Of a DNA stretch of 61,048 nucleotides, positions 1 through 61,048 are shown one piece after another. Source of the DNA: an uncultured Verrucomicrobiota bacterium (lineage in GTDB: Bacteria > Verrucomicrobiota > Kiritimatiellia > RFP12 > UBA3636); NCBI GenBank assembly GCA_946624575.1, contig CAMOSH010000002.1, forward strand, positions 1-61,048. Direction: 5' to 3'. Position 1 is the first letter of the stretch, and each line of letters starts with the position of its first letter. The translations under genes were made by a program, and so were the position numbers. The notes beneath the pieces are model-generated. The model did not search any database, was not told where the DNA came from, and worked only from the letters and a program-made list of their open reading frames with translations.

Positions 1-180
1 GCAAACACGAAATTACCGAAAATTTAGTATGTGAAAACACGAAATTTTTGCGTGGGAATGCGGCAAATACTACACTTTCCAAAAAAAATTGCAAATCTCG
101 ATTTCCGGAGTGTGTGACCAAACTTTGTCAGAACGCAAAGGACGCAATCGCGCGGGCCGATGTGTCCTGGGCCTCGCCCA

Positions 181-212
181 GTTGAAAGGTTGAAAAGTTG
201 AAAGGTTGAAAA
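181..212. repeat. Tandem 8-bp repeat GTTGAAAG/GTTGAAAA, 4 copies
   Basis: Read directly as gttgaaag gttgaaaa gttgaaag gttgaaaa. The reverse-complement word CTTTCAAC recurs as a 6-copy array at 54655-54702. Confidence 0.9.
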
Positions 213-268
213 GTCTTTTGCGACTAAACAACCTTCAACCCTTCAAACTCCCTTGGTTGCTATCGCTC

Positions 269-476
269 AACACGGAGGAAACGGAGAGACGGAGACACGG
301 AGAAATGAGTTTTGGACACATAATTGACAGGATTGACAAGATTTTTTTAGCTACAAAGGACATAAAGGACACAAAGACTTCTCTGCGAACTCTGCGTTCT
401 CTGCGGCTGAAAGCCTTCAAACTCCCTGCATTGCCATTTCCTCTCCGTGCCTTCGTGCCTCCCTGCTCTCCGTGTT
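269..476. repeat. Imperfect long inverted repeat built from CACGGAG/CTCCGTG words around an AT-rich stuttering spacer
   Basis: aacacggag (269-277) pairs with ctccgtgtt (468-476), and cacggaga (296-303) pairs with tctccgtg (442-449). The spacer contains attgaca x2, aaaggaca x3 and tctctgcg x3. The direct word cttcaaactccct occurs at 241-253 and 415-427. Confidence 0.7.
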
Positions 477-721
477 AGGCAAAAGCAAAAATGGCCAAAA
501 GCAGTGGACTGAAAATGGCGGCTTGTGGCATAGCCGCCAACGGCGGCGTTCGATGCCACGGCCGCCATTTTCCTGGCGCTCTTTGCGTTCCGTTGCATGG
601 ACAGTTTCTGGTCGCACCCGCAGCATCGTGCCAGGTTGATTCGCGCCATGCCATGTGGTATGGTTCCGCCACCGCTCCGACCATCGGAGAAAGGTCAACT
701 CTCACGATTCTGAACGTCACA

Positions 722-2878
722 ATGAACAAAAAATCACGACTGTCCACAGCCGTCGCGTCGGTCGTCGCCGCGTTTGTCCTCTGCGCACCCGCGTCAGGCA
801 CGTCCGCCTTCTCCGTCCACGGCTGCTTCGGCGACCACATGGTCCTGCAGCGCGACAAGCCGGTGCGCATCTCCGGCACCGCATCGCCAGGGACCGAGGT
901 GCGCGGGAGCTTCCGCGGCGCTTCCGTCGCGGTCGAAGCCGAGCAGGATGGCGAATGGACGCTAGAATTCCCCGCCGGAAGCGCCGGCGGGCCGTTCGAA
1001 CTCGTCATCGACGCCCGCTCCGCCGTAATCTTCCACGACGTCATGGTGGGCGAAGTATGGTTCTGCTCCGGGCAGTCGAACATGGAATACCCGGTGTGGC
1101 ATCCAGGCCCGTTCTGGGGACTGCCGGACGGCGAGGCCGTCGCCGCGGACGGAGATGCCGGCATCCGGCTTTTCCTTACGCCGCACGCGGTCGCGCCCGA
1201 CGGCCCGTGCGACGAGCCGCCAGGCCGTCCCGTCTGGCGTCTTGGCAGCGACCCGGCCGCCGTGAAGCCCTTCAGCGCGGTCGCCTGGTTCTTCGGGCGC
1301 GAACTGCGCCGCCGCCTCGGCCCCGACGTGCCGATCGGCCTCGTGCAATCGGCCTGGGGCGGCACCCGCATCGAGCCCTGGATTTCCGAGACGACATTCG
1401 CCGCGGCGTCGGAAACTGCACCGCTTGAGGCCATCGCATTCGCCAAGGCGGCGACTGGCGAAGAGTCCAAGGCCAGGATGGAGGAGCTCCGGCGCAAAGC
1501 CCGCGAAGACCTGGAAAACTGGCTGCGCGACAAATACTTTGCCCCCTTCGCGCAAGTCTCGGCCAAGGCTCTTGCGGAATGGGCCAGGCCCACGCTTCCC
1601 CCGGACGAGGAGGCGCAGTGGAAGCGCTGCGCCATGGGCGCCGGTGGCGGTCTTTCCAAAGTGGGAGTCACGTGGCACCGCCGCGAATTCGTCCTGCCCG
1701 AGGACTGGGCCGGCAAGGAAGTCGTCCTGCGCATCAAGACCCTGGACGACTGCGACGAAACGTTCCTCGACGGAGCCAAGATTGGAGAAACTGGAATCTC
1801 CACGCCGCAATACTGGGCACAGGAACGCGTCTATCGCGCGACCCTTTCCGCGACGGAAGGCGGCCGCCACGTGCTCGCCATCCGCCACCAGAACCACTTC
1901 ATGGTAGGACGCATCGCGGGACCAGTCACCATCACGCTGGCCGACGCCGACGACGCGAAGGTGACGCTTGACGGCGGCGAGTGGGCCGAGCGCGTGGAGT
2001 TCCACGTCGATCCCGCCTTCGCCGGAGTGCGCCCGTCCGCCGAAATGTTCGGCGCCGACCCGCGCACGTCGCAGCAAACCCCATCCACGCTCTTCAACGC
2101 CATGGTCGCCCCGTTCGCCCGCTACCCGATGCGCGGCGCGATCTGGTATCAGGGCTGTTCCAACGCCGGAAATCCTGACAAATACCGCGACTGGCAGCGG
2201 GAAATCGTCGAGGACTGGCGCAGGGTCTGGCGCGACCCGGGCTTCGTGTTCATCGGGACGCAGCTCGCGGCATTCCGCGCCCACCGCCCGAAAGAGCCCT
2301 TCCCCGACGACTTCTGGAAAAACGACACGCCGGAGAGCAATCCCGGATTCGCCCCGATCCGCGATTCGCAGACCGTGCTCTGCGACATTCCCGGCTGCGG
2401 ACTGGCCTGCGCGATCGACGCCGGCAACCCCGCCGACATCCACCCGTCGCAAAAGCGCGTCGTCGGCGAGCGTCTGGCGCACGAGGCGATGCGCCTCGCC
2501 TACGGCGACGCGGCGGCGCTGCCGGGGCCGCGCGGCGCCGCCGCGACGGCTGACGCCGACGGCACGGTGCGCGTCGCTCTGCGCGACGCCGGCGAGGGGA
2601 TCGAACTGCGCGGCGACGCTTCGGCGGCGGCGCATCTCTTCGCGCTCTTCCGCGAAGACGGCACGGGCGAATGGGCCGACGCCAGCCTCGGCGAAGACGG
2701 CGTTCTTCGCGTCCGCGCGCCCGGCATTGAGAGTCCCGTCCGCGTCGAATACGCCTGGAGCGCCTATCCGCCCGCCCCGTGCCTCTACCGCAAGGGGGAC
2801 GGGATTCCTCTCTTCCCCTTCCGCCTCGAAACTGCGTCGCTGGACGCCCAGCCCCCGAAGCCGACGGCGGCCCCGTAG
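722..2878 (+). CDS. Secreted sialate O-acetylesterase-like carbohydrate esterase (SGNH/DUF303 type)
   Basis: Lies in ORF 491..2878. The internal ATG at 722 gives a signal-peptide-like N-terminus (MNKKSRLSTAVASVVAAFVLCAPASG). It carries the GQSNM block (WFCSGQSNMEYP) and WYQGCSNAG, both typical of sialate 9-O-acetylesterase-like enzymes. Confidence 0.8.
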   Translation: MNKKSRLSTAVASVVAAFVLCAPASGTSAFSVHGCFGDHMVLQRDKPVRISGTASPGTEVRGSFRGASVAVEAEQDGEWTLEFPAGSAGGPFELVIDARSAVIFHDVMVGEVWFCSGQSNMEYPVWHPGPFWGLPDGEAVAADGDAGIRLFLTPHAVAPDGPCDEPPGRPVWRLGSDPAAVKPFSAVAWFFGRELRRRLGPDVPIGLVQSAWGGTRIEPWISETTFAAASETAPLEAIAFAKAATGEESKARMEELRRKAREDLENWLRDKYFAPFAQVSAKALAEWARPTLPPDEEAQWKRCAMGAGGGLSKVGVTWHRREFVLPEDWAGKEVVLRIKTLDDCDETFLDGAKIGETGISTPQYWAQERVYRATLSATEGGRHVLAIRHQNHFMVGRIAGPVTITLADADDAKVTLDGGEWAERVEFHVDPAFAGVRPSAEMFGADPRTSQQTPSTLFNAMVAPFARYPMRGAIWYQGCSNAGNPDKYRDWQREIVEDWRRVWRDPGFVFIGTQLAAFRAHRPKEPFPDDFWKNDTPESNPGFAPIRDSQTVLCDIPGCGLACAIDAGNPADIHPSQKRVVGERLAHEAMRLAYGDAAALPGPRGAAATADADGTVRVALRDAGEGIELRGDASAAAHLFALFREDGTGEWADASLGEDGVLRVRAPGIESPVRVEYAWSAYPPAPCLYRKGDGIPLFPFRLETASLDAQPPKPTAAP

Positions 2879-3138
2879 AGCGCCGCCGGGCCAGGATTCC
2901 TCCCATTCCAGGACTACCGTCGAAAGTCCGCGCGTTCGAGAACGAACGCTCACGCGGCCCTCGACGTCGATGCCGACGCACGTTTCGCCGTCATCCCACG
3001 AAGTTCCCGCAAACGGCAGGCGGCTAGTGAAATTTTCACCGCTAGCGACAACGACGTCGGGAGTCCTGAAACAATTCGCCGAGCTTAGAGGCGACTTCTT
3101 CGACATGGTGGATTTCATCCTAAATGTCGCAGTTGAAG

Positions 3139-3289
3139 TCTCACACAGAGGCACGGAGAACATTGGAAAATGGCTTTTGAAACCTTTGAAATCGCATGCG
3201 AGGCTTTCACCCAAAAGGTGCATTGAAACTGGGAACCATGTGCATCCATAAAACCATCAATCTCTGTGCCTCCGTGCCTCTGTGTGAGA
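3139..3289. repeat. Perfect 20-bp inverted repeat with 111-nt spacer (MITE-like or structured element)
   Basis: tctcacacagaggcacggag (3139-3158) is the exact reverse complement of ctccgtgcctctgtgtgaga (3270-3289). It shares the 10-mer ctccgtgcct with the inverted repeat at 443-452. Confidence 0.85.
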
Positions 3290-3390
3290 AAGTCTGTTCG
3301 TGTCAACTGCGTTTTTTAGGTTCATGGGGGCTTCCTATGCAAAATGCGCCACAGTGTCAAGCATTTTCAGAAAAATTTCGGAAATGGCCC

Positions 3391-3419
3391 TTGCCAGTTG
3401 CAACAAGTGCCACTACAAT
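3391..3419 (+). promoter_or_regulatory. Candidate sigma-70-like promoter of the STAS/phosphatase operon
   Basis: ttgcca (3391-3396), a 17-nt spacer, then tacaat (3414-3419), about 90 nt upstream of the STAS ATG. This is a consensus match only and promoter rules for this phylum are not verified. Confidence 0.35.
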
Positions 3420-3509
3420 CGCCCGCGCCGACAAACACGCCAGCAGGGCGCGCGCGTTCACGGGGCGGTGCCCGGGAGGCGCCATGCCCGATTTTCCAGG
3501 AGCAACACA

Positions 3510-3806
3510 ATGCAAATAACGAAAAACACCGCCAACGGACGCCTTTCCATGGCGCTCTCGGGCCGCCTCGACACCAATACCGCGCCCGAACTCGAAGAGG
3601 AACTCAAGCTCGACGGAGTGAACGAAATCGTCTTCGATTTCGCCGAACTCGAATACATATCGTCCGCCGGACTGCGCATCCTCATGACGGCGCAAAAGGC
3701 GATGATGGCCTGCGGCGGCAAGATGACGATCGAACACCCCAACGACATGGTCAAGGGAGTCTTCGACATGACCGGACTGAGCACGGTGTTCACGATCGCG
3801 CCATGA
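3510..3806 (+). CDS. STAS-domain anti-sigma-factor antagonist (RsbV/SpoIIAA family)
   Basis: AGGAG lies 7 nt upstream of ATG 3510. The product is 98 aa with a conserved phosphorylatable serine context (ELEYISSAGLRIL). It is the in-frame tail of ORF 3300..3806. Confidence 0.85.
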   Translation: MQITKNTANGRLSMALSGRLDTNTAPELEEELKLDGVNEIVFDFAELEYISSAGLRILMTAQKAMMACGGKMTIEHPNDMVKGVFDMTGLSTVFTIAP

Positions 3807-4546
3807 ACCGCCGCCGCGAACCGTCCGCATTCAGGGCCGCGGCGCTCGCCGCGGCCCTCCTGTCCGCCGCGGGCGCGGGCTGCTCGCGCGATCGCGCGGA
3901 AGTCGCCGCGACTCCGGGCGCGGACGATTCGCCTCTCGTCATCCTCACGACGACCCACACGCCGCCCTACTCCTACCCCGACGAAAAAACCGGGGAAATC
4001 GTGGGAATCGAAATCGACATAGCGCGCGCCGCCGCGGCCAAACTCGGCCGCAGGCTCGAAATACGCAAGGCGAAATTTCCCGAACTGCTGCCGCTCGTCA
4101 GCGAAGGAAAGGCCGACATGGCGGCGTCCGGGATCACGATAACAGAGGGCCGTCGGCAGGCCGTGGACTTTTCCGAGCCATACGCGACCGAAGGCGGGAT
4201 GTTCCTCTACCGGGCAGAGGAACCGATGCCGAGCATGATACGAGCCGAGACGCTTCGCGTCGGCACCATCGACGCCTCGACGTACGATTTCTATCTTACG
4301 TCGCACGACGTGGACCCCATACGCTACGACTCCTTCGAAAACGCAAAAAAGGATCTTGAGGACGGGAAGCTTGACGCCGTTTTCTTCGACAGCTGCGCGG
4401 TGAAAATCGTCGCCGGGGAATCGGGCGGCACCCTGGCCGCGTCGCGGCTTGAAACGCGCGAAAACTTCGGCTTCGTCGTCAGGAAGGGCAACGTTGCGCT
4501 GAAGGCGGCGCTCGACGAGGTCATCGTGGAGAGACAATTCAAATGA
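3803..4546 (+). CDS. Periplasmic solute-binding lipoprotein, amino-acid ABC type (SBP family 3)
   Basis: Its start shares an ATGA overlap with the STAS stop codon. It has a lipobox-like LSAAGAGC and SBP_bac_3-like blocks (GIEIDIARAAA, ASGITITEGRRQAVDFSEPY, DAVFFDS). Confidence 0.8.
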   Translation: MNRRREPSAFRAAALAAALLSAAGAGCSRDRAEVAATPGADDSPLVILTTTHTPPYSYPDEKTGEIVGIEIDIARAAAAKLGRRLEIRKAKFPELLPLVSEGKADMAASGITITEGRRQAVDFSEPYATEGGMFLYRAEEPMPSMIRAETLRVGTIDASTYDFYLTSHDVDPIRYDSFENAKKDLEDGKLDAVFFDSCAVKIVAGESGGTLAASRLETRENFGFVVRKGNVALKAALDEVIVERQFK

Positions 4547-6225
4547 CGCCAGATTCGCAGCGCAGGCTCAAGTGGCGGCTCGTGGGAGCCGTGGCGATCG
4601 CGTTCGCGGCGTCGATGGCTCTCACCTGGATGCTTCACGAGAAGATGACGCGGCGCGAAACGCGCCGGCTTTTCGACAACGTGTTCAGCGACGTCGCCGT
4701 CGACATACGCGAGCGCGTCGACGCGCGCATGTTCCGGCAGGCGATGGCTGTCCGCGACAAGTTCTACGAAATGCGCGAAGAGCCGTGGTGGAACGATCCG
4801 GACGAATCAAGCCGCCGACTGAGGCTTCTCGCCGACGAGCTTGGCGTCGACGAAATCTGCATAGCCGACGCCGACGGGCTTCTCTCCCACAGCGCGCGAC
4901 GCGAAGAGGTCGGGGCCCTTGACTTCTCGAAGGACAAGGGGCAGGCCGGGGAATTCGCGTCGCTTCTCACGGACAAATACGAGCTGTCGCAGCCGCTCAT
5001 GCCAAACTCCCTTCGCGGGGAGATGGTGAAATACGTGGGCGTGTGGATCCCGGACGGCGGATTCGTTCAGGTTGGAGGCCGGGAAAAATCGGTGCGCAAC
5101 CTCTCGCGCACCGCGCTCACGGGGCTAACGCACGGCTGGCACGTGAGCGGCGACGACGGCGGCATATACATCACCACCGGGAACGGCACCATCATCTCGC
5201 ATCCCGTGGCCGGCCGCGAAGGCGGCCAATGGTGCGAACCGGACGGCGACAACTACTGGGAAAAGCGCATGATCGAGGGGTTCCCGGTGTACATCGTCAT
5301 ACCGCGGCGCACCGCGATCGTCGAAAGGCGCGTCCTCGTGACAATTTCCGCGTTTCTCAACGGAATGGCCCTGGTGCTGGCCTCCCTTCTCGTGGGAATC
5401 GTCATTTCGCGATACGTGCGCGACCAGATCGCGGTGCGCAGGAAGAAGGAGATGGCGATGGCCGCGGAAATCCAGGAAAGCTCGATTCCGCGCGTGTTCC
5501 CGCCGTTTTCGGAAGAGCGCCGCATGGACGTGTTCGCGTCCATGCGCACGGCCCGCGACGTCGGCGGCGACTTCTACGACTTCTACTTCTCCGGGCCGTC
5601 CAGGCTGACGTTCCTCGTGGCGGACGTGAGCGGCAAGAGCGTCCCCGCCGCGCTTTTCATGATGCGAGCGAAGGCCACGATAAAGGGCGCGGTGCAGACC
5701 GGACTCCCGCTGGACAAGGTGGCCGAGAGCGCGAACGACGCATTGAGCCGCGACAACGACGCCTCGATGTTCGTCACCGCCTGGATTGGCGACATCGACC
5801 TGACGAACGGCGTCGTGACCTACGTCAACGCCGGGCACAATCCGCCGATACTGATTTCCGGCGGCGGGGGCACGCGCTACGCGCGCGAACTCTCCGGCCT
5901 GATGTTCGGGGCCATGCCGGGCATGAAGTACAAGTCCCACACGCTCCGCCTTTCGCCCGGCGACGCGCTGTACGTCTACACCGACGGCATCACGGAGCAG
6001 CCCGACACGAATGGCGCGCTGTTCGGCGAGGATCGGCTGATCGGGACGATCGAAAGCATCCTCGCGACCGGCACGAAGCCCCTCGAACGCGACTCTTCGA
6101 GCATGCTCGGCGCAATCTTCGCGGCCGTCATCGCGCACGGCGCCGGGGTGGAGCAGGCCGACGACTGCACGCAGCTGGTGCTGCGATACAACGGGGACGC
6201 CGGCGATGGCGGGAATCCCGCTTAG
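4543..6225 (+). CDS. Membrane sensor PP2C/SpoIIE-family serine phosphatase (RsbU-like)
   Basis: Its start shares an ATGA overlap with the SBP stop codon. Two hydrophobic segments flank an extracytoplasmic region of about 230 aa. PP2C blocks are present: DVGGDFYDFY, FLVADVSGKSVPAALFMM, NAGHNPP, YTDGITE, ADDCTQLV. Confidence 0.85.
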   Translation: MTPDSQRRLKWRLVGAVAIAFAASMALTWMLHEKMTRRETRRLFDNVFSDVAVDIRERVDARMFRQAMAVRDKFYEMREEPWWNDPDESSRRLRLLADELGVDEICIADADGLLSHSARREEVGALDFSKDKGQAGEFASLLTDKYELSQPLMPNSLRGEMVKYVGVWIPDGGFVQVGGREKSVRNLSRTALTGLTHGWHVSGDDGGIYITTGNGTIISHPVAGREGGQWCEPDGDNYWEKRMIEGFPVYIVIPRRTAIVERRVLVTISAFLNGMALVLASLLVGIVISRYVRDQIAVRRKKEMAMAAEIQESSIPRVFPPFSEERRMDVFASMRTARDVGGDFYDFYFSGPSRLTFLVADVSGKSVPAALFMMRAKATIKGAVQTGLPLDKVAESANDALSRDNDASMFVTAWIGDIDLTNGVVTYVNAGHNPPILISGGGGTRYARELSGLMFGAMPGMKYKSHTLRLSPGDALYVYTDGITEQPDTNGALFGEDRLIGTIESILATGTKPLERDSSSMLGAIFAAVIAHGAGVEQADDCTQLVLRYNGDAGDGGNPA

Positions 6226-6235
6226 AGGTGACGCA

Positions 6236-8368
6236 ATGAACAAAAGATGGAAGACTTTCGCCCGCGTGGCGGCTGCGGTCTACGCGGCGCTGTTGGTGTT
6301 CTCGTGGAACGCGCTCACGGATCGCGCCAGACGCCAGACAGAATCCATGCTCGACTACGCGATGCTGGACCTCGACGCGACGCTCAACGGGTCGATCGAC
6401 ACGATGCTCATGCACACGGCGATGTCGATCATAGAGCAGCTCGGAACCCCGCGCAGCCTCCCGCAGGACGAGATTTCGCTCATCGCCCGGCAGCGCGACC
6501 TGGACGAGGTGAACATCATCGCGCGCGACGGCACCATCCTCGCCTCCAACGACGCCGCGCTCGTCGGCGACAACATGGGGAACAAGCCCAAGTCGGCGGA
6601 GTTTCTCGTGCTCACAAACGGGGTCAGGCAGGCGCTGTCGCACCATTTCCGGCGCGGCGCCCACAATCCCGAGGTGCGCCGCAAATACGTCGGCGTGGCG
6701 TTCCCCGGCGGCGACGGATTGGTGCAGGTCGGGATCGACGAGTCGCGCGTCATCGGGATGTTTCCCTCGATCATGGGCTTCATATTCGACGAATGGCTTC
6801 TGGGGGAAAAGGGCTTTTTCCTCTGCGCCAACATGTTCGACGGGCACCTGATATCGAATCCCGCGCGCCACCGCGACGAGGCTCGCTTCCTGGCCGAGAC
6901 CGGATATGACGTGGAAAATCCCAACATCGTCGAAGACGGCGAAACCACGTTCCGGATGCGCCTTTTCGGCGACCTGTGCGACTGCCGCGCCAGATTGTTC
7001 TGCGGCCACCGCATCGTCGCGGCCCTCCCCCCGGCGGAATACTACTCGACACGCACTTTCTACGTCCTCCTCGTCGCGGGGGTGCTCGGTCTCGTCATGC
7101 TCGCGTTCGTCATCCTGGTGCGGCGCATCGACATCTCCTCCGGACGGCTTCAGGCGTTTTACGCCGCCGAGGACGACCGCCGCGCAAAGGAGTTCGCCAT
7201 CGCGTCGACGATCCAGAACGCCGCGCTACCCGGCCCGCTGCCGCCAAGCGAAGAATTCTCGCTCGCGGCCGAGATGAATCCCGCAAAGGAGGTTGGCGGC
7301 GACTTCTACGACTACTTCCGGCTGGACGACACGCACTTCGCGTTCCTGGTGGCCGACGTTTCCGGCAAGGGCGTGACAGGCGCGCTGTACATGATGACCT
7401 CGAAGACCCTGATCAAGGACACGCTCACCACCATCCACGATCCGGCCGAGGCCCTCACCAAGGTCAACGGAGAACTGTGCGCGAACAACCCGGCCAACAT
7501 GTTCCTCACCGCATGGGTCGGTGTGCTGGACCTGGAGACCGGCGTCGTGACCTACGCCAACGCGGGGCACAACCCGCCAGTGAAGGTCGAAGGCCGGAAT
7601 ACGGAATTCGTCACGCCGAAGTCCGGGCCGGTCCTCGCATTCATGGACGGCTTCCGCTACAAGTCGTTTTCCCTGCGCCTGGCCCCGGGCGAATCGCTCT
7701 TCCTCTACACCGACGGCGTGACCGAGGCCCTCGACGCCTCCGGCGCGCTTTTCGGCGAAGACAGGCTGCGCGACGCGCTCGCCGCCTCTCCCAACGGCGA
7801 CCCAACGTCCCTCTGCCGGGTCGTGCGCGCCGTGGTGAGCGCGTTCGCGCAGGGGGTCGCGCAGGCGGACGACATCACCGTTCTCGCCGTTCGCCGCAAC
7901 GGCGGCGACCATGGCGCCGGCATGTCACGTTCATTCCCGGCGACGCAGGCCGGAATCGCCGCAGCCAGCGCGTTTCTCGACGAGGTTGCCGAGGCGGCGT
8001 ACGGCAAGGCGGCGGACGGATTCCCCGTCTCCGCGCTACCCACCCTTCACGTCGTTCTCGACGAAGTCGCGGCCAATGTCGTGATGTATTCCGGCGCCAA
8101 GGACTTCGAGGTCCGAGTCAGGGCGATCATCGGCGAGGACGGCACACGTGAGGCCGAAATCGCAGTGTCGGACAACGGAGTCCCGTTCGACCCGCTCGCG
8201 CATTCCGATCCGGACACGACGCTGCCCGCGGCCGACAGGCCGATTGGCGGGCTTGGCATCATGATGGTGCGCAAGATGTCGGATTCGATTTCCTACAAAC
8301 GCGACGGAGACCGCAACGTCCTCGTCGTCCGCTGCCGCGAAAAAAAATCCCGCCCGCGCGCTACATGA
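6236..8368 (+). CDS. Membrane sensor PP2C/SpoIIE phosphatase fused to a C-terminal HATPase (RsbW/SpoIIAB-like anti-sigma kinase) domain
   Basis: GAGGTG lies 6 nt upstream of ATG 6236. It has an N-terminal TM segment, a sensor region and a second TM segment. PP2C blocks are EVGGDFYDYF, FLVADVSGKGVTGALYMM, NAGHNPP, YTDGVTE and ADDITVLA. The tail is HATPase-like (VLDEVAANVVMY...VSDNGVPFDP...GGLGIMMVRKMSD). Confidence 0.8.
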   Translation: MNKRWKTFARVAAAVYAALLVFSWNALTDRARRQTESMLDYAMLDLDATLNGSIDTMLMHTAMSIIEQLGTPRSLPQDEISLIARQRDLDEVNIIARDGTILASNDAALVGDNMGNKPKSAEFLVLTNGVRQALSHHFRRGAHNPEVRRKYVGVAFPGGDGLVQVGIDESRVIGMFPSIMGFIFDEWLLGEKGFFLCANMFDGHLISNPARHRDEARFLAETGYDVENPNIVEDGETTFRMRLFGDLCDCRARLFCGHRIVAALPPAEYYSTRTFYVLLVAGVLGLVMLAFVILVRRIDISSGRLQAFYAAEDDRRAKEFAIASTIQNAALPGPLPPSEEFSLAAEMNPAKEVGGDFYDYFRLDDTHFAFLVADVSGKGVTGALYMMTSKTLIKDTLTTIHDPAEALTKVNGELCANNPANMFLTAWVGVLDLETGVVTYANAGHNPPVKVEGRNTEFVTPKSGPVLAFMDGFRYKSFSLRLAPGESLFLYTDGVTEALDASGALFGEDRLRDALAASPNGDPTSLCRVVRAVVSAFAQGVAQADDITVLAVRRNGGDHGAGMSRSFPATQAGIAAASAFLDEVAEAAYGKAADGFPVSALPTLHVVLDEVAANVVMYSGAKDFEVRVRAIIGEDGTREAEIAVSDNGVPFDPLAHSDPDTTLPAADRPIGGLGIMMVRKMSDSISYKRDGDRNVLVVRCREKKSRPRAT

Positions 8369-9974
8369 CCTCGAACGCGGTCAGGCGCAGCGGGGCACGT
8401 GCGTCGGGCGGACACGCGACGCGCAGCACATGGCGAAACACGACGCGACGCCCATCGCCGTCCCGAGGAAGCCTGGTCGGCGGCGGCAGCGGCATTTCCA
8501 GCGTCAGCGTTTCCGGGTCGTCATGATGGATTCGCACGGTCGCCCCGACTGGAAGCGGTGCGTCAGACAGCATGGTGACGAAGCCTTCCGCGCCTGGCGC
8601 CAAAGTGACCACGCGACCGCCGTCGGCCTCCCCCCACTCGCCTTCCAGAACGTACGGCGAACGCCCAAGCGCGTAGCGCCTCCCGACGCGCACTCGCGGA
8701 ACGAGCGCGTTTGCCAGATCAAGAAGCGTCCTTGAGGCGCGCGTGGACGCAAGGGACGGCGCGGAATACACGAAGACCACGGCGTCGGCACCGGACATCA
8801 GTTCGCGAAAATCACGCGCCGATGGCAGCTCGTTGAAATGCAGCACGGCCCTTTCGCCGGAACAGACGCCGCCGCGTACAAGCGCTTCGCGAAACTGATC
8901 GCCGAAGCTGTCGCCAAGTATCGCAAGGCGCGGACCGGATGAAGCGGCGGCGCGCGGCAGCCCGTCCGCCGGGAGAGCGCCCCCGGCCGGCACCCCGAAC
9001 ACGGCGTGGGCGTAAAGGTCAGGCGAGCGGCGGTACCGGACCGGAATGTTGAGGAGTCTGGCCAGATCGCGGTCGCACGAATAGTCCGGTTCGCCGCGTA
9101 CGATTTCGATTGCGGCGAGCGACGGTCGCGGCAGTTGCGGCGCCGCCCGTTCCAGCGCGGCCGACGCGGCGAGAGCTGCGGCGGCCACCGTCCAATGCGT
9201 GCCGGAATACGGGAAGACCGAGATCTTGCCAGGACCGGGAAATCCGTCCGGAAACTCTGCCGGAGACGCGGCGCGCCCCGCGATTTCGTCCATTGCAGCG
9301 AGGTCGTCGGGCGATGCGTAGGGCACGTTCTCGGAATCGAGCAGACTCTTCCAGGTGCGGTATGGTTCCGGATCGCGCGACGCAGGACGAGTCGCGAAGC
9401 GCAAGAACCGCCGCGGGATCCATTCGCGGAACGTTTCGGCCTTGCTGGGAGCGAGGACGAACATTACCGGCGGGGCGCCGTCCGGACGGAATTCCGCCAG
9501 CGCGGCGCGAAACGCACATATGGCCGCGACGGTATCGGCCGCGACATGTTTCCTTTCAATCGGAAGTGTTTTTTCGTCAAGCGCAACGTCGAGATACTGG
9601 CGTTCAAAAAGGACTCCTGAGCGACCCTGCACGATGGAGCCGGCGGCGCCGGCGCGGTCGCGGCCGAACGTGGCGGCGTCGTGAAGCCCATTTTTGAGAA
9701 ACAGCGCTTCCGTGCGCCCGAAGAAAATATGGGCAAAGTGTTCGGCGACCTCTCGCTGCCAGGCGCCTGAAAGGACTGCCCTCGCGGAGAAGCGCGGCCT
9801 GACGTCCGGCGTGTCAAATCCGTGCGCCCCGACAAATCCCCTGATCCCAAGCCATCCAAGAAGCGGCGCGGCCAGCGCCACGAAGTACAGCGCCGCGAAA
9901 ACAGCGTCGCTCCGCCGGCTGGCGCGGGCCGGATTGCGGGCCGGATCGTCGATGCTGGAATCGTCCGGGCTCAT
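8361..9974 (-). CDS. AlgX/AlgJ-like SGNH-type protein (putative polysaccharide O-acetyltransferase or esterase), membrane-anchored
   Basis: The start at 9974 shares an ATGA overlap with the dapF stop codon. It has an N-terminal TM segment (AVFAALYFVALAAPLLGWL), a D/T-H-W-type motif (PYSGTHWT) and GDS (LAILGDSFG). The family call comes from motifs only. Confidence 0.45.
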   Translation of the reverse strand: MSPDDSSIDDPARNPARASRRSDAVFAALYFVALAAPLLGWLGIRGFVGAHGFDTPDVRPRFSARAVLSGAWQREVAEHFAHIFFGRTEALFLKNGLHDAATFGRDRAGAAGSIVQGRSGVLFERQYLDVALDEKTLPIERKHVAADTVAAICAFRAALAEFRPDGAPPVMFVLAPSKAETFREWIPRRFLRFATRPASRDPEPYRTWKSLLDSENVPYASPDDLAAMDEIAGRAASPAEFPDGFPGPGKISVFPYSGTHWTVAAAALAASAALERAAPQLPRPSLAAIEIVRGEPDYSCDRDLARLLNIPVRYRRSPDLYAHAVFGVPAGGALPADGLPRAAASSGPRLAILGDSFGDQFREALVRGGVCSGERAVLHFNELPSARDFRELMSGADAVVFVYSAPSLASTRASRTLLDLANALVPRVRVGRRYALGRSPYVLEGEWGEADGGRVVTLAPGAEGFVTMLSDAPLPVGATVRIHHDDPETLTLEMPLPPPTRLPRDGDGRRVVFRHVLRVACPPDARAPLRLTAFEVM

Positions 9975-10807
9975 GCGGAAAAAGCGTCTGTGTCCAAAAC
10001 GCCGCGGAAGACAAACCGCGCCGGGCCGGTCAGTCGAAGGCCGGAGGCGCCGGATGGTGGCGCCGGCGCGTCGCAGTCCACGGTCAGCAACGCTCCTGAC
10101 AAAACATGCACCGTCACCGGAAAGCGGCAGACCCCGCGGCACACCGCCGCCGCCACCGCCGCCGCCACCGCGCCGGTGCCGCAGGCGCCGGTTTCCGCCT
10201 CCACGCCGCGCTCCCAGGTGCGCATGCGAATCGTCGCGGCGTCCAGCACCTCCACGAAATCCGCATTGGCCCCAGCTTTCCCGAATGCGTCGTGGCCGCG
10301 CAGCGCGGGGCCGTCGACGCCAATGTCGACGCCGTCGGCACGCTCGACGAAGCGCACGGCGTGCGGCACCCCGGTGTCGAGCAGCCAGGCGTCTGCCTGC
10401 GACACGAATTTTGCGCCTGCCACATCAGAAGTCCGCACCGTGACCGTGGCGGCGAATGGCGTCTCCCCGTCCGCGATTTCTGCCGCGACGGACCCCGCGT
10501 CGGTGGAAAACCGCATCCGGCGTGGGGCGAAGCCGGCAAGAAATGCATAGAACGCGGCGCATCTCGCTCCGTTGCCGCACATAGACGCGCGCGAGCCGTC
10601 GGGATTGAAAAACACCATGCGGAACGAGCACTCGGCGTCCCCCGAAATCGGGCGGAGCACGAGCATCCCCTCCGACGCTATCCCGAAGCGCGGGGCGTTC
10701 ATGCGGCGGACAAGGTCGTGGGCGTCAAGCGGGAAATCTCCGTTGCGGTCTTCGAGAACTACAAAGTCGTTCCCGGCGCCGTGCATTTTTGCGATGGGGA
10801 ATTGCAT
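9971..10807 (-). CDS. dapF: Diaminopimelate epimerase
   Basis: The N-terminus is MQFPIAKMHGAGNDFVVLEDR. Both catalytic Cys contexts are present (MCGNGARCAA and ACGTGAVAAA). The product is 278 aa. Confidence 0.9.
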   Translation of the reverse strand: MQFPIAKMHGAGNDFVVLEDRNGDFPLDAHDLVRRMNAPRFGIASEGMLVLRPISGDAECSFRMVFFNPDGSRASMCGNGARCAAFYAFLAGFAPRRMRFSTDAGSVAAEIADGETPFAATVTVRTSDVAGAKFVSQADAWLLDTGVPHAVRFVERADGVDIGVDGPALRGHDAFGKAGANADFVEVLDAATIRMRTWERGVEAETGACGTGAVAAAVAAAVCRGVCRFPVTVHVLSGALLTVDCDAPAPPSGASGLRLTGPARFVFRGVLDTDAFSA

Positions 10808-10895
10808 GGCCGGGATTCTAACTCCGCCCATGCCCTTTTCGCAACGTCCGCGCCCGGCATTTTTTTGCTTTCACCGAAAAACGGCTTGTGGTAGC

Positions 10896-12017
10896 ATGAG
10901 GCGCATGAAACAAACCATCCTCCTTGCGGCGCTTTTTTCCGCCGCCGCGACTTTTTCATCAACGGCAACGGAAACCACGGAAACCGACGGCGGCCCGGTC
11001 GTTGTCGAAATCACCGGCGACAGGGTTAACCTGCGGGCTGCGCCGCGACTGGAGGCCGAGGTCGTCGGCCAGGCGGCACTGGGCGAAAAGTTCGTCCTGC
11101 GCGGCGATCCCGAAGAGGCGTGGGTCGCGGTCGCGATTCCTCACCGGTGCGACACGTGGATACGCTCCGATCTTGCGCGCGGCGGCAAGGTCGGAGTTGA
11201 GGGCGCGCGACTGCGCGCCGGCGCCGGAAGACAGTATTCCATTGTCGGGACGCTGCCCCTTGGCACCGAACTGGAGGTGCGCGGAACTATGGGAGACTGG
11301 TCGAAAGTCGCGCCGCCGGACCTGCCGACCGTGGCTGTCTACGTGACCAACGCATACGTGAAGGTAATTTCGGACGCGACGGCGAAAGCCGCCACGTCGG
11401 AGACGAAGGCCCCGGAGGCGGCCGGACCGGCCTCCCCAGAGACGAACGAGCCTGGCCCGGCGTTGCCGGCCGCTGCGGAATCGACCGCGGCCACCACGGC
11501 CACCGCGGCACCGGCCGCAACCGCCGGCACCCCCGCCCCGCCCGAGGACAAGCCCGTTCCCGAGGCCGCTCCGCTGCGAGACGAAGTGCCAGCCGTCGCG
11601 CCGGAGGCACCGCCGCCGCCCCGCCCCGCCCCACCGCCGCCAGTCGCGTCGGACAAGGGCCGCACCACCACTGTGTCCGCACCGCGCGGCGATTCCGTTC
11701 CCGTCGGTCCGGCCAAGATACAGTCTTCGCGGCTTCGCGCCGACAAGATGCAGGCCTCCGACGGCGTCTACGCCGGCGTCCTGTCTCGCGCCCCCGCCTT
11801 CGGAGTCTCCCCGACGCGCTTTCGGCTTGTCCGGTTCGACCGCCACAACGCCGTGGAGACCGTCTGCTGGGTCTACGGAAACAGCAAGCAGCTTGAAGGG
11901 CTGCGCGGCTCGGCGCTCACGGTGTCCGGGGCGGTGTACTGGTTCAAGGGCGCAGACCTGCCAGTCGTCTTCGCGCAGGAAATCCTGACGGGCGGCGCCG
12001 CACCGGCTGCCAAATAG
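10896..12017 (+). CDS. Secreted protein with two SH3b-like domains, a Pro/Ala-rich linker and an unknown C-terminal domain
   Basis: Lies in the frame of ORF 10572..12017. ATG 10896 (or 10905) gives a signal peptide (MKQTILLAALFSAAATFSSTA). SH3b-like segments are VNLRAAPRLEAEVVGQAALGEKFVL and ARLRAGAGRQYSIVGTLPLGTELEV. Confidence 0.6.
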   Translation: MRRMKQTILLAALFSAAATFSSTATETTETDGGPVVVEITGDRVNLRAAPRLEAEVVGQAALGEKFVLRGDPEEAWVAVAIPHRCDTWIRSDLARGGKVGVEGARLRAGAGRQYSIVGTLPLGTELEVRGTMGDWSKVAPPDLPTVAVYVTNAYVKVISDATAKAATSETKAPEAAGPASPETNEPGPALPAAAESTAATTATAAPAATAGTPAPPEDKPVPEAAPLRDEVPAVAPEAPPPPRPAPPPPVASDKGRTTTVSAPRGDSVPVGPAKIQSSRLRADKMQASDGVYAGVLSRAPAFGVSPTRFRLVRFDRHNAVETVCWVYGNSKQLEGLRGSALTVSGAVYWFKGADLPVVFAQEILTGGAAPAAK

Positions 12018-12058
12018 CCCGCACCCGTCAAATCCGCCCAGATCCGTCTTGTTCCGCA

Positions 12059-12937
12059 ATGCGTGTCGTCGTCGCAAAATCCGCGGGATTCTGCCAGGGC
12101 GTCCGCCGCGCGATCGGCGCCGCCGAACAACTGGCCCTCGACGGAGCGTTCACCGCCGTCTGCACCGACGGGCCGCTAATCCACAATTCGCACGAGACAG
12201 CCAGGCTGGCGGCACTTGGAGTCCGAACCCTTTCGCCGGGCGAAGTTCCTTCCCCCGGCAGCGTCCTGATGGTGCGCGCGCACGGAGTCTCTCCACGCCG
12301 CATGGCGACGTTGACGGCTCTGCCCGGAGTGAAGGTCCACGACGCGACGTGCCCGTTCGTACGCAACATTCAGAACGTATGCCGCGAGGAAAGCGAATCC
12401 GGGCGCTTCGTGCTGATACTGGGCGACGCCGGACACGCAGAAGTCCAGGGACTGTCCGGGTGCGCGGAAGGACGGTGCGCCGTGGTGTCCGGCCCGGAGG
12501 AGCTAAAGGCACTGCCGGATCCGGGACTCCCGGTTTCGCTCGTGAGCCAGAGCACCAGGGACGAAGCCAGTTTCGCCGCAGCGCGCGCCGCGGCGCTTGA
12601 ACGGTGGCCCGACGCACGCGTCATCAACACGATTTGCGGCGCCACGCGGACGCGGCAGTCCGAACTGACGAAGCTCGCGGAAGAATGCGACGCCATTGTG
12701 GTCGTCGGATCCCCGCACAGCGCGAACACTCGCCGTCTCGCCGAAATCGCTGGCCGTTCGCGACCGGTTTTTCTTGCGGAAGACGCCACCTCGCTCGATC
12801 CCGCCGCATTCGCGCACTTCCGGACCGTCGGGCTGGCGGCTGGCGCCTCGACTCCCGATTCCGACATTTCGGCCGTGCGCGGATTTCTCGAAAAACTGAA
12901 TTGCCAGGATTGCCGACAGGGGCAGGAATCGCCATGA
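12059..12937 (+). CDS. ispH: 4-hydroxy-3-methylbut-2-enyl diphosphate reductase
   Basis: Contains MRVVVAKSAGFCQGVRRAI, GPLIHN, ATCPFV, LVSQST, NTICGATRTRQ and SANTRRL, which are the three Cys ligands and the family blocks. Confidence 0.9.
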   Translation: MRVVVAKSAGFCQGVRRAIGAAEQLALDGAFTAVCTDGPLIHNSHETARLAALGVRTLSPGEVPSPGSVLMVRAHGVSPRRMATLTALPGVKVHDATCPFVRNIQNVCREESESGRFVLILGDAGHAEVQGLSGCAEGRCAVVSGPEELKALPDPGLPVSLVSQSTRDEASFAAARAAALERWPDARVINTICGATRTRQSELTKLAEECDAIVVVGSPHSANTRRLAEIAGRSRPVFLAEDATSLDPAAFAHFRTVGLAAGASTPDSDISAVRGFLEKLNCQDCRQGQESP

Positions 12938-14445
12938 AAACCACCGGAAAGAAAAAATCCGAACGACGTTCCATTTCGCGCGTGGCGGCTTCCGCCGCGC
13001 TGGCGCTTCCACTTTGCGGATGCCTGCTCGGCCCGGACTGGTCCGAACCTACTCCTCCCACGTCCATCCCGGAGCGTTTTCGCGGCGCCGGCTCGAACGA
13101 CGCCGCGGAGTCCGGCGGCGCGGCCGAAGCTCGGATTCCAGCAGACGAGGCGCTTTTCCAGGCGGACGCCGAATCCGGCACTCCCGCCCCCCACGACGCC
13201 GCCACGGCCGGCGAAAGCTGGTGGATGCGCTGGGACGATCCCGTGCTCCGGCGGCTTCTGGCCAAAGGTTGCGCCACCAACCTGACGCTGGCGCAGGCCG
13301 CGGAGCGCACCATCCAGGCTCGCGAGGCCGTCGAGGCCGCACGCGCGGCGCTCCTGCCGACGCTTGGCGCAAGCGGCGCCGCGACCAGGACGCGCTCGTT
13401 CGATCCGGGGCGCACCGACAAGTCCTGGCGCGCCGGCGCGGACGCCGCCTGGGAAATCGACCTGTTCGGCGGCGCCAGGCGCACGGCCGAAGCCGCAGCC
13501 GCCGAATTGGAGGGCGCGGGCTGGAGCGAACGCGACGCGCTGCTGTCGCTGCGCGCCGAAATCGTTTCTGCCTACGCGACGCTGCGCCTTGCGCAGACTT
13601 CGCTTGCAATCGCACGGGACAATCTCGCGGCCGAGCGCGACAACGCCGAGATCGCGCGCGCCAAGGGCCGGTCCGGATTCACGTCAGGATCGGACGTCGC
13701 AGCCGCAGAAGCCGCAATCGCGACAGCTGAGGCCGGAATTCCATCCAGGGAGGCGGCGGCCGACTCCGCCGCGCGGGCTCTGGAGCTCCTTCTCGCCCGC
13801 GCCCCGGACGAATTGGAGGAGCTCCTCGCAGCACCCGATCCCGCCGCGCCGCCCCCGCCGCCTGTCGCACCCGAGCCGCCCGGCGCCGCCCCGCCGCAGG
13901 TGCTGGCGCAACGCCCGGACGTGCGCCGCGCCGCCGCCGCCCTGCACGCCGCCACGGCAAGAATCGGCGCAGCCAAGGCCGCCAGATGGCCGTCCATCGA
14001 CCTGGCTGCCGGCCTCACACTTTCGGCGCAGGGAGCCACATCGTGGTCGGACGCCGTCAAGTCTCTAGCCTTCGGGCCTTCGCTCAACGTGCCCGTGTTT
14101 CGCGGCGGGGCGCTGGCCGCCGCTGAACGCCACGCCGATTCCGTCGCGCGCGAGGCGCTTCTCGCATGGCACGAGGCAGTGCTTTCCGCCATACACGAAG
14201 CGCAGGTCGCCTGGACGCAGCTGAACGCGGAGCGGGCGCGCGGCCCGGCGCTCGAACGCGCTGTCGCCCGCGACGAAGAGGCGCTGGAGGCCGCGCGCGA
14301 ACGCTACCGCGCCGGATCCGGCGACTGGACGGACGTGCTAGTGCGGCAGACCGCGCTGCTTGCGGCGCGTCTGTCGCTCGCGCAACACCGCGCCGATCTG
14401 GCGACGCTCACCGTGGCCCTGGCCAAGGCGCTCGGCGCGGAATAG
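12934..14445 (+). CDS. Efflux-transporter outer-membrane factor lipoprotein (NodT/TolC family)
   Basis: Its start shares an ATGA overlap with the ispH stop codon. It has a lipobox (ALPLCGCLLGPDW) and two OEP-type repeats with WWxxxxDPxL-like sequence (WWMRWDDPVLRRLL). Confidence 0.85.
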   Translation: MKTTGKKKSERRSISRVAASAALALPLCGCLLGPDWSEPTPPTSIPERFRGAGSNDAAESGGAAEARIPADEALFQADAESGTPAPHDAATAGESWWMRWDDPVLRRLLAKGCATNLTLAQAAERTIQAREAVEAARAALLPTLGASGAATRTRSFDPGRTDKSWRAGADAAWEIDLFGGARRTAEAAAAELEGAGWSERDALLSLRAEIVSAYATLRLAQTSLAIARDNLAAERDNAEIARAKGRSGFTSGSDVAAAEAAIATAEAGIPSREAAADSAARALELLLARAPDELEELLAAPDPAAPPPPPVAPEPPGAAPPQVLAQRPDVRRAAAALHAATARIGAAKAARWPSIDLAAGLTLSAQGATSWSDAVKSLAFGPSLNVPVFRGGALAAAERHADSVAREALLAWHEAVLSAIHEAQVAWTQLNAERARGPALERAVARDEEALEAARERYRAGSGDWTDVLVRQTALLAARLSLAQHRADLATLTVALAKALGAE

Positions 14446-14498
14446 CCACTGCGGGAAAACGGCAGCGACCGCGAGACCGCGATCGCCACCGCCTGTCG

Positions 14499-14523
14499 GC
14501 GGCCGGCGCCGACCGCCGGCCGC
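14499..14523. terminator. GC-rich hairpin between convergent genes (possible bidirectional terminator)
   Basis: gcggccggcg (14499-14508), loop ccgac, then cgccggccgc (14514-14523). There is no clear U-tract, and it overlaps the metE stop codon. Confidence 0.3.
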
Positions 14524-16829
14524 TATTCGCCGCGCAGAATGCGCGCCGCGGCGACGAGGTTGCGCAGACTGGCCTCGGTTTCCGGCTCGCCGCGCGTCTT
14601 GAGACCGCAGTCCGGATTGATCCACAGCTTTGCCGGATCAACCTTCGTCATCATCTTCCTCACGGCGGCGACGATTTCGTCCACCGACGGGACGCGCGGC
14701 GAATGGATGTCGTAGACGCCGGGTCCGACTTCGGTGCGGAATTCGGCGGCCTTCAGGGCGTCAAGGATCTTCAGGTCGGCGCGCGACGCCTCGAACGTGA
14801 TCACGTCGGCGTCCATGGCGTCGATGTCGCGGATGATGTCGTTGAACTCGCTGTAGCACATGTGCGTGTGTATCTGCGTCTCCGGCTTCACCCCGGAATG
14901 CACGAGCCTGAAGGCGGGTATCGCCCAGTCCAGATATTCGCGGCGCCAGTCCTCGCGGCGGAGCGGGAGCTTTTCGCGCAGGGCCGCCTCGTCGATCTGG
15001 ACGATGCCGATGCCGGCCTTTTCCAGATCGAGGACCTCGGCGCGGATCGCGAGAGCGATCTGCAGAGTCTGCTCGCGGAGCGAAAGGTCCTCGCGCGGGA
15101 ACGACCAGTTCAGAATCGTCACAGGGCCGGTCAGCATCCCCTTCACGGGCTTTTTCGTCAGCGACTGCGCGAACGCGCTCCACTTCACCGTTATCGGGGC
15201 CTTGCGCCTGATGTCTCCCCAGACGATCGGCGGCTTGACGCAGCGCGTCCCGTAGCTCTGCACCCAGGCCTTTTCGGTGAATACGAACCCGTCGAGATTG
15301 TCGCCAAAGTATTCGACCATGTCGTTGCGCTCGTATTCGCCGTGGACCAGCACGTCCAGTCCGATTTCCTCCTGCTTGCGGATGCAGCGCTCGATCTTGC
15401 CCCGGACGAACGACTCGTAATCGGCGGCGGACATTTCGCCCCGCCCGAGCGCGGCGCGCGCGGCGCGCACGTCCTTCGTCTGAGGAAACGACCCGATCGT
15501 GGTGGTCGGGAACTTCGGCAGCGCAAGCCTGGCGCGCTGGACGCGCTCGCGCTCCGCGAAAGCGGGCACGCGCTCGAAGTCGCCCTCGGCAAGCGCGGCC
15601 ACGGCGGCGCGGACTTCGGCGTCCGGCTCGACGCGGTCATTGTAGAAGAGCTTGACGTTCGCGTCCCAGGGATCGTAGCCAAGAACGCCGTTCAGGCCGG
15701 TGTGCATGTACGCCAGATCGCGGACTTCGTCGAGTTTTTCGACCGCGAAGGCCATCCATTTGAGGACGTCCCTCGGCAGCTTCGTCTCGCTTTCGACCGT
15801 CCATGGCACATGCAGAAGGGAGCAGGACGGAGACAGCGCGACGCGCTCGGCGGGGACATGGCGCACGATCTGGCTGATGAGCTCATTCGCCGTCTTGAGA
15901 TAGTTGGTGCGCCAGATGTTCTTGCCGCACACAACGCCGGCGATCAGTTCGGCGTCATCCGGGAAGCTTCCGTCCGCCAGCAGGGCGAGATTGCGCTCGC
16001 GCCCCTCGACGAAATCCATTCCGATCGCGTCGAAGCCCATCTTGGAGACGACGCTCCAGGAGTCGCGCAGATCGCCGAAGTAGGTCTGAAGCGCGACGCG
16101 GGCGAAGCGCTCGCCGCCGACGGTGCGGTGCGCGGCCCTGAGAACCGGCGCGTAGACGCGCCGCAGCAGCGCGAGGTCGTCCTCGGAGGTGTCGAGCACG
16201 AGCGCCGGCTCCGCGAACGAGAAGCGCGCCGCGTCGGTTGCGAGGCGCATGTCGTGCACGAAATCGGCGAACGCGGCGCCGGCCGCGTCGGCGAAGTCTG
16301 CCGCGGTCCTGGACCCCGTGAACCGCGCGAGCCTGAGAAACGTGTACGGCCCGATCACGGCCGGGACGGTTTCCACGCCCAGCTCCTTCGCCTCCTCGTA
16401 TTCGTCCTGCCACTTGGCGATGTCGAACTTGAGCGCGGTGTCGTCGGAAAGCTCCGGGACGATGTAGTGGTAGTTGGTGTTGAACCACTTTTTCATGGGT
16501 AGCGCCCTGACGTCGCCGGCCGGACCCTGGTAGCCGCGGGCCATTGCGAAATACGTCTCCAGCGGCGGCAGGGAGAGGGCGCGGTAGCGCTCCGGGACGG
16601 CGCCAAGCGCGAAGGCGACGTCGAGCATATTGTCGTAGAAGGAGAAGTCGCCGGAGGGGATGAGGGAAATTCCGGCTTCCTTCTGCAGACGCCAGGCTTC
16701 GGCGCGAATGGCGCGCGCCGCGGCGTCGAGCTGCTCAGCCGTCGCCTTTCCGGCGAAGAACGCCTCGCTCGCCTTCTTCAGTTCGCGATCCGCGCCAATG
16801 CGCGGGAATCCTATTACCGATGTCTTCAT
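14523..16829 (-). CDS. metE: Cobalamin-independent methionine synthase (5-methyltetrahydropteroyltriglutamate-homocysteine S-methyltransferase)
   Basis: The 768-aa product starts [20 protein letters not shown] and has a duplicated MetE barrel. Zn-ligand contexts are present ([20 protein letters not shown]). Confidence 0.95.
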
Positions 16830-16962
16830 TCAAATTCTCCCGTGTTTCAGTTTGACTTGATTCGATTTGCCGTGATTCGTGCTTTGAGAAAGGAGGAAGG
16901 GAAGCGCCGCGCCGCCGCGCCGCGCGGGAACGCCGCCGCGCGGGCCAGCGCACGACGGCGCG

Positions 16963-17844
16963 TCAGCGCGAGGCGTTCACCGCGCCGATGATCGCGTCCA
17001 CGTTGCGGATGATGTCGCGCGTGACTTCGGGCTTGTTCATGGTGTAGAGGTGGATGCCGCTTGCGCCGTTGCCGATCAGGTCGATTATCTGGTCGGTCGC
17101 GTACGCGACGCCGGCCTGCCGCATGGCGGCCGGATTTCCGGAAAACTTGTCGCAGAGCGTCAGAAGCTTGGCCGGGATGTAGGCGTTGGAGAGCCTGACC
17201 ATCCGTGAGACCTGGCTGGCGCTTGTGATCGGCATGATCCCGGCGTGGACCGGCAGCCTGACGCCGCGCTTCTGCAGCCGGTACAGGTAGCTGTAGAGCA
17301 TGTTGTTGTCGAAAAACATCTGCGTGACAAGAAAGTCCGCGCCGGCCTCGACCTTCTTCACCATGTTGTCGATGTCCTCGTCGCGGTTCTGGCATTCCGG
17401 ATGTCCCTCCGGATAGCACGCCGCGCCCACGCAGAACCCCTCCTCCTTCAGAATCGCGCACAGGTCGCTGGCGTGTTCCAGACCTGGCGCGAGGCGGCGC
17501 TCCGAGTCGCCCTGCGGAAAGTCCCCTCGCAGCGCCAGCACGTTCTCCACGCCGGCGTCGCGCAGATCCCGCGCGATGGAGCGCACCGAATCTACGGTGC
17601 CCCCGACGCACGTCAGGTGCGCCAGCGCGGGCCGGCCGAGCGCGGCGATGCGGCGCGATATTTCCACCGTGCGCCCGGCGGACGAGCCGCCGGCGCCCCA
17701 AGTGACGGAAATGAAGTCGGGATTGAGGCTGTCGAGAACGCGCGCCACCTCGATCGTGGACGTGAGACTTGCGTCCGTCTTCGGCGGGAACACCTCGAAC
17801 GAAACCGTGATTTTCTTCTGCCTCTGTATTTCCGATATCGTCAT
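16963..17844 (-). CDS. metF: Methylenetetrahydrofolate reductase
   Basis: The internal ATG at 17844 of ORF 16963..18291 gives MTISEIQRQKKITVSFEVFPPKT. Later blocks are VTWGAGGSS and LVTQMFFD. The product is 293 aa. Confidence 0.9.
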   Translation of the reverse strand: MTISEIQRQKKITVSFEVFPPKTDASLTSTIEVARVLDSLNPDFISVTWGAGGSSAGRTVEISRRIAALGRPALAHLTCVGGTVDSVRSIARDLRDAGVENVLALRGDFPQGDSERRLAPGLEHASDLCAILKEEGFCVGAACYPEGHPECQNRDEDIDNMVKKVEAGADFLVTQMFFDNNMLYSYLYRLQKRGVRLPVHAGIMPITSASQVSRMVRLSNAYIPAKLLTLCDKFSGNPAAMRQAGVAYATDQIIDLIGNGASGIHLYTMNKPEVTRDIIRNVDAIIGAVNASR

Positions 17845-18061
17845 GGCGGCCGTGGGGAAATCGTTGAAGAGCGCTTGGGTGTCCGGAACCCGACCGAAGG
17901 GCTGACGAAAGAAGATAAAAAAAGTTGTGTCTTCTCGCGGGAACACTAGCACCGGAATCGCCGCGATGCAAGCAAAAAACGCGCGAGGGGGGACAAAAGC
18001 CGTCCTGAATAGGAACGCAAAGCGCGCGCGTGGGACATCGGAGCGCGGGCTGCCATGGGTT

Positions 18062-18111
18062 TGACCGGCGACTGGAAAGTCGACGCCCCGATGACCGGCG
18101 ACTGGAAAGTC
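18062..18111. repeat. Perfect 20-nt direct repeat with 30-bp period
   Basis: tgaccggcgactggaaagtc occurs at 18062-18081 and again at 18092-18111. The second copy overlaps the stop codon of the 18110..19372 gene. The repeat lies about 220 nt upstream of metF. Confidence 0.9.
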
Positions 18112-19372
18112 AGCCCGCGATTCCGAGCAATGCGCCCGTGGGGCAGACGAAACGGCAGTACGGGCGGGGCACGAACGCCGACAGCGCCACAAAAAGCGCG
18201 GCGAACACCAGCACCAGCGGCGGAGCCGCACGCCACGCGAACGCGCCGAAAAGCTCCCACCCGAGCCAGCCAGAAAATATCCCACAGACAAGCATGCACA
18301 TCAGGACGATCCACAGGACGCGCCTGAACGCCGAGAGTCCGCGCACCAGCGCCGGAGACAGCCTCCATTTCGTGACCGGAACGCGCGAGGCAAGTTCCTG
18401 CGCCGCTCCGTAAGGGCATACGTTGAGGCAGTAATGCGACCTGCTGCCGAGGAGAGTCGGCCACAGGAACGCCGTGGAGAGCAGCAGCGCCGCGGTCGCC
18501 AGCTCCGCGGGACCGCGCCCAATGCCGGAGCCCGTCCATCCAAGCAGCCGCGCCGTCGAGAGAAACGTTCCCGACCAAAAGCCCAGCACCACCACGTCGA
18601 GCCACAGCTGCGCCGTGCGCCAGCGCCGCGATTTAACAAACAACGGCACCACCGCCGCGGCCAACAGCACGGCAAGCGCGGCAATGGTGCGCGGAGACGG
18701 TTCCGGCCGCGCAACAGGCGCGGCGGCGGGCACGCCGGCAGGAGCGGCGCCCGATGTTTCCGCAATCGAGGAGACGGCAGCGCCGCCGGACGCCGCCGCC
18801 GGTGCCAGTTTCGCGGACGCCGCCGCAAACGCCGCGCGGGCATTCGCAATCGCCGCGCCCGAAGAATACGTAGCGCTCGCCACGGCGTCGACGCGCGTGG
18901 TAGCGGCCACGTCGGGAGGCAGTCCGTCCCACGCGCGCCAAAGCCCATCCTCCTCCAGCAAATCAAAGAACATCGGGGTTTCGTCGTTGGGAAGTTTTGG
19001 CTCAACGGACGCCACCAGACCATCCTCCACGCGAACCACGACCGGAACCGGGCCGCCGTAGCCGATCACGTCCACGCCAAGCGTCGTCGAATCCACGACC
19101 AGGGCATCAGACTTGGCCGCGGCTTCTTCGCCGCTTTCCGGCGCGCGCGCCACGGCGTGGCCGAAAAGCCGCCCATTGTGGGCGATCGCGGCGGCGCATA
19201 GCGCCAGCGCGCACGCGGCGAGCCTGCATGCGCGCTCCGCGATTCCGCAGGCGCCTGCGCGACGCCCCGCGTTTTCCGATCCATGGTTTTCCACCGTCTG
19301 CGACGCCTTTCCTTTTTTGCGAATTCCGGCGGGGATGCTATCTGAAACGCCGGCCGTTTTCAAGCGCGCCAA
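18110..19372 (-). CDS. FMN-binding-domain / polyferredoxin-like integral membrane protein (NosR/NapH-type CxxxCP motifs)
   Basis: Contains GYGGPVPVVVRVEDGLVASVE (FMN_bind-like), several TM segments, and YCLNVCPYGAAQE and YCRFVCPTGALLG. The start is uncertain: the track start is a TTG and there is no ATG before MFFDL. Confidence 0.55.
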   Translation of the reverse strand: MARLKTAGVSDSIPAGIRKKGKASQTVENHGSENAGRRAGACGIAERACRLAACALALCAAAIAHNGRLFGHAVARAPESGEEAAAKSDALVVDSTTLGVDVIGYGGPVPVVVRVEDGLVASVEPKLPNDETPMFFDLLEEDGLWRAWDGLPPDVAATTRVDAVASATYSSGAAIANARAAFAAASAKLAPAAASGGAAVSSIAETSGAAPAGVPAAAPVARPEPSPRTIAALAVLLAAAVVPLFVKSRRWRTAQLWLDVVVLGFWSGTFLSTARLLGWTGSGIGRGPAELATAALLLSTAFLWPTLLGSRSHYCLNVCPYGAAQELASRVPVTKWRLSPALVRGLSAFRRVLWIVLMCMLVCGIFSGWLGWELFGAFAWRAAPPLVLVFAALFVALSAFVPRPYCRFVCPTGALLGIAG

Positions 19373-19490
19373 CGAATCGCCGCGGATTCAAAACCAACGC
19401 CTTTTTTTCGTTGACACGGAACGGGGAGGTTTGTAGCATTTTCGCGTCCGTTGCAATGGCGCGGCGGGCAGGCGCGACCTTCCGTGAAAC

Positions 19491-19567
19491 TGGTGCCCCA
19501 GAGAGGGTTCGAACCTCCGACATCCGGTTTAGGAAACCGACGCTCTGTCCAGCTGAGCTACTGGGGC
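19491..19567 (-). tRNA. tRNA-Arg (anticodon CCT)
   Basis: The minus-strand sequence is GCCCCAGTAGCTCAGCTGGACAGAGCGTCGGTTTCCTAAACCGGATGTCGGAGGTTCGAACCCTCTCTGGGGCACCA. It has a 7-bp acceptor stem, a GCTC/GAGC D-stem, anticodon loop TTCCTAA, a TTCGAAC T-loop and an encoded CCA. Confidence 0.9.
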
Positions 19568-19693
19568 GGATTCACGGGCGCGGATTCTATCCGCCGCCCC
19601 GCGTCCGGTCAAGCCGCGCCCCACCCCCCGACAGGACCTCGACGCCCCGAAACCAAGTTCTTGGCACAACAAACACACAACACACAGTCTCTC

Positions 19694-22486
19694 ATGACTA
19701 CTCGCATCACAGGTCTCTCCGTCGATTCTCTCCCGCGCCCCAACGACGTCGGAGCGACCCCCACTTTTTCCTGGCGCATGGAATCCGAACGCCAAGGCGC
19801 CGCGCAGACCGCCTACCGCGTCGTCGTGGAGCGCGACTCCCGCGTCGGCGGCGGTGCGGCCGGCCAGCCGCTCTGGGACGGAGGCGTCGTCGAATCGCCG
19901 GTGTCCGTCGACATCCCCTACGCCGGCCCGGCGCTCGCCCCGGCGACGCGCTACCGCTGGAACGTTTCCGTGCGCGACGAAAAGGGCGCGTGGCTCCCCG
20001 CCGCCGCCGACACGTTCTCGACCGGGTTCTTCGACCAGGACTGCTGGAACGGTTCAATCTGGATCAGCGCCGCCGACTCCAAGGTCCGCACGGAACCGCG
20101 CGACGTCCACAACACGACGCTCAAGCAGGAGGCCGAGGACGGCACCGCGTACTTCTCCAAGTCCGTGCCCAACGGCAAGGCCGTCGCCGAAGCGTGGTGG
20201 TGCCTGGCCGGACTGGGCGTCTTCGAGGCCTACGTGAACGGCAAGCGCGTCGGAGACGAAATCCTCAAGCCCGGCTTCACGCACTTCGCCAAAACCAAGC
20301 GCTCGTACTGCTACGACGTGACGGACCTCGTGCGCGTCGGCGCCGCGGACTCGAACATCTTCTCCGCGTGCGTCTCCGCCGGCTGGTGGCGCGACAAAAT
20401 CGTGAACTTCCACGGCGAGCGCTCCGCTCTGCGCGCGGTGCTCGTCCTCCGCCACGAAGACGGCACCGAGACGCGCGTCGGCACCGACACGACCTGGGGC
20501 GCCGTCGGAGCCGCCGGCCCGGTCGTCCACGCCGCCATATTCGACGGCGAGGACTTCGACGCGCGCATTCCCGCGCCATGGGACTGCCCTGCGCCCACCG
20601 CCGCCGCGATCGAAAACCACGAGTTCGCAGGCGAAATCCTCCCGATGGTCGGCCAGCGCATCAATCTGCGCACGGACCTGGCCATGACGCCGGTGGAAGC
20701 GTATGTCTGGCGCGGAGTGACAGGCGCCGACGACGAGAACTTCGGCACCGTGGTCAAGCTCCGCGAGGGATTTTCGCACCTGGAACCCGGCGAGACGATC
20801 GTGGCCGACTTCGGCCAGAACTGCGCCGCCGTTCCGGAATTCGTCTTCAAGGCCGCCGCCGGCACGACGATCACGGCCCACCCCGCCGAAATGCTCAACG
20901 ACGGCAACGGCGCCAAGTCGCGCGGCTGCGACGGTCCGGAAGGCTCCGCGTACATCAAAAACTACCGCGGAGCCCGCACCCTCGCGCGCTATACGTTCGC
21001 CGGAACTGGCGAGGAAAAGTACCGCCCATCGTTCACATTCTTCGGCGGTCGCTACATTTCCGTGACGGCCGACGGCCCCGTTGAAATCTCCAGCCTCCGC
21101 TGGGTCCCGGTGACGTCGCTTTCCGCGGACTGCGAAACCGCTTCCATCGAAACCAGCGACGCCGACGTGAACCGCCTCGTCGCCAACGTGCTCTGGGGGC
21201 ATCGCTCCAACTACCTGTCCGTTCCCACCGACTGCCCGCAGCGCAACGAACGCCTTGGCTGGACGGCCGACACGCAGGTGTTCACCCGCGCCGCGTGCTA
21301 CGACGCCGACGTCCGCGGCTTCCTCCACAAGTGGCTGCGCGACCTGCGCGACAGCCGCCTTCCCGACGGCGGCTATCCGGGCGTCGCCCCCGACGCGCAG
21401 TACGGCCAGCTCAACCACCAGCTCGGCTGGGGCGACGCCGGCGTGATCGTGCCCTGGACTCTGTGGCGCCACTTCGGAGACCGGAAGGCAGTCGACGAGA
21501 ACTGGATCGCAATGGCCCGCTACCTGGCGCTTCTGGAGGAAATCAAGTTCGACTCCCCGACGGCACGGAGCCACCAGTGGGCCGACTGGCTCAGCTGCGA
21601 AAAACTCGAATCGTGCAGCGGCGCGGCATACGAAAAGGGCCCCGACGGCAAGCCTCATCCGAGCGCCGACGCGATTCTCTACTGGCGCTACCTTGGGAAC
21701 TGCTACTGGTTCATGGACGCCGGCATGATGGCCGAGATGGCCGAAGGCACCGGCCGCGCACCGGAAGCGGCCGCATACCGCGCCATGGCCGGCCGCGCCC
21801 GCGACTACATCCGCTCCCAGTTCGTAGATCCGGCCGACGGAATGCTCCTGCCGCTCTTCCGCGACATGCAGACCCCGGCGCTTTTCGCGTTGCATCTCGG
21901 CATCCTCGACAAGGAGCCGGCCAAGGCCACGCGCGACGCGCTTCTCGCGAACATCCGCGATCACGGCAACCGCCTCCAGACCGGCTTCCTCGGCACGTCG
22001 ATTCTCATGGACACGCTGTCGCACGACTGCGGCGCGACCGATGTCGCCTACACGCTGCTTCTCCAGCACGCCTTCCCAAGTTGGCTCTACTCCGTGGACC
22101 AGGGCGCGACGACGATATGGGAGCGCTGGAACTCCTACACGAAGGCGAATGGATTCGGCCCCGTCGGCATGAATTCATTCAACCACTACGCCTACGGCGC
22201 GGTACTCGCCTGGATGATGGGAACCATGGCCGGCATCCGCGAGGATCCGGACGCGCCCGGGTTCCGCTCGTTCGTCCTCGCCCCCATCCCTGATCAGCGC
22301 ATTGGCCGCGTTTCGGCGAGCTACCATTCGCCGTATGGAACGATTGAAAGCGCCTGGCGCTACGACGGCGGCAAATGGATCTGGCGCTTCACCGTGCCGG
22401 CGAACACAGTAGCCACGGTGCGTCTGCCCGGCGAGGAGGAGCAGCGGCTTTCCTCCGGAACGCATAGGATCGAACGCGACGCATAG
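19694..22486 (+). CDS. Alpha-L-rhamnosidase (GH78)
   Basis: Lies in the frame of ORF 19451..22486. ATG 19694 gives MTTRITGLSVDSLPRP...PTFSWRM, an N-terminus typical of GH78. It also has the TDCPQRNERLGWTADTQVF catalytic-domain block and a C-terminal Bac_rhamnosid_C-like end. Confidence 0.85.
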   Translation: MTTRITGLSVDSLPRPNDVGATPTFSWRMESERQGAAQTAYRVVVERDSRVGGGAAGQPLWDGGVVESPVSVDIPYAGPALAPATRYRWNVSVRDEKGAWLPAAADTFSTGFFDQDCWNGSIWISAADSKVRTEPRDVHNTTLKQEAEDGTAYFSKSVPNGKAVAEAWWCLAGLGVFEAYVNGKRVGDEILKPGFTHFAKTKRSYCYDVTDLVRVGAADSNIFSACVSAGWWRDKIVNFHGERSALRAVLVLRHEDGTETRVGTDTTWGAVGAAGPVVHAAIFDGEDFDARIPAPWDCPAPTAAAIENHEFAGEILPMVGQRINLRTDLAMTPVEAYVWRGVTGADDENFGTVVKLREGFSHLEPGETIVADFGQNCAAVPEFVFKAAAGTTITAHPAEMLNDGNGAKSRGCDGPEGSAYIKNYRGARTLARYTFAGTGEEKYRPSFTFFGGRYISVTADGPVEISSLRWVPVTSLSADCETASIETSDADVNRLVANVLWGHRSNYLSVPTDCPQRNERLGWTADTQVFTRAACYDADVRGFLHKWLRDLRDSRLPDGGYPGVAPDAQYGQLNHQLGWGDAGVIVPWTLWRHFGDRKAVDENWIAMARYLALLEEIKFDSPTARSHQWADWLSCEKLESCSGAAYEKGPDGKPHPSADAILYWRYLGNCYWFMDAGMMAEMAEGTGRAPEAAAYRAMAGRARDYIRSQFVDPADGMLLPLFRDMQTPALFALHLGILDKEPAKATRDALLANIRDHGNRLQTGFLGTSILMDTLSHDCGATDVAYTLLLQHAFPSWLYSVDQGATTIWERWNSYTKANGFGPVGMNSFNHYAYGAVLAWMMGTMAGIREDPDAPGFRSFVLAPIPDQRIGRVSASYHSPYGTIESAWRYDGGKWIWRFTVPANTVATVRLPGEEEQRLSSGTHRIERDA

Positions 22487-22491
22487 GGGAA

Positions 22492-23412
22492 ATGGAAGGC
22501 GGCGGCACAGACAAAACCTCTCGTGACGGCATTTCCGGCGGGTCCGCCGGACGGGCCGACGATCGTCTGCGCCGCGCTTCCTTCATCTGGTCGCTCGCCA
22601 TACACGCGGCGCTTTTCCTGCTGCTTGTCGTGGCGGGTTTTGCGCCTTTTCCGCGCAAAAGCGAACCTAATGACGTGATGGCCGAGTTCACGGTGGCGCC
22701 GCCGGCACCAGCTGTCCCGGTACCGGACGCGCCTTCGGAGCCGGAACCAGCACCTCAGGAGCCGGAGCCAGAACCTCAGGAGCCGGAGCCGGAACCCGAA
22801 CCCGAGCCGGAGCCTCCTATCCCGGAACCACCTGCCCCGGAGCCCCCAGCCCCGGAGCCTGACCCGATTCCGGTTCCCGACCCTCCGAAGAAGGAGCCTC
22901 CTCCGAAGAAAAAAACCGAAAAGCCGAAAATCGACATTTCCAAGGCAAAGAAGGTCACGGTCAAAAAGCAGCCCAGGGAGAAGCCCCCGCGCATCGTCGC
23001 GACGCCCCCGAAGATTTCCACGAAAGCACCCTCCATCGGGACTCCAGGTCCGCGCCTTTCAGCCAGCGAAATAAGCGAACGCCTCAACGCCGGCGCGAAG
23101 ATCGGCGCGGTCACCACTCCCGATCCGGGCGAATCGCGCCGCTGCGAACTGGCCATTCGCGACCAGCTCTACGCCGCCTGGATCCGCCCCGCCGCGACCG
23201 ACATGGGCGGGCGCCCGCCGGAAATCAGGATCGTCATCGGCGCCGGCGGCGCGGTGCAGGGCGTTTCGCTCGCGCGCAGTTCCGGCAGCAGGCCGCTGGA
23301 CGAGTCCGCCCTTTCCGCGGCGCGTTCCGTCGGCCGCTTCCGCCACTTGTCGGAAACCTGGATACGCGCCAATTCCACGATCACGGTGTCGTTCGAACTC
23401 AAGGGGATTTGA
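22492..23412 (+). CDS. TonB-family energy-transducer-like protein
   Basis: Has an N-terminal anchor (FIWSLAIHAALFLLLVV), a long (E/P)-rich spacer (EPEPAPQEPEPEPQEPEPEPEPEPEPP...) and a C-terminal TonB_C-like end (GAVQGVSLARSSGSRPLDESALSAARSV). Confidence 0.7.
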   Translation: MEGGGTDKTSRDGISGGSAGRADDRLRRASFIWSLAIHAALFLLLVVAGFAPFPRKSEPNDVMAEFTVAPPAPAVPVPDAPSEPEPAPQEPEPEPQEPEPEPEPEPEPPIPEPPAPEPPAPEPDPIPVPDPPKKEPPPKKKTEKPKIDISKAKKVTVKKQPREKPPRIVATPPKISTKAPSIGTPGPRLSASEISERLNAGAKIGAVTTPDPGESRRCELAIRDQLYAAWIRPAATDMGGRPPEIRIVIGAGGAVQGVSLARSSGSRPLDESALSAARSVGRFRHLSETWIRANSTITVSFELKGI

Positions 23413-23462
23413 TGCTCCGCGCCAACTCCCCGGCCGACGGCAAGATTCACACAACTAAGGAG

Positions 23463-23993
23463 ATGAAACCCATGAATGCAGCAAATGCCATCCGTCACGC
23501 GTCCCGGGCCGCCGCTCTCGCCGCCGCGTTTTTCTGCGCGGCCGCTCTGCGCGCCGCCCCCGCCTTTCCTCCAACCGCCGGAGGCGAAACCACCTCCACG
23601 ACCCCGAACTCGATAACGGACTACGAGCGGCGGGTCCTCAGGCTCGAATACACGCGTCTGATGAAGGCAATTTCGGCCGCCCGCCGGGAGGCGCTGCGCT
23701 CCGAGGCCCTCGCCCCGCTGCGCGAAGCAAGCGACAAGGCGCGCGAAAGCGGCGACAAGGCAGCGTTCGTCGCCTCGCGCAGGGCGCTGCACCAGGCCGC
23801 AGACGAGGAAATTCGCAAGGATCCCGAAATGGCCGCCAAGATCAAGCGCCTTGGCGAAGTCGGCGCACTGCTGGAAAAGGACCGTCCGGACCGCAAGGAA
23901 CTGCGCTCCCTTGAGCGCAAACACCGCCGCGCTCCGGCAAGCGCCCCTGCCGAGGATACCCCGGCAAATCCGGAAGCGCCCGCCGGACGCTGA
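23463..23993 (+). CDS. Hypothetical secreted helical protein
   Basis: Lies in ORF 23409..23993. AAGGAG sits at 23456-23461, so the ATG at 23472 (MNAAN) is an equally plausible start. It has a signal peptide (AALAAAFFCAAALRAAP). There is no recognisable family. Confidence 0.4.
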   Translation: MKPMNAANAIRHASRAAALAAAFFCAAALRAAPAFPPTAGGETTSTTPNSITDYERRVLRLEYTRLMKAISAARREALRSEALAPLREASDKARESGDKAAFVASRRALHQAADEEIRKDPEMAAKIKRLGEVGALLEKDRPDRKELRSLERKHRRAPASAPAEDTPANPEAPAGR

Positions 23994-24014
23994 GCTCCCC
24001 CACCCCGCCCCGCC

Positions 24015-24545
24015 ATGTGCCAGACGCCCCGCTCCGGTCAGGCCGCCGTGGAGTTCGCGGTCGCGCTTCTGGCAATGCTTGCCGGCGCAATCGGGATTCT
24101 GGTCGTGCATTCGCTGGTGCAGGCCGACGCGCAGGCCGATGACGCCGCCCGCGGCCGTGCTGCCGCCGCCGCGGCTTCTGTCGCCGCCGCGGAAGGCGCC
24201 TTCCCGGAGCTGTCCGACATCTCTCCGGGGTCCGATGGCATTCCGCTCACGCCAGACGACGTACGCATCCCCGGCTCCGTCTCTTCGATCAGAACCGGCG
24301 TGACGCGGCGGCTGCTTGGCGATTCGTTCGACGCGGATTTGCGCGGGGACGGATCGACCCTTCGCCACGGGCAGGTGCCGTGGTTCGCCGATGGCGTCCC
24401 GGCGGCGCTTTCGTTTTCCCTGCGCAAGGGCGTCGGCGAGGGCGTCGCCGAACTGCCTCCCGCCGCTCTCTCGCTTTTCGGCCTCCCAGCGGAAGCCGCA
24501 GTCCGCGAAGAATGCTGGATGCCGGCACTTGACGATTTGCAATGA
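24015..24545 (+). CDS. TadE-like (Flp-pilus-assembly type) N-terminal-domain protein
   Basis: The N-terminus GQAAVEFAVALLAMLAGAIGILVV matches the TadE-like AVEFAL hydrophobic motif. The rest is unrecognised. Confidence 0.45.
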   Translation: MCQTPRSGQAAVEFAVALLAMLAGAIGILVVHSLVQADAQADDAARGRAAAAAASVAAAEGAFPELSDISPGSDGIPLTPDDVRIPGSVSSIRTGVTRRLLGDSFDADLRGDGSTLRHGQVPWFADGVPAALSFSLRKGVGEGVAELPPAALSLFGLPAEAAVREECWMPALDDLQ

Positions 24546-25204
24546 CCGCAATGCCACAACAAGCTTACGACGGACGCGGGACGCGATGGCGCAACGCATG
24601 CGCCTTGGCGGCCGGTCTGCTGTTGGTCGCCGCCGCGCCGCACGTCGCGGCTTCGGTCTTTTCGCGCTTTTTCGGACGCTCCGCCGGCGGCACGTCGGCC
24701 GCCGAACGGCTTGTTGGCGCGGATGGCGGCGCCGAGCGAGTCCTGCGGCGGCGGGCACTCGTAAACGGAACCGAAGGCGAACTGTCCGTCTGGAAATCGC
24801 CGGACAGCGCCGAAGGCGAGGCCGCGATTTGCTTTTCTTCGGATTCTCCGGCAAGCAGCCAGGTCTCCTCGCGCGCACGCTGGAACGTCCCGGACGTGCC
24901 CGAACCCGCCGGGCTCGTAGTTTCGTTCGATGCCGTCATGTCCTCCGCGTCGTCCGATTCCAGCGGCGTGTCCGGCGCGGCCGGCACGAAGATATGCTCC
25001 GGAGGCGCGGCCGCCGGCCAGTCTCCCGAGGCGGTGCTTTTCGCGTTGCGCTCCGCGCTGGAGGCCGGCGGCTGGACAGAGGCCGAGCCCGCAGGCGGCG
25101 TCGACGGGCTTTCGATTTGGCGGAAACGCGACGCCATCGCCCTGGCCTGGGCCGGGGTCGATTCGCACGGCGACGCACTCTGGCTCCTTCTTCGCCGTCA
25201 GTAG
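24542..25204 (+). CDS. Hypothetical secreted protein
   Basis: Its start shares an ATGA overlap with the upstream stop codon. It has a signal-like segment (ACALAAGLLLVAAAPHVAAS). The coding call rests on coupling and position only. Confidence 0.4.
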   Translation: MTAMPQQAYDGRGTRWRNACALAAGLLLVAAAPHVAASVFSRFFGRSAGGTSAAERLVGADGGAERVLRRRALVNGTEGELSVWKSPDSAEGEAAICFSSDSPASSQVSSRARWNVPDVPEPAGLVVSFDAVMSSASSDSSGVSGAAGTKICSGGAAAGQSPEAVLFALRSALEAGGWTEAEPAGGVDGLSIWRKRDAIALAWAGVDSHGDALWLLLRRQ

Positions 25205-25218
25205 TGAAAAAGGGGGGG

Positions 25219-25407
25219 CTAGGGCTCCTAGGGATTCCTAAGCTTCCTAGGTATCCTAGGCTCCCTAGGTGTCCTAGGGATTCCTAGGCTTCCTAGGGCT
25301 CCTAGATATCCTAGGCTCCCTAGGTGTCCTAGGAATTCCTAGGCTTCCTAGGGGTCCTAGGCTCCCTAGGGGTCCTAGGGCTCCTAGGGGTCCTAGGGCC
25401 TCCTAGG
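25219..25407. repeat. 21-unit tandem array of a 9-bp (occasionally 10-bp) unit CCTAGGNNN
   Basis: There are 18 exact CCTAGG cores plus GCTAGG, CCTAAG and CCTAGA variants. The variable triplets form a higher-order pattern (gatt-ctt-tat-ctc-tgt / gatt-ctt-gct-tat-ctc-tgt / aatt-ctt-ggt-ctc-ggt-gct-ggt-gcct). The array lies between two convergent gene ends. Confidence 0.95.
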
Positions 25408-25421
25408 AAATTTCAGAGGAA

Positions 25422-26669
25422 TCAAACTCCATTCATGACTACCCAATGCCTGACGGTCTCGCCAACGCGGTCGCGGAAAACGTGGCGAAACACGTCGGAG
25501 GAAGAGTAGCCGCATTGTGCGGCGACAATGTCCGGCGGCTTGCCCTCGCGCAGAAGTTCCCTGGCACGAGCGAGTCGGACGTCGTGGATTTCGGTTAGAA
25601 TCGAACGCCCGAGCACGGTGCGGAAAAGCTTGTCGGCCATGGTGCGGCAGACACCCATTCGGCGGGCGACGGCCGGCGGGGCGAACCCGTCTTCGCAGGC
25701 GTGAAGGCGGATGAATTCCATGGCGCGGGCGACTCTCCGGTCGCGAGCGAAGCGGGAGGATGCGCGCAGCACGACGCGCCAGGGCGGGATGACGAGCGGA
25801 ACGGGGCGGCGCGAGGGGCGGCGCATCCACTCGTCCAGCAGCCCCGCCGCCGCACCGGCCTCGACGGCGCGGTCGAGCGCGACGCTCGAAAGCGACGGCT
25901 TCGCGGCGTCGCAAAGCTGCGCGTTGTCTCCGACGCCCACCACGGCCACATCGTCCGGAACGCGCAGGCCGGCGCTGGCGCAGGCCGAAAGGACGGCCTC
26001 GCCGACGATGTCCGTGCACGCCAGCACGCCGCACGGCCTTGGAAGCGCGGCGATCCAGCGGTCCAGGGGCGTCTCGAATTCGTGAAACACCTTCCCGGCG
26101 GCTTCGACGCAATGGCGGAACGCGTCGCCGCGCTCGCGGCTCCACGACGTGTCCTGCGGCGCCGGGACGAATGCGTAGTGGTCGCATCCGGACCGGAAAA
26201 GGACCCGCGCCGCCGCCGCGGCGATCTCAGTCGAATCCCAGCAGACCGTCACTGGCCTGTCGCCCGGAGGAAAGTCCGCGCTGGCGGAGCGATGCACGAA
26301 AACTGCCGGGACGCGCGGCCCGAACGCCAGTCGGACCTCGGCCGGAGAAACGGCGCCGCGCCACACCGCGATGCCGTCAGGCCGCAGTATGCGCGCCAGT
26401 TCGGCGAGCGAACCGGCGCTGCGCGACGAGCGGGCGAGCCGCGCGGAGCCATCCGCCGCACGCGACACCTCGGCGGAAAAGAAATCCCAATGCCGCTCCT
26501 CGGCCTTGCGGCGAAAGGCGTCGAGGCCGTCCCGCGCGCGGTGGTCGTCGCCCGGCAGAAGCATCAGGACTCTCCGGGAGCCGATCGGCCGTCCTTCGGT
26601 ACGCTTGGCGGTCATGTCTCGCACACTCTTCACCGCCTCTGCGACGCCGCCTTGTCCTGACAATCGCAT
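25422..26669 (-). CDS. XylR-type regulator: periplasmic-binding-protein-like sugar sensor domain fused to a C-terminal AraC-type HTH
   Basis: The C-terminus (FIRLHACEDGFAPPAVARRMGVCRTMADKLFR...GYSSSDVFRHVFRDRVGETVRHW) is an AraC HTH. The preceding region is LacI/PBP1-like. The start is 26669 or 26615. The longer track ORF would overlap the divergent gene. Confidence 0.75.
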   Translation of the reverse strand: MRLSGQGGVAEAVKSVRDMTAKRTEGRPIGSRRVLMLLPGDDHRARDGLDAFRRKAEERHWDFFSAEVSRAADGSARLARSSRSAGSLAELARILRPDGIAVWRGAVSPAEVRLAFGPRVPAVFVHRSASADFPPGDRPVTVCWDSTEIAAAAARVLFRSGCDHYAFVPAPQDTSWSRERGDAFRHCVEAAGKVFHEFETPLDRWIAALPRPCGVLACTDIVGEAVLSACASAGLRVPDDVAVVGVGDNAQLCDAAKPSLSSVALDRAVEAGAAAGLLDEWMRRPSRRPVPLVIPPWRVVLRASSRFARDRRVARAMEFIRLHACEDGFAPPAVARRMGVCRTMADKLFRTVLGRSILTEIHDVRLARARELLREGKPPDIVAAQCGYSSSDVFRHVFRDRVGETVRHWVVMNGV

Positions 26670-26847
26670 TTCGACTGACGGAGCGGCTGAAAATCGCAGT
26701 TGACCTTGGCAATCGGTTGCATGGCTCGGAGGATACCAGAAGTCCCTCCTGGCCGCAAACCGTGGTTCGTCGCGCCGCAGGATAGGAATCCGAGATTGCG
26801 CGCATTTGTCCTTGCCCAGGAGCGTCGGCCGGAGTATCATTCGGCCC

Positions 26848-27906
26848 ATGAAGACGAACAAAAAGGGCGGCTCAAACCGGAAGAACGGGTCAAATGGGCG
26901 GTTTTCGTTCCTCGCGGTGGCATTTGTCGCCGCCGCGTTCGCGTTGTTTTCGTGGCTGCTCCCAAATCCGGCCCCGACTGCCGGGGATCCGGCGGCAGCC
27001 GACGGCGGCGCGGCCGCGGAGAATCGGCCGGAAAACGCCTCCGCACGCGATGCATCGCGCATCCCCGGCGGCGCCGGCCGCGGCCTCAGCTTCGCGACCT
27101 GGAACATGGAGTGGTTCCCGTCGGGCTGGCCGGAGCCGCAGGAACCGGCAGTCGAACGCCGCCGCATCGCCGATGCCGCGCGCGGTCTCCGCTCCATCGG
27201 CGTCCCCGACGTCCTTTTCGTCCAGGAAATCCGCGACGCGGCCATCTGCTCCAATTTCATCTCCAGGCTGGGCGGGGGCCTTTCCCTTGTCGTATGTTCG
27301 GACTTTTGGATGAATCCGACGAACCGCAGCCTTCAGCAACTGGCCGTTTTTTCGCGCCTTCCATGCGTAGCCTCCGGCTCCGAACCCTGGGTCGCGTCGG
27401 ATTTCGTCTACCCGCCGCGCGGCTTCGCCTGGGCTGTCTTCGACGCCGGAAACAGGCGCGTGGCGTGCTTTTGCGTCCATCTCAAAAGCAACTACGTCCC
27501 GGAGGGCACGGATCGGGAACGCCAGGAGGTCCTCAACCGCCTCAAGCGCGAACTGGCCGCGGAACAGCTTGTCCGGCGCATGAACGTCATCGCGCGAAAA
27601 TACGCCTCGAAGGACGGCGCGCCCCCGGCGATCGTCGTGGCCGGCGACTTCAACATGGCTCTGGAGGACGAACGCTTTGCCGGCGAAAAGACGCTTCGGA
27701 CTCTCCTGGAGGCCGGCCTGCGCGACGCTTTCGAGGGCATCCCGGAATCGCAGAGGCCCACGCTTCCCGCGAATCAGTGGTACCCCGCGGCCACGTTCGA
27801 CCACATTCTGCACCGCGGGCTTGGCGAGCCTCTCGCGCGCAGCGTCGGCTCCCGGATCCGGACGTCCGACCACTGCCCTGTGTTCGCGGTTTTCCCGGCG
27901 GAATGA
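26848..27906 (+). CDS. Endonuclease/exonuclease/phosphatase (EEP) family protein, secreted or membrane-anchored
   Basis: ATG 26848 gives MKTNKKGG followed by a TM segment (FSFLAVAFVAAAFALFSWLL). EEP blocks are FATWNMEWFP, LFVQEI, VVAGDFNM and SDHCPVFAVF. Confidence 0.75.
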   Translation: MKTNKKGGSNRKNGSNGRFSFLAVAFVAAAFALFSWLLPNPAPTAGDPAAADGGAAAENRPENASARDASRIPGGAGRGLSFATWNMEWFPSGWPEPQEPAVERRRIADAARGLRSIGVPDVLFVQEIRDAAICSNFISRLGGGLSLVVCSDFWMNPTNRSLQQLAVFSRLPCVASGSEPWVASDFVYPPRGFAWAVFDAGNRRVACFCVHLKSNYVPEGTDRERQEVLNRLKRELAAEQLVRRMNVIARKYASKDGAPPAIVVAGDFNMALEDERFAGEKTLRTLLEAGLRDAFEGIPESQRPTLPANQWYPAATFDHILHRGLGEPLARSVGSRIRTSDHCPVFAVFPAE

Positions 27907-27980
27907 CTTTTTTTCCACGGGCGGCTCCCGAACGCCCGCGCCCTTGCTTTTTTTAACAACCGAGATTGCGATTTTCCGAA

Positions 27981-29459
27981 ATGAAAAAATCTGGAGGGAA
28001 GGCGCCCGCCGGGAAGCCTCGCGCGGCGGGCGGGAACTGCAACGTAGGACAAGGCGAAAAAATCGCGCTTGTTTCGCTGGGCTGTCCCAAGAACCTTGTC
28101 GATCTGCAAATAATTTCCGCCGCGTTGGCGCGTGCCGGGTTCGACGTCGGGGTGCAGCAGGACGAGGCGGACGCGATTCTCGTCAACACGTGCGCTTTCA
28201 TCGAGGACGCCCGCAGGGAGGCAATCGGCGCAATCGCGGAGGCGTGCGCAGCCAAGGCCGACCCGGCGCTGCCATGCCGCGCGGTGATCGTGTCCGGGTG
28301 CCTCCCTCAACGCTACCGTGACGCGGTGTTCCAGGCGTGCCCCGACGTCGACGCCACGCTTGGCGTGGACGACCTGGAGCGGGCTCCGGAAACGGTGCGC
28401 GTGGTGCTGGACCGCGCTGGCCGCGGCAATGACGCGGCAGAGGCGGACGGCACGCCTTCCGGCGCCCCGGTTCCCTGCGTGTCCCCCGGCCTCTCGAAGG
28501 CGCTTTTCGATCCGGTCGATCCGGCTTTCACGCTAACTCCGGGTCCGTTCGCCTACGTCAAAATCGCCGAGGGCTGCCGACACGCCTGCGCGTTCTGCGC
28601 CATTCCCGGCATTCGCGGGCGGCTGCGGTCGCGATCAGTCGAAAACATCGTCGCGGAGGTCCGCGCCCTGCTCAAGGCGGGCAAGCGCGAAATCGACCTG
28701 GTCGCACAGGACGTCACGAGCTACGGCGCCGACTTCGCCCGCGGCGGACGGCTCGTGGAACTTCTCGGGACGTTGGAGGCGCTGCCTGGCGAATTCCGCG
28801 TCCGGCTCCTCTACGGCCACCCCGCGCACTGCACCGACGAGCTTCTTGATTTCATCGCCGGAAGCGAAAAAATCCTCCCGTACTTCGACATCCCCGTGCA
28901 GCATGCGTCGGCCGCAGTGCTGCGCCGCATGGGGCGCGCCGACACGGTTTCGGCCGTGCCAGCCATGGCGGAAAGAATCCGTTCGCGAGTTCCCGGCGCG
29001 GTGCTGCGCACCACTTGCCTGGTAGGTTTTCCCGGCGAGACGGCCGCCGATTTCGCGGAATTGCTTTCGTTCGTGCGCGAAGCTCATTTCGACCACCTCG
29101 GCGCGTTCGTCTTTTCCCCGGAAGAGGGCACGCGCGCGTTCTCGATGGACGCCCAAGTCCCGGGGCGGACCGCGCGCGACCGCCGCCGCAGGCTCATGCG
29201 CGCCCAGGCGGAAATCGTGCGCGAGAAACTCGACTCGCTGAAGGGTTCCGAGGTGGAGGTTCTGATGGAAACTCCGCCGTCCCGCCGCTCAGGCCCCTGG
29301 ATCGGAAGGGCGGAACGTCAGGCGCCGGACGGAATCGACGGCGTGACATACGTCGAAAAAGCGCCCGCGAAAACAGCCGTCGGCTCGTTCGTCCGCTGCC
29401 GCGTCACGGGCCACACCGACTACGACCTGGTCGCGGAGGCGATCGCACCCTCTACTTGA
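27981..29459 (+). CDS. rimO: Ribosomal protein S12 methylthiotransferase (MiaB-family radical SAM with TRAM domain)
   Basis: Contains ALVSLGCPKNLVDLQ (RimO-type N-terminus), AEGCRHACAFCAIP (the CxxxCxxC cluster) and a C-terminal TRAM-like region (GSFVRCRVTGHTDYDLVAE). Confidence 0.85.
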   Translation: MKKSGGKAPAGKPRAAGGNCNVGQGEKIALVSLGCPKNLVDLQIISAALARAGFDVGVQQDEADAILVNTCAFIEDARREAIGAIAEACAAKADPALPCRAVIVSGCLPQRYRDAVFQACPDVDATLGVDDLERAPETVRVVLDRAGRGNDAAEADGTPSGAPVPCVSPGLSKALFDPVDPAFTLTPGPFAYVKIAEGCRHACAFCAIPGIRGRLRSRSVENIVAEVRALLKAGKREIDLVAQDVTSYGADFARGGRLVELLGTLEALPGEFRVRLLYGHPAHCTDELLDFIAGSEKILPYFDIPVQHASAAVLRRMGRADTVSAVPAMAERIRSRVPGAVLRTTCLVGFPGETAADFAELLSFVREAHFDHLGAFVFSPEEGTRAFSMDAQVPGRTARDRRRRLMRAQAEIVREKLDSLKGSEVEVLMETPPSRRSGPWIGRAERQAPDGIDGVTYVEKAPAKTAVGSFVRCRVTGHTDYDLVAEAIAPST

Positions 29460-30291
29460 TCGAGTAGCGCGTCGCCTTCGTGAGCGCCTTCCAGAGGGCG
29501 TCAGGTGTTTCGGCGGCAAGCGCGGCCTTGCGGTTGACGTCCTTGGAGAACGGGTCCACGAGCCCGGCCAGGATTTTCAGGTAGAACGAACTGGCCGCGG
29601 TGGGAATCGTGGAAAAGAACACGAAATTGACGGGGTCCTCGTCCCCATCCCCCCACTTGATTCCGGCTTCGCTGGTGCCGAAAACCAGAGTGAGGGCGCC
29701 GCCCTCGATCCCGCGCACATGCGGAAACGCCAGGCCGCGCCCCACGTTCGTGGAAACCGGGGCTTCGCGGTCCATCGCCAGCTTGGCGAGGGTCGCCGCG
29801 TCATCCACCAGTTTTTCTCGCTCAAGGGCATTGGCCAGCTCCGCCACGGCTTCCGCCGCGCTCTTCGCCTTCAGGTGCGGCAGCATGAGCGCCGGGGACG
29901 AAAAACGCGCCAGCCCAGTCTTGCGCTCGCCAGAGGAGCGCTTCGGCCGCTCTGCCAGCCACTTGACGCCGTTTGGATCGTAGAGAATGCGGGCGCAGCT
30001 GGGGCACGCGACGAGCGTACGGCACTGCTTGACGGACTGCACCTGCGAAATCGCTATGCTCATGCCGCACATCGAGCATTTGCCCTCGTGCAGAGGGGCG
30101 ATTATGACATGGTCCTTCTTCGACAGGCGCAGATAGATCGCCTTGACCGCGGGGTCAAGCTCCTGGATCATGCCGTCGATGCGCTCGTTTAGCGACGTCA
30201 AATCCGCGCCAGCCCCGTGCAGCGACCTTTGTTCGTCGCGAATGAGAGTGAGTTCCTGGAGTTGGACGAGACGGTCTATTGTCGAGCGCAT
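29452..30291 (-). CDS. Fusion protein: N-terminal coiled-coil/C4 zinc-ribbon module plus C-terminal PTS EIIA(Ntr)-type domain
   Basis: ATG 30291 gives MRSTIDRLVQLQEL. The zinc ribbon is CSMCGMSI...CPSCARILY. The EIIA_2 active-site context is GRGLAFPHVRG. It has an 8-nt convergent overlap with rimO. Confidence 0.7.
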   Translation of the reverse strand: MRSTIDRLVQLQELTLIRDEQRSLHGAGADLTSLNERIDGMIQELDPAVKAIYLRLSKKDHVIIAPLHEGKCSMCGMSIAISQVQSVKQCRTLVACPSCARILYDPNGVKWLAERPKRSSGERKTGLARFSSPALMLPHLKAKSAAEAVAELANALEREKLVDDAATLAKLAMDREAPVSTNVGRGLAFPHVRGIEGGALTLVFGTSEAGIKWGDGDEDPVNFVFFSTIPTAASSFYLKILAGLVDPFSKDVNRKAALAAETPDALWKALTKATRYSIK

Positions 30292-30403
30292 GGAGTTTTT
30301 CTTGGGGTTGTGGAGCTGAATTGTGTTTTGTGGCGAATCGCGCCACCGCTTCGTGGACTCCACTATGGACGAAGCGGCGGAAAATGTCAATGGGCGGCAA
30401 CCG

Positions 30404-32443
30404 TCAATTTTGCGCGGCTGGCGGCGTCAGCCCCTTGTCGACGAGAACTTTCATCCACAGCCCGCCCTGCACGGAACGCGCCTGGAACCCGACCTGGTGG
30501 GCCGTGTCCGCCCAGTACCAGTCTGTGAGTGGATTGCGGTCCGGCGTGGTGGTGTAGAAGCGCACGAGCCCGGAAACTAGCGACTTGAACGTCCGCAGAC
30601 GACTCTTTTCGAGGCAGCCGGCCCAGACCGTCCAGTCGCTCTTGGTGTACGACTTGCGGGAGTCGAGCGGCACCCCGTACGGAAGCGCTTCTGCCTCGTA
30701 GCGCCGGAGTTCGGCGTCGAACGCACCGTCGGGGAAGATCCCCAGACGGAACACCTTGTCCCAGACGGCATTGTACTTGAGGCTGAACGAGCCGGGGCGG
30801 TCGAACGCCAGCCGGAACGAGCCGTCGGCGTTTTTCGCGCGCCGAAGCCAGCTCTTCGCCATGGCCCTTGCCTGGCGCAGCCTGCTCGCCGCCTCCCGTT
30901 TTTTCCCGAGCATCCCCATCAGGATTCCAAACGAGGCAACGCCAAGTATGGCCTTGAGGGCGAGATTGCAGTTGTGCGCCAGATGCCCGGCGAAGTCGTC
31001 CGTGCAAAGCTGTTCGCCCGGATCTTCGCCGTTGTCTTCAAGGTACTTCACCCAGCCGCGAAGCGTGTCTATGTGGGACGCGGCGAAGCTCGCGTCGCCC
31101 GACGCCAGCGCGGCGGCGGCCTCCATGACGAGCATGTTGCCGCATTCCTCCACGGGCATCTGCTTGTCGAGCCGCAGTTCGCCGGTTTCGCGGACGAGAC
31201 CGTACGTCTGCCCGTTAAGAAGCGGGTACGTGCCGCAGTCGTGCGGGGCGAAGTCGTACGGCCACTTCTCCGAGGCCGCGAATCGGTAGATCGGCCGCAT
31301 CATGGCCTTCACGAGCTCTGGCGCGTACAGCAGAAAAAGCGGAATGGACGGATAGGATACGTCCACGGTCGCCGCGGAGCCGTTCGAGAAGTTCTCCTTG
31401 CTTATCCAGAGCAACTCGCCGTCTTCGTCGACGGCCAGCTTGTGCGCCGCGACCGTCTGGCGGTACGCGGCGGAAAGCAGCGCCGCGTATTCCTCGCCTC
31501 CCGCCTTGGCCGCGTCGGCCGCGATGCGCCCGTCGAAGGCGTCGCACGCGGCGCGTTCGGCGGCATATCCCGCGGCGGCCTCGGCGATCGCAGTTTCGGC
31601 GGTCTTGCCGTCCTTGTTCCAAAAAGAGGACAAATGCCTTCCAAAGTACTCGACCGAGGCGCCGGCGTCGTCCTGGCACAGCAGGAACAGCGTCCCCTCG
31701 CCGCCAAGCGCGACGGGAGCCTCAACGGAAATGAACGACATCTTCTCAGCCAGCGCGTCGAACTGGGTGCGCTGAACGCCGGGGCGGTAGTTGGAACGCT
31801 CATGCTCCTCCAGGGCGCGCTGCTGGAAGCACACGTCCTTTTCCTCAAAGGAGCGCGCTTTCGCGCCGGTTGCGGCGACGGCCAGGATGAAGCGCCCCCA
31901 TTCGATGCGGAGATTGTCCCCGGCACGCTCGAGCACCCGCGGCCGGGCGCTGGCGATCGAAATCCCGGAAATCCCGCGCGGCAGCTTCGGCCGCCCGATT
32001 TCGACGGGCGCGTCGCCCTCCTTGTCGAGGCAGAGCTGCTCGGACGCGGCCAATTTCACGGTGACGCGGCGCGGAGCGGCGCCGCGCTTCCCCGGCAGGG
32101 CTTCTGCCGTCACGCGCACAAACGAAACCGGACGCGACAGCAACGCCGGATCGTCGGGCAGAAGCGGCGTGGTGAACGCGACGCGCAGCCTGATTCCGGC
32201 ACCCTCGAAAACCGCTTCCGTGGTAAGCGCCCGGACTTCAAGCGAAACCTGTTCGAGCGCTGGTTCGTTGCCGCGCCCGAGAAAACGCCACGCCTTGCCG
32301 TCGACAATCGCTGTCCCCCGCAGCAGATTGGCGCGCCCGGTCCAGTGCGTCACGTCTGCATCGGTCAACCTGTCGCCTGGCAGCCACAGCGAAAAATACG
32401 GATCGACGGTGGCAAACGGCACCGAAGGAAGTCGGAAGTTCAT
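30404..32443 (-). CDS. Glutaminase-A-like glycoside-hydrolase-family protein (DUF4965/DUF5127/DUF1793 architecture)
   Basis: ATG 32443 gives MNFRLPSVPFATVDPYFSLWLPGDRL, an N-terminus typical of this family. The product is 679 aa. The call is from remembered family hallmarks and was not searched. Confidence 0.65.
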   Translation of the reverse strand: MNFRLPSVPFATVDPYFSLWLPGDRLTDADVTHWTGRANLLRGTAIVDGKAWRFLGRGNEPALEQVSLEVRALTTEAVFEGAGIRLRVAFTTPLLPDDPALLSRPVSFVRVTAEALPGKRGAAPRRVTVKLAASEQLCLDKEGDAPVEIGRPKLPRGISGISIASARPRVLERAGDNLRIEWGRFILAVAATGAKARSFEEKDVCFQQRALEEHERSNYRPGVQRTQFDALAEKMSFISVEAPVALGGEGTLFLLCQDDAGASVEYFGRHLSSFWNKDGKTAETAIAEAAAGYAAERAACDAFDGRIAADAAKAGGEEYAALLSAAYRQTVAAHKLAVDEDGELLWISKENFSNGSAATVDVSYPSIPLFLLYAPELVKAMMRPIYRFAASEKWPYDFAPHDCGTYPLLNGQTYGLVRETGELRLDKQMPVEECGNMLVMEAAAALASGDASFAASHIDTLRGWVKYLEDNGEDPGEQLCTDDFAGHLAHNCNLALKAILGVASFGILMGMLGKKREAASRLRQARAMAKSWLRRAKNADGSFRLAFDRPGSFSLKYNAVWDKVFRLGIFPDGAFDAELRRYEAEALPYGVPLDSRKSYTKSDWTVWAGCLEKSRLRTFKSLVSGLVRFYTTTPDRNPLTDWYWADTAHQVGFQARSVQGGLWMKVLVDKGLTPPAAQN

Positions 32444-32658
32444 TTTTTTGCGTTGTTGAGGATTCTGGTTAGCGGAAACGCGCGCCAATGCGGGCTTGAG
32501 GGCAATACTACCCCAAATGGCAACGGATTGCACGAAAAATCTTGAATTCGCGGACGTTCCCCCCGCGAATTCCGATTCTTGACCTTGGAGGGGGCTTGCG
32601 GCATACTCCGCCGCCGTTTTCGACTGATGTCCAGCACCTAAAAAAACTTCCCAGAAAG

Positions 32659-34344
32659 ATGAAAATCGCCGTCGGTTCGGATCATGCCGGTTTTGCCGCA
32701 AAAAAAACCATTCTCGAACATCTGGCCGCGCGCGGCTTCGCAGACGCGATTGATTTCGGCACGAAGTCGCCCGAATCGTGCGACTACCCGGATTTCGGAG
32801 AGGCGGTGGCCGTCGCGCTGGAGACGGGTGCGGCCGACAAGGGGATTCTGGTTTGCACCACGGGGGCCGGCATGACCATCGCCGCGAACCGCTTCCCTCA
32901 CGTCCGCGCCGCTCTCGCCATCACGGCGCTGGACGCCCGCACGATTCGCGACCACAACGACGCCAACGTGCTCGTGATCGCGGCCGAAAAAACGCCAGCC
33001 GAGGAAATCTGCGGCGTCGTCGACGCATTTCTCGACTCCGCCGGCCCCACCGTCGAGCGGCACTGCCGCCGCGTGGCGAAGCTCTCCGTGGAGGGCAACC
33101 GCCTGCTTGAGGTGGCCCATCTCAAGGATGCCGACCCCGCAGTCTACGGCGCCATCCTCAAGCACGCCGAGCAGGAGCGCACCTGCATCAACCTGATCGC
33201 CTCGGAAAACCTTACTTCGCGCGCCGTGCGCGAGGCCCAGGGTTCGGTTCTCACCAACAAGTACGCCGAGGGCTACCCGGGGAAGCGCTGGTATTCAGGA
33301 TGCCACTTCGTCGACGAAATCGAGCAGCTCGCGATCGACCGCGCGAAGGAGCTCTTCGGCGCGGAGGCCGCCAATGTCCAGCCGCACTGCGGGGCAAGCG
33401 CCAATCTCGCCGTCTACCTGGCCGTGCTTAACCCGGGCGACACGATTCTGTCGATGGCCCTCGACCAGGGAGGCCACCTCTCCCACGGGTCCCCCGCGAA
33501 TATTTCAGGGAAAATCTACAACATCGTCCCGTATGGCGTGGATCCGAAAACGGAACGCATCGACTACGACGCCCTGGAGGCCCTCGCCGTCGAGAAGAAG
33601 CCGCGCCTCATTCTCGCCGGCGCCAGCGCATATCCGCGCGTGCTCGACTTCGCCCGCTTCCGCGCCATAGCCGACAAGGTCGGAGCGTATCTGCTCGTGG
33701 ACATGGCGCACATAGCAGGTCTTGTCGCCGGCGGAGCCCATCCGTCGCCCGTGCCATACGCCGATTTCGTCACCACGACGACTCACAAGACTCTGCGCGG
33801 CCCGCGCGGCGGGCTCATCCTCTGCCGCGAAAAGTACATAAAGGACGTGAACCGCGCCGTCTTCCCCGGCCTGCAGGGCGGCCCGCTGGAGCAGGTGATC
33901 GCCGCGAAGGCCGTCTGCTTCAGGGAGGCGATGACCCAGGAATACAGGGACTGGGCGCATCAGGTAGTGCGCAACTGCGCCGCCATCGCCAGGGACTTGG
34001 TAGAGGACGGATTCAGGCTCGTCTCGGGCGGCACCGAAAACCACCTCTGCCTCGTCGACGTCACCACCAAGGGACTCACCGGCAAGGTCGCCGCCGCCGC
34101 GCTTGACGAAACCGGCATCATAGTGAACAAGAACACGATCCCGTTCGACAAAAACAGCCCGTTCGTGACATCCGGCATCCGCATTGGCACGGCCACCGTC
34201 ACGACGCGCGGCATGAAGGAACCGGAGATGAAATTCATCGCCGACCGCATCAAGCGGGTTCTCGCCGCTCCGGACGACGCCGCCGAAAAGGCTCGCGTCC
34301 GCGCCGAAGTCGCCGAATTCGTCACCCGCTTCCCCGTCCCCTAG
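32659..34344 (+). CDS. glyA: Bifunctional fusion: ribose-5-phosphate isomerase B (RpiB/LacAB) N-terminal domain plus serine hydroxymethyltransferase
   Basis: A single uninterrupted frame. The RpiB part is [12 protein letters not shown]...[15 protein letters not shown]...RDHNDANVL. The SHMT part is [34 protein letters not shown]...[14 protein letters not shown]. Confidence 0.85.
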
Positions 34345-34353
34345 GGATTCCCC

Positions 34354-34547
34354 CCCTCCCCGCGAAATTTCCAATTTGCATTTGCAAATTGCGAACGATT
34401 ATGATTTGTGAACAATGACGATTTGTTGCAATGATGATTTGCGAACAATTGACATTTGCGAACAATTGACATTTGTGAACAATGGGCATGGTGAAATCCG
34501 AAATGTCAGTGTGCCAAACCACTAGTTGCGACACCAACACTCCCGCC
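34354..34547. repeat. Direct repeat copy A (about 190 bp) of an AT-rich word-stutter element
   Basis: Matches 35118-35277 almost base for base, from ccctccccgcg...atttgcatttgcaaattgcgaacgatt... to ...ggcatggtgaaatccgaaatgtca.tgtgccaaaccactagttgcgacacc. Copy A carries an extra internal 34-bp duplication (tttgcgaacaattgaca x2). Confidence 0.9.
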
Positions 34548-34594
34548 ATCGCGCGGGGATATGCGCCACGGACGCGAGGGGCAGGCCGCCGCGA

Positions 34595-35045
34595 TCAACA
34601 CCGCCCGCCATCGCGGAAGTTCGTGGCGATGTCCTCGGACAGCATCTCGGAGTTGGATCCGGTAACATAGACATCCACGCCTTCCTTCTTCATCAGCGAA
34701 TTCAGGACGTCATAGAACGTCACGGGATTCTCCTCCCCTTTCGGGGGCCTGCACTCCTGGATTTCATCAATCAGCACGTAGGCACGGCGACCGTCATCCG
34801 GAAGCCGCTCCTTGATGTAGCTCGACAGGGCCTGCGGCGTCCGCAGGGTGGCGAAGTCATCGTTGTCGAGCTGGACGGCGACAACCTGCGAATCATCCAC
34901 GCCCGATTCGCGAAGCCAGTCCCGGAAGATGTGGAACAGGAAATAGCTTTTTCCGCACCGCCGGACACCAGTGACGACCTTGACGAGCCCGTTGTGCATA
35001 ACGGGGTTTGATTGCTTCCAGATAGTCGCCTCGTTCAATTCTCAT
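34595..35045 (-). pseudogene. Decayed AAA_14/DUF4143-type ATPase gene (frameshifted and 3'-truncated)
   Basis: ATG 35045 opens MRIERGDYLEAIKP in one frame. The P-loop part (GLVKVVTGVRRCGKSYFLF...YVLIDEIQ...VYVTGSNSEMLS) continues in another frame (ORF 34595..35038). It stops after about 147 aa, whereas this family is about 400 aa. Confidence 0.7.
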
Positions 35046-35117
35046 TGCCGTTCCTCGCGATGCAGGATATTGTAGAATTCTACAAATTTCCGCATTGGTC
35101 GAGACTCTACCAGATTG

Positions 35118-35277
35118 CCCTCCCCGCGCAACAGGAAATTTGCATTTGCAAATTGCGAACGATTGTGATTTGTGAACAATGACGATTTGTTGCAATGATG
35201 ATTTGTGAACAATGGGCATGGTGAAATCCGAAATGTCAATGTGCCAAACCACTAGTTGCGACACCGACACCGCCCAC
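35118..35277. repeat. Direct repeat copy B (about 160 bp) of the element at 34354-34547
   Basis: See copy A. It has the same orientation, and the two copies flank the ATPase pseudogene. Confidence 0.9.
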
Positions 35278-35416
35278 GCGCCGCGCGAGCCGCATCGAAG
35301 CGGCGGACTCCAGTCCGCCGTTGACTCCATGACAATATCCGCTGGACAGGTCTTGCCAGGCTAGACGTTGCCTAAAGCCGACGAGTACCCGGTGAATTCA
35401 AATTTGTCGGCGAATT

Positions 35417-36103
35417 TTAGGAAAATACCAATGATATGGTGGGCTTCACCGACATCACCCCAGGTCTCAATTGGACGAAAACCAAATCGTATTCACAACC
35501 ATCCAGCGGAAACGACTTGTCGAAAATCGGGCCTTTCGACATTTGTTTGTCTTCGAAACCGTACAGACGAATGCGCATCGACCACTGTCTAGCCGCAAAA
35601 GGAACGGCATGAATCTCGTGTTTGTTTTTGAATTCCACGTATGCGTCGACTTTCGTTCCGAACGCGATTTTGACGCCAGACGGAATCGACAGTGGATTCC
35701 AGGAAGAAAACGTTTCGACAATCACGGGAACGCAAAGCCACGTCGGATGCCGTGAATGGAATTCCCCCGCGACTCTTTTCAAGACGGCCTTGCGATCCAC
35801 CTCGTTCAAGGAAATAAACGGCCCTTGTGTTATTTCAGCGCAGTCCGCGACTACGGCTAACTTTTCACGCATTGCCTGTAGTCTCACTTCGGACAGGCCG
35901 ACCCTTGGCTTGTCAATATTAACAGTCGATGCGCCTCCACGACTGCATTGGGAACAAAGAAACGTCTTTTCGTCTTGATGTCGAATGCACAGGTCGTCCT
36001 TTCCACATTTCTTGCATCGAAACGTGTCTTCCGGGCGATTCTTCCTGCCGCAAATCGGGCAGATCAGCAAATCATTCTTCGTAGCAATCATGTGAATTGT
36101 CAT
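35417..36103 (-). CDS. Zinc-ribbon protein with unknown C-terminal domain (last gene of the Cys-peptide operon)
   Basis: The N-terminus has ICPICGRKNRPEDTFRCKKCGKDDLC...FLCSQCS (CxxC x3). The remaining 170 aa or so are unrecognised. It is on the same strand, 70 nt after precursor B, and is low in GC like its neighbours. Confidence 0.6.
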   Translation of the reverse strand: MTIHMIATKNDLLICPICGRKNRPEDTFRCKKCGKDDLCIRHQDEKTFLCSQCSRGGASTVNIDKPRVGLSEVRLQAMREKLAVVADCAEITQGPFISLNEVDRKAVLKRVAGEFHSRHPTWLCVPVIVETFSSWNPLSIPSGVKIAFGTKVDAYVEFKNKHEIHAVPFAARQWSMRIRLYGFEDKQMSKGPIFDKSFPLDGCEYDLVFVQLRPGVMSVKPTISLVFS

Positions 36104-36173
36104 CCATCAAAACACATTCGTTGTTCATCGCTCATTTTGGTCGGAAGAAAGGAAGTATGTCCCTTTTGAGAAA

Positions 36174-36440
36174 TCAACCGTATTGTCCGCCACAATTGTG
36201 TCCTGTCAATCCTTGGCATGTGTTTTTGCAAGAGCCAGCACACGAACCACCGCATCCATCCTCCGTGCAACTGCTTTCGCAGGTTCCGGCACAGTTGCCA
36301 CCACATGGAGAAGGACCGGAACAACCCCAACAAGCGAAGAAATCCGTGTCTGATTGAACTTCGTCTTTCATAAAATCATACGAAGCCGTCAATTCTGCAA
36401 CTCGTTCGAGATTGCTCAATTGAGATTTGGCTAACTTCAT
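36174..36440 (-). CDS. Cys-ladder precursor-like peptide B (88 aa, 11 Cys)
   Basis: The sequence is MKLAKSQLSNLERVAELTASYDFMKDEVQSDTDFFA-CWGCSGPSPCGGNCAGTCESSCTEDGCGGSCAGSCKNTCQGLTGHNCGGQYG. GAGG lies 8 nt upstream of ATG 36440 and overlaps the rSAM stop codon. The track's GTG at 36446 is an alternative start. Confidence 0.7.
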   Translation of the reverse strand: MKLAKSQLSNLERVAELTASYDFMKDEVQSDTDFFACWGCSGPSPCGGNCAGTCESSCTEDGCGGSCAGSCKNTCQGLTGHNCGGQYG

Positions 36441-36450
36441 TTCCACGACC

Positions 36451-37602
36451 TCAATAAGCCTCTACTTCATCCGCCAGCGTCTCTTGGATAAGCTTGACGC
36501 CCCTCGCCACAGCAAGTTTCTCAGATGGTTTCATCTTGGCAATTGTCGGATATTTCTCCGGGTCCTGAAGCATCATTCCATACAGCCAGGATGCGGCAAC
36601 GGCTTCCACTCTTCTGAACTTGCACAGAGACTTGTCTCTTGAAAAAAGCGTCCCGGTGCGCAGGTAGTTGTTTCCATAACAGGACGGACAGGCAGAATCG
36701 CAAATGCAATCAATGCAATGCGGATCCCGAAAATTTACATCATCTGCAAAATCAATTTTGCTGGCTATTCCACTCCCTCCCTCCATGCCGGAACTTGGCA
36801 TGAACGCCTGACATGGATATGTTTTCCCGTCAGGAGCAAGACACGACATAGCCGTCCCTGTTCCACACCATTTCCTCTTTTTTTGTTTGTCGGCACGTCT
36901 CGAATCCGCTCCAATTCTTGAGACAATATGTGCAAACAACGACGGCGGCTCCAAATCTGGGTTCTCAAGATAGAACTCGGCGACTTTTTGCAGTTCCTCG
37001 CGGTAAACGGGAAGCAAGTCCTCTGACCATTGCATCCCATATGCAAGATTGATGGAATATTTGAATCCAAGTTCCACGATGTGTTTAACTCCATCCGCAA
37101 AATCGTGAATCGACGCTGGAGAAACGGTTGCTTTCACTCCCTGAAAAGGCCATGTGTCACGGAAAAAGGCAAAATCAATCTTGTCGTACGAATCCGAACG
37201 ATTTGCATCATGCTGCGCCTTCGTCCCGTCAAGACTCAGTCCAAGAACAAATCGTTTTGAATTCTTTCGAAACCACTCCTTTATGTCGCCGTGAACGAGC
37301 GTTCCGTTAGTGGTCGCATAGCAGATGTAGGGCTTGGGCCAGGGCCGACTCCAAATCCATTCAGCGATTTCACGGATTGTGTCAAAGGCCAGCATCGGCT
37401 CCCCACCATGGAAATCAACCTCGAATTCGTCAAAGCCATCAAGACTTTTTGTTTCCTTCAGCAAATGTTCCTTGGCTACGGCAATTGGCAGTATTGCCAA
37501 GTCCTTGGCGCGCTCATAACAGTACACGCAATTTAAATTGCAACGTTCAGTGATTGCGATTTGAACGATTCGTCGTTTTTTGTCTATTGACGGAGTTCTC
37601 AT
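36451..37602 (-). CDS. Radical SAM enzyme with C-terminal SPASM domain (peptide-maturase type)
   Basis: Contains AITERCNLNCVYCYE (CxxxCxxC), FHGGEPML, and a C-terminal Cys set (WCGTGTAMSCLAPDGKTYPC...HCIDCICDSACPSCYG...C). Start 37602 is preferred because ATG 37635 lies inside a strong hairpin. Confidence 0.85.
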   Translation of the reverse strand: MRTPSIDKKRRIVQIAITERCNLNCVYCYERAKDLAILPIAVAKEHLLKETKSLDGFDEFEVDFHGGEPMLAFDTIREIAEWIWSRPWPKPYICYATTNGTLVHGDIKEWFRKNSKRFVLGLSLDGTKAQHDANRSDSYDKIDFAFFRDTWPFQGVKATVSPASIHDFADGVKHIVELGFKYSINLAYGMQWSEDLLPVYREELQKVAEFYLENPDLEPPSLFAHIVSRIGADSRRADKQKKRKWCGTGTAMSCLAPDGKTYPCQAFMPSSGMEGGSGIASKIDFADDVNFRDPHCIDCICDSACPSCYGNNYLRTGTLFSRDKSLCKFRRVEAVAASWLYGMMLQDPEKYPTIAKMKPSEKLAVARGVKLIQETLADEVEAY

Positions 37603-37623
37603 TTCGACCTTGTTGTGAATACA

Positions 37624-37657
37624 ACCGGCCCCCATGGTCTCGCCGTTGGGGGCCGGT
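37624..37657 (-). terminator. Intra-operon stem-loop after precursor A (partial terminator or mRNA-stabilising hairpin)
   Basis: ccggccccc (37625-37633) pairs with gggggccgg (37648-37656), plus an A-T closing pair, around a 14-nt loop. It starts 9 nt after the TAA of precursor A. Only a weak U-rich tail follows (UGUAUU). Confidence 0.5.
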
Positions 37658-37665
37658 CATCATGA

Positions 37666-37845
37666 TTACATGTATTTTCCGCCGCAACTTGTCGAACAGC
37701 TGTTGCTGCAACCTTCTTCGCAAGAGTTTCCGCAACCCCAGCAACTGGATTCCGATTCAAATTCCGTTTCAACGGCTTGAATTTCGGAATCGAGCGATGA
37801 CGCAAATGCGTCAACAGCGGCCATGATTTCGTCGTTCAGTTTCAT
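37666..37845 (-). CDS. Cys-ladder precursor-like peptide A (59 aa, 6 Cys)
   Basis: The sequence is MKLNDEIMAAVDAFASSLDSEIQAVETEFESESS-CWGCGNSCEEGCSNSCSTSCGGKYM. AGGA lies 5 nt upstream of ATG 37845. It is the tail of track ORF 37666..38007, whose 5' part overlaps the upstream gene. Confidence 0.75.
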   Translation of the reverse strand: MKLNDEIMAAVDAFASSLDSEIQAVETEFESESSCWGCGNSCEEGCSNSCSTSCGGKYM

Positions 37846-37925
37846 CTTTATCCTTTCATTTTTCCTGCCCGTTTTCAAAAGCGAACTGGATGGGCAAATT
37901 CCAATTCGCAAACATTCGGTTTCCG

Positions 37926-38684
37926 TCACCTGACCCAACCGCGGCCGGAACAAACGGAACATGACTGCTGCATGGTACGCCATCCCCTGCCGTTGCATTT
38001 CAGACACGGAAGGCTTTCAGGAAGGCGGTTGCCGCCGAACAACCCGTTCACGATCGGCATTGCCGGGGATGACAGCACACCGTCCCCGTCGCATTGTTCG
38101 CATCTGACATCGACTGTCTGACGTCCGGTGCCATTGCAGTACCCGCACTGCATCGCCGGTTCAAGGGAGCCTCGTTCAGGGAACATCCACCCCGGATCGG
38201 CGTCCCATCTCCCTTCCTGCGCGGCGCTTCGTATGTGCCGATGCTTCTTGTGGCGCGCTCCCACCTGCCACCGGCAACTGGCTTCGAACCGCCGAACCGC
38301 CTCCACGGCGGAGTTCATCAGAGCCGGGGCGGCAATGAAGTCGTCCCGGTCTATCGCCCGGTTGAGTTTTCGCACTGCGGATCGAGCCGCATTCGCCGCA
38401 GGGCGATCAAATGAGTATCCGCCTTCGGCACGCGCATCGATGCGCTTCTCAAGCTCTGACGCCTGAAATACGAATGTCTCCTTTGCTCCGGCCCCCCAGT
38501 CCAGGGCCAGCTGACGCTGCTCCGGCGTCATCCTTTCGGGATGACGCATGGCCTTTTCGCTTTCAGTTCGGCCCTCTGACGCACGTTCGACCGCCGCGCG
38601 CAGCGAATCCACGGTGAAGGATCCATCGGACAAATACCACCAAAAACCGAAAAACGCGATTGCTACTAAGAACAATGTCTTCAT
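37926..38684 (-). CDS. Membrane-anchored protein with a DnaJ-type cysteine-rich zinc-finger domain (4 x CxxCxGxG)
   Basis: Has an N-terminal TM segment (TLFLVAIAFFGFWWYL). The C-terminus carries CGYCNGTG, CEQCDGDG, CLKCNGRG and CSVCSGRG. There is no J-domain. Confidence 0.75.
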   Translation of the reverse strand: MKTLFLVAIAFFGFWWYLSDGSFTVDSLRAAVERASEGRTESEKAMRHPERMTPEQRQLALDWGAGAKETFVFQASELEKRIDARAEGGYSFDRPAANAARSAVRKLNRAIDRDDFIAAPALMNSAVEAVRRFEASCRWQVGARHKKHRHIRSAAQEGRWDADPGWMFPERGSLEPAMQCGYCNGTGRQTVDVRCEQCDGDGVLSSPAMPIVNGLFGGNRLPESLPCLKCNGRGWRTMQQSCSVCSGRGWVR

Positions 38685-38716
38685 GAAGATGTCATTGCAA
38701 TGGAACCGTTCATCCG

Positions 38717-39382
38717 TCAGAAAATGGCATTGCGGAACGCCGCATCGGCGCGCTCCCGTTCGGCCGCCTCGGCTGCGGCGGCATTTCTCGCGACAAGATC
38801 GAGTTCCCGGGCCTTTTCCGCCGTCCAGGACATTTGACGAGCTGCGGCTCCGGCGTTGTCCTCCAGCATTGCGGACACGAGCGACGCATCGAGCTGGTCC
38901 AGGCGGGACTGTGTTCTGGCGCGCCCCTCCGCCAGCTGCGCGTAGTGCCGATCAGCGGCGACTGTACCGCCCATCCGCGTCACGAGGTCGCGCCGCTGGG
39001 CCAGAATTGAATCCCACCGGACAAGCTGCGCCTTCAAATTCGCCCGCGACTGGGATACGGCCGTCTTGAATTCCGGTCTCCGGGCAAGATATGCGTTGAT
39101 TTCGCGCTCGCGCTGCGTGGCGTTCCACGAATTGAGCCTCGTCATCCCGGAAGAATATCCGGAACCTGTCATGACGCGCGATGTCTGCACCGAGGAAATC
39201 GGCGGCGCGGACTGCGACGTCTGCCATCCGCCGCCATAGCCGCCCTGGGACATTCCACGATTGGCGACCGGATACGCTCCATACATGTCGGCGCATCCGG
39301 ACACAAGAAAAATCGCGCAACCGACAATCACCAGAACGGAAGGGCGGGCGACGACAGTCAAAAATCCGACGCGCGTGTTCAT
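38717..39382 (-). CDS. Lipoprotein with Gly/Ser-rich linker and coiled-coil C-terminal half
   Basis: Has a lipobox (IFLVSGC). Its start shares an ATGA overlap with the upstream stop codon. There is no recognised family. Confidence 0.6.
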   Translation of the reverse strand: MNTRVGFLTVVARPSVLVIVGCAIFLVSGCADMYGAYPVANRGMSQGGYGGGWQTSQSAPPISSVQTSRVMTGSGYSSGMTRLNSWNATQREREINAYLARRPEFKTAVSQSRANLKAQLVRWDSILAQRRDLVTRMGGTVAADRHYAQLAEGRARTQSRLDQLDASLVSAMLEDNAGAAARQMSWTAEKARELDLVARNAAAAEAAERERADAAFRNAIF

Positions 39383-40191
39383 GGCGCAAAAGCCCTCGAC
39401 TTCAAGTCTTCGTCCGTCGGATCGCGCGTCCCCTGTTCCTTAATCTCCGTGATGCCGACGCTGATCTGTCCGGGCAGCGAGGTCAGTTTTCCGGTGTCGC
39501 GGCCTTCCTCCTCGACGCCCTTCGAGATTTTATTGGCTTCGACCAGCGGAGATATCGCTTCAAGCTGGAACAGCGTGCCTTCCAGCAATTCGACATATTC
39601 CCTAATCTTCCGTTCGTTCTCCCTGGCCGCGCCGGGAACGCGCGACAACTTGTCCACTTGCGCGCCAATGGCGTCGGCGCGGGCGCGAATGTCGGCGGCG
39701 GCCACCAGAAGATCGTGCTTCGTCTGATATACGAAATTGCCGACCTGCACGGGATATGACGCAGCCGGATCTTCGACAATGAGTTTCGCCTCGCCAAGGA
39801 CACGCCGCAGTCCCGCCTGTTGTGCCTTGAGTTCCTCCACGTTGCGGTCCGTTCCCTCCCGCGATCCGATCGCACGAATGCGCAACGCCTCAAGCGCTTC
39901 TATTTTCGCAAGTATCTTTTCGCGGGCGACTCTCTGCATTTTTTCTGGCTGGGTCCGGATTTCACGCAAGGAAAAGCCCAGAAGATTTTCAATTTCATTC
40001 GTGAAGCCGGACTTTGTCGCAAGTTCACTTTCTTCGTATTCTTCGTCCTGCGCGGCTTCCAGCCCGGCCTTTTCGCGCAGGTGGCTTCCGGCGGCCTTCA
40101 CGATGTCGCCCATGCCAAGCACGTCGAGAAGGACGCACACGATCAGAACCGCGCCGCACGCGATGGCGACGTTGAGAAAGATTCTGTTCAT
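39379..40191 (-). CDS. TM-anchored coiled-coil protein (paralog 2)
   Basis: Has an N-terminal TM segment (IFLNVAIACGAVLIVCVLL). The central block ASYPVQVGNFVYQ resembles ARFPVTVGDYRYD of the upstream gene. There are ATGA overlaps at both ends. Confidence 0.6.
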   Translation of the reverse strand: MNRIFLNVAIACGAVLIVCVLLDVLGMGDIVKAAGSHLREKAGLEAAQDEEYEESELATKSGFTNEIENLLGFSLREIRTQPEKMQRVAREKILAKIEALEALRIRAIGSREGTDRNVEELKAQQAGLRRVLGEAKLIVEDPAASYPVQVGNFVYQTKHDLLVAAADIRARADAIGAQVDKLSRVPGAARENERKIREYVELLEGTLFQLEAISPLVEANKISKGVEEEGRDTGKLTSLPGQISVGITEIKEQGTRDPTDEDLKSRAFAP

Positions 40192-41042
40192 TTCGATTTG
40201 ACTCCCTGTTTGTTGCGTTTGAAAATGTCGTCGAGCGACTCCGCCTTTTTTGCCGATTCCGAAGGTTTCGGAGCGCTCTTTTTGGAAATCTCCCTGACTC
40301 CGTCCAGCAGGTTTGCGATGCCGTCGCGGGCGCCGTCAGCGGCCTTCTTCGCCTCGTCGGCCCTCAAGGTCTCCAGCTCCAGCGGCAGCGATTCAATCTG
40401 GACTTCCAGGTCCGCAAGCGTCTCCCCGAGGAATGCGTCCAGCGCGTCCGCCCGCAGCAGATTGTTGGAATGAACCGCCATGGCCTTCTCCGATTTTCGA
40501 ATCGTGGCGTCCGCCCCGCGCACGGCGTTGGTGAAGTCCGGTCCGTCGTATCTGTAGTCGCCAACAGTGACGGGAAAACGCGCCCCCCGCGACAATTCGG
40601 CCTCCGCGCCGGAAAGAAACGCCCTGCTAGCGTCAAGTGCGGTGGACTCCTCCTTGATCAGGCGCTCAAGTCTGCTTTTTTCAAGCCGCGCCCCGAACTG
40701 CGCGTCAAGCAAGTCTTCACGCAAGGACGACATCATTGTACGGCAGTGTTCCAGATATGCGATCGGATACCGGCGAATGTTTCCGGCCGTCCACTCCTCA
40801 TTTTCGCGCCGCTTCAGTTCAAGAAGCTTCTCCTTGACCACATCCGGAGCGTCGTCGGACTCCAAGTCCGAAGATTCGGCATTGCCGGCCGTCCGCGTGC
40901 CGTCGCGCGTTGCGCGCCCGGAATCGGATGCGGAATTCGTGCGCGACTTTCCGCCCGGCGCAAGAAGCACCACAAGCGCGACAGCGACCGCCAGTCCGAC
41001 AAGGAACGAGCCAAGTGAAAATCCGCCATCTGATGTTTTCAT
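40188..41042 (-). CDS. TM-anchored coiled-coil protein (paralog 1)
   Basis: Has an N-terminal TM segment (FSLGSFLVGLAVAVALVVLLA), an acidic linker and a coiled coil with the RFPVTVGDYRYDGPDF block. Confidence 0.6.
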   Translation of the reverse strand: MKTSDGGFSLGSFLVGLAVAVALVVLLAPGGKSRTNSASDSGRATRDGTRTAGNAESSDLESDDAPDVVKEKLLELKRRENEEWTAGNIRRYPIAYLEHCRTMMSSLREDLLDAQFGARLEKSRLERLIKEESTALDASRAFLSGAEAELSRGARFPVTVGDYRYDGPDFTNAVRGADATIRKSEKAMAVHSNNLLRADALDAFLGETLADLEVQIESLPLELETLRADEAKKAADGARDGIANLLDGVREISKKSAPKPSESAKKAESLDDIFKRNKQGVKSK

Positions 41043-41066
41043 TTTCCTGATTTCTCCCTAAAACTG

Positions 41067-41879
41067 TCACCGAGTTGAAAACAGCGCCGAAAGGCATCGG
41101 AACATCGCGTAGAGCACGACATCGAGAATCAAGGCGAAAGTCAAAGTCGCGTGCATCACGAAAAGAGCGGGACGAATTCGATCAAACCCCGTCGCAAACG
41201 CCAAATCGACCACGGGAACGCAATTGCCCAGAATGACAATCGCGCAAATCGCCACGAGTCCAACCCACATGCCCTGCAAGTCAGGTCCGCTGAGAGTGAT
41301 CTCGGACGCCACGCAGACTATCAGCCACGCAAGAAGGACATCGCGGAATCCATGCCAGCGCAAAAACGAAAAAGCGGTTTTCGCGAACAGCGCGGCTGAG
41401 GTCACGACGGACTGCACATACGGCGCGAACTCGCGCGGGGCCTCCGACGCGCCGGACAGCGCGGCGAACGGAGATGCCCCGACAAGCATACGAACGAGCA
41501 GAAGAATGACCGCGCCGCCAAACCAGACCGGGCCGGTAGCGATAACAAAGTCCCCGGCGCGGCCGGGCAGCGTCCGGGAAACCGAATGTTTCACCCAGCC
41601 AAGCGTGACGCCGCCGTCAGGCGACGCGACAGGGCGAAATGGAACGAATTCGTATATCTTCCTGCCAGTCGCCAGACACCCAAGTGCGTGACCCGTCTCA
41701 TGGCAGGCCACGCCTGGAGCGACCAGGTAGAAATACTTGAGATGCAACCGCCAGAACCCCAGATTTCTTATCGCGGTACTGACCAGATACAGCGCCCACG
41801 CTAGCGCGAATGTCAGCCCGAACAGCCAAAAGAGCTGTTCTAGCGCCGTTGCAAGCGAAACTGCTATGTACTGGAGCAT
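41067..41879 (-). CDS. Polytopic membrane protein with an HExxH zinc-metalloprotease motif (M50/DUF3267-like)
   Basis: Contains PGVACHETGHALGCLATG and about 6 hydrophobic segments. It is the first gene of the operon. Confidence 0.6.
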   Translation of the reverse strand: MLQYIAVSLATALEQLFWLFGLTFALAWALYLVSTAIRNLGFWRLHLKYFYLVAPGVACHETGHALGCLATGRKIYEFVPFRPVASPDGGVTLGWVKHSVSRTLPGRAGDFVIATGPVWFGGAVILLLVRMLVGASPFAALSGASEAPREFAPYVQSVVTSAALFAKTAFSFLRWHGFRDVLLAWLIVCVASEITLSGPDLQGMWVGLVAICAIVILGNCVPVVDLAFATGFDRIRPALFVMHATLTFALILDVVLYAMFRCLSALFSTR

Positions 41880-41885
41880 GGGGCT

Positions 41886-41966
41886 GGCTTTCTTTCCGCC
41901 CCGGGGTCCTCGTCCGGGGACTGGGGCGAAAAGAAAGCCTCCCGGCGTTGTTTCACAGGAGGCTTT
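41886..41966 (-). promoter_or_regulatory. Two mutually overlapping strong stem-loops immediately 5' of the operon's first start codon
   Basis: Hairpin Y spans 41886-41939. Its arms are ggctttctttccgcccc / ggggcgaaaagaaagcc with an inner stem, giving about 22 bp. It ends 6 nt before the ATG and contains the only purine-rich SD-like tract (GGAAAGAAAG). Hairpin X pairs aaagcctcc (41934-41942) with ggaggcttt (41958-41966). X and Y share 6 nt and so cannot both be fully formed. Confidence 0.55.
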
Positions 41967-41975
41967 AGGAAGGCC

Positions 41976-42040
41976 TGGTCAGAAATAACGAAGAGAGGCG
42001 CGCATGATGCGCGCATCCCTGCCGCTTTTCCGTCTGACCA
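41976..42040 (-). promoter_or_regulatory. Leader stem-loop with central 17-nt palindrome
   Basis: tggtcaga (41976-41983) pairs with tctgacca (42033-42040). The apex holds the palindrome gcgcgcatgatgcgcgc (41998-42014). Confidence 0.45.
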
Positions 42041-42172
42041 AGAAGGTTCCTACATTTCCCGTGACGGTTGCATTGGCAAGAATGCAAGTTCAATTGTCGT
42101 CCCGCGTCTGCGATCTGTCGACCGTTTCGACGTGACACCCCAAGGATTGCACAGTTCCGCGACAATTTCAAG

Positions 42173-42201
42173 AAAAAAAAATGACAGAACAAATAATGTC
42201 A
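42173..42201 (-). terminator. Weak hairpin plus U9 tract after comM
   Basis: On the minus strand, tgaca-N10-tgtca is followed by ttttttttt. The stem is only 5 bp and overlaps the stop codon. Confidence 0.35.
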
Positions 42202-43845
42202 GTCGAAAAGGGAGCGATCCAGCGAACGAAAACCGAGCGCCTCATGCAAATCCGGGAGCTCGATTTCAGCGTGCCCGGCCAGATCGGCGACCGTGCGCGC
42301 AACCTTGAGAATGCGATCGTGTGACCGCGGACTGAACTTCATGTCGTTGATGGCCACGTTCATCGCGGCCAGGCATTCACCGGACAGATGGCAGTGGCGC
42401 TCCACGTCGCGGCGGTCCATGGCGGCGTTCGTGCGGGGGCCGGAGCGTCCGGCAAAGCGGCGCGCCTGAATCGCGCGGGCGGCGCACACGCGCTCGCGCA
42501 TCGACGCGGAACTCTCCCCGGCAGGAATGCTTTGCAAATCCTGGAGCCGGCTCGCCGCCACGGGGATGTGCAGATCTATGCGATCGAGAAGCGGACCGGA
42601 AATGCGCGAGCGGTAGCGCTGTATCTGGGTGCGAGTGCAGCGGCATGGCCTGTACGGATCGCCGTAATGCCCGCACGGGCAGGGATTCATGGCGGCCACC
42701 AGCATGAAACGGCTGGGGAAACGCGCGGTGCCGGATGCGCGGGAAATGGTCACGAAACCGTCCTCCAGCGGCTGACGCATCACTTCGAGGGCGCTTCTGG
42801 AAAATTCCGGAAGCTCGTCGAGAAATAGGACTCCCAGGTGGGCGAGCGTGACTTCCCCGGGGGCAGGATGCGCACCGCCGCCGACAAGCGCCACATCCGA
42901 GACCGTATGATGCGGCGAACGGAACGGACGCGTCGAAAGCAACGCCGTGCCGGCCGGCAAAAGCCCCGCGATGGAATGTATCTTCGTAGTTTCGATCGAT
43001 TCCTCCGGAGAAAGCGGCGGCAGAATCGATGGAATGCGGCGCGCGAGCATGGACTTGCCTGTGCCTGGCGGTCCGACGAGGAGAATGTTGTGCCCGCCGG
43101 CGACCGCGACCTCGATTGCCCGCTTTGCCATTTCCTGGCCCTTGACATCGACGAAATCCAGCGCGTCGCCCCGGTCCGCCGCAGCCATGAAGCGCTCGGG
43201 ATCGGCACGAAGAGGCACCACCGCGCCTCCAGCGACGCCGACGAGCAGATCATACGCCTGACGCAGGGAAGAGACCGGGTATACATCGATGCCGCGCACG
43301 ACCGACGCCTCCGCCGCATTGTCCGCGGGCACGATGAACGACTTGGCACCGGCGTCGCGCAGACTGGCCACAAGTGGCAGGACGCCGCGAACGGGGCGGA
43401 CGGCGCCGCCAAGAGAAAGCTCGCCAACCACGGCGGTTTCCTCGGGAAGCAACCGGGGCGAAGCGCCGGTCGCGCCAGTCGCGCCAGTTCCACCAGTCGC
43501 GCCGGTTCCACCAGCCGCGCCAGTACCAAACGGCGCCAGCGGCTTTTGCGCCAGCGGATCCTCCGCCGCCAGAAGCATGGCCAGGGCGATTGGCAAGTCG
43601 AAGAGGGAACCTTCCTTGTGAACGTCGGCAGGGGCAAGATTCACCGTGACGCGACAGTCGAAAGGCTCGAAACCCGAATTCTGAATGGCCGTCGAGACAC
43701 GGTGCTGGCTTTCGCGGACAGACGCGTCCGGCAACCCCACCGTGACAGTCATCGGATCGCCGGACATGGAGACATCGGCCTCAACCAGGACCGGAACGGC
43801 GTCCACACCGGCCAGAGCGCCGGATCTAAGGCGAGCAAACGACAT
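42199..43845 (-). CDS. comM: Mg-chelatase-family AAA+ protein YifB/ComM
   Basis: Starts MSFARLRSGALAGVDAVPVLVEADVS. It has GPPGTGKSMLA (Walker A), VLFLDELPEF (Walker B) and a C-terminal Mg_chelatase_C-like end. Confidence 0.9.
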   Translation of the reverse strand: MSFARLRSGALAGVDAVPVLVEADVSMSGDPMTVTVGLPDASVRESQHRVSTAIQNSGFEPFDCRVTVNLAPADVHKEGSLFDLPIALAMLLAAEDPLAQKPLAPFGTGAAGGTGATGGTGATGATGASPRLLPEETAVVGELSLGGAVRPVRGVLPLVASLRDAGAKSFIVPADNAAEASVVRGIDVYPVSSLRQAYDLLVGVAGGAVVPLRADPERFMAAADRGDALDFVDVKGQEMAKRAIEVAVAGGHNILLVGPPGTGKSMLARRIPSILPPLSPEESIETTKIHSIAGLLPAGTALLSTRPFRSPHHTVSDVALVGGGAHPAPGEVTLAHLGVLFLDELPEFSRSALEVMRQPLEDGFVTISRASGTARFPSRFMLVAAMNPCPCGHYGDPYRPCRCTRTQIQRYRSRISGPLLDRIDLHIPVAASRLQDLQSIPAGESSASMRERVCAARAIQARRFAGRSGPRTNAAMDRRDVERHCHLSGECLAAMNVAINDMKFSPRSHDRILKVARTVADLAGHAEIELPDLHEALGFRSLDRSLFD

Positions 43846-43863
43846 GGCGAACGTGAATTAGGA

Positions 43864-43891
43864 GTCGAAAGTCAAAAGTCGAAAGTCGAAA
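43864..43891. repeat. Tandem 7-bp repeat GTCGAAA/GTCAAAA x4 (TTTCGAC on the comM coding strand)
   Basis: Read as gtcgaaa gtcaaaa gtcgaaa gtcgaaa. It lies 18-46 nt upstream of the comM ATG. Confidence 0.9.
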
Positions 43892-43900
43892 ACATCCACA

Positions 43901-43943
43901 GCGCAAAAATTTCGGGCGGCCCGGCGATGAAGCCGGGCCGCCC
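43901..43943 (-). terminator. Rho-independent terminator of the pilus-like/secretin operon
   Basis: A perfect 12-bp stem, gggcggcccggc (43914-43925) / gccgggccgccc (43932-43943), with a 6-nt loop. On the minus strand it is followed by GAAAUUUUU. It lies 33 nt after the secretin stop codon. Confidence 0.65.
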
Positions 43944-43975
43944 GGAGCCGGATGGCGGTTTACAACTGACGGAAA

Positions 43976-46900
43976 TCAGTTGTTTCCGGTAGTGGCATCA
44001 AGCCCGAGAATCGAGCTGTCGGTGCCCTTGACCTCGCGGCCGGCGGGATCGACGAGACGCGCGGACACGAAAATCAGAAGATTGCGCTTCTCGCTCTGCT
44101 CGTACTTGTAGCGGAAGAGGCGTCCGAGCAGCGGAATGTCGCCGAGGATCGGAATCTTGTCCTCCTCGCCGAAGCGCTCCTCCGTGATCATGCCGCCCAT
44201 GACCACCGTGGCGCCGTTGTAGATGTCGACCGACGTGGCGAGCGAGCGCACGGGGAAGAACGGCTGCTCCATCGTCAGATGGAAGCCCTCGTCGCTGCCG
44301 TACGACAGCGGATAGGTGTAGCCGTAGTCCTTCCAGGACGGCTCGGAGACGACGCTCGGAGTGAGATCGAGGCTGATCCGGGTACCGTCGGCCGAAACGC
44401 GGGGCGTGACCTGGAGGATGACGCCAACCTCGCGAGTCTGGAACGACTGAGGCTCGACGGCGGGAAGCGAGAACACCGTCGCATCGCCGTCGCCGGAGGT
44501 GTCGATGTCGGGGTAATCGACCTCGAACTCAGTCGGGTAGATGTATTCGACGACGCTCTTGATCGTGGCCTGGGAGCCGTTCTGCGCGACCACCTTGGGG
44601 GCGGAGAGCAGGTCCGCGCTCGACTTGTTGGCCAGTGCGTGCAGGACGACGGAAAGCTCAGGATTGGTGAGAATCGAGGAAACCTTCGCGATGCCGTCCG
44701 CGACGGGATTGGCGTTGTTGATGTTCTGGGAGGCGTTCTTGGTGAGGAAGTTGAAGCCGCCGGTGACATTCTGGGCGGCCATCGAAATGCGGCGGCGGGA
44801 GCGGACCGGCAGACCGGCGTCGCTCTTCTTCTCGGCGATTTCCCAGTCGTCGTTGAGAATCCATTCCAGACCGAGCGAATTGAGATCGGTCTGGCCGACT
44901 TCGACGAAACGGACCTCGATTTCGACCTGGAACGGTGTGACGTTGAGGGCGCCGAGAACCTGTTCGAGAGTCGCGAGATTGGAGGCGGTGTTCTTGACGA
45001 CGAGCTTGCCGATGCTCGGCATGTACTCGACCGTGGACTCATCGGGCCAGGCGACGCCGAGCTTGGAGAAGAACGCCTTCCAGTCGGTGGTGGCCTTGAC
45101 CTCGCCGGTGGAAATGGCGAAGGGATCGCCGCTGTCGCCGGAACCGCTGGAGTTCGAACCGCCAAGCGAAACCGTGCGCTCGACGATGTTCGGAAGCACG
45201 TTGTACATGCGGTGGATCAGGTCGCCCTCGGCGCGGTTGCGGGGCATGATCATGACGACATTGCCCTGGACGCGGTACTTGAGGCGGCTGAGCTCCATGA
45301 TCAGGTCGAGCGTCGAAAGCAGCGACACGTAGCGGGACTTGATCGTAATCTGGGGAATGCCGCCGGCGGAAGCGGCGACGGGAGCGGACGGAGCGGGCCC
45401 CCAAGGATCGTCGGCCGCGGCGGCCTGCGTCTCGGTGGCGCCGCCTTCGCCAAGGTCAAGCACAAAGTTGACGCCGCGCTCCTCGTTCGGAGTGTCTTCC
45501 TGGTCGTAGTCGCGGGACGCCTCGGAAAGGAACGCGATGACGTCGGCAACATTGGCCTGGCGGAAATCGACTTCGGGGAGGATGATGCGGTTCATCTTCT
45601 CGCGGATGCGCATCTCCGGCCCCAGATCGGGCTTGGCCTGATTGTCGCCATCCGAGCCGCCGACGGAGACACCGGCGTCGCCGGAGGTGAAATCGACCGC
45701 GTACGTGCGGGCGTTCCAGTCCTCGGTGACGGCGCGGAGCATGTCGTCGCGGGTGGTGCGGCGCTCGGCGTCCTTCCACTGGTGTTCACGATTAGCGAGC
45801 TTGCGCAAGAGCGCGAGCGCGTCGTTGTTCCAGGGATAATCGGCGAGAACCAGCTCGACCTTCTCGCGGCACTTGTCGTACTCGCCTGTGGCGTAGAACT
45901 CGCGGGCCTCGCGAAGGCGTGCGCGCCAGTCGCGGACGTTCGCGCGATACTCGTCCTGGCTCTGGCGCTTCTTGCGGGGCGGAACCGGCGGCTTGGGGGG
46001 ATTGGCCTGAAGGGCCTTCACTTGGTCGAGGAGCTTCTTGCCCTTGGAATGGCCGAGCTTGATTGCAAGGTTGGCGGCGGTTTCGGCCTCGGACATGGTG
46101 TCCGGAGAGACGCCGTCGCGCTTGCTCAAGATGTCGTCGACGCGCTGGGTGCCGATGCGGTAGTACGCTTCGCCGAGCTGGCGGCGGGACTCCTCGAGCA
46201 TCGAGTGGGTGGTGGCGGTGTCCACGTGCTCGTAGAACTTGATCGCCTCCTTGAAGCAATCTGCGGCGCGCGCCCAGTTGCCGGCCTTGAGATTCTGGAC
46301 GCCCTCGTCGTAGTTCTCCTGCGCGTGCTGGATGAAGAGATCGCGGCGGGACTTTTCGAGAGTGGCCATTTCGGCGGCGCTGCGCTGAAGCGGATCGACT
46401 TCGGCGGACTCGGCTGCGGGAGCCTCGGCGACTGCGGCGGCGGGGGCCTCAGCCGCGGCTTCGGGAGCGGGCGCGGCAACGGGGGACTCGGCGACCGCGG
46501 CGGCGGGAGCGGGCGCTTCAGCGACGGGCGCCTCCACGGCGACTGGCTGGGCAGGCTGCTCAGTGACAACCGCAATGCCAAGATCGGGGACGGCGGCCGC
46601 GGAGGAAGCGGCGGCGGCCGCAGGCTCGTCGGGCATCGCGGCGATGTCGGCGTCCGCGGCGAGATCGGCCACTGCATCGGCCACCGCTTCAGCCGTCGTT
46701 TCGGCAACGGGAGCCGCCGTGTCATCCTCGACGGCGACCAGTTCGTCAGCGGCGGGGACGACGACGGCTGGGGCCTCCTCGATCACGGGAAGCTCCTCCT
46801 CCTGCGCGGCGTCCGCGACCACGAGCGAAGCGTCGGCGGCGGAGGAGTCGTCCACAGTCGGGACGATGTCCGCCAGCGCATCGGACGCGGCGTCGGCCGA

Positions 46901-47110
46901 GGAATCCTCGAATATGGAGTCAAGGTTCACCTCGCCCAGGGAAACTTCGCCGGTGGAGGCGGACGTATCTTCGTCCAGATCCAGATCCATTCCGGCAAGC
47001 TCGAGCTGCTTGGCGTTGAGAACCACTTTTGGCTGCCCGGCGAAGGCGAATGCCGCGCAAAACGCGGTTGCCGCCGTTGCCCCGAGGCCGAGAACTTGCA
47101 TTGCTTTCAT
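43976..47110 (-). CDS. Secretin-family outer-membrane channel (PilQ/GspD type; Amuc_1098-like by context) with a long acidic Ala/Pro-rich N-terminal extension
   Basis: Has a signal peptide (MKAMQVLGLGATAATAFCAAFAFAG) and about 240 aa of low complexity (D/E/A/P). The C-terminal secretin block is VILQVTPRVSADG...GGMITEE...IPILGDIPLLGRLFRYK...LLIFVSARLV. Confidence 0.85.
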   Translation of the reverse strand: MKAMQVLGLGATAATAFCAAFAFAGQPKVVLNAKQLELAGMDLDLDEDTSASTGEVSLGEVNLDSIFEDSSADAASDALADIVPTVDDSSAADASLVVADAAQEEELPVIEEAPAVVVPAADELVAVEDDTAAPVAETTAEAVADAVADLAADADIAAMPDEPAAAAASSAAAVPDLGIAVVTEQPAQPVAVEAPVAEAPAPAAAVAESPVAAPAPEAAAEAPAAAVAEAPAAESAEVDPLQRSAAEMATLEKSRRDLFIQHAQENYDEGVQNLKAGNWARAADCFKEAIKFYEHVDTATTHSMLEESRRQLGEAYYRIGTQRVDDILSKRDGVSPDTMSEAETAANLAIKLGHSKGKKLLDQVKALQANPPKPPVPPRKKRQSQDEYRANVRDWRARLREAREFYATGEYDKCREKVELVLADYPWNNDALALLRKLANREHQWKDAERRTTRDDMLRAVTEDWNARTYAVDFTSGDAGVSVGGSDGDNQAKPDLGPEMRIREKMNRIILPEVDFRQANVADVIAFLSEASRDYDQEDTPNEERGVNFVLDLGEGGATETQAAAADDPWGPAPSAPVAASAGGIPQITIKSRYVSLLSTLDLIMELSRLKYRVQGNVVMIMPRNRAEGDLIHRMYNVLPNIVERTVSLGGSNSSGSGDSGDPFAISTGEVKATTDWKAFFSKLGVAWPDESTVEYMPSIGKLVVKNTASNLATLEQVLGALNVTPFQVEIEVRFVEVGQTDLNSLGLEWILNDDWEIAEKKSDAGLPVRSRRRISMAAQNVTGGFNFLTKNASQNINNANPVADGIAKVSSILTNPELSVVLHALANKSSADLLSAPKVVAQNGSQATIKSVVEYIYPTEFEVDYPDIDTSGDGDATVFSLPAVEPQSFQTREVGVILQVTPRVSADGTRISLDLTPSVVSEPSWKDYGYTYPLSYGSDEGFHLTMEQPFFPVRSLATSVDIYNGATVVMGGMITEERFGEEDKIPILGDIPLLGRLFRYKYEQSEKRNLLIFVSARLVDPAGREVKGTDSSILGLDATTGNN

Positions 47111-47195
47111 CTGAAGAGTTCCGAATGTGAGAACTTGTTAAAGTCGAAATTTACGGGAATTGGAAACGGGAGTGGACCACAAGCGGCCCGAATGC

Positions 47196-48233
47196 TCATT
47201 TTGAAGGCACCTGAAGAAGTTCGCCGGTGGATTCGCGGCGTATCGCGGCCGCATTGGCGCTGCGACGCACGTCGACAAGCGTGAAGCGTTCGCCGTCGAA
47301 CACGAAGGTCTCGTTGCGCTTCACGGTGATTTCCTTGGGATTCTTGTCCTTCTCGCAGAAGAGCGTCACCTCGAAGGCGGACGAAACGGCCTCGCGACCC
47401 TCCTGGAGCTCGACCTCGTCGGCCCCACGCTTGAACGTGAGCACGAAAAGATCCGTCTCCTTGTCCGGGAGACCGGGGCGCTTGAGAATTCCCTTGCGCG
47501 TGGTGTAGGAGGCCAGAGTGAAGCCCGAATTGTCGAGCTCCTCGCCCTTCTTGATCGTATGGGTCATTCCGCGCGGCCCGTTGATCTGGAACTTGAACTG
47601 GTCGCCGGGCATCCTGATCTTGCCGCTGAGCAGATAGGGGAACGGGGTGGCCTCTATCTTTGCGACGCGAAGGAACGCGAAGCGTGGCGGATGGCTCGAG
47701 GGATTGCGCGGGTCGGTGCCGGCGTCGAACTCCTCCTTGTTGGAGAATCCATCGCCGTCGGGATCCCCGTTGGCGTCGCCCGGATCGAGCGGGTTGAGAC
47801 CGTGCTTCTTCTCCCAGGAGTCCGGGATGCCATCGCCGTCGCCGTCCCAGTCATCGCCGACGACGTCGGAAGGCTGGGCAACGCCGCAAACGGGGCACAT
47901 GTCGGCCGAAAGCGGAATCGGACGCGAGCAGCCCACGCAGGAAACGCGCTCGGGCGCGGCAAGGAACGCGACATTTGTGCCGCCCATGCGCCAAGGCTCC
48001 TCCATCGCGTGCAAGGCCGCGCCAAAGGCGTGCGGGGTAGCCTCGGCAAGCGCGTTGCGACCGGACTCGGACTTGAGCTTGTCGAGCTTGCGGATGAACT
48101 CGCGCTCCGCGTCGGCGGCGCCGGTCGGCCCCTTCACGAAAGCGAAGAACGCGGACACGACGAGCAAAACGACCGCGCCGACAAGCAGCAGCTTGTCGTA
48201 GTGCTCGGCCAACAATTTCTTCTGGGAAGCCAT
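47196..48233 (-). CDS. TM-anchored protein with a zinc ribbon and thrombospondin-type-3-like Asp repeats (Amuc_1099-like by context)
   Basis: Has a TM segment (LLLVGAVVLLVVSAFFAF). The zinc ribbon is CVGCSRPIPLSADMCPVCG. The Asp repeats are DDWDGDGDGIPDSWE...DPGDANGDPDGDGFSNKEEFDAGTDP. Confidence 0.6.
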   Translation of the reverse strand: MASQKKLLAEHYDKLLLVGAVVLLVVSAFFAFVKGPTGAADAEREFIRKLDKLKSESGRNALAEATPHAFGAALHAMEEPWRMGGTNVAFLAAPERVSCVGCSRPIPLSADMCPVCGVAQPSDVVGDDWDGDGDGIPDSWEKKHGLNPLDPGDANGDPDGDGFSNKEEFDAGTDPRNPSSHPPRFAFLRVAKIEATPFPYLLSGKIRMPGDQFKFQINGPRGMTHTIKKGEELDNSGFTLASYTTRKGILKRPGLPDKETDLFVLTFKRGADEVELQEGREAVSSAFEVTLFCEKDKNPKEITVKRNETFVFDGERFTLVDVRRSANAAAIRRESTGELLQVPSK

Positions 48234-48236
48234 CGG

Positions 48237-49349
48237 CTACTCCTCCTCCTCCTTGTTTTCACCAGACGGCGCCGGCTCGGCCGAATAGACATCCACGTAC
48301 ATCCTGACGCGGACTGGGGCTTCGAGCAACGGACCGGAAACAAGCCGCGAAGTGCGCGGCGCGGGCCTGGCCTTGATACCGGCCGGGGCCTCCTCGGCGT
48401 CGGCGCGGCGACCGCGACGGCCGCCACCGGACTCCTCGCCGTCGCCGGCGTCGGGTCCTGCGACGGGGGACTTCACGTCCTCGCCGATCTTGTCGAACGA
48501 AAGGCTGGCCACAGTCGCGTACGGCTCCAGGGCGTCGATCGCGTCGAGCGCGGCGGAAAGCGCGGCGGCCTTGGCCTGGAAGACGAACACGAAGCGCTGG
48601 CGCGAAATCGGCAGGACCGAATCGAGCGCGGGCGCCGGAGCGAGCGGGATGTCAACTGCGGCCGGGACTTCCCGCGCACCGCCCTCGGAGCTTTCGGACG
48701 AGGCGGAGCCGCGATTGCGGCGGCGCCGGCCGCCACCGCCGGACGAGCCGCCGCCACCGCCGCCGACGCGCGCGGAAAAATCATCCTGGAGGGATGGTTC
48801 CGCGCCGCCCTCGAACACTTCGCGCCCGACGCCCTCAATCCGGGAAATGCCAGTTGCGTAGAGGGCGCGGACGAGATGATCGACAAGCTTGAGCTGGTGA
48901 ACGAGACGGGGCACGTCCGCATCCTCGGCGGGAGTGCCGCCGGAATAGCGACCGAAACCGAACGAAAAGCCAGGCTGGACAATCGGGGCTCCGTCGTCGC
49001 CGACAGGTGCGTCCTTGGCGAGCGCGACGAGCGTCTGTTCGCGCAAACGGCTGAAATCGCCGGGGCTCATGCCCTCGGCGCCGCCGACGAACGGATCGGG
49101 GCCGAGTTCGCCCTGCAACTCCCTAGCCCAGCCTTCGGCCTTTACAAGATTGGCCTCGGCCACGTCGGCGTTCTGCTGGCTGGGATAGGGATTGGACGAC
49201 GCGAGCTTATTGGCGGCGCGGAACGCGCTATCGCGCTCGGAGAGGCGGGAGGATGCTCCCGAAAAACAGATGCCGGCCCAGACGGCGGCGCCGAGCACGA
49301 CCACGCCGGAAACGGCTCCGGCGGCAATCAAAACAGTCTTGTCATTCAT
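48237..49349 (-). CDS. TM-anchored pilus-like-system protein (position of Amuc_1100)
   Basis: Has an N-terminal TM segment (VLIAAGAVSGVVVLGAAVWAGI) and a Gly/Arg-rich insert (GGGGGSSGGGGRRRRNRG). It is translationally coupled on both sides. The family assignment is by synteny only. Confidence 0.5.
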   Translation of the reverse strand: MNDKTVLIAAGAVSGVVVLGAAVWAGICFSGASSRLSERDSAFRAANKLASSNPYPSQQNADVAEANLVKAEGWARELQGELGPDPFVGGAEGMSPGDFSRLREQTLVALAKDAPVGDDGAPIVQPGFSFGFGRYSGGTPAEDADVPRLVHQLKLVDHLVRALYATGISRIEGVGREVFEGGAEPSLQDDFSARVGGGGGGSSGGGGRRRRNRGSASSESSEGGAREVPAAVDIPLAPAPALDSVLPISRQRFVFVFQAKAAALSAALDAIDALEPYATVASLSFDKIGEDVKSPVAGPDAGDGEESGGGRRGRRADAEEAPAGIKARPAPRTSRLVSGPLLEAPVRVRMYVDVYSAEPAPSGENKEEEE

Positions 49350-51124
49350 CAGGCGTCGCCCTCCGAATCGGAATCATCGTCGCCTTCGCCATCCGCGGCG
49401 GCGGCGGGCTTGGCCGAGGGCTCCGGGGGAATCCAGGAGACGTCCGGACGGCCCAGCGGCCGCGCCAGGTCAAGCGTGAGCTGAAGCTCGGTGACACGGC
49501 CGTCGGCGACCACGGGCTCGCGATCGACCTTGCCGTCGGTGAACATGCGCGGGCCGCGCAGAAGGTTCGACAGCATCTTCTCGCCAGCGGACCCCTTGCC
49601 GGGCAACTTGTCCATCTCGGACTTGTAGCCACGCGCCACGACGCGCAGCGCGCCGTACTGGCCGGAGCCGGCGGACTCGGCGCCGGGTTCTTCAGAGGAA
49701 GCGGAAGAATCGACCTGGGAAACTGAAACGAGCCAGGCTCCGCGCGGAAGCGAACGCCTGATGTGTTCGATTGCGAACGGCCAGGACGCTCGGGAGAGAG
49801 CGAGGGCGGCCCAGGCATCGGCCTTGCCGACTGCGGACTCGGCGCGACTGGCGGCACCGTCGAGGGTCTGCTTGGCGCTCTTGAGATCGCGCTCGACCTT
49901 CTTCGCCGCCGTGGCCTGCCTTTCGCGCGATTCGGCGAGCCGCCCGGCGTAGACGCCCCAGCACACAATCGAAAGCGCGAGCGCGGCCACCGAGGCGCCG
50001 AAGAACGGAATGCGGGCCTTGAAGCGCCGCTTTGCGACGATTTCCGGCGGAACGAGGTTGATCGAGAGCGGAGAGTGGCCGCATTCGCGCCAGGCCGCGC
50101 CGACCGAAGGGGCGAGCAGGAAGAGCGTAGTGTCGTCCGCAGCGGCGCCGGAGCCGATTTTCGCCGTGGTGAACGGATTGAAGAAATCGACGTCAACGCC
50201 CAGCTTTTCGCGGAAGAACGTATCCAGATGGCGCGTTAGGGAGGCGCCGCCGGAGAGCAGGACGCGCACGGGAGCCGAACCGCCCTGCTGACTGCGGTAG
50301 AAATTGATCGAGCGCGTGATTTCGGAATGCAGGCGCGTGGCGACGTTGCGCAGGACCTTGGAAGCGCGGTCCGCGCGCTCGTCGTCGGTTCCGGTCACGC
50401 CGCCAAGCGACACGAAACCGGACTCCTTCTTGTATACTTCGGCCTCGGCCGGCTCGATCGCGAGGGAGCGCGCGATCTCGTTGGTCATGGTGTTGCCGGC
50501 GATTGGAATCGACCGCAGGAACACCTTGTCGCCTTCGAGGAACACGAGATTCGTGGCGCGGGCCCCGATGTCAAGAACCAGAGTGCAGCCGTCAAGATCC
50601 GGCATCGACATCCGCACCGAGTTGCAAAGGGCCAGCGGGATCGCATCGACCGACGCGAGCGGCAGGCCGACGGCCTCGGCGAGCGCCGCGGCGTCGGCGG
50701 CGGTCTCGGTCTTCGTCGCGACAATCAAGGTGTCGATTTCACCGGTGTCGGAATCGACGGAAAGGCGCGTGCTGTCCCAGACAGCCTGGTCGAGCTGGAC
50801 GGGAAGATGCTCGGCCGCCTCGTCGCGGATCATGCCCGCTACGAAATCGTCCGCCCCGCCCTGTATCTTGGAGAACCGCAGGAAGACCTGCTGCCCGGAA
50901 AGCATAACGCAAAGCGGCGCCGGCTTGATTCCGGCGCTCGCCATGAGCTGCTTCACCGTGTCGGCCAGATCGACGAGAGGCTCGTTGCGGTTGGCCGCCG
51001 CCGCGATCGGATCGCGCTCCGCCACGGCCACGTTGACCAGTTCTGGTGCGCTGCCGCCAAGCGCGTATTCGGAGAGAAAGATTTTGCCGGCTCCGACATC
51101 CAGCGCGAGAAAACGCCCGTTCAT
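49349..51124 (-). CDS. PilM-like actin-fold ATPase fused to a TM segment plus a PilN/PilO-like C-terminal region (Amuc_1101-like)
   Basis: Starts MNGRFLALDVGAGKIFLSEY. It has LVLDIGARATNLVF (the actin-fold phosphate-2 motif) and LLSGGASL. The C-terminal region has a TM segment (FFGASVAALALSIVCWGVYAG) followed by a coiled coil. Confidence 0.75.
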   Translation of the reverse strand: MNGRFLALDVGAGKIFLSEYALGGSAPELVNVAVAERDPIAAAANRNEPLVDLADTVKQLMASAGIKPAPLCVMLSGQQVFLRFSKIQGGADDFVAGMIRDEAAEHLPVQLDQAVWDSTRLSVDSDTGEIDTLIVATKTETAADAAALAEAVGLPLASVDAIPLALCNSVRMSMPDLDGCTLVLDIGARATNLVFLEGDKVFLRSIPIAGNTMTNEIARSLAIEPAEAEVYKKESGFVSLGGVTGTDDERADRASKVLRNVATRLHSEITRSINFYRSQQGGSAPVRVLLSGGASLTRHLDTFFREKLGVDVDFFNPFTTAKIGSGAAADDTTLFLLAPSVGAAWRECGHSPLSINLVPPEIVAKRRFKARIPFFGASVAALALSIVCWGVYAGRLAESRERQATAAKKVERDLKSAKQTLDGAASRAESAVGKADAWAALALSRASWPFAIEHIRRSLPRGAWLVSVSQVDSSASSEEPGAESAGSGQYGALRVVARGYKSEMDKLPGKGSAGEKMLSNLLRGPRMFTDGKVDREPVVADGRVTELQLTLDLARPLGRPDVSWIPPEPSAKPAAAADGEGDDDSDSEGDA

Positions 51125-51127
51125 GCT

Positions 51128-51781
51128 CTAGTTGGCGCGGCTTGTGAGGTAGGAGTCCGGTTCGACGAGAGCGAACGGGGACTTGGCTCGGTCGAAGAGG
51201 TACCCCTCGTGAACCTCGGTGGCGGGACCGGCGATGATCTGGTCGGCAGTCCACCAGTCGTTCGCGCGCTTTTCGAGCAGACCGGCCTCCTTGTGGTAGG
51301 CGGGACAGACCTCCTCGCCATCAATAGTGAACTGCGCGGCGAAGCCCATCGGAACGCCCCAGCGCTGGAGCGCCACGGGCAGAAGCACGACGCCGGCGCG
51401 ATGCTCGCGATCCTTCGGAATGTCACCGTAGGAGACGGTCGTGCGGAAGAAGTGGAAATTCTTCTCGCCCTTTTCCTTGTCCGCGTCCTTCTTGAACAGC
51501 ATGACGCTGTAGGTCACGGTCAGCTCGTCGAGCCAGTCGGGGCGCGTCGCGAACGCGACGTCGAAGACGCCCCAGACCTTGGCCTTGCTTGCGGAGGCGC
51601 CTCCGGAAATCGACGGGGTCTTCTTCACCTCCCATTTCGTCAAGTCGGTGCACTTGTTGGGAAGTGGCATGACCGAACCGGCCGCGAGCGAAGCTTCCTG
51701 CGCGGAGGCTGGAAGAGAGGCCGCCATCGCGAATGCCGCGAAAAACGGGAGGAATCTGTGAGTTGATTTGAAAAACGACAT
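51128..51781 (-). CDS. Small secreted protein, first gene of the pilus-like operon (position of Amuc_1102)
   Basis: ATG 51781 gives MSFFKSTHRFLPFFAAFAMAASLPASAQ (signal peptide). Its stop is 3 nt before the PilM-like start. Confidence 0.5.
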   Translation of the reverse strand: MSFFKSTHRFLPFFAAFAMAASLPASAQEASLAAGSVMPLPNKCTDLTKWEVKKTPSISGGASASKAKVWGVFDVAFATRPDWLDELTVTYSVMLFKKDADKEKGEKNFHFFRTTVSYGDIPKDREHRAGVVLLPVALQRWGVPMGFAAQFTIDGEEVCPAYHKEAGLLEKRANDWWTADQIIAGPATEVHEGYLFDRAKSPFALVEPDSYLTSRAN

Positions 51782-51909
51782 GGCGGAACGACTCCGTGAT
51801 TTGTCTGCGACGGGAAAGCGGGGAATCCGCCCTCGCGCCCAAGCGTCGGCCCAAATCGTACACGATTGCGCCTTGGGAATCAACGGAAAAATCACGCATG
51901 GCCTCTAGA

Positions 51910-51931
51910 GGCCCGGAATCGGGCCGTTTTT
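51910..51931 (+). terminator. Terminator-like hairpin plus T5 in the gatC 5' region (attenuator or small-RNA end?)
   Basis: ggcccg-gaat-cgggcc (51910-51925) is followed by gttttt. It overlaps the 14-nt palindrome ggcctctagaggcc (51900-51913). No plus-strand gene lies upstream. Confidence 0.3.
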
Positions 51932-52032
51932 CCGGCTTTTCGGCCCTGTTCCGGGCCGGTCCGCGGGCGAAATCCCCATGCGCCGGCGCGGGGGGTGGCG
52001 TTTGTGGCGGGCAGGTGCTATCCTTGCGCGCC

Positions 52033-52371
52033 ATGAACGAAAACAACAGCATAGGCGCGGCGGACGCGCGGCCCGCCGCCGCACAGGGCGCCGGCGGCAT
52101 CGACGTGGCGCACGTCTGCGAACTGGCCCATTTCGACTTTTCCACGGAGGAGCGCGAACGCTTCCAGAAGCAGCTCGAACCGATCGCCGCGTACGTGCGC
52201 AAGCTCTTCGAGGTGGACGTGGAGGGAGTGGAGCCCACGCAGTACGGACAGCCGGTGGCGAACGTGTTCCGCGAGGACGTGCCGGAGCCCACGCTCGACC
52301 GCGAAACCGTCCTGGCAAACGCCCCGGACGCCTCCGACTCCGAATTCAGAATGCCCAAAATCGTGGAGTAG
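52033..52371 (+). CDS. gatC: Asp/Glu-tRNA amidotransferase subunit C
   Basis: ATG 52033 lies within ORF 51796..52371. Family blocks are VAHVCELAHFDFSTEERERFQKQLEPIAAYVRKLFEVDVEGVEPT and FREDVP. Confidence 0.85.
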   Translation: MNENNSIGAADARPAAAQGAGGIDVAHVCELAHFDFSTEERERFQKQLEPIAAYVRKLFEVDVEGVEPTQYGQPVANVFREDVPEPTLDRETVLANAPDASDSEFRMPKIVE

Positions 52372-52377
52372 CCGCAA

Positions 52378-53847
52378 ATGCCCGCATCAGAAAAAATCGA
52401 CATTGCCCGCCTTGGCGTCGCGGACGCGCGCGACGCGCTGCGGCGCGGGGACTTTTCGTCGGTCGAACTCGTCCAGTCGGTGCTGGACGCCATAGCGGCC
52501 AAAGACGGCGACATCGGCGCGTACCTCACGGTCGACGCCGAGGGGGCGCTCGCCGGCGCGGCCGAAGCCGACCGGCGCCGCCGCGCCGGGGAAAGCGGAG
52601 ACCTGCTCGGCATTCCCGTGGCGATGAAGGACATATTCAACGTCAAGGGCCAGCCATGCACCTGCGCCTCCCGCATCCTGGAGGGATACGTGGCGCCGTA
52701 CGACGCGACAGTCGTGACGCGGCTGCGCGAAGCTGGCGCGATACCGTGCGGGCGCGTAAACATGGATGAATTCGCGATGGGCACCTCCACGGAGCACAGC
52801 GCGTTCCACCCGACGCGCAACCCCGTCGCTCCGGACCGGGTGCCGGGCGGCTCGTCTGGCGGCAGCGCGGCTGCCGTGGCGGGCGGCATGGCGCTCTGCT
52901 CCCTCGGCACCGACACGGGCGGTTCGATCCGCCAGCCCGCATCGTTCTGCGGATGCGTGGGCCTGAAACCATCGTACGGGCGCGTCTCGCGCTACGGCGT
53001 GACCGCGTTCGCCTCGTCGCTGGACCAGGTGGGGCCGATCACGCGCACCGTCGAGGACGCGGCGCTGCTGCTGCGCGCGATCGCCGGCGCCGACCCGCAC
53101 GACCAGACCTGCCTGGACCGCCCCGTGCCGGACTACGCCGGGACGCTGCGCCACGCTTCGCCAGCGGGGCTGCGCATCGGGGTACCGAAGGAGTACTTCG
53201 TGCAGGGCGTGGACCCCGAAGTGGCCGCCGCCGTGCGCGCGGCGATAGACAAGGCTGCCGACGCAGGCGCGGAAGTGCGCGAAATCTCCCTGCCGCACAC
53301 GGAATACGCGATCGCGGTCTACTACATCTGCGCCACGGCGGAGGCGAGCGCCAACCTGGCGCGCTTCGACGGCGTCCGGTACGGCGCGCGCAGGCTAGGC
53401 CCGGACGCCTCGCTGCGCTCGCTCTACGACCGCTCGCGCACCGACGGATTCGGACCGGAGGTCAAACGGCGCATCCTGCTGGGCACCTGGGTGCTTTCCA
53501 GCGGCTATCGCGACGCCTACTACCGCCGCGCCCTCAAAGTGCGCACCCTGGTGCGCCGCGATTTCGACGAGGCGTTCGCCGCATGCGACGTCATCATGGG
53601 GCCCGTGGCGCCCACGGCGGCGCCGCGGCTCGGCGCCGCCGCGGACGATCCGCTGAAGGCGTATCTCGGGGACGCGTTCACGGTACCCGCGAACCTGGCC
53701 GGCCTGTGCGGGATTTCGGTGCCGTGCGGCTTCGCCGAAGGCGGGAGGCTGCCCGTCGGGCTGCAGATCCTCGCTCCGGCGTTCGGCGAACCCGCGCTGC
53801 TTTCGGCGGCGGCCGCGATGGAGACGCTCCTCGCCGCCCGGGCCTGA
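52378..53847 (+). CDS. gatA: Asp/Glu-tRNA amidotransferase subunit A
   Basis: The amidase signature GGSSGGSAAAVA is present, along with GIPVAMKDIFNVKG and GTDTGGSIRQPA. The product is 489 aa. Confidence 0.95.
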   Translation: MPASEKIDIARLGVADARDALRRGDFSSVELVQSVLDAIAAKDGDIGAYLTVDAEGALAGAAEADRRRRAGESGDLLGIPVAMKDIFNVKGQPCTCASRILEGYVAPYDATVVTRLREAGAIPCGRVNMDEFAMGTSTEHSAFHPTRNPVAPDRVPGGSSGGSAAAVAGGMALCSLGTDTGGSIRQPASFCGCVGLKPSYGRVSRYGVTAFASSLDQVGPITRTVEDAALLLRAIAGADPHDQTCLDRPVPDYAGTLRHASPAGLRIGVPKEYFVQGVDPEVAAAVRAAIDKAADAGAEVREISLPHTEYAIAVYYICATAEASANLARFDGVRYGARRLGPDASLRSLYDRSRTDGFGPEVKRRILLGTWVLSSGYRDAYYRRALKVRTLVRRDFDEAFAACDVIMGPVAPTAAPRLGAAADDPLKAYLGDAFTVPANLAGLCGISVPCGFAEGGRLPVGLQILAPAFGEPALLSAAAAMETLLAARA

Positions 53848-53858
53848 CCCCACCCGCC

Positions 53859-54608
53859 ATGGCGGCGAGAACGCGATTGGACGAAGCGCTTGTGGCGCGC
53901 GGACTGGCGCAGTCGCGCAGTCTGGCGCAGCGCCTCGTGAGGGAGGGAAAGGTCCGCGTTGCGGGGCATCCCAATCCGAAACCCGGCAATTTCGTGCCGG
54001 ACGACATCGAAATCGAAGTCGTGGAACAGGAGCGCTACGTAAGCCGCGGCGGGCTTAAGCTCGAAGGCGCGTTCGCGAAATTCGGCTTTTCTGTGGAAGG
54101 GCTCGACTGCCTGGACGTCGGGGCGTCGACCGGCGGCTTCACGGACTGCCTGCTCCAGCACGGCGCCGCGCGCGTGGCCGCGCTTGACGTGGGGCGCGGC
54201 CAGCTCCATCCGCGGCTTCTCGCCGATCCGCGCGTCTGGTCGCGCGAAGGATTCAACTGCCGCGCCCTCGCCCCCGAGGACCTGCCCTGGACGCCGGCGT
54301 TCGCCGTGACGGACGTGTCGTTCATCTCGCTCCGGCTCATCCTGCCGCCGATTGCGCGGGTGCTCGCGCCCGGAGGCGGCATCGTGTCGCTTGTGAAGCC
54401 GCAATTCGAGGCGGGGCGGGAGGAAGTCGGGCGCGGCGGCGTGGTCCGCAGCGAAGCCGTGCGCCAGCGCGTGGTGGAAGAGATCAGGGAATTCGGAATC
54501 GGGCAGCTCGGCCTGGAATGGATCGGCGCGTGCGAATCCCCGATACGCGGCGCCGCCGGCAACGTCGAATACACGGCGTACTGGCGCAAGCCGGGCACGC
54601 CAGGCTGA
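53859..54608 (+). CDS. tlyA: TlyA-family rRNA (cytidine-2'-O)-methyltransferase (S4 plus FtsJ-like)
   Basis: ATG 53859 gives MAARTRLDEALVARGLAQSRSLAQRLVREGKVRV (S4-like). It also has YVSRGGLKLEGA, LDVGASTGGFTDCLL and SLVKPQFE. Confidence 0.85.
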   Translation: MAARTRLDEALVARGLAQSRSLAQRLVREGKVRVAGHPNPKPGNFVPDDIEIEVVEQERYVSRGGLKLEGAFAKFGFSVEGLDCLDVGASTGGFTDCLLQHGAARVAALDVGRGQLHPRLLADPRVWSREGFNCRALAPEDLPWTPAFAVTDVSFISLRLILPPIARVLAPGGGIVSLVKPQFEAGREEVGRGGVVRSEAVRQRVVEEIREFGIGQLGLEWIGACESPIRGAAGNVEYTAYWRKPGTPG

Positions 54609-54654
54609 CCTCCATCCATTCTTCAAACCTCCCACCCTTCACCCCCTCCTCTCT

Positions 54655-54702
54655 TTTTCAACCTTTCAACTCTTCAACCTTTCAACCTTTCAACCTTTCA
54701 AC
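54655..54702. repeat. Tandem 8-bp repeat CTTTCAAC x6, ending 4 nt before the luxS ATG
   Basis: Read as ttttcaac ctttcaac tcttcaac ctttcaac ctttcaac ctttcaac cgtc ATG. It is the reverse complement of the 181-212 array. The upstream word cttcaaacctccc (54621-54633) resembles cttcaaactccct at 241 and 415. Confidence 0.9.
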
Positions 54703-54706
54703 CGTC

Positions 54707-55216
54707 ATGGACAAACTGATCGCATCGTTCCAAGTCGACCACACCCGGATAGGATACGGGATATTCGTCAGCCGACGCGACGTCGTGAATGGCGCATACG
54801 TGACGACGTTCGACATCCGCATGAAGCGACCGAACGCCGAACCGGCGATACATCCGAACGCCATGCACACGATCGAGCACGTGGTGGCGACGCACCTGCG
54901 CAATTCCCGTTTCAGGAAGCATGTCGTCTACTGGGGGCCGATGGGCTGCCTGACCGGGTTCTACTTCATCACGAACACGCCGCATCCCATCGAGCCGCGC
55001 GAAATCGAGAAGCCGATCCGCGCGGCTTTCCGCGCCCTGGCCAACTGGCGCGGAAAAGTGCCCGGAGCCACGCCGGTGAACTGCGGCAACTGGCAGCTGC
55101 ACGACCTGGCGATGGCCAAGTTCGAGGCGCGGGAATTCCTGTCGAAGGAATGGAGCTTCGAATACCCGACCGCGAAGCGCGCCAAGGCCGGCAAACGCAC
55201 AGTGTTCGACGCCTGA
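54707..55216 (+). CDS. luxS: S-ribosylhomocysteine lyase
   Basis: Has the metal-site motif HTIEHVVATHLRN (HxxEH) and PMGCLTGFYF. The product is 169 aa. Confidence 0.85.
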   Translation: MDKLIASFQVDHTRIGYGIFVSRRDVVNGAYVTTFDIRMKRPNAEPAIHPNAMHTIEHVVATHLRNSRFRKHVVYWGPMGCLTGFYFITNTPHPIEPREIEKPIRAAFRALANWRGKVPGATPVNCGNWQLHDLAMAKFEAREFLSKEWSFEYPTAKRAKAGKRTVFDA

Positions 55217-55322
55217 GAACGGGATCCGCCGCGCAGGCGGCTATTGCGCACGGGGGGGAATTTCGGTAGTATTTCCGCCCCGCAACCCAGAAGCGCCGCC
55301 GTGCGGCGGCCGGCAAGCATCC

Positions 55323-56474
55323 ATGAAAGAAATCGCGTACGTTCTCGTCAATCCATACACAATCCGCAAATCCCGCCTGGGCGGGGTCATGGCCCGGTAC
55401 CTCGGGCGCACCGACCTGAAGCTCGTCGCCGCCAGAATGTTCGGCGCGTCGCAGGGACTGGTGGACGAATACTGCCAGGCCGTCCTCGACCGAACCGACC
55501 AGCGCCCCGACATCGACCGCCTCCTGGCCGACTACATCCGCCGCGAATATTCACCTAAAAAGGACACCGGGCGCCCGCACCGCGCGCTGTGCCTGCTGTT
55601 CGAGGGGGAGGACGCGATCCAGAAGATCTGGGACGTCACGGGATCGCTCACGATGCGCTGGGGCGGCGGACAGACCGTCCGCGAGACATACGGCGACTAC
55701 ATTCTCAACGACGCGGGCCGCGTGACGTACTTCGAGCCCGCCGTGCTCGTGGCGCCGACGCGCCCGTTCGCGATCCAGACGCTCAAGATACTTCTGCGCC
55801 ACATCGATGACAGCGGCATCGTGAACTCGCACTTCGGGGAACCCGGCGTCGAGCGGACGCTCGTGATGCTCAAGCCTGACAACTTCCAGCGCCCGTCGCT
55901 GCGCGCCGGCAACATCATCGACCTGCTCTCCTCGGCGGGGCTGCACATCGTGTGCGTGAAGAAGTTCTCGATGACAGTGGCGCAGGCGGAGCAGTTCTAC
56001 GGTCCCGTGGTGGACTCGCTCACCGCGAAATTCCCGTCGTTCGGCGCACGCCGCGTCGCGGTGGCGGTGGCGCGCGAACTGGGATTCGAGGTGCCGGAGG
56101 AAGCGGTGCGCCCGCTGTGCGAGACGATCGCCCCGACGTTCGCCCGCAACCAGTTCGAGGACATCGTCGAATTCATGACCGGCTTCCGTCCGTCGTCGGT
56201 GCCGGAAGCGGAAAAGGCGGGGCGCGCCGGGGCCGAATGCCTGGGCCTCGTGTACGAGGGAGAGGGCGCGGTCGCCGCGATTCGCGACGTCCTGGGAGCC
56301 ACGGATCCCGGAAAGGCGCGGCCCGGCTCCGTGCGGCGCGAATTCGGCACCAACATCATGATCAACGCGGCGCACGCGTCGGACAGCCCCGAAAACGCCG
56401 CCAGGGAGATGAAGATCATCGACATCGCCGGCGACAACCTTTCGCCATACATCAAGAAGTACTGCAATGAATAG
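55323..56474 (+). CDS. Long nucleoside-diphosphate-kinase-family protein (degenerate N-terminal NDK-like half plus canonical C-terminal NDK domain)
   Basis: The C-terminal half has ERTLVMLKPDNFQR, QAEQFYG, GSVRREFGTNIMINAAHASDSPENAAREM (active-site His context). The N-terminal half begins similarly (IAYVLVNPYTIRKSRLGGVMAR) but lacks the His block. Confidence 0.65.
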   Translation: MKEIAYVLVNPYTIRKSRLGGVMARYLGRTDLKLVAARMFGASQGLVDEYCQAVLDRTDQRPDIDRLLADYIRREYSPKKDTGRPHRALCLLFEGEDAIQKIWDVTGSLTMRWGGGQTVRETYGDYILNDAGRVTYFEPAVLVAPTRPFAIQTLKILLRHIDDSGIVNSHFGEPGVERTLVMLKPDNFQRPSLRAGNIIDLLSSAGLHIVCVKKFSMTVAQAEQFYGPVVDSLTAKFPSFGARRVAVAVARELGFEVPEEAVRPLCETIAPTFARNQFEDIVEFMTGFRPSSVPEAEKAGRAGAECLGLVYEGEGAVAAIRDVLGATDPGKARPGSVRREFGTNIMINAAHASDSPENAAREMKIIDIAGDNLSPYIKKYCNE

Positions 56475-57648
56475 CACAGTCGCGGCGATACAACCGTCCG
56501 CCACCCTGGCGATTGCCGCAAAGGCGCGCGAAATGGCCGCGCAGGGCATACACGTGCTCTCGTTTGCCGCTGGAGAGCCGGACTTCGACACGCCGCAGCC
56601 GATCAAGGACGCCGCGTGCCGCGCGATCGCAGAGGGCAAAACCAAATACACCGCCGCCAAGGGAATGCCCGGCCTCTGCGCCGCCGTGGCCCGCAAATTC
56701 GCCGAGAAAAACGGCATATCGTACGATCCGGACACGGAAATCCTGATTTCGTCCGGAGGCAAGCAGTCGCTCTGCAATACGTTCCTCGCGCTGCTGGAGC
56801 GCGGCGACGAGGTGCTGATCCCGTCGCCATACTGGCTTTCGTACCCGGAAATGGTGCGGATAGCCGGCGGCGAACCGCGCTTCGTGAAGACAGACCGAGA
56901 GAGCGGATCCAAGCTCTCCCCAGCCGCGCTCGAAGAGGCGTTCGCCGCGTCCGGCGGCCGCGCCAGGGCGCTCGTGCTGAACTACCCGTCCAACCCGACC
57001 GGCGCTGTCTATTCGAGCTCCGAACTTCGCGCCCTGGGCGAAACCGCGGTGCGGCTCGGACTCTGGATCGTCGCTGACGAAATGTACGAGCGCATGGTCT
57101 ACACCGAGGCCCCGTTCGTCTCGATGGCATCGCTGTCCCCGGAAATCCGCGCCCGCACGATCACGGTGAACGGATGCTCGAAGGCGTACGCGATGACGGG
57201 CTGGCGCATCGGCTACGCCGGCGCCCCGGCGCCAATCATGCGGCTCATGGCCACGTGCCAGAGCCATCTGGCGAGCAATCCGTGCACCCCGGCTCAATAC
57301 GCTGCCCTCGCGGCGCTGGAGGATCCCGCCGCCGAAGAGGCGGTGCAGCCGATGCTCCGCGCGTTCGCCGCGCGGGCCGCGCTCGTGTACGAACGGCTTT
57401 CCTCCATCGAAGGCATCCACATCCACCGTCCGGAAGGCGCATTCTACGTGTTTCCCGACGTGAGCGCGTTCGGACTGCGCTCCGTGGAGTTCTGCGAACG
57501 GCTGCTGCGCGAGGAGTCCGTGGCCGCAGTGCCTGGCCTGCCTTTCGGCGACGACGGCTGCATCCGCTTCTCCTACGCGTGTTCCACCGAGACAATCGAA
57601 GAGGGAATGGCCCGCGTGGCCCGCTTCTGCAACAGACTGCGTTCATGA
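56467..57648 (+). CDS. Pyridoxal-phosphate-dependent aminotransferase, class I (aspartate aminotransferase-like)
   Basis: Contains LSFAAGEPDFDTP, NYPSNPTG and the CSKAYAMTGWRIGY Lys motif. It overlaps the upstream gene by 8 nt. Confidence 0.85.
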   Translation: MNSTVAAIQPSATLAIAAKAREMAAQGIHVLSFAAGEPDFDTPQPIKDAACRAIAEGKTKYTAAKGMPGLCAAVARKFAEKNGISYDPDTEILISSGGKQSLCNTFLALLERGDEVLIPSPYWLSYPEMVRIAGGEPRFVKTDRESGSKLSPAALEEAFAASGGRARALVLNYPSNPTGAVYSSSELRALGETAVRLGLWIVADEMYERMVYTEAPFVSMASLSPEIRARTITVNGCSKAYAMTGWRIGYAGAPAPIMRLMATCQSHLASNPCTPAQYAALAALEDPAAEEAVQPMLRAFAARAALVYERLSSIEGIHIHRPEGAFYVFPDVSAFGLRSVEFCERLLREESVAAVPGLPFGDDGCIRFSYACSTETIEEGMARVARFCNRLRS

Positions 57649-57710
57649 CGCCGCGCCGCGCGCGCGGCCTTCGCCCCGGCGCGCGCGAAGCGGCAGGGGA
57701 TCACAATTCG

Positions 57711-59384
57711 ATGTCTTTTCTGGACCGTTTCCGCCATCCAGCCCTCCGGGTCTCCGCGCGCGACGTGGATCCGGACGCCCTTGACGTGCTGCACCGCCTC
57801 CAAAGCGCCGGGTTCACGGCATATCTTGTCGGCGGCGGCGTCCGCGACCTGCTGCTCGGGCGGACGCCGAAGGATTTCGACGTGGCGACGGAAGCCACTC
57901 CTTCGCAGATAAAAAAGCTGTTCGGGCGCCAGGCATTCATAATAGGGCGCCGCTTCAGGCTGGTCCTCGTGCGCTTCGGCGAAAAGCAGATCGAAACCGC
58001 GACGTTCCGCCGCGATCCGGGGCCAGAGGCCGCAGACGACGAAGGCACCGACGCCGGACGCGACGCCTCGGGCGCCCTGTACCAGTTCAGCGACAACGCG
58101 TTCGGCACGCCCGAGGAGGACGCCCTCCGCCGCGATTTCACGGTGAACGCGCTTTTCTGGGATCCAGCCGAGAACCGGGTCATCGACTATGTCGGCGGAA
58201 TCCGCGATCTCAGGAAGAAGACGCTGCGCAGCATCGGAGACCCGAACGTGCGCTTCCGGGAAGACCCGGTGCGCATGCTCCGCGCAGTGCGCCTTTCCTC
58301 GCGGCTCGGATTTTCGATCCACGCCGATTCCGTTGACGCGATCAGGCGTCATTCGGCGGAACTGGCGGCCGCGTCGCGGCCGCGCCTATTCGAGGAGCTT
58401 CTCCGCCTCTTCACGTTCTGCAGGTCCGAGGAGGCGTTCCGCAGGCTCTACGAATACGGCCTCATGGACACGCTCGTGCCCGAAGTGGCGCGCCACGTTC
58501 GCGCGTCCGGAGGAAAGCGCTCGCCGCTTTGGCGGTATCTGGCGGCGCTGGACGCGGCCTTTCCCGGACTCGACACCGAAAACCGCCGCAATCCGCGGTT
58601 CGTCCAGGAAAACGTGTTGCGCCTGGCGGCGCTGCTGGCCCCGCTTTGGCGCGAACGGCTGGCCGCAGCAGGCGGAGACGCGGCAGGCGGCGACGGGCGG
58701 CGCGGCAGACGCAGGCCGCCGGACACGCAGGAACTCGCGGAAGACCTTGTGGATTCGGTGGTCGTGGAGCCTTTCCGGACGCGCGGCTGGCGCGTCCCGA
58801 AGCTCATGTGCCAGGATCTGTGCGCCACGCTTGACTCGCTCGCGCTGTATCCGTCGCGGACGCTGCACCGCCGCAGTGCGTTCTCCCTGCCATGGTTCCA
58901 CACGGCGCTCGTGTTCTGGGAACTCTGCGCAAAGGCGGAAGAGGCCGGCGCGGCGGAAACCGAGGCGCTGGCCCAGTGGCGCACGGAATTCGACGCCTGG
59001 GCCGACGGGCCTCATCCCGCGCGTCGCGGACGCTACGTGCCGACCCGCCCGGATTCGGCACACGGTCGCGGCTTTCCCGGCAGCGCCTCCCCCGAATCGG
59101 ACGACGGCGGCGTGGACACTCCAGTCTCCTCGACGCCCGGCGAAACGGGAGAAGCGCCCGGCCCCACAGTACCCGCGGATGGCGACGGTCCGGCGCCAGA
59201 AAAACGGCGCAGGCGCCGCCGCGGCGGCAGGCGCGAAAGACTGCGCCGCCAGCGGATGCTCGCGCGCCAGGCAGAATCGGCGAACGCAAACGCGCCCGAA
59301 AGCAATGGCTCCGCGCCGGAAGCCGAATCACGGCAGCCGGAAGCCGAATCACGGCAGCCGCCCGGCGATTCCACAGCCACATAG
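57711..59384 (+). CDS. pcnB: Poly(A) polymerase I family nucleotidyltransferase with an Arg-rich repetitive C-terminal tail
   Basis: ATG 57711 gives MSFLDRF. Family blocks are YLVGGGVRDLLLGRTPKDFDVAT, RRFRLVLVRFGEKQIETATFR and RDFTVNALFWD. The tail has a 21-bp tandem duplication at 59316-59357 (PEAESRQ x2). Confidence 0.8.
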   Translation: MSFLDRFRHPALRVSARDVDPDALDVLHRLQSAGFTAYLVGGGVRDLLLGRTPKDFDVATEATPSQIKKLFGRQAFIIGRRFRLVLVRFGEKQIETATFRRDPGPEAADDEGTDAGRDASGALYQFSDNAFGTPEEDALRRDFTVNALFWDPAENRVIDYVGGIRDLRKKTLRSIGDPNVRFREDPVRMLRAVRLSSRLGFSIHADSVDAIRRHSAELAAASRPRLFEELLRLFTFCRSEEAFRRLYEYGLMDTLVPEVARHVRASGGKRSPLWRYLAALDAAFPGLDTENRRNPRFVQENVLRLAALLAPLWRERLAAAGGDAAGGDGRRGRRRPPDTQELAEDLVDSVVVEPFRTRGWRVPKLMCQDLCATLDSLALYPSRTLHRRSAFSLPWFHTALVFWELCAKAEEAGAAETEALAQWRTEFDAWADGPHPARRGRYVPTRPDSAHGRGFPGSASPESDDGGVDTPVSSTPGETGEAPGPTVPADGDGPAPEKRRRRRRGGRRERLRRQRMLARQAESANANAPESNGSAPEAESRQPEAESRQPPGDSTAT

Positions 59385-59456
59385 AAAGCCAAAGGCCGCA
59401 TCCGCTTTTTCGATCCAGGTCGATTTCCACACACCAATCATCCATCCAAACCGCAA

Positions 59457-61016
59457 ATGAAAAAAGTTCTGATTCCGACGAAACTCGACTCCCAGGCCGC
59501 AAAAATTCTAGCCGATCGCGGCTACGAGGTCGTTCAGGAGCCCAAGACTCCGATCCTCGACCTGGCCAAGGCCCACCCGGACGCGTACGCGCTCATAGTC
59601 CGCTCCGAAAAGGTCACCGCCGAAGTGATCGACGCCCTGCCGTCCCTCAAGGCAGTTGTGCGCGCCGGCGCCGGATTCGACAACATCGACGGCAAATACG
59701 CCCGTTCCAGGGGAATCGACGTCATGAACACGCCCGGCGCAAATTCCAACGCCGTGGCCGAAGAGGTGGTGGCGCTGATACTGGCGGACATCCGCCACGT
59801 CGTGCGGGCCGACGAGACCACGCGCCGCGGCGAATGGGAGAAGGCAAAGCTCATGGGACGCGAGCTGACCGGCAAGACCGTCGGCATCGTCGGTCTCGGC
59901 CACATCGGGCGCCTCGTCGCCAAGCGCATCTCCGGCTTCGAGTGCCGCGTCCTCGGCTACGACCCGCTCGTGCCGGCGGAAAAGGCCAAGGAAATCGGGA
60001 TCGAGCCGGCCGACGTCGAGACGATTTTCCGCGAATCCGACTTCATCACGCTCCACATCCCGCAGAACGCGGAAACGAAGGGATTCGTCGGGAAGAAGCT
60101 GCTCGCGCTCATGAAGAACGATGCGACGCTCGTCAACTGCGCCCGCGCCGGAATCGTTGACGAAGACGCCATCCGCGAGGCCAAGGGCCTCAAGTCGATC
60201 CGGTTCCTCAACGACGTCTATCCGAAGGACGCCGAAGGACCCAAGTCCGTCGCCGACATCGCCGACCTGATGATGCCGCACCTGGGCGCCTCCACCGTCG
60301 AGGCCAACCGCAACGCGGCCATACGCGCCGCGGAGGAGCTGGCCGACCTCGACGAAAAGGGCGTGTCCCCGTTCGTGGTCAACCGCGACATGCCGGCCGG
60401 GCTCGACGCGTCGTTCTGCGACCTGGCATTCACGCTGGCGCGGGTCTGCCGCGCGATTCTCGGCGCCGACAAGCCGACGCGCAAGATCGAAGTTAGCTGC
60501 TACGGGCGCCTCGATCCCTACGCCAAGTGGCTCTCGCTCTCGTTCCTCAACGGACTCTGGTCCGACATCGACCGCTCGTCCGACTTCAAGACCGTGATCG
60601 CCGACCTGGAACACCGCGGCGTCTCGTTCAAGCTCCGCGAAGCGGACGCCTCGAAGAAGTACGAAAACTCCATGACCGTCGACGTGGCTACGGACGGCGC
60701 AGGCGTCTCGCTGCGCGGCACCGTGGGCGAAGGCGTGAAGATGGTTTCGCGCATCGACGAGTTCAACCACCTCTACTGGACCCCCACGCCGCACGCCGTG
60801 TTCTTCGAATACGACGACAGGCCCGGAGTGATCGCGGCGATTGGCGAGGCCCTGCACAAGGCGGACGTCAACATCGAGGACATGCGCAATCCGCACAATC
60901 CCGAAACCGGGCGCTCGATGGCGCTGCTTTCGACGAACAAGCCCGTCACGCGCGAACTGGTGGCCTCGACCGCCGCCGCAATCGGCTCGTTCAAGGCCGG
61001 CGCGATCGAGCTCTGA
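59457..61016 (+). CDS. serA: D-3-phosphoglycerate dehydrogenase with C-terminal ACT domain
   Basis: Contains GKTVGIVGLGHIGRLVA (NAD fold), LVNCARAGIVDE and PHLGAST. The C-terminal ACT-like region is FFEYDDRPGVIAAIGEALHKADVNI. Confidence 0.9.
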   Translation: MKKVLIPTKLDSQAAKILADRGYEVVQEPKTPILDLAKAHPDAYALIVRSEKVTAEVIDALPSLKAVVRAGAGFDNIDGKYARSRGIDVMNTPGANSNAVAEEVVALILADIRHVVRADETTRRGEWEKAKLMGRELTGKTVGIVGLGHIGRLVAKRISGFECRVLGYDPLVPAEKAKEIGIEPADVETIFRESDFITLHIPQNAETKGFVGKKLLALMKNDATLVNCARAGIVDEDAIREAKGLKSIRFLNDVYPKDAEGPKSVADIADLMMPHLGASTVEANRNAAIRAAEELADLDEKGVSPFVVNRDMPAGLDASFCDLAFTLARVCRAILGADKPTRKIEVSCYGRLDPYAKWLSLSFLNGLWSDIDRSSDFKTVIADLEHRGVSFKLREADASKKYENSMTVDVATDGAGVSLRGTVGEGVKMVSRIDEFNHLYWTPTPHAVFFEYDDRPGVIAAIGEALHKADVNIEDMRNPHNPETGRSMALLSTNKPVTRELVASTAAAIGSFKAGAIEL

Positions 61017-61048
61017 ACCGCACCGGGCGGGCGGAGGCCCGGCGGAAC

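What the first reader, a model, noticed from the sequence alone, without database searches (positions are those of the whole stretch)
36174..37845. RiPP-like core: a SPASM radical-SAM enzyme bracketed by two CWGC-(Cx3C)n Cys-ladder peptides
Seen in sequence: a 59-aa ORF (37845-37666) with AGGA 5 nt upstream ends in CWGCGNSCEEGCSNSCSTSCGGKYM, which has 6 Cys in the last 25 residues. An 88-aa ORF (36440-36174) ends in CWGCSGPSPCGGNCAGTCESSCTEDGCGGSCAGSCKNTCQGLTGHNCGGQYG (11 Cys), and its GAGG RBS overlaps the enzyme's stop codon. Both peptides start MKL. Both have Cys-free, acidic, helix-prone N-terminal halves (leader-like) and enter the core through the same CWGC motif, followed by an almost regular Cx3C ladder rich in G/S/N/E/T. 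Between them lies a 383-aa enzyme with CNLNCVYC and a C-terminal Cys set laid out like a SPASM domain. Established knowledge: SPASM radical-SAM enzymes encoded next to small Cys-rich ORFs install thioether or related crosslinks, as in sactipeptides and ranthipeptides (SCIFF/CteB, PapB). Inference: this is a two-precursor, one-maturase system whose precursor family I do not recognise. The small ORFs are easy for gene callers to miss, and the enzyme is likely to be auto-annotated as a generic radical SAM or sulfatase maturase.
Basis: partly seen in the sequence, partly recalled or inferred. Interest (0 to 1): 0.85.

Follow-up and report, generated by a model that had tools for sequence, protein, structure and literature searches.

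The report
Cysteine-ladder peptides with radical-SAM maturase
Two small genes encoding peptides with a cysteine at every fourth residue flank a radical-SAM enzyme that most likely cross-links them; this is a real, divergent example of a peptide-modification system predicted from genomes years ago, whose chemistry has never been determined.

Summary
Two Cys-ladder ORFs (59 and 88 aa) bracket a 383-aa radical-SAM enzyme with CX3CX2C and a 7-Cys SPASM motif. They are the only such ladders in the 61-kb window.

The genes are real:
- The peptide-enzyme-peptide layout recurs in three other loci.
- 48 of 64 homologous loci carry an adjacent same-strand Cys-cluster peptide.
- The pepA core shows mostly synonymous change between loci.

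The enzyme is not a sulfatase maturase (46 bits against a 349 cutoff). Its best matches are TIGR04115 (CXXX-repeat-target maturase, 128.6 bits, cutoff 350) and PapB (122.4, cutoff 340). The closest solved structure is CteB. It passes no curated cutoff and is about 27% identical to true TIGR04115 members, so it is an unmodelled sister clade of about 300 clusters at 50% identity.

The precursors belong to a recognised class, Haft's "Cys-Xaa-Xaa-Xaa repeat radical SAM target" (TIGR04114/04117, Pfam PF27846).

New details:
- a conserved CWGC entry motif and a C-x-x-x-Tyr end;
- a strong hairpin between the precursor and enzyme genes;
- a low-GC islet in a PVC-group genome;
- mosaic reassortment of core and maturase alleles.

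Thioether cross-linking is inferred, not shown. Verdict: new variant of a known kind, moderate interest.

The parts
37666..37845 (-). pepA: 59-aa precursor (stop codon included). The leader is residues 1-34 (37845..37744) and the core is residues 35-59 (37743..37669): CWGCGNSCEEGCSNSCSTSCGGKYM.
   Evidence: ORF and RBS were read directly. The leader is identical in L087 while the core differs. The core is nearly identical in L171 and L172 while the leaders have diverged. Across the 25 core codons there are 8-13 synonymous and 3-4 non-synonymous differences. TIGR04117 gives a weak hit of 13.2 bits.
37621..37660 (-). GC-rich RNA hairpin (14-bp stem) between the pepA stop and the enzyme start, followed by UUGUAUU. 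It is a candidate attenuator or transcript stabiliser that would set the precursor:enzyme ratio.
   Evidence: Folding gives -31.1 kcal/mol, z = -4.39, with 0 of 200 shuffles folding as well. Hairpins in the same position but with unrelated sequence occur in L087, L171, L172, L084 and L090. They are absent in L081 and L088. The function is inferred.
36451..37602 (-). 383-aa radical SAM/SPASM peptide maturase without an N-terminal RRE domain. The alternative ATG at 37635 would give 394 aa; homologues support 383.
   Evidence: CX3CX2C (C21, C25, C28) and 7 invariant SPASM Cys. NCBIfam best matches are TIGR04115 at 128.6 bits and PapB at 122.4 bits, both below cutoff. PDB profile best is CteB at 1.7e-37, aligned to CteB residues 96-451. 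The AF2 model has pLDDT 90.5, and Foldseek best is CteB with TM 0.70.
36174..36440 (-). pepB: 88-aa precursor (stop codon included). The leader is residues 1-36 (36440..36333) and the core of 52 aa with 11 Cys runs 36332..36177. The GAGG RBS overlaps the enzyme's stop codon.
   Evidence: It is 100% identical in L087. The orthologue in L172 has a conserved leader and a diverged core, with 42 identical codons, 17 synonymous-only differences and 26 amino-acid-changing differences. TIGR04114 scores 15.5 bits against a cutoff of 20.
34750..37900 (.). Low-GC islet (about 0.48-0.52 against about 0.62-0.67 in the flanks) that carries the system. It also holds an unrelated 228-aa ORF (35417-36103) and an AAA_14 ATPase fragment.
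   Evidence: Composition profile. Similar low-GC patches surround the homologous genes in high-GC contigs L089, L090, L087 and L172. The 228-aa ORF is conserved only in the syntenic L087, not with the enzyme family.

Best explanation
This is a minimal RiPP-type operon, pepA - hairpin - maturase - pepB, on a horizontally acquired low-GC islet in a PVC-group bacterium.

Proposed mechanism:
- The acidic, Cys-free leaders of the two peptides dock on the maturase. The maturase has no RRE domain, so binding probably uses its SPASM or C-terminal helical region.
- The enzyme's SAM-bound [4Fe-4S] cluster generates a 5'-deoxyadenosyl radical that abstracts a hydrogen atom from a core residue.
- The resulting carbon radical is captured by a neighbouring Cys thiolate, with the auxiliary clusters accepting the electron.
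- Repeated along the C-x-G-[G/S/T] ladder, this would give a series of small in-line thioether (sactionine or ranthionine type) rings.

Classification: the system is a divergent sister clade of Haft's CXXX-repeat-target radical SAM system (TIGR04115 with TIGR04114/04117) and of PapB.

Shown:
- the genes are real;
- the enzyme-peptide association holds across the family;
- the enzyme has radical SAM/SPASM architecture;
- its nearest relatives are thioether-forming peptide maturases;
- the core is under purifying selection.

Inferred:
- that both peptides are substrates;
- that the modification is a thioether;
- which atoms are linked;
- that the hairpin tunes stoichiometry;
- the product's function. 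No protease or exporter is encoded nearby, so the product may act inside the cell or depend on unlinked genes, as is the case for SCIFF.
For: Enzyme-peptide association:
- The enzyme family is tightly associated with C-terminal Cys-cluster peptides: 48 of 64 loci, a 6.5-fold enrichment.
- Strict Cx3C ladders occur next to the enzyme in many phyla.
- The layout is identical in L087, L084 and L172.
- MKL leaders, CWGC entry and C-x-x-x-Y ends are conserved in the close clade.

RiPP-like evolution of the precursors:
- In L087 the pepA leader is identical and the core differs.
- In L171 and L172 the core is nearly identical and the leaders have diverged.
- Core codon changes are mostly synonymous.

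Enzyme:
- CX3CX2C plus 7 invariant SPASM Cys.
- Full-length best matches are TIGR04115 and PapB.
- The closest solved structure is the thioether-forming CteB, both by sequence profile and by fold.
- True TIGR04115 members (L057 at 382.9 bits, L058 at 357 bits) also sit beside Cx3C/Cx2C ladder proteins.

Peptide class:
- Related peptides carry Pfam PF27846.
- One is named 'Cys-Xaa-Xaa-Xaa repeat radical SAM target protein'.

Operon feature:
- A hairpin sits between the precursor and maturase genes in 6 of 8 loci examined.
Against: - No chemistry has been determined for any CXXX-repeat system found in the held literature.
- The enzyme fails every curated family cutoff.
- The cores lack the regular Asp/Glu partners that PapB uses. 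pepA has only two Glu, and position i+4 is always Cys, so the acceptor residue is unknown.
- Most of the enzyme family, including this enzyme, carries an eighth Cys (C254) at a position where CteB has none. If it ligates auxiliary cluster I, the open iron site that CteB uses to bind substrate Cys would be absent, as in anSME.
- No leader protease, exporter or immunity gene is present.
- There is no expression evidence, and the promoter and terminator scans were uninformative.
Confidence: 0.6

Rival explanations
1. The enzyme modifies the ladder cysteines themselves rather than cross-linking them. One route is anSME-like C-beta hydrogen abstraction that converts Cys to formylglycine or another oxidised or desulfurised residue. 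Another is Cys-to-Cys-derived links.
For: - anSME is the second-best structural and sequence relative in the PDB (E 8e-16, TM 0.62).
- An eighth Cys (C254) lies in the auxiliary cluster I region, where anSME has full Cys ligation.
- The cores lack obvious conserved acceptor residues. x1 is variable, x2 is Gly in 61% of units, and x3 is G/S/T.
Against: - anSME family models score only 46 bits and match only the N-terminal radical SAM core.
- The full-length best matches are thioether-forming or predicted peptide-crosslinking maturases.
- No sulfatase-like target motif or sulfatase gene is present.
Confidence: 0.12
2. The enzyme forms carbon-carbon cyclophane (triceptide-like) or other cross-links at the conserved aromatic residues: the W of CWGC and the Y of C-x-x-x-Y. 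In this view the Cys ladder serves another role, such as binding metal or an Fe-S cluster.
For: - An aromatic residue is conserved at the core entry: W, or F in L172.
- Tyr is conserved near the C-terminus in the close clade.
- CGSNY repeats occur in Bacteroidaceae relatives.
- There are weak N-terminal matches to cyclophane-forming YhhB, XyeB and AmcB, and ChlB has TM 0.66.
- A distant CXXX-repeat protein carries a twin-arginine-like signal, a route typically used by cofactor-bearing proteins.
Against: - The aromatic residues are not universal: CRDC, CRGGC and CGAC entries occur, and many cores lack W and Y.
- Matches to cyclophane maturases cover only the generic radical SAM core and score far below TIGR04115 and PapB.
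- The invariant feature across the family is the Cys cluster.
Confidence: 0.1
3. The peptides are unmodified metallothionein-like metal-binding or redox peptides. Their position next to the radical SAM gene would then reflect co-regulation or a role as a sulfur or Fe-S donor, not substrate status.
For: - Cys density and Gly/Ser-rich spacers resemble metal-binding peptides.
- There is no protease or exporter.
Against: - The leader/core organisation has an independently evolving conserved leader and a swappable core.
- The association with one enzyme family is tight and strand-specific across many phyla.
- The enzyme's relatives are leader-dependent peptide maturases.
Confidence: 0.08
4. The small ORFs are chance reading frames and the enzyme acts on something else.
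For: - pepB and its relatives are absent from protein databases.
- Gene callers skip them.
Against: - They are the only two ladders in the six frames of the 61-kb window, and both abut the enzyme on its strand.
- Orthologues in four loci show an excess of synonymous change.
- RBS motifs are present.
- The association holds family-wide.
Confidence: 0.02

Closest known systems
CXXX-repeat peptide / radical SAM maturase system (NCBIfam TIGR04115 maturase; TIGR04114 and TIGR04117 targets; Pfam PF27846). It is defined bioinformatically and has no published chemistry in the held literature.
   Same: - A radical SAM/SPASM enzyme of about 360-390 aa without an RRE sits next to one or more small proteins whose C-terminal part has Cys at every fourth residue.
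- TIGR04115 is the top NCBIfam hit and aligns over its full length.
- Relatives of the peptides carry PF27846 or reach TIGR04114.
- True TIGR04115 loci (L057, L058) have the same ladder motif.
   Different: - The enzyme scores 128.6 bits against a cutoff of 350 and is about 27% identical to true members. All 26 sampled homologues fail the cutoff.
- The peptides here are short (59 and 88 aa), have acidic leaders, enter the core through CWGC and end in C-x-x-x-Y. They flank the enzyme on both sides.
- True TIGR04115 loci sampled here carry longer and more irregular Cx2C/Cx3C proteins.
PapB / freyrasin (PapA) ranthipeptide system (NF047865)
   Same: - The match is full length at nearly the same score (122.4 bits; PapB is the best family for some homologues).
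- The precursor has a periodic Cys-X3 motif repeated several times. PapB makes one in-line thioether per motif and tolerates varied spacing (PMC9413430).
   Different: - The score is below the cutoff of 340.
- PapA's motif is Cys-X3-Asp/Glu with a carboxylate acceptor. Here position i+4 is Cys, and acidic residues are sparse and irregular.
CteB / SCIFF (thermocellin) ranthipeptide maturase (TIGR03974; PDB 5WGG and 5WHY)
   Same: - It is the closest solved structure by sequence profile (E 1.7e-37) and by fold (TM 0.70).
- The 7-Cys SPASM motif aligns residue for residue.
- The gene pair is minimal, with no dedicated protease or exporter.
   Different: - This enzyme lacks the CteB N-terminal RRE domain of about 95 aa; the alignment starts at CteB residue 96.
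- TIGR03974 scores 86.7 bits against a cutoff of 425.
- The substrates are not SCIFF peptides.
Anaerobic sulfatase-maturating enzyme (anSME; TIGR03942; PDB 4K36)
   Same: It has the radical SAM plus SPASM fold with no RRE, is of similar length, and acts on Cys in a peptide context.
   Different: - It scores only 46 bits, over the N-terminal 130 residues.
- No sulfatase is nearby.
- The family-wide neighbours are Cys-cluster peptides, not sulfatases.

Membership tests
TIGR04115 (radical SAM peptide maturase, CXXX-repeat target family) | HMM score at or above the curated cutoff (350 bits) | tested here: not met
   The score is 128.6 bits, although this is the top hit and aligns over model positions 4-355 of 359. 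None of 26 homologues reaches the cutoff. L057 and L058 do reach it, at 382.9 and 357 bits.
TIGR04115 (radical SAM peptide maturase, CXXX-repeat target family) | Radical SAM CX3CX2C plus a SPASM auxiliary-cluster Cys motif | tested here: met
   C21, C25 and C28 plus seven C-terminal Cys are invariant in 26 sequences. They align with the SPASM Cys of CteB.
TIGR04115 (radical SAM peptide maturase, CXXX-repeat target family) | Adjacent small proteins with repeated Cys-X-X-X | tested here: met
   pepA has Cys spacings 2,3,3,3,3 and pepB has 2,5,3,3,3,4,3,3,3,7. The association is conserved across the family.
TIGR04114 / TIGR04117 / Pfam PF27846 (Cys-Xaa-Xaa-Xaa repeat radical SAM target) | HMM score at or above the cutoff (20 bits for TIGR04114, 50 bits for TIGR04117) | tested here: not met
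   pepB scores 15.5 bits on TIGR04114 and pepA scores 13.2 bits on TIGR04117. Relatives found with a profile of the close clade mostly carry PF27846, and P0136 reaches 25 bits on TIGR04114. PF27846 is not in the local Pfam copy, so the window peptides could not be scored against it.
PapB family ranthipeptide maturase (NF047865) | HMM score at or above 340 bits | tested here: not met
   122.4 bits. The best among 26 homologues is E 3.2e-45, still below the cutoff.
PapB family ranthipeptide maturase (NF047865) | Substrate with repeated Cys-X3-Asp/Glu motifs | tested here: not met
   Residue i+4 after each ladder Cys is Cys. pepA's core has 2 acidic residues and pepB's core has 3. The motif definition comes from PMC9413430.
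SCIFF maturase (TIGR03974, CteB-like) | HMM score at or above 425 bits and an N-terminal RRE domain | tested here: not met
   The score is 86.7 bits, aligned to model positions 101-439 only. The CteB alignment starts at residue 96. The radical SAM motif begins at residue 21 of the enzyme.
Anaerobic sulfatase maturase (TIGR03942, NF010321) | HMM score at or above 349 bits and a cognate sulfatase | tested here: not met
   The score is 46.1 bits, covering residues 17-144 only. No sulfatase is found among the neighbours.
Sactipeptide / ranthipeptide (chemical class) | Cys sulfur to alpha, beta or gamma carbon thioether bonds in the mature peptide | not testable with these tools
   This needs MS/MS and NMR of the modified peptide. 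Here it is only inferred from the enzyme's relatives.

The most novel reading that the evidence does not exclude
This unmodelled radical SAM/SPASM clade (about 300 clusters at 50% identity) may install a cross-link type not yet described. One example is a continuous series of four-residue thioether rings, in which each Cys links to a backbone or side-chain carbon of the preceding or following C-x-G-[GST] unit, capped by modifications at the conserved Trp and Tyr. That would give a rigid poly-thioether ladder peptide. In addition, core cassettes and maturase alleles would be exchanged by recombination between strains as a diversification mechanism.
Probability: 0.2. Interest if true: 0.75.

Novelty: new variant of a known kind. 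Interest (0 to 1): 0.45.

Why it matters
- **An open chemistry question.** Radical SAM systems that target CXXX-repeat peptides were predicted from genomes more than a decade ago. No chemistry for them was found in the literature searched here. What a radical enzyme does to a peptide with Cys at every fourth residue is therefore still open.
- **A convenient test case.** This locus is compact: one 383-aa enzyme without an RRE domain and two short precursors. Natural variants are available, including one leader with two different cores and one core type paired with two enzyme alleles.
- **An annotation gap.** About 300 clusters (50% identity) of this enzyme pass no curated family model, and their precursor genes are often not called.
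- **Evolutionary interest.** The mosaic exchange of core and maturase between otherwise 99%-identical genomes suggests diversifying selection on the product.

Tried and rejected
- **Promoter and terminator scan** (35200-38200): counts were no higher than in shuffled sequence, so it was uninformative. PVC promoters may not fit the sigma-70 consensus.
- **Rfam** (34000-39000, E up to 1): no match, so no riboswitch or known leader RNA.
- **PHROGs** on the neighbouring genes: nothing relevant.
- **The 228-aa downstream ORF as a system component:** rejected. It has only sub-threshold zinc-ribbon matches, and tblastn finds it only in the syntenic L087, not in 89 other loci.
- **The upstream 252-aa DnaJ-zinc-finger-like protein as a component:** rejected. 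It lies in host-GC sequence and recurs only in syntenic PVC contigs.
- **pepB homology search:** no hits, because the peptide and its relatives are not in the protein database.
- **Literature:** four searches found no experimental study of CXXX-repeat systems. The Bacteroidales RiPP-mining paper (PMC10352776) uses 'CX3C' only within the radical SAM motif CX3CX2C. Haft and Basu 2011 (PMC3133131) is not held.
- **anSME identity:** rejected on HMM scores and gene context.
- **Genome-contig collection:** its best match to the enzyme is 41% identity, so close relatives had to be taken from metagenome contigs.
Full report
**1. Observation**

The minus strand between 37845 and 36174 carries the three ORFs exactly as described.

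- **pepA** (37845..37666, 59 aa) reads MKLNDEIMAAVDAFASSLDSEIQAVETEFESESS-CWGCGNSCEEGCSNSCSTSCGGKYM. AGGA lies 5 nt before its ATG.
- **The enzyme** (37602..36451, 383 aa) contains CNLNCVYC.
- **pepB** (36440..36174, 88 aa) reads MKLAKSQLSNLERVAELTASYDFMKDEVQSDTDFFA-CWGCSGPSPCGGNCAGTCESSCTEDGCGGSCAGSCKNTCQGLTGHNCGGQYG. Its GAGG overlaps the enzyme's TGA.
- **Cys spacing.** pepA has 6 Cys with spacings 2,3,3,3,3. pepB has 11 Cys with spacings 2,5,3,3,3,4,3,3,3,7.
- **Leaders.** Both are Cys-free and acidic.

A regular-expression scan of all six frames of the 61-kb window finds Cys ladders only in these two ORFs.

**2. The enzyme**

- **Conserved cysteines.** In an alignment of 26 homologues (39-78% identity), the radical SAM cysteines C21, C25 and C28 are invariant. 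So are seven C-terminal cysteines: C246, C264, C296, C299, C305, C308 and C327.
- **SPASM motif.** A PDB profile search aligns these seven one-to-one with the SPASM cysteines of CteB. The only difference is CX2CX5CX2C where CteB has CX2CX5CX3C.
- **Pfam.** The local copy reports only Radical_SAM and Fer4_12.
- **NCBIfam.** TIGR04115 (CXXX-repeat-target peptide maturase) ranks first at 128.6 bits and PapB second at 122.4 bits, both aligned over their full length. SCIFF maturase scores 86.7 bits. Anaerobic sulfatase maturase scores only 46.1 bits, over residues 17-144.
- **No curated family fits.** No cutoff is reached by this protein or by any of the 26 homologues.
- **Solved structures.** CteB is closest (E 1.7e-37, aligned to CteB residues 96-451, which is after its RRE domain). 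anSME follows at 8e-16.
- **Predicted structure.** The AlphaFold2 model is confident (pLDDT 90.5). Foldseek ranks CteB first (TM 0.70), then anSME (0.62) and ChlB (0.66).

The enzyme is therefore a radical SAM/SPASM peptide maturase without an RRE.

**3. Relation to the known CXXX-repeat family**

Enzymes from ten distant loci were scanned against NCBIfam.

- Those in L057 and L058 (Ruminococcaceae and Oscillospiraceae MAGs) pass the TIGR04115 cutoff, at 382.9 and 357 bits.
- They are only about 27% identical to the window enzyme.
- They sit beside longer Cx3C/Cx2C-repeat proteins.

The window enzyme thus belongs to a sister clade with the same type of neighbour. An exhaustive HMMER search of 1.84 billion representatives finds 301 clusters (50% identity) at E ≤ 1e-30 and 2090 at E ≤ 1e-10. 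Where homologues are named at all, they are called 'radical SAM protein', '4Fe-4S cluster-binding domain-containing protein' or 'hypothetical protein'.

**4. Are the peptides conserved next to homologues?**

Yes.

- **Strict ladders.** Of 80 genome loci, 31 have a strict (Cx3)≥3C ladder. Among the loci whose enzyme is at least about 30% identical, the ladder lies almost always immediately upstream or downstream of the enzyme on the same strand. The taxa span Parcubacteria, Anaerolineae, Chlorobiaceae, Opitutales, Acidobacteria, Methanosarcinales and others.
- **Broader criterion.** The test asked for at least 3 Cys within 11 residues after residue 20. By this test 48 of 64 family loci have such an ORF within 700 bp on the enzyme's strand. 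The density is 0.68 per kb, against 0.10 per kb elsewhere in the same loci.
- **Shorter cores.** Many Bacteroidales relatives have shorter cores, for example GCFGCGFGCSDTVGG, CSGCANCSGIVGD and repeated CxCTGGCGSNY.
- **Repeat unit.** Over 67 peptides and 266 Cx3C units, the unit is C-x1-x2-x3. Position x1 is variable, x2 is Gly in 61%, and x3 is Gly, Ser or Thr in 72%.

**5. The close clade (63-91% identical enzymes, from metagenome contigs)**

- **L081-L083** carry five tandem precursors upstream, of the form MKL…DCW[GD]CSGSC…NY[GNS].
- **L084** has the window's layout: an upstream peptide (…NGCWGCGGGC…CGGQYN) and a downstream one. Neither was called as a gene.
- **L088** has …NFCWGCDGVCEGDC….
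- **L171 and L172** have pepA-type peptides whose cores are almost identical to the window's: CWGCGNSCENGCSNSCSTSCGGQYC and CFGCGNSCENGCSNSCSTSCGGEYL. Their leaders have diverged.
- **Selection on the core.** Across the 25 core codons there are 8-13 synonymous and only 3-4 non-synonymous differences per pair. This indicates purifying selection on a translated product.
- **L172** also has a pepB orthologue downstream of the enzyme, a third ladder peptide, and a second radical SAM enzyme. That second enzyme is TIGR04463-like at 245.7 bits, below its cutoff of 525.
- **Peptide class.** A profile of the close-clade peptides retrieves 52 database proteins. Most carry Pfam PF27846 (tSAM_targ_Cxxx_rpt). 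NCBI names one of them 'Cys-Xaa-Xaa-Xaa repeat radical SAM target protein'.
- **Database absence.** pepB itself and its relatives are absent from the database.

**6. Mosaic evolution**

L087 is syntenic with window 39600..35241.

- **Flanks.** It is about 99% identical in the flanks.
- **Divergent tract.** Identity falls to 49-83% from the first codon of the pepA core (about 37720) to the 3' end of the enzyme gene (about 36500).
- **What differs.** The pepA leader and the whole of pepB are identical. The pepA core is different (CWGCGNACSSDCTGGCEGSCENGCKDGCKDQCRDQYN) and the enzyme is 78% identical.
- **Allele relationships.** The L087 enzyme is 91% identical to that of L172, yet L172's pepA core is the window's type.

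Core types and enzyme alleles therefore reassort. This is what leader-guided, core-tolerant maturation would allow. It also points to recombination within the locus.

**7. Operon features and genomic setting**

- **Hairpin.** A 14-bp GC-rich hairpin (37660..37621; -31.1 kcal/mol, z = -4.4) lies between the pepA stop and the enzyme start. Equivalent hairpins of unrelated sequence occupy the same position in L087, L171, L172, L084 and L090, but not in L081 or L088. By analogy with other RiPP operons (my own knowledge, not tested here), it could attenuate read-through or stabilise the precursor transcript.
- **Low-GC islet.** The system sits in a stretch of about 0.48 GC within a genome of about 0.64 GC.
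- **Host.** The host's SHMT is closest to Verrucomicrobia and Pontiella (PVC) MAGs, at 63-68% identity.
- **Neighbours.** No protease, exporter, immunity gene or sulfatase lies nearby.
- **The 228-aa ORF.** This downstream ORF is not associated with the enzyme family.

**8. Mechanism**

- **Best supported.** The best-supported reading is leader-dependent, radical-mediated cross-linking of ladder cysteines to nearby carbons (thioethers). All full-length relatives with known chemistry (PapB, CteB/SCIFF, QhpD) do this.
- **Status.** This is inferred, not shown.
- **Points against a simple PapB-like scheme.** There is no regular Asp/Glu partner. An eighth Cys (C254) is also present in most of the family at a position where CteB has no Cys. 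That could close the auxiliary cluster I site that CteB uses to bind substrate Cys.
- **Rivals.** The alternatives are anSME-like oxidation of the cysteines, cyclophane formation at the conserved Trp and Tyr, and unmodified metal-binding peptides. They are listed separately with the experiments that would separate them.

**9. Comparison and novelty**

- **What it works like.** The system works like Haft's CXXX-repeat radical SAM systems and like PapB/freyrasin.
- **Membership.** By curated thresholds it is a member of neither enzyme family, and the window peptides fall just below the target-family cutoffs.
- **Literature.** No experimental paper on this class was found in the held literature.
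- **Rating.** I rate it a new variant of a known, bioinformatically predicted kind. It is real, well supported and a good experimental entry point, but not categorically new.
- **Interest.** 0.45.

Noticed in passing
window 39600-35241 compared with L087 (whole contig): Two otherwise about 99%-identical genomes differ sharply (49-83% nucleotide identity) only from the start of the pepA core to the 3' end of the maturase gene. A 93-96% patch lies at 37200-37400. The pepA leader and pepB are identical. The L087 enzyme allele matches L172 (91%), while L172's core matches the window's. This points to recombination and reassortment of core and enzyme cassettes.
   Followed up: yes
window 34354-34540 and 35118-35270: A direct repeat of about 190 bp (90-97% identity) flanks a truncated AAA_14 ATPase ORF (34595-35038) at the edge of the low-GC islet. 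Each copy contains tandem units of about 17 nt (ATTTGYGAACAAT...). It may be a mobile-element or iteron-like remnant.
   Followed up: partly
window 32542-34344 (+): A single 600-aa ORF combines a LacAB_rpiB (ribose-5-phosphate isomerase B) domain at residues 42-181 with a full SHMT domain at residues 194-568. It is either a gene fusion or two adjacent genes in one frame with no intervening stop.
   Followed up: no
L067 about 2626-3900; L069 about 1788-3500; L076 about 1653-3300: Margulisiibacteriota and Termititenax contigs encode very long proteins (hundreds of residues) made almost entirely of Cx3C/Cx2C repeats. They lie just upstream of TIGR04115-like enzymes that score 272-275 bits, below the cutoff of 350.
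   Followed up: partly
P0136 (Porphyromonadaceae MAG, 106 aa): A CXXX-repeat target protein (TIGR04114 at 25 bits, above cutoff) has an N-terminal twin-arginine-like signal (RRQFFKKAAKATLPILGAIVA...). This hints that some members of the class are exported, possibly folded or carrying a cofactor. The window peptides have no such signal.
   Followed up: no
L172 3113-6664: An expanded version of the locus holds a second radical SAM/SPASM enzyme (434 aa, with an N-terminal extension; TIGR04463-like at 245.7 bits, cutoff 525). It also holds a Cys-rich 61-aa ORF upstream, a third ladder peptide (…GCWASCEGSCDGSC…), and then the pepA-enzyme-pepB unit.
   Followed up: partly
L001, L005, L022, L030, L041, L045, L050, L051, L061 (downstream or upstream of the enzyme): Bacteroidales and Alistipes relatives of the enzyme pair with much shorter cores that end in a conserved G-C-x-x-C-x-x-x-C-[ST]-G-I-V-G-[GD] motif. 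L051 has three tandem copies. Bacteroidaceae and Prevotella loci (L014, L044, L074, L025) have repeated C-x-C-x-G-G-C-G-S-N-Y units. These look like distinct precursor subfamilies for the same enzyme family.
   Followed up: partly
window 37926-38684 (-); L087 1068-1826; L172 1035-1913: A 252-aa protein with DnaJ-type CXXCXGXG zinc-finger repeats but no J domain lies immediately upstream of the islet, in host-GC sequence. It recurs at the same position in related PVC contigs. The islet content downstream of it varies, so this may be an insertion hotspot.
   Followed up: partly
window enzyme residue C254 (about 36841-36843): An eighth Cys lies between the first two SPASM cysteines. It is present in about three quarters of the 26 aligned homologues, but the equivalent position is not Cys in CteB. 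It could complete the ligation of auxiliary cluster I as in anSME, which bears on how substrate Cys is bound.
   Followed up: no
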